Part shown: one piece after another, positions 1-32,000 of the stretch
Numbering within the stretch: position 1 is the stretch's first letter
Layout: each line of letters begins with the position of its first letter
Assembly: GCA_047651235.1 (NCBI GenBank)
Contig: CP178758.1
Coordinates: forward strand, 210,001-242,000
Direction: 5' to 3'
Length of the DNA: 32,000 nt
Source: Candidatus Electrothrix yaqonensis
Lineage (GTDB): Bacteria; Desulfobacterota; Desulfobulbia; Desulfobulbales; Desulfobulbaceae
Made by a program: the position numbers and the translations under genes
The notes under the pieces: generated by a model
Told to the model about the DNA's origin: nothing
Seen by the model: the letters and a program-made list of their open reading frames with translations, nothing else
Database searches by the model: none

Positions 1-548
1 TTACAGTGCATCTGGTCATTGCCAATGTCCAGCTCTCCGGCGAAAGCGGTATCGATCTGCTGTTTTCTGTCCGTCGATGGCATGCTGAAACTCATGTGAT
101 ACTGTACAGCAGCGAGCTTTCAGAGGAAATCAGGCGGTCTGCGTATCATGGAGGGGTTGCCGCGATTATCGGCTATCCGTTCAGGGTGGAAGAGCTGCTC
201 CGGGCAGTGGCAGGTGTCTTTGCCAAGGAAGCCGGAGATTCCACCTTTCTGGATACAATTCCTCTTGCGGATCTGCTGCAGCTCATTGGTATGGGGCACC
301 ATTCCACGGATGTTATTGTAATCAACGCCAAGAGAGAGCGGGGAGTGATCCGGATCCGGCAGGGCAATCTTGTCGAAGCCGAGGCTGTTGGACTGCAGGG
401 AGTGAATGCGGTCACGGAAATGCTTTCCTGGGAATCCCCGACCATCAAAACCTGCAGAAGCGGTCATTTCACCACCCTGTCCGGCAATCAGGTCTCTCTG
501 CATGATGCATTGATTCTGGCTGTGGCCCGGCTGGATGAAAAGGCATGA
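1..548 (+). CDS. Response-regulator-like protein, 5'-truncated by the window edge: C-terminal part of an atypical receiver domain followed by a DUF4388-like domain
   Basis: The frame is open from the window edge to TGA at 546-548 (ORF track 6..548; GTG at 6 is probably not the true start). 'HLVIANVQLSGESGIDLL...THVILYSS...IIGYPF' aligns by eye with receiver beta3-beta5. 'IPLADLLQLIGMGHHSTDVIVINAKRERGVIRIRQGNLVEAEAVGLQGVNAVTEMLSW' matches the DUF4388 pattern as I remember it. Confidence 0.6.
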   Translation, partial: TVHLVIANVQLSGESGIDLLFSVRRWHAETHVILYSSELSEEIRRSAYHGGVAAIIGYPFRVEELLRAVAGVFAKEAGDSTFLDTIPLADLLQLIGMGHHSTDVIVINAKRERGVIRIRQGNLVEAEAVGLQGVNAVTEMLSWESPTIKTCRSGHFTTLSGNQVSLHDALILAVARLDEKA

Positions 549-550
549 TA

Positions 551-591
551 CGGGCAGCAGGTCCTGTTGTCGGGAAATCTCCTGCCGCCCG
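551..591. terminator. Candidate stem-loop between convergent genes (possible bidirectional terminator)
   Basis: CGGGCAGCAGG (551-561) pairs with CCTGCCGCCCG (581-591), 11 bp with one mismatch and a 19-nt loop. It sits between the stop at 548 (+) and the stop at 609 (-). There is no clean U-tract. Confidence 0.3.
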
Positions 592-608
592 CCTGATTTC
601 CTGCCGCG

Positions 609-992
609 CTATTTCTTTGTTCCCTTTTTTTCAGGCGTCCCACCTGCAGTCTTTGCTGCAGCCTGTGTGTCCTTTGCTGTTTTCTCTTTTGTTTTTTCTT
701 TTCCACGGACTGCAGCTCCAGCGGCGGGTTTACCCACGACTCCCCCGACTGTGATCTCGTCTTTGAGCCGTTCAATGATTTTTTGACCGATACCGTATAC
801 ATTCTGCAGGTCACTGATATCTCTAAACTGCCCTTTCTCTTTCCGATATTTAATGATCGCCTGGGCTTTTACTGTGCCGATTCCGGGCAATGATTTCAGT
901 TCCGATTCACTGGCGGTATTGATGTTCACCGCTGCAAATGCTGCGGCTGCGAAAAACAAAACAAAAAACAGGGAAAGATAGAATGTCTTCAC
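609..992 (-). CDS. comEA: ComEA-like helix-hairpin-helix DNA-binding protein with signal peptide and Lys/Ala/Gly-rich C-terminal tail
   Basis: GTG start at 992 with GGAGGA 7 nt upstream. N-terminal signal 'MKTFYLSLFFVLFFAAAAFAA'. 'VNINTASESELKSLPGIGTVKAQAIIKYRKEKGQFRDISDLQNVYGIGQKIIERL' is the classic ComEA tandem HhH signature. Confidence 0.8.
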   Translation of the reverse strand: MKTFYLSLFFVLFFAAAAFAAVNINTASESELKSLPGIGTVKAQAIIKYRKEKGQFRDISDLQNVYGIGQKIIERLKDEITVGGVVGKPAAGAAVRGKEKTKEKTAKDTQAAAKTAGGTPEKKGTKK

Positions 993-1169
993 GGGTGATT
1001 CCTCCAGAGTGGTAAAAAAAGGGGGATGCAGCCTGCCTGAGCAGGTACTCTTTTTATCAGGAAGATAAATCTATTCCAGCATTCTGTTTTTTGTCAATAA
1101 AAAAAGAAAATATTTGATAATTCCATCTCTGATTCTTCAACAAATGTCATGCTGCTATTTGTTCTCCGG

Positions 1170-1198
1170 TTGACACGTATCCCAGAGCCAGATAGTAT
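1170..1198 (+). promoter_or_regulatory. Candidate sigma70-type promoter for the corrinoid/methyltransferase/kinase operon
   Basis: TTGACA (1170-1175), 17-nt spacer, TAGTAT (1193-1198). This leaves a leader of about 125 nt before the ATG at 1331. Confidence 0.4.
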
Positions 1199-1330
1199 AC
1201 TTATTGATTCCACTGTCCTGCTGCGCTCAGTTTTCTTTCTGCTTCGGGAAGGTTGCCGGGAACCGAAAAAGCTGCAGGACAACGTTTCCGGCATATTCCC
1301 GTATTGCTCTTTCTATCGGCACAAATACTC

Positions 1331-2002
1331 ATGGACGCAACGGACCAGAATGTTCAGCAGGACGTTCAGCAGAATATTCAGGATTTCATTGAAATCCTGC
1401 TGAAAACGGATCAGGTGGGGGCAGAACAGCTGTTTCATCAGGTGCAGGAGCAAAGTTCCTCCTTCCGGACTGTAGACAGGCTCATTGTTCCGGCGCTGGA
1501 AAAAATCGGCAGAGAATGGGAACAGGGTTCCGTTGCCTTGGCTCAGGTCTATATGAGCAGCAAAATCTGTGAAGAGCTGATGGCCCGCTTTCTCCCTGCG
1601 GTCGGGCCGGAATACGTTAAACACCCCCGCATTGCCATTGCCCTGCTGGAAGATTATCATGCGCTGGGAAAAATGATCATCTCCACCGCCCTGCGTGCTC
1701 ACGGCTACAGGGTGCAGGACTACGGTCGTCTGACCGCCGGAGAAATCGCGCAGCGGGTCTGTGACGAGGGTGTCGATATCATCCTTATTTCCGCCCTGAT
1801 GCTCCGCTCAGCCCTGCAGATCAAAGAGGTACGGCGGCGGCTGGATGAATCCGGTTCTTCGGCCCGCCTCATTGTCGGCGGTGCGCCGTTCCGCTTTGAT
1901 CCTCTGCTCTGGCAGGAAGTGGGCGCCGACGCCACAGGCGCAAATGCCGCTGAAGCCCTTGCTGCTGTGGCCGCGTGTCTGAACACGGAGGAAAGAATAT
2001 GA
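1331..2002 (+). CDS. Corrinoid (cobalamin-binding) protein, MtaC/MtbC-like
   Basis: B12-binding DxHxxG motif 'EDYHALG', followed by a Rossmann-like region 'ISTALRAHGYRVQDYGRLTAGEIAQRVCDEGVDIILISALM...LIVGGAPF'. An N-terminal helical cap is present. I chose the ATG at 1331 (MDATDQ...) over the ORF-track start at 1253 on expected length; no SD is visible. Confidence 0.8.
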   Translation: MDATDQNVQQDVQQNIQDFIEILLKTDQVGAEQLFHQVQEQSSSFRTVDRLIVPALEKIGREWEQGSVALAQVYMSSKICEELMARFLPAVGPEYVKHPRIAIALLEDYHALGKMIISTALRAHGYRVQDYGRLTAGEIAQRVCDEGVDIILISALMLRSALQIKEVRRRLDESGSSARLIVGGAPFRFDPLLWQEVGADATGANAAEALAAVAACLNTEERI

Positions 2003-3078
2003 CAATCCGAGACAACACGGCGGAAATGACCCCGATGGAGCGAGTTCTGACGGCGATGAGCCATCAGGAGGCGGACCGGGTTCCCTTTTTTCTGCTCCTC
2101 ACCATGCATGGAGCCAGAGAGCTAGGCCTGAGTATCCGGGAATATTTTTCCAGAGCCGAATATGTGGTGGAGGGGCAGCTGCGCATGCTGAAAAAATATC
2201 GCCACGACTGCCTCAATCCTTTCTGTTATGCTGCGATGGAGGCAGAAGCGTTCGGCGGAGAGGTCATCTGGTTTGAGGACGGGCCGCCCAACAGCGGCGA
2301 ACCGATTATCCGGACGGAGCAGGACATTCTCTCTCTGCAGGTTCCGGACATACCCGGCACACCCTGTCTTGCCCGGATGCTGGATATTATCCGGACCTTG
2401 AAACAGGAGGTCGGAGATACGGTACCGCTAATGGGCGTGGTTGTCTCGCCCTTTTCTCTGCCGGTCATGCAGATGGGTTTTCCCGCCTACATCGAGCTGA
2501 TGTATGAACAGCCCGATCTGTTCAACCGGCTCATGGCCGTGAATCAGGAATTTTGTATTGCCTGGGCTGAAGCTCAGATCCGGGCCGGAGTAGCTGCTGT
2601 CTGCTATTTTGACCCGCTCACCTCGCCCACTATAACTGCACCGGGCAAATATCTCACAACAGGATTCCGGATAGCACGGCAGACCCTGGCCCGGATCAAC
2701 ACCGCAACCGGAATCCATATGGCCTCCGGCTGCACCCTGCCTGTGATTGAGGAAATTGTCGCCACCGGAGCATCGGTGGTCGGGATCAGTGTCAAAGATG
2801 ATCTGAAAAAGGTCAAAGCGGCATGTAAAGACAGACTGACCGTTCTGGGCAATCTGAACGGCGTTGAGATGCGGCGCTGGACAGCTGAACAGGCGGAGCA
2901 GAAAGTAAAGGAGGCGATCAGTACTGCCGGGTCGGGTGGCGGCTTTATTCTTGCTGATAATCACGGCGAAATCCCCTGGCAGGTCGGCGAAGATGTGCTG
3001 CTGGCAATCTCGGAAGCCGTGCACAGATGGGGCCGCTATCCTCTGCAGGTCTGTACAGAGGAACAGACCGAAAGATAA
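1999..3078 (+). CDS. Uroporphyrinogen-decarboxylase (URO-D) family methyltransferase, MtaA/CmuA-like (methylcorrinoid methyltransferase)
   Basis: ATG at 1999 overlaps the upstream stop (ATGA at 1999-2002), with GGAGG at 1987-1991. 'MTPMERVLTAMSHQEADRVPFF...AMEAEAFGGEV...' and a length of 359 aa fit the URO-D/MtaA family. Confidence 0.8.
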   Translation: MTIRDNTAEMTPMERVLTAMSHQEADRVPFFLLLTMHGARELGLSIREYFSRAEYVVEGQLRMLKKYRHDCLNPFCYAAMEAEAFGGEVIWFEDGPPNSGEPIIRTEQDILSLQVPDIPGTPCLARMLDIIRTLKQEVGDTVPLMGVVVSPFSLPVMQMGFPAYIELMYEQPDLFNRLMAVNQEFCIAWAEAQIRAGVAAVCYFDPLTSPTITAPGKYLTTGFRIARQTLARINTATGIHMASGCTLPVIEEIVATGASVVGISVKDDLKKVKAACKDRLTVLGNLNGVEMRRWTAEQAEQKVKEAISTAGSGGGFILADNHGEIPWQVGEDVLLAISEAVHRWGRYPLQVCTEEQTER

Positions 3079-3116
3079 TGGACCAATAACAGGCCAGAAA
3101 AACAGCTAAAAAGATT

Positions 3117-4982
3117 ATGCCGTTGAGAGTATATTTTTTCGTCTGTGAAAATCTGTATGCAGAAATGAAAGAGGTTGTCCAGTTCCGGAAGCTGACGGAG
3201 GTGGAGGTCAGGTCATTCCCGGCCCGTTGCGGCTCGCCACCGATGAACTGGACGGAACTTGCCGATATCGTGACGGAGACGGAAGAGTGCAGGATAGAAG
3301 TATTGGGCAGTTATTGTCTTGATCAACTGTGCCCGCCTCTGTCGTCCTGCTACCGGATCAACCGGCAGGAGCAGTGTTTTCATCTGCTCTGCGGCGCCTC
3401 CCTAGTCAATGCATTGCAGGAAAAAGGAGCCCAGTTGCTCACCCCCGGCTGGCTCTCCCGCTGGGAGCACTATATCAAAGAGAAATGGGGTTTTGACCGG
3501 TCAACAGCACAACAGTTCTTTGGGGAGTCTGTAAAGAACCTGATTCTGCTGGATACCGGCACGGATGCCAGGGCAGCAGATCATTTTGCCGCTTTGCAGG
3601 AGTTTCTTTCCCTGCCCGGAGAGATACTTCCGGTCGGGCTTGATTTTCTCGGTCTCCTGGCTGCCCGTACCGTGGAGCAGTACCAGCTGAAGCAGACCGG
3701 ACAGGAGGCGGAAAAAAGCGGGCGCCGGGCCGCTGACGCAGCAATGACCCTGGATCTGATCGGGATGGTGACCAGGGCCAAATCCCGCCCTGAAGTGGTT
3801 GCCGCCATTACTGACCTGTTTACCATGCTCTTTGCCCCGGAAAAAGTGCACTTTCTGCCGGTCAATGCAGCAGCAGGGATACAGTTTGATCAGGCAACCG
3901 GACTGAACGAGGAGGAGCGCCTGCAGGCAACTCAGCTGTATACCCGTCCGGATAAACGTTTTATTCTGAACGAAGCGCAGGACAGTTTTTTCCTCCGTAT
4001 AGGCAGAGGGGACACAATATCCGCGCTGATTTATGTTGTCCGAGTCGCTTTTCCTCAATATATTGATTCGTATCTCAATGCTGCTCTGACAGTGTCCGAG
4101 GTCTGTGCCCTGTCCATCGAGCATGTGCAGGCCTTAAAAAAACTGTTTGATGCTTCGCGTCTTGCCGGGAAAGCCGAAGTCGCTACCGAGGTTCTGCATA
4201 ATGTGGGCAACACGCTGAACAGTATTTCTGTTTCTTCGGAGTACATCCGGGAAATGGTGCATGCAAGCAGCAGTACCTCTCTGTCTGATGTTGTCCGGCT
4301 GATACAGGAACATGAGCATGATAGAGAGCATTTTTGCACCCATGACCCCAGAGGGAAAAAACTGCCTTTCTATTTTGCCCGGCTTGCGGAAAAATTACAC
4401 GATGAACGGCAACGCCTGCTTGCCGAAACAACACGTCAGCTGCATCACATACAGCGTCTTGTTGAAATCATCCGTGTTCAGCAGGATGAGGTCAGACATG
4501 CCGACTTTACCGAACAGCTTGAACTGAGTTCCATCATTGAAGAAAGCCTAGAGCTGTACCGGAAGCGTCTGGCAGACCGGCAGATCACGGTAGAACGAAA
4601 TTACACGTTTCAGCAGAGCATGCACGGTGAACCGCATAAAATACTGCAGGTCGTGAACAATCTTATCATTAATGCGGTTGATGCATTTGACGGCACAGCA
4701 GTTGAGCAGAAAAAAATTTTCCTGAATACATATCCTGTTGACAGCAACGAAGTTGTTCTGGAAATTTCCGATAACGGAAAGGGACTGCCGGAGAACGCAT
4801 TGCAGCAGATTTTCAGCTTCGGGTTTACCACCAAGGAAAACGGACACGGTTTCGGCCTGCATAATGCGGTCAATCTTGTCATTGAAATGGGCGGCAGTCT
4901 GACTGCGGAAAGTTCCGGCCCGGATCAGGGGGCAACGTTCAGAATGCGGCTGCCCGTAACAGCAGCGGAGAAAACAGAGTGA
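3117..4982 (+). CDS. Cytoplasmic sensor histidine kinase: DUF1638-like N-terminal domain + GAF-like domain + HisKA/HATPase
   Basis: No TM segment. The N-terminal ~180 aa ('VYFFVCENLYAEM...CFHLLCGASLVNALQEKGAQLLTPGWLSRWEHYI...LILLDTG') resemble DUF1638 as I remember it. H-box 'EVLHNVGNTLNSI', N-box 'NNLIINAVDA', G1 'DNGKGL', G2 'GHGFGLH'. Confidence 0.75.
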   Translation: MPLRVYFFVCENLYAEMKEVVQFRKLTEVEVRSFPARCGSPPMNWTELADIVTETEECRIEVLGSYCLDQLCPPLSSCYRINRQEQCFHLLCGASLVNALQEKGAQLLTPGWLSRWEHYIKEKWGFDRSTAQQFFGESVKNLILLDTGTDARAADHFAALQEFLSLPGEILPVGLDFLGLLAARTVEQYQLKQTGQEAEKSGRRAADAAMTLDLIGMVTRAKSRPEVVAAITDLFTMLFAPEKVHFLPVNAAAGIQFDQATGLNEEERLQATQLYTRPDKRFILNEAQDSFFLRIGRGDTISALIYVVRVAFPQYIDSYLNAALTVSEVCALSIEHVQALKKLFDASRLAGKAEVATEVLHNVGNTLNSISVSSEYIREMVHASSSTSLSDVVRLIQEHEHDREHFCTHDPRGKKLPFYFARLAEKLHDERQRLLAETTRQLHHIQRLVEIIRVQQDEVRHADFTEQLELSSIIEESLELYRKRLADRQITVERNYTFQQSMHGEPHKILQVVNNLIINAVDAFDGTAVEQKKIFLNTYPVDSNEVVLEISDNGKGLPENALQQIFSFGFTTKENGHGFGLHNAVNLVIEMGGSLTAESSGPDQGATFRMRLPVTAAEKTE

Positions 4983-4989
4983 CAGCAAT

Positions 4990-6804
4990 ATGACAGCAAT
5001 AGCACAGGGAATCCGGCGGGTTCTGGTCATTGACGACAACCCGGAGATTCACAATGACATCAAGACAATCCTGCAGCCAGCTGCGGCACATGACGACTTT
5101 GACGATCTGCTTGCCGATATTACCGGCAAAGATGCCCCGCCCCGGAATCAGCTCAATCATCCCTTAATTCAGGTGGACTCGGCCTTTCAGGGAGATGACG
5201 GCATAAGATTGGTCCGGCAGGCCAGGCTGGAGGAGCGGCCGTATGCCCTTGCCTACGTTGACATGCGGATACCTCCCGGTCTTGACGGTCTGCAGACCAT
5301 CAAAGAACTGCAGAAAGAAGATGACCGCCTGCAGTATGTTATCATTACGGCCTATTCAGATTACTCCTGGCAGGAGATCAGTGATTCTCTCATCTCCAGA
5401 GACAATCTTCTGGTCATAAAAAAACCTTTTGAGTCCATAGAGATCCGGCAGTCGGCAAGCGCTCTGCTGGAAAAATGGCATATTGCCATGGAACGGGAGC
5501 AAATGCTTGCTGCTCTGGCCATGCAGCGCGACCTGCTGGAGGAAAAGGTCCGCGAACGGACAAAGGAGCTGGACCGGAAGAACAGGCTGCTGCGCCGGGA
5601 AGTGGAAGTACGCAGAAAGGCGGAGGAGCAGTTACGGCAGCACCGGGACAGACTGGAAGACGAGGTTGCCCGCCGGAGCGCAGAGCTTGTAGCCCGGAAT
5701 CAGCTGCTCACCACGGTGATCAACTCGCTTTCCTATCCCTTTCTGGTTGTTGATATTGCAGATTACAGCGTCAGCCTTGCCAACCGGGTGACATATGAAG
5801 CAGCAGGCGCACCGCCTGAGGGAGGCAGATGCTATGAGTATCTCCATGGGCTGCAGCAGCCCTGCCATGAGCACGGCCTGCCCTGCCCGCTGGAACATAT
5901 CCGCAGCAGCGGTGAGGCTCCGGTGCTTGAACATACGTACAGGGACAGAAACGGCAAGGAGCAGATCCTGGAGATACACACCTATCCGGTGCAGGAACAG
6001 GACGGGAAAAGCAGGCGGACGATTGAGTACTGTCCTGATGTTACCCGTCGGAAAAAGCTGGAAGCGGCTCTGATCAAAAACAGCAGGATAGAGCTGGTTG
6101 CCTCCTTGGCTGGCGGCATAGCGCATGATTTCAATAATCTGCTGATGGCGATTGTCGGAAATATTGAACTTGCAGCAATGAACGTGCCGGAAAACCACGC
6201 AGCCTTTCCGTTTCTGCGCTATGCAAGCGATGCCTCTGCCCAGGCAAAGGAACTGACGCATAAATTTCTTCTGTTTTCCAAGATTGATCCGCCGGTCTGT
6301 CAGGCTGTTCCTCCTGTTGATCTCATAACGGCCAGCTGTCGGGCAGCTCTGGCGGATTCCGACATTGTTCCTGAATTTCATTTTCCGCCGGACCTGCATC
6401 TTGGCTACATGGATCCGGGGCAGATCGATCTGGCTCTGCGTGAACTGCTGAAAAATGCCTTGGAATCTATGGATAATACCGGAAGAATTATTGTCTCTGG
6501 TGAAAATACGTATCGTTCCGACAAGATACATCATGAGGATGAAACAGGTGAAAAAGGAGAGTACATCAGGATAACGGTGCAGGATGAAGGATGCGGTATC
6601 CGGCAGGAAGATTTGGCCCATGTCTTTGATCCGTATTTTTCCCGCAAGAGCAGAGGAAACGGCAAGGGAATGGGGCTCGGACTCACCATTGCCGCCTCAA
6701 TTGTCCAGCAGCATCAGGGCTATATAGATATAGATTCAACTCCGGATAAAGGCACGGCCGTATATATCGAGCTCCCGGCAGCAACTGAAAGTGAACAGAC
6801 TTGA
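4990..6804 (+). CDS. Hybrid signalling protein: N-terminal receiver + coiled coil + Cys-rich PAS + HisKA/HATPase
   Basis: REC: 'VLVIDDNPE', 'YVDMRIPPGLDG', 'IITAYSD', 'IKKPF'. A coiled coil follows ('LLEEKVRERTKELDRKNRLLRREVEVRRKAEEQLRQHRDRLEDEV'), then a PAS domain. H-box 'GIAHDFNNLLMAIVGNIEL', N-box 'LLKNALESM', G1 'DEGCGI', G2 'GMGLGL'. Confidence 0.85.
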   Translation: MTAIAQGIRRVLVIDDNPEIHNDIKTILQPAAAHDDFDDLLADITGKDAPPRNQLNHPLIQVDSAFQGDDGIRLVRQARLEERPYALAYVDMRIPPGLDGLQTIKELQKEDDRLQYVIITAYSDYSWQEISDSLISRDNLLVIKKPFESIEIRQSASALLEKWHIAMEREQMLAALAMQRDLLEEKVRERTKELDRKNRLLRREVEVRRKAEEQLRQHRDRLEDEVARRSAELVARNQLLTTVINSLSYPFLVVDIADYSVSLANRVTYEAAGAPPEGGRCYEYLHGLQQPCHEHGLPCPLEHIRSSGEAPVLEHTYRDRNGKEQILEIHTYPVQEQDGKSRRTIEYCPDVTRRKKLEAALIKNSRIELVASLAGGIAHDFNNLLMAIVGNIELAAMNVPENHAAFPFLRYASDASAQAKELTHKFLLFSKIDPPVCQAVPPVDLITASCRAALADSDIVPEFHFPPDLHLGYMDPGQIDLALRELLKNALESMDNTGRIIVSGENTYRSDKIHHEDETGEKGEYIRITVQDEGCGIRQEDLAHVFDPYFSRKSRGNGKGMGLGLTIAASIVQQHQGYIDIDSTPDKGTAVYIELPAATESEQT

Positions 6805-6866
6805 TGAACAGACCGGAACGGCCTGAGCAGAGCATCGCCATGCTCATCATGTCCAGCTTATCATGC

Positions 6867-9551
6867 TCAGGCCTTCCGGGACTCATCCAGTACCTCCCTG
6901 ACTATCTCGGCAAGTTTTTTGGCATTCAGCGGCTTGACCGCATACCTTCTGATGCCGAGCTGCAGGGCCTCCTCCTCTGAAAGAGCTGCTGTATAACCGG
7001 TACAGAGAATCACAGGCAGATCCGGCCGCTGTTCCAGGATAACCCGTGCCAGTTCGCTGCCGGTCATGCCGGGCATGGTATGATCGGTAATCAGCAGATC
7101 AAAGGAATCCGGGGCTTCCTGAAACAGCTGCAGAGCCCTGTCACTCCTGGTCTCCGCTGTCACCCGATAGCCGAGGTTGCTCAGAACTGATCTGCTGATA
7201 TGGGTGATGGGCGCCTCATCGTCCACAAAAAGAATCCGTTCATGCCCCGCAGGTAATGGGGTTTCAGGTTCCTCTGCATCATGTTTATCTCCTTCCTCCA
7301 CCGAGGGCAGATAAACATGGAAGGCTGTCCCCTCTCCCGGAGTACTTTCGACTTCAATAAACCCGTTGCAGTCCTCAACCACACCGTGAATGACAGCCAG
7401 TCCGAGACCGGTCCCGGCACCCTGCTCCTTGGTTGTGAAATACGGATCAAAAATCCGGGTCATGGTGACTTCATCCATGCCGTGTCCGCTGTCCCGCACG
7501 CTCAGTCGGACAAAAGATCCCGATTTCCCCGGTTCCGTATCCGGCTTGTCAGCCATTTGCCTAGCGCTCAGTTCCACCTGCTCCAGCGTGATGTGCAGCA
7601 CGCCCTGCGCATTCCCGATGGCATGGTAACCGTTGGTGCAGAGATTGATCACAATCTGATGAATATTGGTCGGATCCGCCAGCACCAAGCCGCTCTCCGG
7701 ATCAATATTTTCCCGGATAGCAATGGTGGTCGGCAGCGAGGAGCGCATCATTTTGACCGCTTCTTTGACCAGCAGATGCACCTGGATTTTCTTTTTCTGA
7801 TGTTTGTTCTTGCGGCTGAAGGTAAGGATCTGTTTCACCAGATCTGTTGCCCGGTTCCCGGCAATGATGATCTGATCCAGATCATTTTTTATATGGTTGT
7901 CCTCAGGCAGCTCCATCCTGGCCAGTTCCGTATACCCTAGGATTGCCGCAAGTATATTGTTGAAATCATGAGCAATACCTCCAGCAAGCGTACCGATGGC
8001 TTCCATTTTCCGAGCCTGGAAGAGTTCTTCCTCCAGCTTCTTTTTATCCGTGATATCATGGGCAATATAGACGAAGTACTGAAACTGGTCTGCCTTATTC
8101 AGAACAGGGGCGGAGCAGATATGAAAAAATTTTTCCACCGGTTTATGCTCAATGGTGCTGCAGTGCTTCTGCATATCATCCAGGGAACGCACTCCCGGAC
8201 AACCGGGGCAGGGTTCTCCGGCTCCGCGGAACAGTTGGTGGCAGGTGGAACCCAGCAGCTCATCGGGTGACATCTGAAAAAAATCAAATGCCGCCTGATT
8301 GGCCCGGATAATCCGCATCCGGCTGTCCTGCAGGGTAATGATGTCCGGTATGGCGTTAAAGGTATTTTCCCATTCCTCTGTCCTGCGCATCAGCTGTTCC
8401 TGGGCCAGTTTACCGGCTGTCACGTCCTCATACACCGCGACGATTTCTCCGGTCGGTACTTTGTAGACATAGTACTCCAGCCACTGCATCTCCTCCTGTT
8501 CTTCCTTGCCTTGGGCACGCTGCACTATCGCCTCTGCAACGGAAAAACTTTCAGGATGCTCTGTCTGCATGATGCGCCGGAGAATTTCCGGCAGACCGGA
8601 ACTGCTCATATTCGGAAATACCTCGGCGATATCTCTGCCCGCAACATCCTCCTCCATGCCGAGTCGGGCAATCCTCCTGCCGGCAGGATTGACGCTTTTC
8701 ACGACAAAATGCCCCTGCTGCTCCTCGTACACGGCAATGCCGCTGGATATATTGTCAACAATACCCAGCAGGTACTGTTCCTGCACAGAAAGCTCCTGTT
8801 CTGCGGCGGCACGTCGGACAAGCTGTCTGCTGGTCTGGATATAAAAGACCACCAGCCCGGCTATACCGATCAGGTAGATCAGCATATGATACAGGATGCT
8901 TGTTTTAAACTGGGCCTGAAACATATCCACGATCTCCTGAATCGGAACAGTGATGCTGATGCCACCGCGGATATCACCGACCTTGTAGCCCTGTTCAATA
9001 TGACATTTCAGGCAGGATGCTCTGGTGATTGTCGGCACCATGACCCGTATAAATGTTTCCCTGTCTTTTCTGATCAGTTCGGCAACATCCTTTTCTCCCT
9101 GTTCAAAGCGGTGCAGGGCCTTTTCTTCCCATTCATCAGGGGTATTTTCAGGCCGGACCACATTCAGACTGGTCACCCGTCCACTGATACCGTATAATTC
9201 CTGTTCAAGCTGATAGATCTGCCGGGTCATATGGGCCGGGTTGACCAAGGTCAATTTTTCTCCTGTCCGGGTCACAACATCCCGGTCAGCAAGATGACTC
9301 AGGTACGGGTTGGGTGGATTTTTTTCGCTGACCGGAACATAAACCCCGCCGTTCTGCGCATTCCAGATCTCATACGTATAATCTTTATGGATGGCAGTAA
9401 GGCCTATTTTTCTCCCGATAAACAGAACACTTTGCCATTCATGCCGGACAAAAAGACAGAGAGAGCCGTTGATCAGGAACGACCAGAAGATAAGAGCAGT
9501 CAGGCACCAGCTGCGCAGCTGTTTCAGATCAACGCTTGTTCTTTTCTGCAT
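6867..9551 (-). CDS. Membrane hybrid sensor histidine kinase: DUF3365-like periplasmic domain with CxxCH, 2x PAS, HisKA/HATPase, C-terminal receiver
   Basis: Two TM segments ('CLTALIFWSFLINGSLCLF', 'ILYHMLIYLIGIAGLVVFYI') flank a ~175-aa domain ending in 'CLKCH' (nt 9000-9014). H-box 'GIAHDFNNILAAILGYTEL', 'DSGHGM', 'GTGLGLAV'. REC: 'ILFVDDE', 'LLITDHTMPGMTG', 'ILCTGY', 'VKPL'. Confidence 0.85.
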   Translation of the reverse strand: MQKRTSVDLKQLRSWCLTALIFWSFLINGSLCLFVRHEWQSVLFIGRKIGLTAIHKDYTYEIWNAQNGGVYVPVSEKNPPNPYLSHLADRDVVTRTGEKLTLVNPAHMTRQIYQLEQELYGISGRVTSLNVVRPENTPDEWEEKALHRFEQGEKDVAELIRKDRETFIRVMVPTITRASCLKCHIEQGYKVGDIRGGISITVPIQEIVDMFQAQFKTSILYHMLIYLIGIAGLVVFYIQTSRQLVRRAAAEQELSVQEQYLLGIVDNISSGIAVYEEQQGHFVVKSVNPAGRRIARLGMEEDVAGRDIAEVFPNMSSSGLPEILRRIMQTEHPESFSVAEAIVQRAQGKEEQEEMQWLEYYVYKVPTGEIVAVYEDVTAGKLAQEQLMRRTEEWENTFNAIPDIITLQDSRMRIIRANQAAFDFFQMSPDELLGSTCHQLFRGAGEPCPGCPGVRSLDDMQKHCSTIEHKPVEKFFHICSAPVLNKADQFQYFVYIAHDITDKKKLEEELFQARKMEAIGTLAGGIAHDFNNILAAILGYTELARMELPEDNHIKNDLDQIIIAGNRATDLVKQILTFSRKNKHQKKKIQVHLLVKEAVKMMRSSLPTTIAIRENIDPESGLVLADPTNIHQIVINLCTNGYHAIGNAQGVLHITLEQVELSARQMADKPDTEPGKSGSFVRLSVRDSGHGMDEVTMTRIFDPYFTTKEQGAGTGLGLAVIHGVVEDCNGFIEVESTPGEGTAFHVYLPSVEEGDKHDAEEPETPLPAGHERILFVDDEAPITHISRSVLSNLGYRVTAETRSDRALQLFQEAPDSFDLLITDHTMPGMTGSELARVILEQRPDLPVILCTGYTAALSEEEALQLGIRRYAVKPLNAKKLAEIVREVLDESRKA

Positions 9552-9698
9552 ACCGGGTATTTTGTGTTTTTGCCGGAGGGAAGCAATCGGCAGAAGCGGG
9601 AAAAGGGTCTTCCCCTGCAGGCCGGACAGCAGAAGGAATCCCCTTCTGTATCATAGTATGAAAAAAGAATAATCCGATACCCCGTCTTCCTGCCTAAT

Positions 9699-9724
9699 TC
9701 CATAGTTCCATAGTAATCCATAGT
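9699..9724. repeat. Three direct copies of TCCATAGT in a divergent promoter region
   Basis: TCCATAGT occurs at 9699-9706, 9707-9714 and 9717-9724. The last copy runs into the palindrome CCATAGTATGG. The site lies between the kinase start (9551, -) and the M48 protease start (9816, +). Confidence 0.6.
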
Positions 9725-9815
9725 ATGGAGAAAGAAAAGGAAAGTCAGACAGGAACGCCGGAGGTTCCGGTCATGCATTATGCAGAGGTTCTGACTAAAG
9801 CGAAAGAAAGAAATT

Positions 9816-11069
9816 ATGAATCCGTATCTTGTTTTTGTCCTCGCCGTACTGCTTGTCGGCTATTTCCTTGATCTGCTGTGTTCCTTCCTGGAGATCCGTT
9901 CTCTGCATCCCGAACTGCCCGGAGAGTTCAGCGATATCTATGATGATGAAAAATACCGCAAATCCCAGCAGTACACCAGAGTAACCACCCGTTTTTCTCT
10001 GCTCCAGGATACCGTTACCCTGCTGCTTACCCTTGTTTTTATTCTGGTCGGCGGGTTTAATTATATCGATCTGCTGGCGCGTAGCGCCGGGGTGGGATCC
10101 ATCAGCACCGGTCTGCTATTCACCGGCCTGCTGCTCCTGATTTCCTCGGCTGTCAGCCTGCCTTTTTCCGTCTACTCCACCTTTGTTATTGAACAGCGGT
10201 TCGGCTTCAATACAACCACGCCCAAGACCTTTGGTCTTGATCTCCTGAAGGCTGTTCTGCTGACCGTTGTCATCGGCGGCCCGCTGCTCGCCGGGGTGCT
10301 CTGGTTCTTTGAAGCGACCGGCAGCATGGCCTGGCTCTGGTGCTGGCTGGCTGTGACCCTGTTCACCTTGATTCTCCAGTTTCTTGCCCCGGTGCTGATT
10401 ATGCCGCTGTTCAACAAGTTTACGCCCCTGGAGGACGGAGAACTCAAACAGGCGATTACCGAGTATGCCGGGGAACAGAACTTTGCCATTCAGGGCATCT
10501 ATACCATGGACGGCTCAAAACGTTCCACCCGGCTGAATGCCTTTTTCACCGGCTTCGGCCGTTTCCGGCGGATTGTCTTTTTCGACACCCTGATCAGCAA
10601 ACTGCTTCCACAGGAAATCGTTGCTGTCCAGGCCCATGAAATGGGACATTTCAAGAAGAAGCATATCCTCAAAATGATGGCCCTCTCGATTGTCCAGACC
10701 GGGATCATCTTTTATATTCTGTCCCTGTTTCTCGGCAACCGCCAGCTCTTTGCCGCCTTCGGCATGGAACATATCTCGGTCTATGCAGGGCTGATTTTCT
10801 TCGGCTTTCTCTATGCGCCGATTTCTATGCTGCTGTCCATTCTGTTCAATATTTATTCACGAAAAAATGAGTACGAGGCTGATGCCTGGGCGGTCGCCAC
10901 CACAGCAGACCGGGGCCAGAGTCTGATCAGCGGCCTGAAAAAGCTCAGCGTACATAACCTGTCCAACCTGACCCCGCATCCCTTTAATGTTTTTCTCCAT
11001 TATTCCCATCCGCCTGTGCTGCAGCGAATCAGGGCAGTCCGCCGGATGATGGAAGACGGGTACTCCTGA
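9816..11069 (+). CDS. M48-family zinc metalloprotease, Ste24/CAAX-prenyl-protease-like integral membrane protein
   Basis: Multiple TM helices and the HExxH motif 'AHEMGHFKKKH'. The downstream 'NEYEADAW' and C-terminal 'HPPVLQRI' are typical of Ste24-type M48A peptidases. Confidence 0.85.
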   Translation: MNPYLVFVLAVLLVGYFLDLLCSFLEIRSLHPELPGEFSDIYDDEKYRKSQQYTRVTTRFSLLQDTVTLLLTLVFILVGGFNYIDLLARSAGVGSISTGLLFTGLLLLISSAVSLPFSVYSTFVIEQRFGFNTTTPKTFGLDLLKAVLLTVVIGGPLLAGVLWFFEATGSMAWLWCWLAVTLFTLILQFLAPVLIMPLFNKFTPLEDGELKQAITEYAGEQNFAIQGIYTMDGSKRSTRLNAFFTGFGRFRRIVFFDTLISKLLPQEIVAVQAHEMGHFKKKHILKMMALSIVQTGIIFYILSLFLGNRQLFAAFGMEHISVYAGLIFFGFLYAPISMLLSILFNIYSRKNEYEADAWAVATTADRGQSLISGLKKLSVHNLSNLTPHPFNVFLHYSHPPVLQRIRAVRRMMEDGYS

Positions 11070-11096
11070 TCATCCTGCGGTCATCCTGCTCATACA

Positions 11097-11126
11097 TTGA
11101 CAGCGGAACGAAACAACTGATATACT
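11097..11126 (+). promoter_or_regulatory. Candidate sigma70-type promoter for ppk2
   Basis: TTGACA (11097-11102), 18-nt spacer, TATACT (11121-11126). It lies about 125 nt upstream of the ATG at 11254. Confidence 0.4.
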
Positions 11127-11253
11127 CATTTCTATATTTTCTATGAAGCCCCGTCGAAAAATGCAACAAGTGTCCCGGTGCTTCCGATTCCATTGCCGCT
11201 GCTGATTATTTCTCCGGAATCTGACGAAGTGAACTTCAACCCAGAATTGAATA

Positions 11254-12315
11254 ATGACTGAACCGAGAACAGATGAACAGGATATCCAACAAGACGGAGA
11301 GGATACGGGCGCAGAAAAGAAGATAAATGCAGAAGTAGAAGAGACTGCTCCCGACAATGACGGACAACCACCGAAAAAAAAGGGCGGGAAGAAAAATACA
11401 AAAAAATCCGACCCGGTTAATCCGAAAACAATCCTCGTTGACGGCCAGGAAATCAACCTGAAGAAGTTCATCAAGGAATATAAAGAACTTGCTGATGGCG
11501 CCCCCAAATTCAACAAGTTTCAGAGAAAGGCAATCCGGCGCTATTACCGGGAAGAAGCGCTGAAGCCCTATCAGGCCGAACTGATCAGGATGCAGAAGTA
11601 TCTCGAACTCAATAAAAGACGGATGATTATTCTGTTTGAGGGGAGAGACGCGGCAGGCAAAGGCGGCACCATCCGCCGGGTGACCCGGTATATGAACGAA
11701 AAGCATTACCGGATCGTCGCCCTCGGCAAACCGACAGACCATCAGAAAACAGAGTGGTTTTTTCAAAAATACGTTGCCGAATTTCCCTACGGCGGAGAAG
11801 TGGTGCTGTTTGACCGCAGCTGGTACAACCGGGCAGTTGTGGAGCCGGTTTTCGGCTTCTGCACCAATGAGGAATATAATGATTTCATGCGCGGGGTCAC
11901 CGGTTTTGAAAAGGATCTGGTGCGGCAGGGCACTGTTCTGGTAAAACTTTATTTTTCCGTCACCAAAGAGGAGCAGGCAAGACGCTTCAACCGCCGCAAG
12001 ACCGACCCGCTGCGCCAGTGGAAATTATCCGAGATTGATGTGCAGGCCCAGGACCGGTGGGACGATTTTACCCGGCAGAAGTACGAAATGCTGAAACGCA
12101 CCCATACTAATGTGGCGCCGTGGACGATCATCCGGTCCAATAATAAACACAACGCCCGCCTGAACGCCATGAAGGTGATTCTTAATTCAGTGCCCTATGA
12201 TAAGGGCAACAAAAATCTTGATCTTGTGCCGGATCCGGATGTGGTGATCTCCGGAGCCAGGGAAAAAGAGCTGATGGATGCCCAGTTGCTGAAACTTGGC
12301 CGTTTTATCGGCTGA
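11254..12315 (+). CDS. ppk2: Polyphosphate kinase 2 (PPK2) with a ~85-aa charged N-terminal extension
   Basis: 'ILFEGRDAAGKGGTIRRV' (Walker A of PPK2), 'FDRSWYNRAVVEPVFGF' and 'RQWKLSEIDVQAQDRWDDFT' are hallmark PPK2 blocks. Confidence 0.9.
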   Translation: MTEPRTDEQDIQQDGEDTGAEKKINAEVEETAPDNDGQPPKKKGGKKNTKKSDPVNPKTILVDGQEINLKKFIKEYKELADGAPKFNKFQRKAIRRYYREEALKPYQAELIRMQKYLELNKRRMIILFEGRDAAGKGGTIRRVTRYMNEKHYRIVALGKPTDHQKTEWFFQKYVAEFPYGGEVVLFDRSWYNRAVVEPVFGFCTNEEYNDFMRGVTGFEKDLVRQGTVLVKLYFSVTKEEQARRFNRRKTDPLRQWKLSEIDVQAQDRWDDFTRQKYEMLKRTHTNVAPWTIIRSNNKHNARLNAMKVILNSVPYDKGNKNLDLVPDPDVVISGAREKELMDAQLLKLGRFIG

Positions 12316-12378
12316 TCCTCGGCAGACCTTCACACGGTACGGAGAATGGCAGAGCCGGTTCAGAAACAGGGTGCTTCT

Positions 12379-13125
12379 TTACTGCTGCTGACTCTTCAGG
12401 GCAACAAAGGAGGCAAAGTTGATCCAGCGGAAAAACAGCTCGACCTCGCTGAAGCCGCAGCCGGTCAGCAGTTCCATATTTTCCTGCACAGTAAAGGGAA
12501 TCAGGACATTTTCCAGGGCTTCGCGTTTGGCGGCGATCTCCAGTTCGGTATAGCCCTGCTCCCGTTTGAAGATATGATACAGGCTGATGAATTTTCTGTT
12601 CAGGCGGCTGTGACTGCTGATGATTTTTTCACTGAGAAAGAGCGCACCGCCCGGAGACAGTGCAGAATGGAGCTGCCGGGTAAATTCCTGTCTGCGTATG
12701 GGACGGATGAACTGCATGGTATAATTGCAGAGAAGAATATCAGCTCCTCCGATATCGGCACAGAGGGCAGGGGCGGTAATATCCCGCCGCCTGAATTCAA
12801 TCACTGCCCCTTTGCCGAACATCTCCGCCTTGCGCCGGGCTTTATCCAGCATGGCCGGGGCATTGTCAAGGCCGATAAAGCGGAGGTCCATATCGGCCAG
12901 CAGGCGGGAAAGCTCCAGCAGGGTCGAGCCGGTGGCGCAGCCGAGATCCACGACTCTGCTTCCCGGTTCTGCCAGCTCCCGGATCATGGCAGCCGTGGTG
13001 CTGATTACTGCCCGGTAATAGGGAACAGAGCGGTCAAGCATATCGTCAAAAACTTCCGCCACCCTGTCGTTAAAGGAAAAATCCTCTGTTACTTCACCGG
13101 TGCTGTATAGCCTGTCGCTGTTCAT
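12379..13125 (-). CDS. cmoA: Carboxy-S-adenosyl-L-methionine synthase (tRNA cmo5U pathway)
   Basis: Collinear by eye with E. coli CmoA: 'FNDRVAEVFDDMLDRSVPYY', 'VVDLGCATG', 'GLDNAPAML', 'GGALFLSEK', 'GYTELEIAAKREALENVL', 'NFASFVALK'. Confidence 0.85.
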   Translation of the reverse strand: MNSDRLYSTGEVTEDFSFNDRVAEVFDDMLDRSVPYYRAVISTTAAMIRELAEPGSRVVDLGCATGSTLLELSRLLADMDLRFIGLDNAPAMLDKARRKAEMFGKGAVIEFRRRDITAPALCADIGGADILLCNYTMQFIRPIRRQEFTRQLHSALSPGGALFLSEKIISSHSRLNRKFISLYHIFKREQGYTELEIAAKREALENVLIPFTVQENMELLTGCGFSEVELFFRWINFASFVALKSQQQ

Positions 13126-13300
13126 TCCTGCTTCCCCGCAAGTTTCAGAAAACGGTTGAATTTGGCCTGTAAAATATCTTGCTATCTTGTCGGTCCGAAA
13201 GTATACAATGCATTACTGTCTGTCATCAATATTGTCTGCTGCGGAACCGGAAATCTGGAGCTGATCTGCCATCCCCTGTTATCCTCCATAAGAAAGTAAT

Positions 13301-14113
13301 ATGACATTTGTAAATAGCAATAGAGAACACTTTATTGACCAAAGGTTTGATAAGGACGTGTCAGATATTGAATATAGCAACAAGCTGTTTTTAAGGATAG
13401 TTGCAAAGGATAAAAGATTTGAAAAAGTCGTTTTCAAACATTCAATTTTTGACACTACATATTTCAGAAATTGCGTTTTTGACTCTTGTGATTTTACAGG
13501 TTGCAGATTTGTAGGTGTTAATTTGTACGGGGCCAAGTTTACAGGATGTAAATTTGACTATGCCACTTTTGAAAGGACAATAATAGCAAGTGACGTATTA
13601 GATAATTGTTGTCCGGGTTGGGATAACCTTAAGCTGAAGTTCGCCAGAACATTGAGAGTTAACTTTCAGCAACTTGGAGATTCAAAATCAGCAAATAAAG
13701 CCATTAAAGTTGAACTTAACGCAACAGAAATTCATTTGAAAAAATCTTGGCGGTCAAATGAATCTTATTACAGGAAAAAGTACCGTGGTTGGAAGCGCAT
13801 AGGAAAATTTTTAGAGTGGTTGAACTTTAAAATTTTGGATTTTATTTGGGGAAATGGTGAAAACACATACAAGTTGACAAGAACTGTAATTTTGCTGCTT
13901 ATCGTCATGGCCTTATTTGATGTTTTAAGTTTTCAAGATCCAACAAGAATTAAAAGCTATAGCGATGCCATCCTTAAAATGCCTGAAATTTTTCTGGGGA
14001 TAACTTCCCCGAAAAAATATCCAAATTGGTATATTGCGATTATTTTTTTTACGAGATTGGTTGCTATGGGATTTTTTATGTCAATTATTATAAAAAGATT
14101 CAACAGGAGGTAA
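13301..14113 (+). CDS. Pentapeptide-repeat protein with C-terminal two-TM, channel-like membrane module (cassette gene A)
   Basis: Pentapeptide-type repeats 'FEKVVFKHSIFDTTYFRNCVFDSCDFTGCRFVGVNLYGAKFTGCKFDYATFERT'. The C-terminus carries 'WGNGENTYKLTRTVILLLIVMALFDVL' (TM1) and 'NWYIAIIFFTRLVAMGFFMSIIIKRF' (TM2). AT-rich codon usage, unlike the neighbouring genes. Confidence 0.7.
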   Translation: MTFVNSNREHFIDQRFDKDVSDIEYSNKLFLRIVAKDKRFEKVVFKHSIFDTTYFRNCVFDSCDFTGCRFVGVNLYGAKFTGCKFDYATFERTIIASDVLDNCCPGWDNLKLKFARTLRVNFQQLGDSKSANKAIKVELNATEIHLKKSWRSNESYYRKKYRGWKRIGKFLEWLNFKILDFIWGNGENTYKLTRTVILLLIVMALFDVLSFQDPTRIKSYSDAILKMPEIFLGITSPKKYPNWYIAIIFFTRLVAMGFFMSIIIKRFNRR

Positions 14114-14115
14114 AT

Positions 14116-14742
14116 TTGCATATTTATGCCTTTGGATCTGTTTGTAGAGGAGAAATCGATAACCGGTCTGATATCGATTTGCTCGCGGTTGTTGAAGGTG
14201 CAGCTAATAGATTTGATTCGTCAATTTATTCGATTTATTCTTATAAACGGCTCGCAGAATTGTGGAAGGAAGGAAATCCATTTGCTTGGCACCTTTCATC
14301 CGAAGCAAAGATTATTTTTTCTTCAAACGGCAAGGATCCTCTAAAAAAACTTGGATTTCCAGGACCTTACAAGGAATACAAAGAAGATTGCTGGAAATTC
14401 TATAATCTTTATTGCAAATCAATTGAATCAATTTCTAACGGGAGTAACAGTTTAATTTTCGAACTATCGACCATCTTTTTGTCAATAAGAAATTTTGCAA
14501 CCTGTTTCCTTCTGGGAAAAAAAATAAAGAAATTTTCAAGACGATCAGCATTACAGATGGGTGAACAATCTATTAAAATTCATCCTGACACATTTGAACT
14601 GCTGGAACGAGCAAGAATACTAAGTATTCGAGGTGTCGGAACCAGTATAAATCAAGATGAAATCAAATATTCTTTGGAGGATATTTATTCCATAAAAAAA
14701 TGGATGGCTGATTTACTTCTGGAGGTGGAATACAATGGATGA
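14116..14742 (+). CDS. Minimal (pol-beta-fold) nucleotidyltransferase with helical C-terminal domain (cassette gene B)
   Basis: TTG start at 14116, 5 nt after AGGAGG (14105-14110) and 2 nt after the gene A stop (TAA at 14111-14113). NTase signature 'IYAFGSVCRGEIDNRSDIDLLAVV' (G-S...D-x-D). The remaining ~150 aa are predicted helical. The ORF-track start at 14026 lies inside gene A and is rejected. Confidence 0.65.
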   Translation: MHIYAFGSVCRGEIDNRSDIDLLAVVEGAANRFDSSIYSIYSYKRLAELWKEGNPFAWHLSSEAKIIFSSNGKDPLKKLGFPGPYKEYKEDCWKFYNLYCKSIESISNGSNSLIFELSTIFLSIRNFATCFLLGKKIKKFSRRSALQMGEQSIKIHPDTFELLERARILSIRGVGTSINQDEIKYSLEDIYSIKKWMADLLLEVEYNG

Positions 14743-15025
14743 ATTTAATAATAGAATGGATGCACAGAGGGATATTCTCGAAGTCGTAAATCGACAAGCA
14801 GGATACTCAGAAGAACTATGTGGTCTATCAAAAAAAGCCATAGAGAGATGGATCTCATCAAATCAATTGAATCCAAAATCTGAAACTTGTGATATCTTGT
14901 TCCAAATAGCAAAGAAGTTATTTTTCTTAGCTAACAAGAGCCAAGAACAGATTACGGAAGAATATAAGGCACTGTCGTCCGAGATTTTTTTCCTTAAAAT
15001 TAATCTCGAAAAATCGATAGGATAA
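14735..15025 (+). CDS. Small (96 aa) helical protein with possible helix-turn-helix segment (cassette gene C)
   Basis: ATG at 14735 overlaps the gene B stop (ATGGATGA at 14735-14742), with GGAGGTG 7 nt upstream. 'YSEELCGLSKKAIERWISSNQLNP' resembles an XRE-type HTH by eye. Confidence 0.5.
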   Translation: MDEFNNRMDAQRDILEVVNRQAGYSEELCGLSKKAIERWISSNQLNPKSETCDILFQIAKKLFFLANKSQEQITEEYKALSSEIFFLKINLEKSIG

Positions 15026-15138
15026 CCTGCCATATCTGTTGGGCGGACAAGGGTAATCAGATCAGTTTTCTGACAATATTTCAGTAAATTCAGTGTCAGT
15101 GACTTTAGCAAAGGCTTTTTACCCTACCGCTGCTGAAC

Positions 15139-15166
15139 TTAACGTTAACATAGTTCCATATATAAA
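15139..15166 (+). promoter_or_regulatory. Candidate promoter with overlapping perfect palindrome upstream of the biotinyl-domain/birA genes
   Basis: TTAACG (15139-15144), 16-nt spacer, TATAAA (15161-15166). The 10-bp perfect palindrome TTAACGTTAA (15139-15148) covers the -35 element. The start codon is at 15187. Confidence 0.3.
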
Positions 15167-15186
15167 ATCCGAAAAAGATACCAGCT

Positions 15187-15840
15187 ATGTCTTCTTGTCA
15201 GGAAATACATTTTGACGATATTCTCGCCCGTTACAAAAAAGACCCGTATAACTATGTGGATATGTACGCTGTTCATACCGGTGAGGTCCACTTCCTGGTG
15301 GAGGAGGGCAGCACAGTTGAAGGTGTATCCGGGGAGTGGCAGCATAAACCGGGGACCCCCCTGTATAAAATCACCCGGGAGCGCAATACCAAGGCGATAA
15401 CCTCAAAGACCGGAGGCACAATCTCCGAAATTCGCTCCGATTTGAACGGCAATTTTGTCGAAGCAGGAGAGAAGCTGCTCACCATCCGGCATCCGCTCAA
15501 GAAAAAGGAGATTATCGAACGGATCCTTCAGGAAGTCCTGTTTCTCTTTGAGGCACCGGAACGGGCCCGTTATTATTTTTCCCTGGATATTCAGTCACGA
15601 ATTGATCAGAAAGGTGCCCGGTCCGTGTTCATCAAGCCGGGCGACGAAATTATCACCATGTCCCTGATGAAGCGGGATACTCCGGTGTATTATACTGGCG
15701 AACCCGGTATTATTCATTCCGTCTACTTTACGCCCGGTGACAGTATTGATCAGGGCACGCCGCTGATCGGTGTCTGTGCAGAAGATAAACTCCCCATTGT
15801 CCAAAAAGTCATCACCAGGGTCAAGGCTGAGTGGGAATAG
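15187..15840 (+). CDS. Protein with two biotinyl/lipoyl-like (barrel-sandwich hybrid) domains, non-canonical acceptor motif
   Basis: The C-terminal half, 'IKPGDEIITMSLMKRDTPVYYTGEPGIIHSVYFTPGDSIDQGTPLIGV', follows the biotinyl-domain pattern (V.GD...EAMKM....G.I..I.V..GD.V..G..L), with LMKR at the EAMKM position. The N-terminal half, 'HTGEVHFLVEEGSTVEG...GGTISEIRSDLNGNFVEAGEKLLTI', looks like a second, degenerate copy. Confidence 0.55.
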   Translation: MSSCQEIHFDDILARYKKDPYNYVDMYAVHTGEVHFLVEEGSTVEGVSGEWQHKPGTPLYKITRERNTKAITSKTGGTISEIRSDLNGNFVEAGEKLLTIRHPLKKKEIIERILQEVLFLFEAPERARYYFSLDIQSRIDQKGARSVFIKPGDEIITMSLMKRDTPVYYTGEPGIIHSVYFTPGDSIDQGTPLIGVCAEDKLPIVQKVITRVKAEWE

Positions 15841-15855
15841 CCGGGCTGATCCGGT

Positions 15856-16800
15856 ATGATACAATTTTCATTGCGTTCGTTTTCCCCCTTGTCTCCTTTT
15901 CTTCAGCAAATCCGCAGAGACCGTCAGCACCAGCTTGACCGGTTGGACACCAGAGGTTTCTCCGGGCAGGCCGTAGAAAAAATCCTTGCCTACGGCGCCC
16001 CGGTCGGTGCTGAGATCGAACATCACCATCGCCTTGACCGCTGCATGGACCGGCTGCAGCAGCTGATGCAGGAGGCCGAGCAGCAGGGCAGGGTGCTTGC
16101 CGCCGGAACAGTTGTGCTGGCCGATACCCTGACCGGCTCCACCGGGCGCTTTGACCGGTCCTGGTATGCCCCGGAAGGCGGGATCTGGCTGGCAATGGCC
16201 TGGCCGGATATTTTGCTGCCGGAATTTGCCCGGCTCCTGCCTTTTGCTGTCGGGCTGGCCTGCTGCCGGGCCGTGAGACGGTACGGTGTCGATGCCCGCC
16301 TGAAATGGGTCAACGATGTTCTAATCAGCAGGAGGAAGCTGGCCGGTATCCTCTGCACCACTGTGCAGCGGTCTGATGGGGAGCGTTATCATCTGCTCGG
16401 CATAGGGATCAACGGGAACAATCAGGTTTTCCCGGCAGAGCTGCGAGGAACGGCAACCAGCATCTGCCGGGAAATAGGGCGAGAGCTCGATCCTGCAGAG
16501 CTTGTTGCTGCGCTGCTGGCTGAATTACAATGGGCAATCGGCCTGCTGCATTATGATGAGGAACAGGCCCTGCGGGAAGGAACGGGCTGCGAACAGGGCA
16601 GGGCGTCACTGCTGCTCACTGCCTGGCGGCAGCTCAGTGATACTGTGGGGCGAAAGGTGGAATACGGCTTTGATGTGCAGCAGCAGCCGCTGTATCGGGC
16701 CCTTGCCACTGCTATTGATCCCTGCGGAGGGCTGATCATGGAGCTGGAAGACGGCAGCCGGGTCACCGAATATTCCGGTGAGATTGTTTATCTTGACTGA
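15856..16800 (+). CDS. birA: Biotin--[acetyl-CoA-carboxylase] ligase (group I, no recognisable N-terminal HTH)
   Basis: 'GSTGRFDRSWYAPEGGIWLAMAW' corresponds to the GRGRxGRxW biotin-binding loop. 'KWVNDVLISRRKLAGILCT' corresponds to KWPND...K.AGIL. 'HLLGIGINGN' also fits. Confidence 0.85.
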   Translation: MIQFSLRSFSPLSPFLQQIRRDRQHQLDRLDTRGFSGQAVEKILAYGAPVGAEIEHHHRLDRCMDRLQQLMQEAEQQGRVLAAGTVVLADTLTGSTGRFDRSWYAPEGGIWLAMAWPDILLPEFARLLPFAVGLACCRAVRRYGVDARLKWVNDVLISRRKLAGILCTTVQRSDGERYHLLGIGINGNNQVFPAELRGTATSICREIGRELDPAELVAALLAELQWAIGLLHYDEEQALREGTGCEQGRASLLLTAWRQLSDTVGRKVEYGFDVQQQPLYRALATAIDPCGGLIMELEDGSRVTEYSGEIVYLD

Positions 16801-16953
16801 AGGTAACTGTTCCCCCCCTATAAGCCCTATAGCTATGAAGAAATCCCCGCCGATATGGCCTTGGTGCATTTTTTTGGCATCATAAGGCCATGGAGCCGTT
16901 ATGGCAGGCGCCGCCTCATAGATGGAGTCCATCGTAAAATCAGGCTGTTTTTG

Positions 16954-17745
16954 TCAGTCGTGTATGTAGTAGACGTTCGGCAGTGACCCGACTTCCGGCC
17001 GAAGAACCCAGGCCCTTCTCTCCGGCCTATGGATCAATCGGGCGACTTTGCTGTTCGGATCGGACAGATCACCGAACACCCTGGCTTTTCCGCCCTTTGT
17101 CCGGCAGATATACGAACAGGCGGTTTCCGTCTCGCCTTTACTCAGCCGGGTATCATAGCAGAAGTTGCACTTATCGACCGTTCCTCCCGGAATTCCCCCT
17201 TCGGCCTCCTTGAAATAGCGGGCATTGTACGGACAGACGGCTATGCAGGTTCTGCAGCCTATACATTTTTTCGGGTCCATCATTACAATACCGGTTTTCT
17301 CATCCTTGTAGGTCGCCTTGGTGGGGCAGCCGGAGGTGCAGGGCGGGACATTGCAGTGATTGCAGAGCACGGGAATGAAGAGCCGCTCTGTTTCGCCCGG
17401 TCCGATGACCTTCTGGGCCTCCAGAAGAGTGGTACGGTAGCCGTATTCCGGCACATGATTGGTTTCCGCACAGGCCTCTCTGCAGAACTCGCAGCCGATG
17501 CAGTGATTCCGGCGTATGACCATGGAGTAATGGGGCCGATAGGGGTACGGATATTCATAGCCCATATCCGATGCTGCGCCTGCTTTCCGGGCCGTTGTCA
17601 GAGAGAGAATGGTGCCGCCCAGGTAGGTGCCGGTGACGGACAGCCCTGCTTTCAGGAATGTACGGCGCTCTTCCGAACGCAGTTTGTCCGTGCCCTCATT
17701 GTCGAGCTTTTCCAGTTTATGTTTATTGATATCCATTTCATCCAT
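16954..17745 (-). CDS. Tat-signal 4Fe-4S ferredoxin-type subunit (DmsB/NrfC/PsrB/HybA-like electron-transfer protein)
   Basis: ATG at 17745 with GGAG 8-9 nt upstream; the ORF-track start at 17826 is rejected. Twin-arginine signal 'ERRTFLKAGLSVTGTYLGG...ARKAGA'. Cys clusters 'CIGCEFCREAC', 'CNHCNVPPCTSGCP', 'CIGCRTCIAVCP', 'CNFCYDTR'. Confidence 0.8.
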   Translation of the reverse strand: MDEMDINKHKLEKLDNEGTDKLRSEERRTFLKAGLSVTGTYLGGTILSLTTARKAGAASDMGYEYPYPYRPHYSMVIRRNHCIGCEFCREACAETNHVPEYGYRTTLLEAQKVIGPGETERLFIPVLCNHCNVPPCTSGCPTKATYKDEKTGIVMMDPKKCIGCRTCIAVCPYNARYFKEAEGGIPGGTVDKCNFCYDTRLSKGETETACSYICRTKGGKARVFGDLSDPNSKVARLIHRPERRAWVLRPEVGSLPNVYYIHD

Positions 17746-17977
17746 TGTATTTCTCCGTTGAGATAACCGTTCTCTTATCAGAACACAAACTGCCCGGTTT
17801 ATCATCATGAATATCACTCTGCACAAAAAATGCGTACAATTCAGGCTGTGCGCCGGAAAATGCAGCAGTCAGAGTTATCTGAACGTAACTTGGCGGAAAA
17901 ATACAGTATCAGCATGGTTGCGTGACGTACCTGCAGGTGAACGATGTTCCGGTACACGAGCGGCAAAGGGCGCACAA

Positions 17978-18028
17978 ATTCTGCCGAAACAGTGCAGCTC
18001 GATTTTATAACCCGCCGCTCAATTGAGA
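17978..18028. repeat. Copy A of a 51-bp imperfect direct repeat (partner at 19230-19280)
   Basis: 45/51 positions are identical at a constant offset of 1252 bp. The perfect 22-bp core CAGCTCGATTTTATAACCCGCC lies at 17995-18016 and at 19247-19268. Confidence 0.85.
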
Positions 18029-18043
18029 GCGAAGCGGCGGGTT
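18009..18043. terminator. GC-rich hairpin downstream of the secreted-protein gene (candidate terminator), overlapping repeat copy A
   Basis: AACCCGCCGCT (18009-18019) pairs perfectly with AGCGGCGGGTT (18033-18043), with a 13-nt loop. On the minus strand it is followed by UUAUAAAAU and on the plus strand by UUUGACG, so the U-tracts are weak. Confidence 0.4.
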
Positions 18044-18097
18044 TGACGATCGGAGCTGGAGCTGATGCAGCCATTAAACTTTAATGCTTGTCGCCAA

Positions 18098-18754
18098 TCA
18101 CAGTACAGTGAGGTTGTATGTCACATCCACCTCGAACAGGGGGAGATTCGAGTCCAAGTCGCAGATCGCGCCTTGGATATGGAGCGTGTGTTGCCCTTCG
18201 GGCAGCCGAAGCATTACCCAGAACCCGTCAGACACTGCCTCCGAGTCGTCATGATGCAGAAAGAGCGGCGATTGAGCGCGAACGATTGCAGTGCCGGAGA
18301 ACAAACTCGGAACCTCGTCAACAGTAACATCCAGCCTGCAAGCACGGCTGTTAAAAAAGCCGGGGGTATTATCGCTCATAGCACCATCTAAAAAGTCCCG
18401 CTTCTCATCCACTGTATAGCTTTCTCCAGGTCCGTTATAGAACACTAAGTTGACCAGAGGAAAAAAAAGGTGCTTTCCCTTAGGCACGGTACATTCACGT
18501 TCTATTGGACCACCTCCGCCCGTTCCGGCAAGGAACCATACAGGACCCCGTTGTCCCTTGCTGCAGTCAACGACCCCCTCTTCCATTAACGGGTTGGGGT
18601 CCTGTGACTCCCGCCACTGCCACCATTCAGCTGACCATTCACCATAGGTCTTCCCGAAAACTGCCGGATTCCCTTTGTCGCCAGCATACGCAGATCCCGC
18701 CGTTAGAAATACTATAAGCCCAAGAATAACAACTGCTGCATTACTGTTCTTCAT
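18098..18754 (-). CDS. Secreted protein of unknown function
   Basis: ATG at 18754 with AAGGAGG 8 nt upstream. Signal peptide 'MKNSNAAVVILGLIVFLTAGSAYA'. The mature part is Trp/Gly-rich ('YGEWSAEWWQWRESQDPNP', 'VWFLAGTGGGGP'). I cannot name a family. Confidence 0.7.
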   Translation of the reverse strand: MKNSNAAVVILGLIVFLTAGSAYAGDKGNPAVFGKTYGEWSAEWWQWRESQDPNPLMEEGVVDCSKGQRGPVWFLAGTGGGGPIERECTVPKGKHLFFPLVNLVFYNGPGESYTVDEKRDFLDGAMSDNTPGFFNSRACRLDVTVDEVPSLFSGTAIVRAQSPLFLHHDDSEAVSDGFWVMLRLPEGQHTLHIQGAICDLDSNLPLFEVDVTYNLTVL

Positions 18755-19229
18755 TATAACATCCTCCTTTCTTTATGGAATCGCCTTACTGCCAAGCCCT
18801 GTGAAGCTGCGGAACATGGAGCGGTCCATCCTATCAGGGCAACAAATAAGCGGAGCGGAAATTTTCCATGCTGTTGAAAGTAACAGCTTCTGTAAAAATC
18901 AACTTGTTCCGATAGACGGCAAGGCGAAAAATAGGAAATATTTTTCCGTTGAAGTTTTCACTTTATTATTATCGAGTATTACTCCTTTAAAGGAATTTTT
19001 ATCGATAGCATGTTGGTATTATCAGATACAAGGGACAGTTCTGTCAAGTGAAAAAATATTGCAGAGCAGCTGTGTCCGGTCAGACTTCTGTGTCCGGCTG
19101 TTGAAAACAGGCTGTTATTCTTGATAGAAAGTTCGGAGCAGCGCGGCTTTATTCCGATATCGATTTTGAGGTGAAAAACAGAAAAACGTCGGAGAGAAGT
19201 GTGTTAGGTTGGCGACGGGACTCATCAGG

Positions 19230-19280
19230 ATTTTGCCGAAGCGGTTCAGCTCGATTTTATAACCCGCCACTCAATTCAGA
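19230..19280. repeat. Copy B of the 51-bp imperfect direct repeat (partner at 17978-18028)
   Basis: See copy A. Its right end overlaps a different hairpin: TTCAGAAGC (19275-19283) pairs with GCTTCTGAA (19298-19306), with a 14-nt loop. Copy B ends 119 nt downstream of the Roc-COR gene stop. Confidence 0.85.
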
Positions 19281-19398
19281 AGCATATTTTTCAAACAGCT
19301 TCTGAAGCGGCTGAATCCATCTGAAATCAACCGGTTGTATAAGTGCCCGCCGAGAGACATCCTGCGAGGGGCCGCAGCGGCTCTGCTTTCTGACATGA

Positions 19399-22050
19399 TC
19401 AGGTGGCTTTCAGCAAGGCAAGAATGCCCTTGATGGTAGCTGTTACAGGAGCAGCCATTCCTGCACACGCTTTTGCTGCTTCAATCAATCCTTCCGCACT
19501 CAATTCATACCATTTTCTTCGCGGTGTTTCTTTTGTCGCTTCTTTCACCAAACTATCCAGGTCTTGAGCAGCCTCTTCTCTCTTCTCTTCCGGCAGTTCG
19601 GGGAGCATCTGCTCAACTTGCTGACAGAGGCGTTCCAGTTCAGTTTTCAAAGCAGGTTCAGCATCAGATTCGGCGATTGTATTGAAACTGTTCTGGATCG
19701 TCGAGCCTGCAATTGTATTTCCGTGAACAGTTGCCCCATCACCAATAACGATACTGTTGTCGTTTTTACTTGTTTCACTAACCATAATATCCCCCTTTGG
19801 ATTATGAAAATTGTATATTGTTTTCCCCTCATTTTCCTGCTGATACGCCGGTCTCGCCTCTCTGGGCATGATCTGGAGGATTTTGCTCAAATCAAATTTG
19901 CCCGCTTTGCAGATGTATTCTGTGCCGCCGTTTTCTTCCAAGGCGAGGAGATCCTGAAAGTCAGCGCGGACGACCTGCTCGGAGCGGTGGAAGTTCAGCG
20001 GCGGGGCACTGATTCTGCTTTCTTCCGGTACAATCACGAATTCCTCAAAACGGAGTTCCGGCATCAGATCAAGAAGTTTATGAATATCTCGATAGATAAT
20101 TTTGAAATAGTCGTTTGCCTTTTTGCCATGTACCCAGATAGCCAACTTGCGGTCATGGTAATCAACCTGAATTAAGGCTTCTGCTGTTTCATCCTTAGAA
20201 TGCAGGATGACACCATTCTGCCAGACCATTTTTTCCTTGATCTCGTCATGGAATTCCACAATGAAGTTAGGCATGATGTGGCGGGGCAGGAAGCCGGTAA
20301 AATCGAACTCAAAGGCAAGGCTATCCTTTTTGTTAAAACTGTGCTCGGGCTGATCGGAGTTCAGTAGAGCCGGGATGATAATCTTGTCCGGTTCATGGCG
20401 GCAGGGAAAGCAGAGTTTGAACTGTTCCATCGCCTGAATGACAATGGCCGACTTTTCCGGTGGATAATTGAGCACATTGCCCAGATTGTCCTCAACCTTG
20501 GCGGCACTGAGGATGCGGACAACCTCGTCCCTGTCCAGCCTGCCCTGCTTTTCCTTAGCCTCGTTGGAATAGAGCAGGGTATAGACGCCGTAGGTCAGCC
20601 ATCTGGGATTAAGGATATAACTGTCCAGAGCAGCTAATTTGGGAAAATGGACAATCACGCCGAGCTTGTCAAAGAGGTCCAGGAGCCATGCCTGATTCAG
20701 GTCGCCCTGCTCGGCAAGCCCTTGGTCTGCGCAGAGATCAAGCCAGTCGGTTTTGGGGAGAAAAGATTCCGTGCCGGATCGGTCGGTCAGCTCATCCAGA
20801 ACGGCCAGATGAGCCTTGCCAAAGCGGACGGTATGCACGCCCAGTTCCGCAACCTCTTTGCTGAGGTCGTTTTGGAAACGCTGAAACTCCAGGGCATATT
20901 TGTTTTGGTATTGGGTGCAGGAGAGCGGGTAAAAACCGAGCACGTTATCATGCTTTTCCTTGAGCCGGGCCATGTCCAGGTTAACCGCGCAGAGATCGGC
21001 TTTATTACCGACCAGCATAACCGGGGCCTTATTGCCAAAGGCCCGCACATGCTCCAGCCAGTATTCGGCCTGCTCATTGGCGTTGATCTCGGTACGACCG
21101 TCCAGGAGGAGGACATAGAGACAGCGGGAGCGGAGAAAGAACTGGTGGGTGGCGTGGGCCACGACTTGTCCTCCGAAATCCCAGAAATGGGCGGTGATTT
21201 CCGTGTCCGGTACCTGCCAGGTGGAGATATCTATGCCCGGCGTCATTTTTTCTTTGCCCTCATCTACTTCCAGGCCGTTCAGGGCTCGGATGAGGGAGGT
21301 TTTGCCTGCTTCCCCATAGCCGAGAAAGATAACGCGGACTCGGTTGAGGGGGCGATCTGTTTGGCTGAGGTTCTTCAGGTAGGCATTGATCTGCGCCGGT
21401 TCCTGAGCCAGCTGTTCTTCGGAAAGATAAACGATAGCCTTGAGCAGTTCCGTATCCGGCTCTTTTCCCTCCAGCCAGTCCTGGTACCAGTCGGCCCAGA
21501 TGTCAAAGCCGAAGCCGTAGTCGCGAAGAACCTGAACAAATTCTTTGCTGCGTTGATGCCATACATCTTCCGGGGTCCAAAGCGGTTGCAAGAGATATGC
21601 TGCGACTTTTTTATCTTCTTGGTATATTTTTTTCAAAAAAGAAATTTCTTTTGCAACATCTATGCCAGCAGTGGAGGCGGCGTAGGAGGCGTAGGAGGCG
21701 GAGGAGGCGGAGGAGGCGGCGGAGGCGGCGTAGGAGGCGTAGGAGGCGGAGGAGGCGGAGGAGGCGGCGGAGGCGGCGTAGGCGGAGGCTTTGGCGGCGT
21801 AGGCGGCGGCGTAGGCTTCGGCGTAGGAGGAGGCGGCTTCGTAGACGTAGGCGGCGATACCATTAGCCCGCAGCACGGCAAACAAATACTGTGATCGCTT
21901 CTCGTCCGGCCAGTAGGCAAAATAAAGATCAGTTAGTTGCTTTTTTTCTAACAATGCAGGCAGGCATTGGGCCGCAGTCCGGACGGCAAAGGCAGCTACC
22001 CATTCCCTAGGCAGCTGTTCCAGTTCTTTTCGTATTTCTTTTTTGTTCAT
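19399..22050 (-). CDS. Roc-COR (ROCO-type) GTPase, 883 aa, with unassigned N-terminal helical/Ala-Ser-Tyr-repeat/Trp-rich module and unassigned C-terminal tail
   Basis: ATG at 22050 (MNKKEIRKEL) with AAGGAAG 5 nt upstream; the ORF-track start at 22113 is rejected. GTPase motifs: G1 'GYGEAGKTS', G3 'DFGGQ', G4 'NKAD'. COR-like blocks: 'LLDLFDKLGVIVHF', 'IIIPALL', 'FEFDFTGFLPRHIMPNFIVEFH', 'WQNGVIL'. Confidence 0.8.
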   Translation of the reverse strand: MNKKEIRKELEQLPREWVAAFAVRTAAQCLPALLEKKQLTDLYFAYWPDEKRSQYLFAVLRANGIAAYVYEAASSYAEAYAAAYAAKASAYAASAASSASSASYASYAASAASSASSASYASYAASTAGIDVAKEISFLKKIYQEDKKVAAYLLQPLWTPEDVWHQRSKEFVQVLRDYGFGFDIWADWYQDWLEGKEPDTELLKAIVYLSEEQLAQEPAQINAYLKNLSQTDRPLNRVRVIFLGYGEAGKTSLIRALNGLEVDEGKEKMTPGIDISTWQVPDTEITAHFWDFGGQVVAHATHQFFLRSRCLYVLLLDGRTEINANEQAEYWLEHVRAFGNKAPVMLVGNKADLCAVNLDMARLKEKHDNVLGFYPLSCTQYQNKYALEFQRFQNDLSKEVAELGVHTVRFGKAHLAVLDELTDRSGTESFLPKTDWLDLCADQGLAEQGDLNQAWLLDLFDKLGVIVHFPKLAALDSYILNPRWLTYGVYTLLYSNEAKEKQGRLDRDEVVRILSAAKVEDNLGNVLNYPPEKSAIVIQAMEQFKLCFPCRHEPDKIIIPALLNSDQPEHSFNKKDSLAFEFDFTGFLPRHIMPNFIVEFHDEIKEKMVWQNGVILHSKDETAEALIQVDYHDRKLAIWVHGKKANDYFKIIYRDIHKLLDLMPELRFEEFVIVPEESRISAPPLNFHRSEQVVRADFQDLLALEENGGTEYICKAGKFDLSKILQIMPREARPAYQQENEGKTIYNFHNPKGDIMVSETSKNDNSIVIGDGATVHGNTIAGSTIQNSFNTIAESDAEPALKTELERLCQQVEQMLPELPEEKREEAAQDLDSLVKEATKETPRRKWYELSAEGLIEAAKACAGMAAPVTATIKGILALLKAT
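21673..21782. repeat. Perfect 48-bp tandem duplication (plus 14-bp third start) inside the Roc-COR gene, encoding (AASSASSASYASYAAS)n
   Basis: 21673-21720 and 21721-21768 are identical: GGAGGCGGCGTAGGAGGCGTAGGAGGCGGAGGAGGCGGAGGAGGCGGC. The next 14 nt repeat again before diverging. There is an internal 9-nt sub-period. 48 nt equals 16 codons, so the repeat is in frame. Confidence 0.95.
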
Positions 22051-22144
22051 ACGCTTCCTTCGGGCCGTGACCCTACGACACCATGAAGTTTCTCCAGCCT
22101 CCTCGTTGATCATTGCCGCGACTTAAATAACCGGGCAGGGCATT

Positions 22145-22777
22145 ATGCAGATGAAAAACATAATTTTCGGAAAAACGCAAGATATTACGGTCGGACAAAC
22201 TGTCAACATGCCCTTCTGGATTTCTCTGCTCACTGAAAAAATACAGACACTCAACCCGGCTTTTGCAGCCGGGTTCCGGCAATGGCTGTGGCAGCCCGGT
22301 ATGTGCTTTCAGGACGACCAGCTCTGGTGGGGCGAGAGAAAGAAACGCATTACCGCTCATGAGGGAATTGACCTGGCCTGTTCTGCAGATCAGCAGGGCC
22401 GCATCTGCTGGCTCGCTCCCGACCTGCTTGTTCCGGCAGTATTTCCGGGCCGGGTGGTGCAGCTGCATCAGGATTTTCTGAACTGGTCGCTGTACATCCG
22501 GCATGATCGATTCAGCCGGGACGGGGCTGTGCTGCACACGGTGTACGGACATGTCCGGCCAGAGGCGACGGTCTGTATCGGGCAGGAAGCTGCAGCAGGT
22601 GAGCCGGTGGCGGTACTGGCAGGATATCCGCGCAGTACAGTTCCGCTTCATCTTCATTTCACGGTGGCGTGGATACCGGAAAACATCGCGCCGCACCAGC
22701 TTGACTGGCAGATGCTGGGGGAAAACCGGCAGATTATTCTGCTTGATCCGGCGGCAGAGTGTGATTCGTCGGGGTGA
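22145..22777 (+). CDS. M23/LytM-family metallopeptidase-like protein without signal peptide
   Basis: HxxxD motif 'AHEGIDLA' and HxH motif 'LHLHFTV', with 'HTVYGHV' between them. The N-terminus 'MQMKNIIFGKTQDITVGQ' has no hydrophobic leader. Confidence 0.7.
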   Translation: MQMKNIIFGKTQDITVGQTVNMPFWISLLTEKIQTLNPAFAAGFRQWLWQPGMCFQDDQLWWGERKKRITAHEGIDLACSADQQGRICWLAPDLLVPAVFPGRVVQLHQDFLNWSLYIRHDRFSRDGAVLHTVYGHVRPEATVCIGQEAAAGEPVAVLAGYPRSTVPLHLHFTVAWIPENIAPHQLDWQMLGENRQIILLDPAAECDSSG

Positions 22778-22780
22778 GAG

Positions 22781-23299
22781 CTATTCCCCGGCTTCCTTCA
22801 GCACAGCGTCAATCAGTTCCTGGCGGATATAAATTCCGTTTTCCACCAAAGCCTCAAGACGCAGTCTGATGCTGTCCAGCAGTCCCCGCCGCTTGGCCCG
22901 AAGCAGCAGGCCAAGGGTGCCGATCTGCGGTACATCCAGGCGCTGGGCAACCTTTCTGGCCCGCAGATCATCCAGAAGGACAGTACATCCTGCTGTGGTC
23001 TGGGCCAGGGCAATAGCCTGCGCCTCTCCCTTACCCACAAAAATGCTGAGCGGTTTGACCAGTTGCGGAACAGGGGCCCGGATTTTGAGCCACCCGGCCT
23101 GACTCACTTTGTATGCCCCGGGATAATGTCGTCCGCGCACGGTCACTTCCTGCCATACCTCCGGCGGAATAAGGACTTCTGCAAACAGGCCGGGCAGCAG
23201 ATCGAGCTGATCAATCCGTGCAAGGCAGACCAGCGGGCCGCTGTCGGCAACAGACGCGACATCACGCACTACGCAGCTCATCCCGGATTTGTTCATCAT
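22781..23299 (-). CDS. DUF3368-family (PIN-like) protein, putative toxin of a UPF0175/DUF3368 pair
   Basis: 'GPLVCLARIDQLDLLPGLFAEVLIPPEVWQEV' and 'GKGEAQAIALA...VLLDDLRARKVAQRLDVPQIGTLGLLLRAKRRGLL' match the DUF3368 pattern from memory. It overlaps the upstream gene by up to 38 nt. Confidence 0.7.
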   Translation of the reverse strand: MMNKSGMSCVVRDVASVADSGPLVCLARIDQLDLLPGLFAEVLIPPEVWQEVTVRGRHYPGAYKVSQAGWLKIRAPVPQLVKPLSIFVGKGEAQAIALAQTTAGCTVLLDDLRARKVAQRLDVPQIGTLGLLLRAKRRGLLDSIRLRLEALVENGIYIRQELIDAVLKEAGE

Positions 23300-23552
23300 C
23301 CAGATTTATAACCGGAATGCCCATGCAGCCCAATTTTTCCATAAAGTTGAACTGGTGCATCCCGCACAGCTGCGCAGCCTTACCCAACGAAAGACGGTGC
23401 AGTTCAAACAGCTTGACAGCGAGCAGAAAACACAGTTCCTTCTCAAGCCCCTCTTTTGACTGGCCGGTGGAGAGTAAAAGGTCATCGCTGTACGGTATGG
23501 AAAGTGTCGGCAGCCCTTTGACCTCATGCTCTATTTCCTTTCCCATCTGCAA
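23262..23552 (-). CDS. UPF0175-family small protein, putative antitoxin partner
   Basis: 'LSIPYSDDLLLSTGQSKEGLEKELCFLLAVKLFELHRLSLGKAAQLCGMHQFNFMEKLGCMGIPV' is the typical UPF0175 layout. The start is ambiguous: TTG at 23552 or ATG at 23546. Confidence 0.7.
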   Translation of the reverse strand: MQMGKEIEHEVKGLPTLSIPYSDDLLLSTGQSKEGLEKELCFLLAVKLFELHRLSLGKAAQLCGMHQFNFMEKLGCMGIPVINLDDEQIRDELRSA

Positions 23553-24188
23553 TATCTTATTTATACAGCCTGCCTGCCCGGTACGCTGCCTTGCGCTTTT
23601 TTCTGCTCACGAACCGCACATCGCTTCGTATAAAAGGTAGTTCCTGCGTGGTCCAAATTTTTTCTGCAAGGTACAATGCAGCAACGGGACGCGATAGCGG
23701 ACAATCTTTTCAGGTTAAATTTCTTGCTTTAAATGTCATGCAAGAATTATACCTATTTTAGGTAAAAACAAAATGTTATATAACGAAAAGCACTGCCGTG
23801 CTTTTATCTGGAGCTTAAGAAAAAGAGCCTTTCTTTTCGTAATGTTTTCAGACAGTTTTTTGTACCGAAGAAAAGCAGATCGGATACTTTTTACCCGGCA
23901 CCGGGATGTTGGTGCGCCAGCGCACCGAAGCCCTTGAGGCGGTGATGCAAATCCGGGAGGAGATTGCGGCAAGCGAGGGAGAAAAGATCAGGACCGAGTC
24001 TGCATCCCTACGGGATCAGATCTTTTTATGCCCACGTTTTCATGGCTCAATTATGTTCAGGAGATCGGCGTAGCCCAACTCGCCGTTGACTGCAGCGATA
24101 TGATCGATATCTGACCAGTTTTTCCCAGGCAGCGTAGCAGTTTATCTGTTCAATATTCATTTGCTTTTTCTGAAGTGACAGGGTTGTC

Positions 24189-24449
24189 CTAATCGATATC
24201 TCCGGAAATTTTGAGGTAGCTTTGCATGTTGTTCTGCTGACAGGAGGAATACCTTGAAACATCTGGCTGTGTTAACTTCTGAAGATTTTCTCGCTGGACA
24301 TATCTTATCCCGATATCGCCATCATCATCGGCTTTAATTTTTACACGTTTTTCTGTAAATCCTATAATCTTACCTGCCACAGGGTACACATAATCACCCC
24401 AGGGTATCCGCTTGAGCCAGACAACTTTGTCGCCAATTTTGAATTCCAT
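24189..24449 (-). CDS. Small hypothetical protein (86 aa), possible SH3/KOW-like beta-barrel
   Basis: An ATG-started ORF. 'FKIGDKVVWLKRIPWGDYVYPVAGKIIGFTEKRVKIKADDDGDIGIRYVQRENL' has a beta-strand periodicity typical of small SH3-like folds. There is no convincing SD and the C-terminal tail looks odd. Confidence 0.35.
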   Translation of the reverse strand: MEFKIGDKVVWLKRIPWGDYVYPVAGKIIGFTEKRVKIKADDDGDIGIRYVQRENLQKLTQPDVSRYSSCQQNNMQSYLKISGDID

Positions 24450-24601
24450 GACAGCTCTATGTCCTAAAAAAGATTGTCCTCTTTCGTTTCACGCAAACAG
24501 ACTGGCCGGGTCTATTCAATGGTTCAACTTTCAATTACTCCGGCCTGAAACGATAAATATATCCCAAATAGCCGCAGGGAACAACAAGGTCATCAGTAAG
24601 G

Positions 24602-24742
24602 CTACCCTGGGATGGATAAGAAGGGAGGAGGCTGTGTGATCCCTACTTCCGGGTATGACGGTTGCTCTTTCTCTGCAGCACGGATACAGCCCGCCCCGAT
24701 AATCGATAAAACCGCAAAAACTGATAATGCTCTTCTGATCAT
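24602..24742 (-). CDS. Candidate 46-aa lipoprotein
   Basis: Internal ATG at 24742 of ORF 24602..24907, with GGAG 5 nt upstream. 'MIRRALSVFAVLSIIGAGC' reads as a signal peptide plus lipobox (I-G-A-G-C). The mature part is Pro-rich. Confidence 0.4.
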   Translation of the reverse strand: MIRRALSVFAVLSIIGAGCIRAAEKEQPSYPEVGITQPPPFLSIPG

Positions 24743-24968
24743 CTTGGCTCCGGCAGAACTGACTGGCAAAACAACTTTCTCCTTTTCAAGGAAAAAAATA
24801 CTGCTCATAGCTGTCAGGCAGAGTTGCTGCGCAGGTCTGATTGAGTGCAACGGAATCAGACAGTTTGAGTTTATTAAAAAAGACTGGTGTATAATCAGGC
24901 TTAACAATTCCGCAGTCTCTCGGCCTGCTGATTCTGAACAAAAAAATGTACACTGTTTTCAGGCGAAA

Positions 24969-27164
24969 ATGAAGCCCGAAAACAGCAGGCAATCGATCCG
25001 TAACAGAACATGCACGATTTCCATGACCCCTGCAATCAGCTTTTTCCGACACCCCGATATGAACAGGCGGCTTTCCATCTTGGGCGGTTGCATCGTCCTT
25101 ACCTGCCTCGGTATTTTCCTGCTTGACCTGCTCCTGCCATCCCCTCTGCCGGGAATCTTTCCCATGCCCTGTTCCACCCGTGTTGTTGACCGGAACGGCA
25201 GGGTGCTCCGCCTGTTCACCACCAAGGGCGGCTATTGGCGCCTTCCTGCCCGACTGGATGACCGGAAAGACGGTACAGCCGTTGATCCGGCCTTTATCCG
25301 TCTGCTGCTGGCCTGTGAGGACAAGCGCTTTTGGACCCATCACGGGGTGGACCTGCTTGCCGCCGGTCGGGCTTTTGTGCAGTTCATCACGCATGGCCGG
25401 GTGGTGTCCGGGGCCTCCACCATCACCATGCAGACTGTCCGTCTGCTGCGCCCGCATCCGCGCACTCTGGCAGGCAAAGTTTTTGAGATGATTCAGGCAG
25501 TGCGCCTGGAGCGGCTGCTCAGCAAACAGGAAATCCTGGAGACCTACCTGACCCTGGCCCCGTATGGCGGCAATATTGAAGGCATTGAGGCTGCCTGCCT
25601 GTTTTATTTTCAGAAGAACGCGGCCCGGATCACGCCGTCCCAAGCTGCCCTGCTGATCAGTCTGCCTCAGTCTCCTGAGCAGCGTCGGCCTGACAGGCGG
25701 CATGCGCAGGCTGTCACAGCCAGAAATACAGTGCTTTCCCGGCTTGAGGAGAACAATCTGCTGAGCACGGAGCAGGCAGTTCTTGGCCGCACTCAGCCGG
25801 TTCCCCGGAAACGTGGCCCGACGCCTTTTCTTGCCCCGCATCTGAGCGAACGGCTGCATTGGGCCCGTCCGGCGCAGGAGATCATCAGAACTTCGCTGGA
25901 CAGCCGTCTGCAGGAACAGCTGGAAAAAATTGCCGGGCAGGTCCAGGAACGGCTCGGTGCAGGCGGGCATAAAACCCTGGCCATGCTGGTAATCGAAAAT
26001 CGGACCCGGCAGGTTCTGGCCCATGTCGGATCAGGCAGCTATTGGCTCAGCCGCCTTGACCTGACCAGAGCCTCCCGTTCTCCCGGTTCTGCGCTCAAAC
26101 CCTTTATCTACGGTATGGCCTTTGAACAGGGTTTTCTCCACCCGGAGACCAGAATACTTGACCGGCCGGTGCGCTACGGCAGTTACGGCCCGGGGAATTT
26201 TGACGGCACCTTTCAGGGCTGGATTGCTGTGCGCGAGGCCCTGCACCGGTCTCTGAATCTGCCTGCAGTGCAGGTCCTGGCACGGGTTGGTCCACAGCGT
26301 CTACTCTCCCGTTTTGCCGGACTCGGCCTGGCTGTTGACCCAAACAGACTGCCCGGACTTTCTCTGGCTCTGGGCGGCACTTCAGTCACGCTGCAGGAAC
26401 TGGTGGCCCTGTATGCAGCCTTTGCGGAGCAGGGCCGGTACAGGCGGCTCAGCTTTACCCCGGATGCACCTGCTCCGGAGGGCAAGAGAATGCTTTCCAG
26501 GACAGCGGCCTGGTACGTGGACGAGATCCTCCGCACCATGCCGCTGACTTCCGGCCTGAGCGCAGAGAGCATACCGGGCGGCAGAATCCGCTACAAAACT
26601 GGGACCTCCTACGGATTTCGGGATGCCTGGGCCATCGGCTATAATCAGCAGTACACTATCGGCATCTGGATCGGCCGTCCGGACTGGGGCTACGGCAAAC
26701 ATACAACCGGGGCAAATTCGGCTGTACCGGTCCTGTTCCAGGTCTTTGCGGCTCTGCCTTCTGCCCGGTCCGGGCAGGAAAGAGGCGGGGAACTCCGGCA
26801 CGGCCTGCCCGCAGGTGTTATCCTGGGCCGTCATGATCAGCTTCCGCCGTACCTGCAAAGGTTCAGCCCCTCGTCCGGAAAAGAACTGCAGACCGACGTC
26901 CCCAGGATCTATTTCCCGGTTAACGGCAGCACAGTACAGCTTGAGCAGAAAAAACTGCCGGTCCTGGTCCTCAAGGCACGGGGCGGCACCCCACCTTTTC
27001 ACTGGCTGGTCAACGGTATTCCGCTCGGCAGAGAACACAGTGAACCCGTGACCTCGTACACCCCGCAGGGAGAAGGGCTGGCGCAGATCATCCTGGTGGA
27101 CAGCAGAGGAAAGCGGGATAAGGTTTCGGTGTGGGTGGATACGGGAGGGACTGCGGGGTTCTGA
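24969..27164 (+). CDS. pbpC: Penicillin-binding protein 1C (bifunctional glycosyltransferase/transpeptidase family)
   Basis: GT51 motifs 'EDKRFWTHHGVD', 'GASTITMQ', 'KVFEMIQAVRLE'. Transpeptidase motifs 'GSALKPF' (SxxK), 'SLN', 'KTGTS'. C-terminal PBP1C-type domain 'FHWLVNGIPLG'. The start is uncertain (ATG at 24969, 25023 or 25059). The ORF-track start at 24612 is rejected because it lies upstream of the membrane anchor and overlaps the opposite-strand lipoprotein ORF. Confidence 0.85.
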   Translation: MKPENSRQSIRNRTCTISMTPAISFFRHPDMNRRLSILGGCIVLTCLGIFLLDLLLPSPLPGIFPMPCSTRVVDRNGRVLRLFTTKGGYWRLPARLDDRKDGTAVDPAFIRLLLACEDKRFWTHHGVDLLAAGRAFVQFITHGRVVSGASTITMQTVRLLRPHPRTLAGKVFEMIQAVRLERLLSKQEILETYLTLAPYGGNIEGIEAACLFYFQKNAARITPSQAALLISLPQSPEQRRPDRRHAQAVTARNTVLSRLEENNLLSTEQAVLGRTQPVPRKRGPTPFLAPHLSERLHWARPAQEIIRTSLDSRLQEQLEKIAGQVQERLGAGGHKTLAMLVIENRTRQVLAHVGSGSYWLSRLDLTRASRSPGSALKPFIYGMAFEQGFLHPETRILDRPVRYGSYGPGNFDGTFQGWIAVREALHRSLNLPAVQVLARVGPQRLLSRFAGLGLAVDPNRLPGLSLALGGTSVTLQELVALYAAFAEQGRYRRLSFTPDAPAPEGKRMLSRTAAWYVDEILRTMPLTSGLSAESIPGGRIRYKTGTSYGFRDAWAIGYNQQYTIGIWIGRPDWGYGKHTTGANSAVPVLFQVFAALPSARSGQERGGELRHGLPAGVILGRHDQLPPYLQRFSPSSGKELQTDVPRIYFPVNGSTVQLEQKKLPVLVLKARGGTPPFHWLVNGIPLGREHSEPVTSYTPQGEGLAQIILVDSRGKRDKVSVWVDTGGTAGF

Positions 27165-27448
27165 GCGGCCTTTCAGGTGCAGAATTTAGTATCAGCATGA
27201 GCATAAGTTTAAAATTGCCCTGCACAACCCTTCCCCGCAAGAACAATATCAGCACGCCCCCTGTCTCTGCCGGTCGTCTTCTCCGGCGGGCTACCGTGCA
27301 GACCAATTTTCTATGCGATGTGATATTCCTGATGAAAAAATCATGATTTTATGTTCTGTTCAGTATGCTTTATCCGTCCGCAGGCTGAAACAGAGGCCAG
27401 CTTCTCTGCAGAATATTATCATACGTATCATACGGGACGCGACATGCT

Positions 27449-29404
27449 ATGGATTCGCCATTGACCGCCCAGGAGAACGAACAGCAGGTTGTTATACCTC
27501 CTGTCATGCCGCAGAATTTTTCCGAGCTGATGAACGCAATACAACGGGTTTTCAACATCAGCTTATACTATCCGTCCGGCCATCATCTGGCGGATCAGGC
27601 GATAAATACCTTTTTAGCCTCTGTCAAAAAAGGCATTCATAATGAACCTGAACCGTTTCTCCGTTTTACTGTTACAGATACAACCTTATCGCTGCAGAAT
27701 ATTGAGCTTGACTGCCGGCTTCCGTCAGTAAAAACGTTTCACGGCCATCTTCATACCCTGAATATCAGCTCTCTTGCCATCCATCGTGATATCACCCCGG
27801 ATGAGGCGCGTCAGTTTTTCGGGAATATCATCTCGTTCCGGGCCAAGATACAGCACAGCCGGAATTTCTCTGAAATGAGAATCACCGGCATGCCTAAGAC
27901 GATCAGAATTCATCACCATAAATTTGTCGCAGGTCAGGCATCAACTTCCGACAATATTCCCGACCATGCTGTACAGGCAACCGTCGATTCTTTACTCTCC
28001 TCCCTGGAGCAGCAGGGTATAGAGCAGGAACTGCTTGCTGTCTGCCGGCAGTTGTTGCTGTCAATCCCGGATGCTTTAAAAAAACGACAGGCCTCAAAGA
28101 CTGATCTTCCCTCTGTTACCTGGAGTGATGTGGAACAGTTACTTTCCGGCCTGGCTGAATTCATTTCCTCTTCTACGCAGGATGCTGCAGCGCCTCCTCT
28201 GGAAAAACATTATAATATAGATGCGCTGATAGCTATTCTGACAACGCTGGAAAATCCGGCGGAGCAAAATCAATCTAGAGAGACTGTCCGAAAGGCGATG
28301 AATCTCCTGATTGACCTGACAAAAGGCTCCTCACAGCCCCGGGATGATGCCCCGAAAGCAGACAAAGGGTTGCGTCCCGGTGACAGGCCGGGTATAAGCA
28401 TCAACGAGTTAAAGCTGAGTCTGCTGCCGATGAGGATACACCCTCTTCCGAGCCGATTTTTTGAGCGTGACCGAGGTGAGCAGCTGTCTATTTTCATGCT
28501 GATACTGGGACGAACCCCGGATGTTCAGGTTGTGATGGGCATACGGGATTCTTTGCATGACTGTTTTGCAACTCCCCTGCGGCCGGAAGAATGGAATATT
28601 GTCGTACAGGGAATGCGTCAACTGGTAAAAACGCTGGACAGCGGGCGGCTGCAATTTATTTTTTTTACTTTTCTTACAGTGCTGCGCAGCTCGGAACATA
28701 CCGGTCCGCTGATTTTTTTTCGGGATTTCTGCCGGAGATTACGGGTCACCGAATTTGCTTCCTGCTGGCCCTTTCTGATCAATGAGCTTCTCATTGAAGG
28801 TCCGCAGCAGCATCCTGAACTTTTTCATAAACTCTGCTCCCTTGCCGGTCGTCTGCCGGAACACTACATGCGCAGAGGAATCCCCTGCCTGAAGCAACTT
28901 GATGCCATGGGGAAGCGAAAGATCGCGGCAGATATTTTTTCGCCCCCGCCTCCCGGACTGTATTCCTTTTTCATTATCCTGCTTCAATCATCCCAGGCAG
29001 TATATATCTGTAAAAAATTCATTCTCGGTCTGCAGCAGCAGGCAATCGGCTGGCTGGACAGGGCGGTAGCTCCCTTCCTTGACGGCAGTCTGGCGTCAGA
29101 CCGCCTGTTTCTTATTGAACTGCTGCAGCAGGCCGATCCTGCTGCGCCGGATCAGCATCTGAAAAAGAAAGGTATTCAAATCATTATAGAGAGATTGCCG
29201 GCACTTTCCCTTGAGCGGAGAGAGGAAAAATGGGTGCCCGGGAGCATTGCTGCGTTGTCTGCTGTCCGCTTGCAGACGGCTTATGATCTGCTTACGAATA
29301 TAGCCCGGGGTAAACAGTATCTGCTTCTTTCCCAATGGCCCAAGGCTGCCCGTACTGCCGCCCGTAACGTGTTGACCAGATACTATCCTCCTGTTCACAG
29401 GTAG
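27449..29404 (+). CDS. Large (651 aa) predicted all-helical protein of unknown function, operonic with the HD-GYP gene
   Basis: A long ORF with codon usage like its neighbours. Its stop at 29402-29404 lies 8 nt before the next ATG. I recognise no catalytic motif. The N-terminal ~130 aa resemble the N-terminal module of the downstream protein by eye. Confidence 0.65.
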   Translation: MDSPLTAQENEQQVVIPPVMPQNFSELMNAIQRVFNISLYYPSGHHLADQAINTFLASVKKGIHNEPEPFLRFTVTDTTLSLQNIELDCRLPSVKTFHGHLHTLNISSLAIHRDITPDEARQFFGNIISFRAKIQHSRNFSEMRITGMPKTIRIHHHKFVAGQASTSDNIPDHAVQATVDSLLSSLEQQGIEQELLAVCRQLLLSIPDALKKRQASKTDLPSVTWSDVEQLLSGLAEFISSSTQDAAAPPLEKHYNIDALIAILTTLENPAEQNQSRETVRKAMNLLIDLTKGSSQPRDDAPKADKGLRPGDRPGISINELKLSLLPMRIHPLPSRFFERDRGEQLSIFMLILGRTPDVQVVMGIRDSLHDCFATPLRPEEWNIVVQGMRQLVKTLDSGRLQFIFFTFLTVLRSSEHTGPLIFFRDFCRRLRVTEFASCWPFLINELLIEGPQQHPELFHKLCSLAGRLPEHYMRRGIPCLKQLDAMGKRKIAADIFSPPPPGLYSFFIILLQSSQAVYICKKFILGLQQQAIGWLDRAVAPFLDGSLASDRLFLIELLQQADPAAPDQHLKKKGIQIIIERLPALSLERREEKWVPGSIAALSAVRLQTAYDLLTNIARGKQYLLLSQWPKAARTAARNVLTRYYPPVHR

Positions 29405-29412
29405 CACACCCC

Positions 29413-30786
29413 ATGTCGTTGAAACTGAACAGCCTGATCGTTTTTTTATGTAAAAGTATCGGACAGCGAAGGATCTACTTTGCAGACCATCCTATCATAC
29501 AGGAGACCTGCCGAAATTTTATAACCGATCTGCACAGTTTTCTTGCTGCCACGGGCAAAAAAAAACTGACGATCGGCATTGCTGAAAACAAAATTGTTTA
29601 TAAAGGGCATTATCTGATCGGTCCCAGTATCATGGGGCTGCAGCTGGTGGAATTTTCCAAGTCGATTCATTGCGCAGGTTTTGTGTTCGATGCCGACGTT
29701 ACCCTCCGGGAAGTACAGAAACTTCTTGAGCTTACTGACCATCATGCTCATCCTGTCAATAATCTTCAGGAAAGCAGAGAGTTTCTGAAGCTGCATCGTA
29801 TCGATAAAATACATCTGGAGGCCCAGTGCAGCGCGCCTCCCTCCAAAAAATCGAAGGGTGACCGGAAGGGACAGGATCAGGAGACAGAAGAGAGCGGCAG
29901 AAACACGCAGCATTCTCCTCTGGCAGTCTGTCAGGCACTTTTTGACGTTGTGGCAAAGTCATATGCTTATGTTAGCCTGAACCGGTCCATGGACATCAAC
30001 AGTGCGCGGTCGGTGAGCGAACATCTGCTTAACGTTACCCGGACCAGTTTTACGGATATGCTGCAGTTTGTCCAATATCCCGATCATGACAGCTATACGG
30101 TGGGGCATTCTGTCAGAGCTGCAATATTGGCTGTCTTTGTCGGTGAGCGTCTGGGCTTTGCCAACGAACACCTGATTGAGCTGGGGACCGCCGCCCTACT
30201 GCATGATGTGGGCAAGGGAAAAATTCCTTCGGAAATTATCTATAAAATGGGCAAGCTGACCCGGGAGGAATTTGAACTGATGCGGGCTCATCCTGCAATT
30301 GGCGCAGAGATTCTCCTTGAACACAAGGAGGCCACCCGGATGCAGATTACCGCAGCCTGGGGACATCATATCCGCTACGACGGCAGGGGATATCCGGAAG
30401 TTCCGTCCTGGGCGGTACGCAGTCATGTCACATCCCTTTTGCAGATCTGCGATGTCTTTGAGGCATTGACTGCTGTTCGGCCGTATAAACCCTCTATTAC
30501 TCCTTTGTCGGCATTCGGGATTATGGTCAATGACAAAGGAGCCTTTGATCCGGCACTGCTCTTTGCTTTTATTTCCGCCTTAGGTATTTATCCTCCCGGC
30601 AATCAGGTACGGCTGAACAATGGCTGCTTAGGCATGGTTGTTGCCTCCAGTTCGGAAATTGATAAACCTGTAGTCTGTATCACCCATGATCAGGCAGGCG
30701 ATGCCATAGATGAATGCGACCAGCAGGTTATTGATCTGTCAAAAGAGGCAGGAAAGGAAGTAACGGTTGCCGAACTGCTGATCTGA
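29413..30786 (+). CDS. HD-GYP domain protein (putative c-di-GMP phosphodiesterase) with N-terminal sensor-like module
   Basis: 'HSVRAAILAV', 'LLHDVGKGKIP', 'EFELMRAHPAIGAEIL' and 'HHIRYDGRGYP' form the HD...HDxGK...GYP signature. Confidence 0.85.
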   Translation: MSLKLNSLIVFLCKSIGQRRIYFADHPIIQETCRNFITDLHSFLAATGKKKLTIGIAENKIVYKGHYLIGPSIMGLQLVEFSKSIHCAGFVFDADVTLREVQKLLELTDHHAHPVNNLQESREFLKLHRIDKIHLEAQCSAPPSKKSKGDRKGQDQETEESGRNTQHSPLAVCQALFDVVAKSYAYVSLNRSMDINSARSVSEHLLNVTRTSFTDMLQFVQYPDHDSYTVGHSVRAAILAVFVGERLGFANEHLIELGTAALLHDVGKGKIPSEIIYKMGKLTREEFELMRAHPAIGAEILLEHKEATRMQITAAWGHHIRYDGRGYPEVPSWAVRSHVTSLLQICDVFEALTAVRPYKPSITPLSAFGIMVNDKGAFDPALLFAFISALGIYPPGNQVRLNNGCLGMVVASSSEIDKPVVCITHDQAGDAIDECDQQVIDLSKEAGKEVTVAELLI

Positions 30787-31005
30787 GCAGGCGGAGCATC
30801 GGAAGAATCATACCCTTTCGGCAGGCAAAAGTTGGCAAAATTTTCTTTTTTCTGGTAGGTTCTTTTTGTTTCTTTCCGCTGTCGCGGACTGCGGGATCAA
30901 CTTCTTCCCTGTTCCTGTCGCGGAATTTTTCTGTAGTCCTCCTGGATGGCCACCCTGTTGAGTGTTGCCGCCCGATAACGACTGTCCTGAAAAACTCTTG
31001 TTAGG

Positions 31006-31446
31006 TTGCCGGAAGTGAAAATTATAAGTGAAAAAATAAAAGCTTTCTTTGATACTTTTGTTAACTTGGTTTTCGGCGTTATTCTCTTATTTATGATCAT
31101 CGGTATGGCAATTGGGACTGCGCAGCTTTTTTTCACGACTTGGAGACTGTTTACTTCCTCAGGAATAACCGGGCACTACATTAACCTTATTACTGATATA
31201 TTAACACTATATGTATTAATCGAGCTCTCCAGATCACTTGTGGATTACTTTAATGTACATAAACTTCGGCTTACATATATCCTTGATGCCGCATTGGTGT
31301 TTGTGTTGCGCGAAGCGCTTATCTCCCTCTTTAAACATGAAATTAAACCAGACATGATATATGCCTTTTCGACGCTTTTATTCGTGCTCGGCGCTCTTCG
31401 TATAGGGTCTATCCTTCTGTATCAACGAGAAAAACTTCTTCTATAG
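31006..31446 (+). CDS. psiE: PsiE-like (phosphate-starvation-inducible E family) membrane protein
   Basis: Four predicted TM helices. 'ILTLYVLIELSRSLVDYF...LTYILDAALVFVLREALI' resembles the PsiE family core. The start is uncertain: TTG at 31006 or GTG at 31015. Confidence 0.55.
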   Translation: MPEVKIISEKIKAFFDTFVNLVFGVILLFMIIGMAIGTAQLFFTTWRLFTSSGITGHYINLITDILTLYVLIELSRSLVDYFNVHKLRLTYILDAALVFVLREALISLFKHEIKPDMIYAFSTLLFVLGALRIGSILLYQREKLLL

Positions 31447-31465
31447 TGCAGAGTGAGTCTGCACC
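31447..31465 (+). terminator. Short hairpin immediately after the psiE-like stop codon
   Basis: GTGCAGA (31447-31453) pairs perfectly with TCTGCAC (31459-31465), with a 5-nt loop. It is followed by CTAATT, a poor U-tract. Confidence 0.3.
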
Positions 31466-31609
31466 TAATTCAGCTGTGTCGTCAGCTTTTTGCTTGTGAG
31501 TTACTGTCAAGGGCTGACTTGATCTATATGGACGTTCAAAGAGCTTTTCAGAACGACCGTTATCGGAAAACAACGTTCAACGGGATGACTACCCCTTCTG
31601 AGGGGGTAA

Positions 31610-32000
<391 letters not shown>

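Follow-up and report, generated by a model that had tools for sequence, protein, structure and literature searches.

What kind of genetic unit is the AT-rich cluster of three small genes, here called A, B and C, that lies among housekeeping genes in a 32,000-nucleotide stretch of the Candidatus Electrothrix yaqonensis genome (hereafter, the window)? The original prediction read these genes as a candidate undescribed conflict, defence or toxin–antitoxin-like module on horizontally acquired DNA. The setting that it described is as we find it. The G+C fraction drops to 0.32–0.37 across positions ~13250–15200, compared with 0.49–0.59 in both flanks (300-nt windows), and the neighboring genes encode PPK2, a cmoA-like methyltransferase, a biotin/lipoyl-domain protein and a BirA-like ligase.

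A contig from a close relative (L087) preserves the site without the insert. Its DNA matches that of the window up to position 13213 and again from 15182, and the starts of cmoA and the biotin-domain gene are separated by 173 nt in the relative versus 2061 nt here. Because this related contig retains the empty site, and in 53/53 loci from other genomes the cassette has a higher A+T content than its own flanks, we conclude that the ~2 kb insert is horizontally acquired DNA, as had been proposed. The nearest DNA relative (L001) aligns by blastn at 82% identity over exactly the core cassette listed in Table 1, with no match outside these bounds. As also anticipated, no integrase-sized open reading frame adjoins the cassette in the window, and flanking direct and inverted repeats occur at chance level only; a 19-nt inverted repeat (13261–13279/15047–15065) is just 74% complementary and falls outside the segment shared with L001. 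Searches of the region for tRNAs, Rfam families and intrinsic terminators returned nothing. By contrast, the TTGCTA-N17-TATACA element once suggested as the cassette promoter proves to be native host DNA, whose counterpart in the empty-site contig, TTGCTA-N17-TATAAA, stands upstream of the biotin-lipoyl gene. A consensus promoter scan did not list the window element, and promoter-like sites in the region do not exceed shuffled expectation. Finally, we rejected the idea that the gap between cmoA and the biotin-domain gene is a variable hotspot, because the long gaps at this position in distant relatives hold the same conserved genes of ~800 and ~125 amino acids, an ordinary lineage-specific gene order.

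Table 1 Positions of the insert, the cassette genes and their principal features in the window.
Feature	Position	Strand	Basis
Inserted segment, ~1.97 kb, in the cmoA/biotin-lipoyl-gene divergent intergenic region	13214..15181	.	Homology break relative to L087
Core cassette (A+B+C plus 23 nt upstream)	13278..15026	+	blastn to nearest DNA relative, L001
Promoter-like TTGCTA-N17-TATACA, outside the insert and now upstream of the cassette	13179..13207	+	Native host intergenic DNA
Gene A, HalA-like effector, 270 aa	13301..14113	+	Pfam, NCBIfam, AF2 model and Foldseek
Pentapeptide-repeat beta-helix of A, ~aa 9–95, candidate ligand-binding 'crown'	13325..13585	+	AF2 strands 9–91
Predicted membrane/pore part of A, aa 189–268	13865..14104	+	AF2 secondary structure, family conservation
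AGGAGG ribosome-binding site for B, within the end of A	14105..14110	+	Read directly
Gene B, HalB-like nucleotidyltransferase, 208 aa	14116..14742	+	NCBIfam, PDB sequence match, AF2 and Foldseek
Catalytic motif of B, G7-S8 ... D19-x-D21	14134..14178	+	Invariant in B family
Gene C, 96-aa orphan, third cassette member	14735..15025	+	Position after B, family alignment
Tyr77 codon of C	14963..14965	+	Invariant; sole tyrosine in 41/68 family members

Direct reading of the DNA confirmed the gene coordinates and the junctions between them, including the ribosome-binding site of B. Gene A ends with a TAA codon at 14111–14113, B starts with a TTG codon at 14116, and C overlaps B by 8 nt (ATGGATGA). The unusual start of B is correct, because every homologue opens with M-H-I-Y-A-F-G-S.

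Database searches yielded 1139 homologues of A, 1619 of B and 175 cluster representatives of the C family, and the cassette clade comprises more than 1000 protein clusters. In 76 of 80 genome loci, which span at least 10 phyla, B directly follows A, mostly after a gap of 2 nt (the commonest arrangement) or with a 4-nt overlap; C directly follows B in 72/80, with overlaps of 4–26 nt in other genomes, and in all nine viral contigs from IMG/VR. Rare B–C fusions (P0363, for example) could be frameshift artefacts of the overlapping genes. Carriers include strains of Pseudomonas, Pantoea, Stenotrophomonas and Methylomonas, and the cassette is also found on the 6.9-kb plasmid pGLE121P1 and on one Janthinobacterium plasmid; neither the INPHARED phage genomes nor the complete E. 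coli genomes contain it. A plain survey of neighbors placed Shedu, UvrD/Gabija-like helicases or integrases beside the cassette in a minority of loci. A–B–C is thus one conserved unit with translationally coupled genes, and it is mobile across phyla, plasmids and prophages. These data bear out the proposal of a single co-transcribed unit, and co-occurrence of the three genes in other genomes, which had been set beforehand as a test of the idea, is what we find.

To which known system, then, does this unit belong? Hailong, first described in 2025 (Tan et al., Nature), is an anti-phage system that reportedly consists of the ion-channel effector HalA (PDB entry 9nyi) and the nucleotidyltransferase HalB (9dbh–j). 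HalB is reported to produce oligodeoxyadenylate, and HalA to act as a DNA-gated cation channel that is set off by a phage exonuclease. Among NCBIfam models, the top match of A is HalA (NF051894; 25.9 bits, E = 5e-6, pentapeptide region only) and that of B is HalB (NF051895; 39.9 bits, E = 3.4e-10, residues 6–73), both scores lying far below the curated equivalog cut-offs of 250 and 190 bits, respectively. As a positive control, a Sulfitobacter gene pair (L085) gave 266.6 bits over the full length of its HalA-like protein and 185.1 bits for its HalB-like protein. The canonical HalB-like loci used for comparison come from plasmids; a 72-residue HalB fragment retrieved no match from a large protein collection.

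Predicted structures point in the same direction. In the AF2 model of A (pLDDT 88.7), a helical linker joins the pentapeptide beta-helix at the N-terminus to a channel-like C-terminal tail, in which two transmembrane helices bracket a short helix (residues 189–211, 217–231 and 242–268) and which ends in a conserved KRFNRR sequence. Pfam recognizes the pentapeptide repeats (PF13576, Pentapeptide_3; 1.1e-10), and the original description of A as a pentapeptide head on a two-transmembrane tail therefore stands. The best PDB match of this model in Foldseek is HalA (9nyi_A; E = 1.1e-8, full length, 297 columns, TM 0.44), with pentapeptide-only proteins reaching TMq values of 0.29 or less. The beta-helix is the stretch that aligns with the HalA profile and with the Sulfitobacter HalA-like protein, and A has a basic cytoplasmic portion (median pI 8.9). 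It is predicted structure, with a modest TM score, that suggests homology of the pore part to the HalA channel, because an hhalign comparison of 110 C-terminal halves with HalA-like C-termini was not significant (E = 0.43).

Gene B was likewise expected to encode a pol-beta nucleotidyltransferase with a helical domain, and its AF2 model (pLDDT 87.9) and Pfam match (NTP_transf_2, 1.8e-5) agree, with the C-terminal domain being HEPN-like. HalB chains 9dbj, 9dbh and 9dbi are its top PDB matches by sequence (1e-6), the B family profile also matches HalB best, and the 13 best Foldseek matches of the model are all HalB chains (E = 4e-7 to 1.4e-5, TM 0.51–0.59). The invariant GS and D19-x-D21 residues align with the GS...DVD of HalB, the aspartates being those mutated in 9dbi ('D21A/D23A'), and the HalB motif G-[DN]-x-F-A-x-H-L-x-x-E-x-K-x-I is also present. 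At the sequence level, A resembles HalA only in its pentapeptide region, and B resembles HalB only in its nucleotidyltransferase core. Taken together, profile, sequence and predicted structure establish A and B as distant homologues of HalA and HalB, and the models give both proteins the corresponding architecture, with the catalytic GS/DxD residues of B intact. The earlier view that this gene combination matches no named system is therefore superseded. The insert is probably a mobile three-gene defence cassette that forms a distant sister clade of Hailong.

The behavior of the nearest characterized relatives suggests how such a cassette could work. In Hailong, HalA is toxic without active HalB, the nucleotide signal is inhibitory, and the canonical system protects against phage (PMC13434031). 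By analogy, the cassette is likely to be a guard of the same type, its channel being held closed by an inhibitory nucleic-acid signal. B would constitutively synthesize the signal, which is oligodeoxyadenylate in Hailong, and A would form a tetramer whose channel stays shut while this molecule is bound to its basic cytoplasmic crown. Once phage enzymes broke down or sequestered the signal, A would be freed, the membrane would depolarize, and the infected cell would halt growth before producing phage. The original suggestion that a nucleotidyltransferase and a membrane effector follow an abortive-infection or toxin–antitoxin-like logic fits this behavior.

Such a mechanism leaves the question of what C does, and a difference between B and HalB provides a clue. 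The priming tyrosine of HalB is said to be C-terminal. Among HalB-like proteins, tyrosine is the last residue in 4/4 and the penultimate residue in 2/2 more (6/6), whereas in the B family it is terminal in 0/71 and occurs among the last five residues in 22/71, where it alternates with histidine or asparagine, a side effect of the overlap with the ATG of C. B in the window has Y206, a position occupied by N, D or T in its closest homologues. HalB primes DNA synthesis from a tyrosine (PMC13434031).

C itself is an orphan. Searches of Pfam, NCBIfam, PADLOC, PHROGs and the PDB returned zero significant matches, both for single sequences and for the 68-member family. The protein is near-neutral (median pI 6.2), and its invariant residues are F4, R7, R12, N19, L28, R38, W39, N43, S69 and Y77. 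C-like genes persist in relatives in which A is only 25–30% identical; none was found near the canonical-like Sulfitobacter HalA/HalB pair. Because B has no conserved C-terminal tyrosine tail, C is coupled to B, and C has an invariant tyrosine, we infer that C most likely cooperates with B to make or present the signal. Translational coupling of the last gene to B also suggests stoichiometric co-production of the two proteins, and the rare B–C fusions, unless they are frameshift artefacts, likewise favor a partnership.

One form of cooperation, which we advance tentatively, is that the cassette is a 'split' Hailong, in which the priming tyrosine has moved onto C. B would build the oligonucleotide in trans on Tyr77 (or Ser69), making Tyr77 the hypothetical nucleotidyl acceptor, and either the conjugate or the released oligonucleotide would keep A closed. 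MntA neutralizes HepT by oligo-AMPylating a conserved tyrosine of this small helical partner, a precedent for nucleotidylation of C by B in trans. If the split arrangement is correct, C would be a protein dedicated to priming or carrying an immune signal, and thus a new class of component in nucleotide-signalling defence.

A second reading keeps A and B Hailong-like, has B prime itself or require no protein primer, and makes C a small helix-turn-helix regulator of the operon. This possibility follows from the original assignment of an XRE-like helix-turn-helix to C. The C segment EELCGLSKKAIERW does line up, in register, with the helix-turn-helix motifs found in P22 C2 and 434-type repressors, and single family members give faint matches to YdaS, KorA, YfeC and a PHROG annotated 'transcriptional repressor'. 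None of this reaches statistical significance, however: hhalign of C against five XRE domains gives an E of 0.22 and a probability of 0.3%, and profile matches to P22 C2 in the PDB have E values of 1.4–1.8. In addition, the first putative helix is ~3 residues short and the pI of C is close to neutral. The DNA that a regulator might bind is no more encouraging. L001 shares just 23 nt upstream of A, 73 upstream regions contain no common operator-like motif, and residues R38 and W39 of the putative recognition helix are nevertheless invariant across phyla. The position of C at the end of the operon, coupled to B, speaks for co-production with B instead. A regulatory role is rather unlikely on this evidence, and we consider C less likely to be a transcription factor than a protein that works with B.

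Absence of the priming tail from B could also reflect different chemistry or even reversed logic. In CBASS, systems that pair a nucleotidyltransferase with a transmembrane effector and use activating signals are common. By such logic, B would be silent until infection, C would act as a sensor or inhibitor, and the B signal would open rather than close A. It is exactly where constitutive self-primed synthesis is encoded that the clade departs from canonical Hailong, as it has no conserved tyrosine tail and has an additional protein that could gate B. Nevertheless, the nearest relatives of A and B by structure and sequence belong to an inhibitory-signal system, and C resembles no known sensor domain in PDB, PHROG or family searches. 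We regard reversed logic as unlikely.

Still less probable is a selfish toxin–antitoxin or addiction cassette with no role against phage, in which A would be the toxin and B, together with C, a type VII-like enzymatic antitoxin that stabilizes carrier DNA. Toxicity of HalA without active HalB is itself toxin–antitoxin-like (PMC13434031), the second NCBIfam match of B is the antitoxin MntA (9.7e-4), and the cassette can be carried on small plasmids such as pGLE121P1 and, in the window, is surrounded by housekeeping genes and not by a defence island. Against this, in the window and on many chromosomes there is no attached replicon or element for the cassette to stabilize, and canonical Hailong gives phage protection. 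The HEPN RNase motif is also missing: neither the C-terminal domain of B nor C contains a conserved histidine or an Rx4-6H sequence, the only invariant histidines of B being H2 and H59 in the nucleotidyltransferase core. The AbiE and MNT-HEPN families invoked originally do not account for the cassette either. MNT-HEPN is rejected by the missing motif and by a score of 19 bits with the MntA model (NF047752; cut-off 60 bits), and AbiE because no AbiEi or AbiEii (DUF1814) family of Pfam or PADLOC matches A, B or C at E values up to 1. PDB entries 7ae6 and 7bxo, presumably MntA/HepT, are among the lower fold matches of B.

Finally, a stand-alone aminoglycoside or lincosamide nucleotidyltransferase with unrelated neighbors, the ANT/Lnu orthology that had been named as evidence against a defence module, is scarcely conceivable for B: ANT(4') kanamycin nucleotidyltransferases do form its second tier of structural matches (E ~1e-3, TM 0.43), but they fall below all HalB chains, which lead by three orders of magnitude in Foldseek, the ANT_9 model, whose cut-off is 340 bits, gives a score of 12.2, and B never occurs in the clade without A and C, save on truncated contigs. 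A Qnr-type protein was rejected in the same way, with scores far under the family cut-offs.

What is new here is a conserved A–B–C cassette with a third gene beyond the Hailong pair, in which C is an orphan and B has no tyrosine tail. The three proteins are currently annotated as 'pentapeptide repeat-containing protein', 'nucleotidyltransferase' and 'hypothetical protein', and DefenseFinder and PADLOC miss Hailong itself according to a September 2026 paper (PMC13586616). Recognizing the clade, which is much more divergent than described Hailong and occurs in tractable Pseudomonas, Pantoea, Stenotrophomonas and Methylomonas, would widen the reach of DNA-gated channel immunity and supply new models for defence-finding tools. 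More broadly, the clade offers a natural experiment on signal priming, as the self-priming tyrosine tail is gone and a protein with an invariant tyrosine stands in its place. Whether C acts as a primer or carrier in trans, a regulator or a sensor, each outcome would inform our understanding of inhibitory-signal 'guard' systems.

Comparison with known systems places these features in context. Resistance proteins share single folds with the cassette: Qnr and MfpA have the right-handed quadrilateral beta-helix of the A pentapeptide domain, and ANT(4') enzymes combine a pol-beta nucleotidyltransferase with a helical domain, as B does. These are soluble, stand-alone proteins, however, with none of the operon context of the cassette. 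MntA of the MntA/HepT pair is, like B, a minimal pol-beta nucleotidyltransferase, but the toxin that it controls is an RNase, whereas a membrane channel is the predicted toxic component of the cassette. Plasmid-borne pairs of a WYL-domain protein and a HalB-like nucleotidyltransferase come closer with respect to B. The enzyme of one such pair (L081) scores 220.8 bits, above the NCBIfam HalB cut-off. In these pairs, the partner is a WYL-domain protein instead of a pentapeptide channel, the terminal or penultimate tyrosine is kept, and there is no C-like gene. Panoptes, which consists of mCpol and a 2TM-beta effector, uses a constitutive nucleotide signal to hold its effector off, with loss of the signal as the trigger (PMC12657230). 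The logic proposed for the cassette would be the same, although the proteins and signal of Panoptes, a Cas10-like polymerase and a cyclic dinucleotide, are unrelated, without homology to any of the three cassette proteins.

The closest parallels are with Hailong, which the literature describes as a two-gene operon (PMC13434031, PMC13586616) encoding a protein with pentapeptide and K-channel-like parts and a nucleotidyltransferase with a HEPN-like domain (PMC13586616). Both systems have a tightly coupled effector gene followed by a nucleotidyltransferase gene, and a mobile, patchy distribution. Both include an effector in which a cytoplasmic pentapeptide domain is mounted, by prediction in the case of A, on a small membrane domain resembling a channel, and an enzyme that has a GS/DxD core, an FAxHLxxExK sequence and a helical HEPN-like C-terminal domain. 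In contrast, A and B are only ~18–22% identical to HalA and HalB. At 270 residues, A lacks the N-terminal extension of HalA (371 residues), and B is ~20 residues shorter than HalB and has no conserved terminal tyrosine tail. Moreover, the gene that follows B at 72 of 80 loci has no counterpart at the canonical-like Sulfitobacter locus, setting a three-gene cassette beside the two-gene system that it otherwise resembles.

The AT-rich stretch at ~13250 to 15200 has a GC content of 0.32-0.37 against 0.49-0.59 in both flanks, bearing out the composition shift in the original prediction, and the three open reading frames and junctions described there were reproduced to the exact coordinate (see table). 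The TTG start of gene B is confirmed, because every homologue begins M-H-I-Y-A-F-G-S. Housekeeping genes for PPK2, a cmoA-like methyltransferase, a biotin/lipoyl-domain protein and a BirA-like ligase flank the cassette. Its general reading as a conflict system was sound; the statement that it matches no named system has to be given up, as the cassette is a distant, three-gene variant of Hailong, an anti-phage system composed of the channel effector HalA and the nucleotidyltransferase HalB.

Coordinates of the cassette and its surroundings, and of related loci in other genomes and plasmids (NTase, nucleotidyltransferase)
Sequence	Feature	Position	Detail
Window	Promoter-like element	13179-13207	
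Window	Gene A	13301-14113	TAA stop 14111-14113; 270 aa
Window	AGGAGG before gene B	14105-14110	
Window	Gene B	14116-14742	TTG start at 14116; 208 aa
Window	Gene C	14735-15025	8-nt overlap with gene B
Window	Biotin-domain gene	15187-15840	
L066	Interrupted or spaced-out cassette	6654-7942	
L075	Interrupted or spaced-out cassette	6594-7826	
L045	Interrupted or spaced-out cassette	7436-8776	
L176	A-B-C, Janthinobacterium lividum plasmid	1-2796	
L081	WYL + HalB-type NTase	2535-4166	
L178	WYL + HalB-type NTase	1498-3163	
L179	WYL + HalB-type NTase	1532-3163	
L082	WYL + HalB-type NTase	457-2799	
L028	A homologue + convergent pair	5938-7914	Also in L034
L177	Distant HalB-like NTase, Rhodococcus erythropolis pLRE138	1-3807	279 aa

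Pfam recognizes only pentapeptide repeats in A and only a pol-beta nucleotidyltransferase core in B. The best NCBIfam matches are ‘anti-phage Hailong system effector protein HalA’ for A (E 5e-6, 25.9 bits) and ‘Hailong system nucleotidyltransferase HalB’ for B (E 3.4e-10, 39.9 bits). The only significant PDB sequence matches of B are the HalB entries 9dbj, 9dbh and 9dbi (E 1e-6), and a profile of the B family gives the same HalB outcome (E 9e-8). AlphaFold models built on family alignments were confident (pLDDT 88.7 for A and 87.9 for B). The predicted structure of A finds HalA (9nyi_A) as its best PDB match (E 1.1e-8, 297 aligned columns, TM 0.44), with pentapeptide-only proteins reaching a TM of 0.29 at most, and HalB chains fill the top 13 places for the B model (E 4e-7 to 1.4e-5, with TM values of up to 0.59), followed by ANT(4') at E 1e-3. 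The catalytic residues G7-S8 and D19-x-D21 do not vary in the B family, and they line up with the residues altered in the HalB entry 9dbi. Published descriptions of Hailong fit A and B; one gives a pentapeptide/K-channel-like protein paired with a nucleotidyltransferase/HEPN-like protein (PMC13586616). An antibiotic nucleotidyltransferase was rejected as the identity of B, which scores 12 bits with ANT_9 against a cut-off of 340.

A, B and C belong together as a conserved unit. When one genome per species was scanned, 135 relatives of A emerged; among the 80 loci analysed, B lies directly 3' of A in 76 and C directly 3' of B in 72, the exceptions being mostly contig ends or insertions. The A-B junction is a 2-nt gap in 34 loci and a 4-nt overlap in 11, and B and C overlap by 4, 8, 14, 17 or 26 nt. 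Hosts span Desulfobacterota, Ignavibacteria, Alpha-, Beta- and Gammaproteobacteria, Cyanobacteria, Verrucomicrobiota, Acidobacteriota, Planctomycetota, Chloroflexota, Bacteroidota, Saccharimonadales and others, and all nine IMG/VR viral contigs with A also carry B and C. A C-like third gene is retained in relatives whose A identity is only 30% and 25%, on the Pseudomonas plasmid pGLE121P1 and a Rhizobium lusitanum plasmid (hhalign E for C 1.8e-5 and 9.5e-5); the Rhizobium gene is absent from PLSDB's incomplete gene table for that plasmid. RefSeq labels the cassette proteins only ‘pentapeptide repeat-containing protein’, ‘nucleotidyltransferase’ and ‘hypothetical protein’. Some cassettes are interrupted or spaced out (L066, L075 and L045): Nostoc linckia and an Acidobacteriaceae MAG have an insert of ~1.2-1.3 kb that separates a truncated A from an intact B-C, and in a Desulfovibrionaceae MAG 1.3 kb separates B from the downstream C. 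The interrupting inserts may be IS insertions that inactivate a toxic effector.

The empty-site metagenome contig L087 encodes PPK2, cmoA and biotin-domain proteins with 90%, 74% and 83% amino-acid identity to those of the window. The distance between the cmoA and biotin-gene starts is 173 nt in L087 and 2061 nt in the window, and DNA similarity ends at window position 13213 and restarts at 15182. Similarity to L001, the closest relative of the cassette at the DNA level (82%), is limited to 13278-15026. Cassette GC is below that of the flanks in 53 of 53 other genomes (mean difference 10.5 points), and contexts are heterogeneous between loci; an informal survey found defence or mobility genes near some of them, namely Shedu, UvrD/Gabija-like helicases, integrases and a PLD/DUF6361 pair. 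On the Janthinobacterium plasmid, A-B-C has an ‘exonuclease’ gene nearby, together with a phospholipase D family/DUF6361 pair, which may be another defence module. The promoter-like element proposed ahead of gene A belongs to the native DNA and is also preserved in the empty site. Insertion of the cassette appears to have separated the biotin-domain gene from this element, its likely promoter. No terminator-like site was found after gene C (15026-15186); transcription may therefore now reach the housekeeping gene by way of the cassette, or by that route alone. A short motif, GTTAGCC(A), recurs 10-25 nt before gene A at several loci (L003, L007-L010 and L013) from Verrucomicrobiota, Acidobacteriota, Cyanobacteria and Gammaproteobacteria, and is absent in the window.

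In Hailong, HalB makes tyrosine-primed oligo-dA that holds the tetrameric HalA channel closed, and removal of the oligo-dA by a phage exonuclease depolarises the membrane (PMC13434031; also PMC13276650). The priming tyrosine is stated only as belonging to HalB (PMC13434031). For the cassette, with its Hailong-type architecture, intact catalytic residues, coupled genes and mobility, we propose a guard of the same type. By analogy with the characterised relatives, B, probably with C, would continuously make an oligonucleotide, which could bind the basic cytoplasmic crown of A (pI 8.9) and hold the channel closed. Phage nucleases or DNA-binding proteins would then remove the oligonucleotide, allowing A to open and depolarise the cell. 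Alternatives to this guard are that the signalling is activating rather than inhibitory, or that the cassette is a pure addiction module.

The C family comprises 175 representatives at 50% identity, nearly all of about 100 aa, with F4, R7, R12, N19, L28, R38, W39, N43, S69 and Y77 invariant. Searches of the Pfam, NCBIfam, PADLOC, PHROG and PDB libraries gave no significant match. C could be a plain regulator of the cassette, and its putative HTH segment aligns in register with P22 C2, although not significantly. Against a classical autoregulator stand the terminal position of C and its translational coupling to B, the lack of operator-like DNA shared among the regions upstream of A, a putative recognition helix that does not vary across phyla, and a median pI of 6.2. 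We favour, by inference, a role for C as a partner of B, because six of six HalB-like enzymes have a last or penultimate tyrosine whereas none of 71 B proteins ends in one, because invariant Y77 is the single tyrosine in 41 of 68 C members, and because rare B-C fusions occur. Tan et al. reportedly describe priming in Hailong by a C-terminal tyrosine. Near the end of B, a tyrosine is present in 22 of 71 proteins and alternates with His/Asn, because that codon overlaps the gene C ATG. The metagenomic proteins P0363 (325 aa), P0372 (329 aa) and P0338 (216 aa) are in-frame fusions, of B with C and, in one, of the N-terminal half of A with C; they may be real, or frameshift/deletion artefacts of overlapping genes. 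MntA-HepT, in which the nucleotidyltransferase oligo-AMPylates a tyrosine of its small helical partner, offers a mechanistic precedent for a B-C partnership, and its structures are among the lower fold matches of the B model.

Related parts also occur in other arrangements. On Rhizobium, Bradyrhizobium, Rhizobiaceae and Klebsiella plasmids, HalB-type nucleotidyltransferases adjoin a WYL-domain protein, not a HalA channel, and a DUF1883 protein lies between the two in Klebsiella. These enzymes keep the terminal or penultimate tyrosine, and the one in L081 scores 220.8 bits, above the NCBIfam HalB cut-off; the pairing looks like a separate module. In place of B-C, two Bryobacterales/Bryobacteraceae MAGs (L028 and L034) have a convergent pair after an A homologue (about 55% identity): another HalB-like nucleotidyltransferase of 227 aa, with 26% identity to B and lacking a terminal Tyr, overlaps a protein of 136 aa that does not resemble C (hhalign E 0.06). 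The distant enzyme of pLRE138 overlaps a metallophosphoesterase gene, with a pentapeptide-repeat gene about 1.9 kb upstream and an opposite-strand gene between, and could represent a further combination of these parts, in Actinomycetota.

The cassette is well separated from canonical Hailong. The secondary literature searched yielded no mention of a third Hailong component. At 25.9 and 39.9 bits, A and B fall far under the curated NCBIfam cut-offs of 250 bits for HalA and 190 bits for HalB, as do more distant three-gene relatives (27-46 bits), whereas L085, a control locus with a HalA/HalB-like pair from a plasmid of Sulfitobacter pontiacus, reaches 266.6 bits (HalA-like, full length) and 185.1 bits (HalB-like). 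Alignments from profile comparisons with Hailong-like proteins cover no more than the pentapeptide region (E 1e-7) and the nucleotidyltransferase core (E 8e-7); sequence similarity between the channel half of A and the HalA-like C-terminus is not significant. A is 270 aa compared with 371 aa for HalA, B is 208 aa compared with about 227-229 aa, and the canonical-like Sulfitobacter locus has no C-like gene. What the cassette adds to Hailong is threefold: a conserved third gene, a missing priming tail and a wide, unannotated distribution.

Follow-up and report, generated by a model that had tools for sequence, protein, structure and literature searches.

A solitary Roc-COR GTPase with exchangeable ends in Candidatus Electrothrix yaqonensis: a candidate single-polypeptide NTPase-switch conflict protein

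Gene organization and flanking elements

The window analyzed here is a 32,000-nucleotide stretch of contig CP178758.1, and all coordinates refer to it. A complete gene lies on its reverse strand (19399..22050 (-)) and encodes 883 amino acids plus the stop codon, arranged as an N-terminal all-α domain, a Roc GTPase domain, COR-A, COR-B, a linker and a C-terminal helical bundle. In the list of open reading frames (ORFs), the frame spans 19399..22113 (-), which yields 904 residues from the first ATG and 883 residues from the ATG at 22050. The shorter form was found to be identical to the NCBI "COR domain-containing protein" of Candidatus Electrothrix sp. YB6 (100% identity and coverage), and the N-termini of the homologues begin at an equivalent MN(K/E)(K/E)EI, which supports the start at 22050; the 883-residue frame proposed in the first-pass annotation is thus real. 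A Shine-Dalgarno-like sequence corresponding to the one that it had ascribed to the gene could also be read, as AAGGAAG, at 22054..22060 (-), 3 nt 5' of this ATG.

The surroundings were largely as previously described. The downstream repeat element was recovered as a 51-nt copy at 19230-19280 that matched 17978-18028 at 88%, and the neighboring toxin-antitoxin (TA) pair was identified as UPF0175/DUF3368. The adjacent gene reported as a divergent M23 peptidase does have the divergent orientation, but its identity as M23 reached only 27.8 bits, just below the Pfam cut-off of 28.7. The other genes of the window are mostly housekeeping or signalling genes.

Roc-COR core

Pfam searches revealed a Roc domain at 20995..21336 (-) (aa 239-352; PF08477, E-value 1.5e-22, 80.5 bits against a cut-off of 27), followed by COR-A at 20362..20811 (-) (aa 414-563; PF16095, 7.5e-24, 84.7 bits) and COR-B at 19870..20322 (-) (aa 577-727; PF25497, 4.3e-25, 88.7 bits). 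The Roc and COR assignments made from motifs were therefore confirmed well above threshold. The P-loop GYGEAGKTS occupies 21295-21321 (-) (G244-S252, including K250), and the G1, G3, G4 and G5 nucleotide-binding motifs are intact. In particular, GxxxxGKTS (244-252), T270, DFGGQ (291-295), NKxD (349-352) and SC (377-378) were invariant in 15 diverse homologues. The core was homologous to MbRoco2 (4wnr, 2e-62) and CtRoco (1e-52) within residues 220-732; homology to the CtRoco Roc-COR structures spanned residues 235-732 and took in COR-B.

No LRR, ankyrin or kinase domain was matched by Pfam in the 883-residue protein, which upholds the earlier remark on their absence, and no LRR-like motif was present in the N-termini of two family members that were inspected (L014 and L024). 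Pfam likewise revealed neither a TIR domain in the protein itself nor the ATPase core of STAND proteins (NACHT/NB-ARC), the core being a Ras-like Roc. The protein is a ROCO-type protein, with Roc followed by COR-A and COR-B and with its motifs intact, and we propose that Roc-COR serves as a catalytically intact, GTP-dependent switch and oligomerisation core.

N-terminal all-α domain

The N-terminus had been described as three separate parts, a helical segment, a low-complexity array and a Trp-rich block. The AF2 model instead folded all of them as one all-α domain (21346..22050 (-), aa 1-235; pTM 0.84, 14 helices), a single unit composed of N1, a variable array and N2, whose parts move together in other proteins. 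The array is a hypervariable Ala/Ser/Tyr-rich insert inside the domain (21667..21855 (-), aa 66-128), which was predicted to be helical with pLDDT values of 62-79. It had no BLAST match even to orthologues that are 78% identical, was 10-33% identical to orthologues in a codon alignment, and differed in length and sequence across all homologues. Within it, a perfect 48-nt tandem repeat of 2.3 copies (21673..21782 (-)) encodes (SAASSASSASYASYAA)n; TRF reported it with 100% matches and a score of 220, and it was also found in a separate repeat analysis (family D1). N2, the Trp-rich block, occupies 21346..21666 (-) (aa 129-235), with F182, W185, W188 and Y224 invariant in the alignments.

Searching 1.84 billion representatives with an N2 profile gave 1577 clusters with E<=1e-3. 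N1 and N2 recur jointly, in one to three copies, fused to TIR, NACHT and STAND ATPases, and some NACHT and AAA_16 proteins carry the α domain of the Roc-COR family. In line with the similar Trp-rich blocks that the first-pass annotation mentioned on other large bacterial NTPases, this N-terminal domain is common to TIR, NACHT and STAND proteins. The domain had no Pfam or NCBIfam match, either in the 883-residue protein or in 30 homologous N-terminal domains; a sequence-profile search of the PDB returned no real match, and a Foldseek search of the model against the PDB and a viral structure library returned nothing at E<=0.001.

The N-terminal domain has evolved 5-20 times faster than Roc, with dN values of 0.24-0.52 compared with 0.017-0.056. 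Among the Electrothrix orthologues, N1 is 37-63% and N2 50-59% identical, while Roc is 91-97% identical. Additionally, N1 of the window protein is nearer to that of a paralogue (69%) than to those of the orthologues, which is a mosaic pattern. Values of ω are unreliable because dS is saturated in places, and dN/dS was dropped as proof of positive selection, as dS was saturated or heterogeneous and the insert could not be aligned reliably. Relaxed constraint or recombination, instead of an arms race, could explain the rapid change. The α domain takes the slot held by LRRs in canonical bacterial ROCO proteins, and we propose that it is a sensor or an autoinhibitory/regulatory module.

C-terminal linker and five-helix bundle

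COR-B is followed by a Gly/Asn/Thr-rich linker (19720..19860 (-), aa 731-777) of poor conservation and variable length, with pLDDT below 50 over tail residues 1-47. AF2 predicted it as a disordered connection into helix 1 of the bundle, with no β structure; the model supported neither the earlier reading of this patch as strand-like nor a β-helix. The linker may resemble bacterial amyloid signalling motifs (BASS). No partner with a segment like it was found nearby in the window or at homologous loci.

The effector slot is occupied by a five-helix bundle (19402..19719 (-), aa 778-883), for which AF2 gave pLDDT values of 81 at tail residues 51-60 and 90-94 at residues 61-150. The final helices make up a hairpin that is rich in Ala/Gly and moderately hydrophobic. 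The positions conserved in the bundle are Leu, Pro, Ser, Gly, Ala and one Glu, with no conserved residues of a catalytic type, and the C-terminus of the 883-residue protein had no Pfam or NCBIfam match, in agreement with the earlier statement that it lacks a recognisable enzyme motif. Sequence-profile searches of the PDB with the C-terminus returned noise or designed helical bundles only. A Foldseek search of the PDB with the bundle model gave no hit at E<=0.001 and no significant match to known pore-forming or death folds. The best hits were designed bundles (E 0.15), and the likeness extended only to helical bundles of a generic kind, among them talin, the vinculin tail and the Rx coiled-coil.

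Canonical LRR-Roc-COR proteins terminate in this bundle as well (E 1e-24 to 1e-28), and in the unrelated PF27061 family it alternates with a CHAT protease. The linker and bundle were also matched by the PADLOC candidate PDC-M14B (E 2e-5), whose C-terminus was matched by 16 of 30 family tails (best E 1.7e-8). Our literature search found no publication on PDC-M14 or PF27061. A non-enzymatic mode of action is most likely for the bundle, plausibly via membrane insertion; the latter is suggested purely by analogy, because the best 19-residue hydropathy window of the bundle (1.59) falls below those of the strongly hydrophobic tails of homologues (1.86-3.12).

Exchange of C-terminal tails among homologues

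Of the best 120 homologues, 115 had tails of 40 aa or more, which were sorted into classes. As evident from this comparison, the core is conserved and the tails after COR-B are unrelated: 74 of 115 carry the bundle, 17 a second helical type, 10 strongly hydrophobic stretches and three a TIR domain, and the remainder form small groups, several of which are strongly hydrophobic too. The TIR domains lie at the same position in homologues P0045, P0062 and P0071 and were confirmed at 1.5e-11. Across Pfam, NCBIfam and PADLOC searches of the whole protein, of 30 N-terminal domains and of 10 tails, the ends were matched only by PDC-M14B and, among homologues, by TIR. Some close homologues have tails with one to four hydrophobic, probably membrane-spanning segments. 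Hydrophobic tails sit beside Roc domains with 84-90% identity to that of the window protein (P0016-P0023), so tail swapping is recent.

With the same overall logic, the bundle might instead be an adaptor or oligomerisation module (Death-like/EAD) for a separate partner, or an autoinhibitory lid on Roc-COR. The absence of a catalytic signature and the resemblance to generic bundles only are consistent with such a role, and the same module ends PDC-M14B, a protein of a candidate two-gene system; Kaur et al. (PMC8195603) also name "different EADs" as possible C-terminal ends of bacterial AP-GTPase proteins. We nevertheless consider this explanation unlikely. Neither N1, N2 nor the bundle was found in a second copy within ~6 kb of the gene in the window or at 12 homologous loci, which leaves a homotypic adaptor model unsupported. 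There is no conserved neighbor family, and what takes the place of the bundle in other proteins is a bona fide effector, whether TIR, CHAT or a strongly hydrophobic tail that probably spans the membrane.

Distribution and genomic context

A scan of 185,579 species genomes with the full-length protein alignment revealed only 151 matching stretches, and several genomes had two to four paralogues. The family is prominent in cable bacteria and in large sulfur bacteria (Thiomargarita, Albibeggiatoa, Marithrix and Thiothrix). As listed, many of the hosts are filamentous, yet unicellular Methylococcales, Gallionella and Nitrosomonas are hosts too, and several of the taxa are unicellular methanotrophs of an ordinary kind. 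A search of the phage collection found no family member, and that of the plasmid collection only core-only relatives of 24-31% identity.

The 10 distinct Pfam-annotated contexts all differed, except for one neighborhood common to two close Electrothrix orthologues. The largest cluster of neighbors covered three of 34 loci, partly through the shared synteny of close relatives, and a conserved partner gene was ruled out on this basis. An M23 gene, whose conservation beside homologues had been put forward for checking, was next to 0 of 80 related loci and in none of the Pfam-annotated contexts, and it was rejected as a partner. Neighbors of the homologues are often TA modules, transposases and other conflict genes. 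We also inspected two genes in which the α unit is joined to TIR: neither had a partner gene with the α unit nearby, one had no second N1, N2 or bundle copy around it, and the other had no NTPase neighbor.

These data bear on the possibility of a role in cellular signalling or morphogenesis rather than in conflict: the protein would be a GTPase of filamentous or large bacteria, connected for instance with the membrane or the cytoskeleton, and its variable ends would represent lineage-specific regulation. We know of no established physiological role for bacterial Roco proteins, which leaves room for such a function, and the prominence of the family in cable and large sulfur bacteria and the mostly housekeeping or signalling character of the other window genes are compatible with it. 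However, the patchy distribution with several paralogues in some genomes, the lack of conserved synteny even within Electrothrix (apart from the one shared neighborhood), the TIR tails, the N-terminal domain held in common with NACHT, STAND and TIR proteins, and the hypervariable N-terminus beside so conserved a Roc all argue against it, and we regard it as quite unlikely.

A conflict system could also have a target other than phage, such as kin discrimination or heteroincompatibility-like death in filaments, or it could form an addiction module with the adjacent TA pairs. Many hosts are multicellular or filamentous, an association that Kaur et al. stressed for such systems (PMC7159879, PMC8195603). 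In six family contexts a TA pair is found on the upstream side, and both α unit-TIR genes also have one beside them, with differing TA families. A functional TA partnership is unlikely because these families are not conserved, and TA genes may simply abound in these genomes; in terms of sequence, nothing tells a non-phage target apart from anti-phage defence. Overall, we judge a non-phage target to be very unlikely. The argument from context is weak, given that M23 is beside none of the 80 loci and that homologues have TA genes of differing families as neighbors.

Proposed function and significance

On balance, we think that this one polypeptide is probably complete in itself as an NTPase-switch conflict protein, akin to an immune or cell-death receptor, with an inferred defence role. 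This agrees with the conflict-type interpretation of the first-pass annotation, for which the comparison provided support: the Roc and COR matches are strong, no operon is conserved around this solitary and patchily distributed gene, and the termini match no characterised domain. The exchange of modules at both ends of a core with intact G-motifs, together with a fast-evolving N-terminal domain common to TIR, NACHT and STAND proteins, points in the same direction. Speaking against it are the lack of a system-level PADLOC match, the absence of family members from the phage collection, a bundle without a significant match to pore-forming or death folds, the ordinary unicellular methanotrophs among the hosts, and the mostly housekeeping or signalling nature of the other window genes. 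We infer which end senses and which acts. A trigger would act on the α domain, upon which the nucleotide state or oligomeric state of Roc-COR would change; the C-terminal bundles might then be released or clustered, and their hydrophobic terminal hairpin may insert into the membrane, so that growth would stop.

A bolder reading is offered tentatively, as we find it somewhat doubtful. The α domain might be an undescribed, widespread invader-sensing module, an alternative to LRR, TPR or WD repeats in Roc-COR, NACHT, STAND and TIR proteins, with a specificity that would be diversified through repeat expansion and recombination within the insert. The bundle might be a new non-enzymatic, membrane-attacking death effector, a functional counterpart of HeLo, CC and 4HB, and the two together might constitute a new single-gene, GTPase-switched abortive-infection system.

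Bacterial Roco proteins are structural models for human LRRK2, and the immune-receptor-like architecture of this family suggests a concrete candidate function for the Roc-COR switch. The analysis also defined two portable modules that had no model match in any family library searched, namely the hypervariable α domain, present in ~1,600 protein clusters and fused to TIR, NACHT and STAND proteins, and the helical-bundle end, common to a PADLOC candidate and a CHAT-alternating family. If they are validated, the two would add to the known components of prokaryotic innate immunity and make a stronger case for an evolutionary connection between the death and immunity GTPases of bacteria and those of eukaryotes.

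Comparison with known systems

PADLOC (PADLOC-DB v2) gave no system-level match for the whole protein; the best hit was LeoA, with 21.5 bits and over the P-loop only. PDC-M14B is a protein of ~260 aa without a GTPase and belongs to a two-gene candidate system, whereas the 883-residue protein is a single gene with Roc-COR. CtRoco (PDB 3dpu, 6hlu and 8r4b) and MbRoco2 (4wnr) contain the homologous Roc-COR-A-COR-B tandem with intact G-motifs. CtRoco differs in having N-terminal LRRs and a different C-terminal region. To our knowledge, neither of these two proteins has an assigned biological function.

NLR/STAND immune receptors carry N-terminal membrane-targeting helical bundles (HeLo, the MLKL 4HB, the plant CC and bacterial Bell). 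Like these receptors and bacterial TM-effector defence proteins, the window protein would combine a sensor, an NTPase switch and a small helical or TM module in one polypeptide. As in NLR/STAND receptors, the helical module is interchangeable with TIR, and the α domain also occurs on NACHT and STAND ATPases. In contrast to them, the switch is a Ras-like GTPase and the helical module is C-terminal. Neither in sequence nor in fold did the bundle significantly match HeLo, MLKL or CC; its Foldseek comparison with Rx-CC gave an E-value of 0.26 and a TM-score of 0.21, and a Pfam SesA hit (E 0.013) was confined to one variant tail of a homologue.

For the gasdermin cleavage assays of their study on the Runella bacterial gasdermin, Johnson et al. 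prepared another bacterial Roc-COR protein, the Roc-COR-CHAT protease (bioRxiv 10.1101/2021.06.07.447441). Both proteins join Roc-COR to a C-terminal cell-death effector, a role that is proposed for the bundle. The Runella effector is a CHAT protease that acts on a neighboring gasdermin, whereas the window protein has no protease, gasdermin or conserved partner.

Our literature search found no experimentally tested bacterial Roco defence system. The general idea is not new: in a computational study, Kaur, Iyer, Burroughs and Aravind (2021, eLife 10:e70394, Fig. 6D; PMC8195603) described LRR-AP-GTPase-COR proteins of prokaryotes whose effector ends vary, and predicted AP-GTPase (Roc-COR) counter-invader systems. 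The effectors named there for AP-GTPase systems, in the accessible text, are TIR, DRHyd, caspase, trypsin, FGS and EADs, with no mention of the bundle. Like these systems, the protein has a Roc/AP-GTPase and COR core between a fast-evolving N-terminal module and a variable C-terminal slot that includes TIR, and its (type-A) bundle is also found on true LRR-Roc-COR proteins. Those systems can have multiple paralogues per genome and are frequent in filamentous bacteria; the present family has two to four loci in several genomes, and its hosts include filamentous as well as unicellular taxa. Unlike in those systems, the N-terminal module of the protein is an all-α domain of ~235 aa, not LRR, and was matched by no model in the family libraries searched. 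As judged from sequence, the protein is best read as a version, lacking LRRs, of the Roc-COR ("AP-GTPase") systems that Kaur et al. predicted for prokaryotes in 2021.

Gene boundaries and the Roc-COR core

The open reading frame of the window gene extends over 19399..22113 on the minus strand and encodes 883 amino acids if begun at the ATG at 22050. This 883-residue form matched, with identity and coverage both 100%, a protein that NCBI names "COR domain-containing protein", from the cable bacterium Candidatus Electrothrix sp. YB6 (3.74-Mb contig). Comparison of N-termini revealed that the homologues open with MN(K/E)(K/E)EI at the equivalent position, and AAGGAAG is located 3 nt 5' of the ATG; the start codon chosen in the first-pass annotation, and the K250 numbering that follows from it, were therefore right.

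The Roc and COR domains that had been read from motifs were matched strongly in Pfam as Roc (residues 239-352, E 1.5e-22), COR-A (residues 414-563, E 7.5e-24) and COR-B (residues 577-727, E 4.3e-25). Pfam gave no match to LRR, ankyrin or kinase modules in the protein, in agreement with its description as a ROCO protein lacking them. The closest solved structure was Methanosarcina Roco2 (4wnr, E 2e-62), followed by Chlorobium Roco (3dpu, 6hlu and 8r4b; E about 1e-52, covering residues 235-732) and then by LRRK2 (E 2e-14). In 15 homologues with 39-72% identity, the P-loop residues G244, G246, G249, K250, T251 and S252 were invariant, as were T270, D291-Q295, N349, D352 and S377-C378. This invariance indicates that purifying selection probably maintains the GTPase as an active switch.

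N-terminal alpha domain

The region preceding Roc had been divided into three separate parts, namely a helical segment, an Ala/Ser/Tyr array and a Trp-rich block. When modelled by AlphaFold2 with a 30-sequence alignment, residues 1-235 were instead predicted to form one all-alpha domain (mean pLDDT 86.7, pTM 0.84), in which the array formed helices of lower confidence (pLDDT 62-79). The first segment, N1 (residues 1-65), and the Trp-rich segment, N2 (residues 129-235), were conserved in almost all of the top 120 homologues. The intervening array had no BLAST match to any of these 120 and varied in both length and sequence across all 17 N-termini examined; in the window gene, at 21673-21782, it contains 2.3 perfect tandem copies of a 48-nt unit. 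No match to the alpha domain was found in Pfam (queried with 30 members), in NCBIfam, in the PDB by sequence profile or by Foldseek (best E 5.3), or among predicted viral structures.

Among 1.84 billion cluster representatives, the N2 profile matched 1577 clusters at E<=1e-3, of which 276 reached E<=1e-10, and Roc-COR was absent from many of the matched clusters. Mapping of the N1 and N2 profiles revealed one to three tandem copies of the N1-array-N2 unit in other proteins. According to Pfam scans, three units are joined to TIR in P0123 and two in P0211; the fusion is to metallophosphoesterase-NACHT-pentapeptide in the 2044-residue P0121 and to DUF4062 and an AAA_16/NPHP3_N STAND ATPase in P0249, and the other half of many further proteins had no identified domain. 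The fusions to NACHT and STAND proteins bear out the earlier remark that similar Trp-rich blocks occur on other large NTPases.

Two side observations concern these proteins. In P0181, P0184, P0199, P0200, P0214, P0134, P0195, P0213 and P0245, one or two alpha units are followed by 300-580 residues; such regions had no Pfam match and no bundle of the type that ends the window protein, and they are additional partner modules of the alpha domain. At the locus of the two-unit TIR protein P0211 (L094), the first N1 lies at 6792-7253 in another frame and overlaps the start of the called gene (7001-9259), which is likely due to a frameshift or sequencing error in the contig.

Regional identity and dN were compared between the window gene and four Electrothrix orthologues. 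Amino acid identity was 91-97% in Roc (dN 0.017-0.056), 89-92% in COR-A (dN 0.039-0.072) and 79-89% in the C-terminal bundle (dN 0.051-0.132), versus 37-63% in N1 (dN 0.24-0.52), 50-59% in N2 (dN 0.24-0.37) and 10-33% in the array, where dN was not reliable. The alpha domain thus evolves fast. Against the paralogue P0024 of Electrothrix sp. GW3-4 (locus L012), N1 was 69% identical and Roc 76%. Because N1 is closer to this paralogue than to the orthologues and dS varies 3-fold between regions of the gene, the N-terminus seems to be a recombining mosaic whose modules are exchanged between paralogues. Since dS was saturated in places, positive selection is not claimed.

C-terminal linker, bundle and alternative tails

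In the AlphaFold2 model, residues 731-777 were predicted to be disordered (pLDDT below 50) and residues 778-883 formed a five-helix bundle (pLDDT 81 where it begins and 90-94 through most of what follows); the Gly/Asn/Thr patch previously called strand-like is therefore the linker and the beginning of helix 1. Conservation in the bundle falls on Leu, Pro, Ser, Gly and Ala positions and on one Glu, a pattern not of the catalytic type. A Foldseek search of the PDB with the bundle gave no significant match (best E 0.15), the non-significant ones being designed bundles, talin R13, vinculin tail and Rx-CC.

In 115 homologues the tail had at least 40 residues, and these tails sorted into classes unrelated to one another. 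The bundle was the tail in 74, a second helical type in 17, and strongly hydrophobic stretches, probably forming two to four membrane-spanning helices, in 10; three carried TIR (PF13676, 1.5e-11), and the remainder fell into groups of one or two sequences, several also strongly hydrophobic. Hydrophobic tails were present in homologues P0016-P0023, whose Roc domains are 84-90% identical to that of the window protein and whose cores have diverged about as much as those of bundle-tailed relatives, which argues that tail swapping is recent.

The bundle was also found outside this architecture. Canonical LRR-Roc-COR proteins from Thermoflexus, from Anaerolineae and from a Methylococcaceae MAG terminate in it (E 1e-24 to 1e-28), and of 30 tails from the family of the window protein, 16 resemble the C-terminus of the PADLOC candidate PDC-M14B, with a best E of 1.7e-8. 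With 43.6% identity, the bundle also ends a 480-residue Nitrosomonas europaea plasmid protein (L013:4948-6390, NZ_CP157070.1), whose gene adjoins TnsA-like, DNA methyltransferase and helicase genes and whose N-terminal 295 residues carry PF27061. Relatives in this family of about 480 residues (P0257-P0332) end either in the linker and bundle or, in its place, in a CHAT protease, and the family looks like another uncharacterised conflict-type protein. Together with the Roc-COR tail classes, these relatives indicate that the bundle and recognised effectors replace one another in two families that are not related, the effectors being TIR, probable membrane-spanning segments and CHAT.

As its action, we suggest that the bundle would attack the membrane, since hydrophobic tails can take its place, it has no catalytic residues and its terminal hairpin is moderately hydrophobic. 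This is the weakest step of the proposal; no fold match supports it, and the most hydrophobic 19-residue stretch of the bundle, CAGMAAPVTATIKGILALL, scores 1.59, compared with 1.86-3.12 for the strongly hydrophobic tails of homologues. That the bundle is an adaptor or autoinhibitory module is a serious rival to membrane attack.

Distribution and genomic context

A scan of one genome per species, across 185,579 species, revealed 151 stretches encoding relatives of the window protein, with two to four paralogues in several genomes. The hosts were cable bacteria, other Desulfobulbaceae, Desulfobacterales, Methylococcales, Gallionella, Burkholderiaceae, Nitrosomonas, Anammoxibacter, many Thiotrichales (Thiomargarita, Albibeggiatoa, Marithrix, Thiothrix and Leucothrix), Alcanivoracaceae and SAR324. 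N2 was present in 50 and the bundle in 26 of the 80 loci kept. The family had no match in the phage collection, and plasmid matches were to the Roc-COR core only (24-31% identity).

The window gene is solitary. Ten distinct Pfam-annotated homologue contexts were all unlike, save for one neighbourhood common to two close orthologues, and no neighbour family occurred in more than three of 34 full-architecture loci. The M23 gene, whose conservation had been raised as a question, was found beside none of the 80 related loci. A homotypic adaptor role linking neighbouring genes was also considered. A search out to about 6 kb from the gene, in the window and at 12 homologous loci, found no further copy of N1, N2 or the bundle, and none was found around one alpha-unit-TIR gene; this argues against such a role, as does the lack of an NTPase neighbour at a second alpha-unit-TIR gene.

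Frequent neighbours of homologues were toxin-antitoxin (TA) pairs of unlike families; others were transposases, a Schlafen/AlbA_2 protein, a KAP-like NTPase, DruA and RHS/SUKH genes. A type II TA pair lies upstream on the same strand in six contexts (window 22781-23552 on the minus strand, L010, L011, L003, L005 and L042) and also upstream of one alpha-unit-TIR gene; a HigB toxin gene adjoins a second such gene on the opposite strand. The families are DUF3368/UPF0175 in the window and L042, PIN in L010 and L005, MNT/HepT in L011 and L003, and MazE/PIN in L094. These pairs could reflect island co-location, locus stabilisation or plain TA abundance in such genomes. In Massilia sp. BHUDP2 (L007, 5337-9104), the homologue has a phosphoribosyltransferase-family ORF on each side (179 and 121 residues) in an otherwise housekeeping neighbourhood (hflK/hisZ/purA), which suggests insertion beside, or into, a phosphoribosyltransferase gene.

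Several other features of the window were observed. The M23-like ORF at 22145-22777 on the plus strand scored 27.8 bits against a Pfam gathering cut-off of 28.7, retains the HxxxD (HEGID) and HxH (HLH) motifs, and is overlapped by a 207-residue ORF on the opposite strand. The repeat element noted downstream of the Roc-COR gene is probably a 51-nt direct repeat (17978-18028 and 19230-19280, 88% identity), which flanks a minus-strand gene (18098-18754) for an unannotated 218-residue protein with a hydrophobic signal-like segment at its start; repeat copy A runs on into a GC-rich hairpin, CCCGCCGC...GCGGCGGG. Between 13000 and 15000, GC falls to 34-37% from about 50-56% around it, and this stretch, in which a gene for a pentapeptide-repeat protein lies (13301-14113), may be an islet gained by horizontal transfer.

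Proposed function and comparison with known systems

Two modular slots flank a conserved Roc-COR that is predicted to be active: an N slot filled by LRRs or the alpha unit, and a C slot that can contain the bundle, TIR, a hydrophobic tail or a tail of another type. From position, evolutionary rate and what alternates with each module, we infer that the N end would act as sensor and the C end as effector. The window protein may act in defence against phage; a kin conflict system is a possible alternative reading of the gene, and so is an ordinary signalling role. The comparative evidence supports the first-pass view of a candidate NTPase-switch conflict or signalling protein, and the features described there were confirmed apart from the three-part N-terminus and the strand-like patch. 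Neither of its end modules, the alpha domain and the bundle, matched a model in the family libraries that were searched.

The sensor-switch-effector logic of this layout is that of NLR-like immune receptors. In the class outlined by Kaur et al. 2021 (PMC8195603), LRR-AP-GTPase-COR proteins were predicted to carry at least 24 alternative C-terminal domains. The slot layout of the window protein matches the class as outlined there, but the alpha unit takes the place of the LRRs. In another study, a Roc-COR-CHAT protease of the Runella gasdermin system was purified for gasdermin cleavage assays (bioRxiv 10.1101/2021.06.07.447441). On the basis of the modular slots, this match and the Runella protein, we read the window gene as a non-LRR variant of a class already known computationally.
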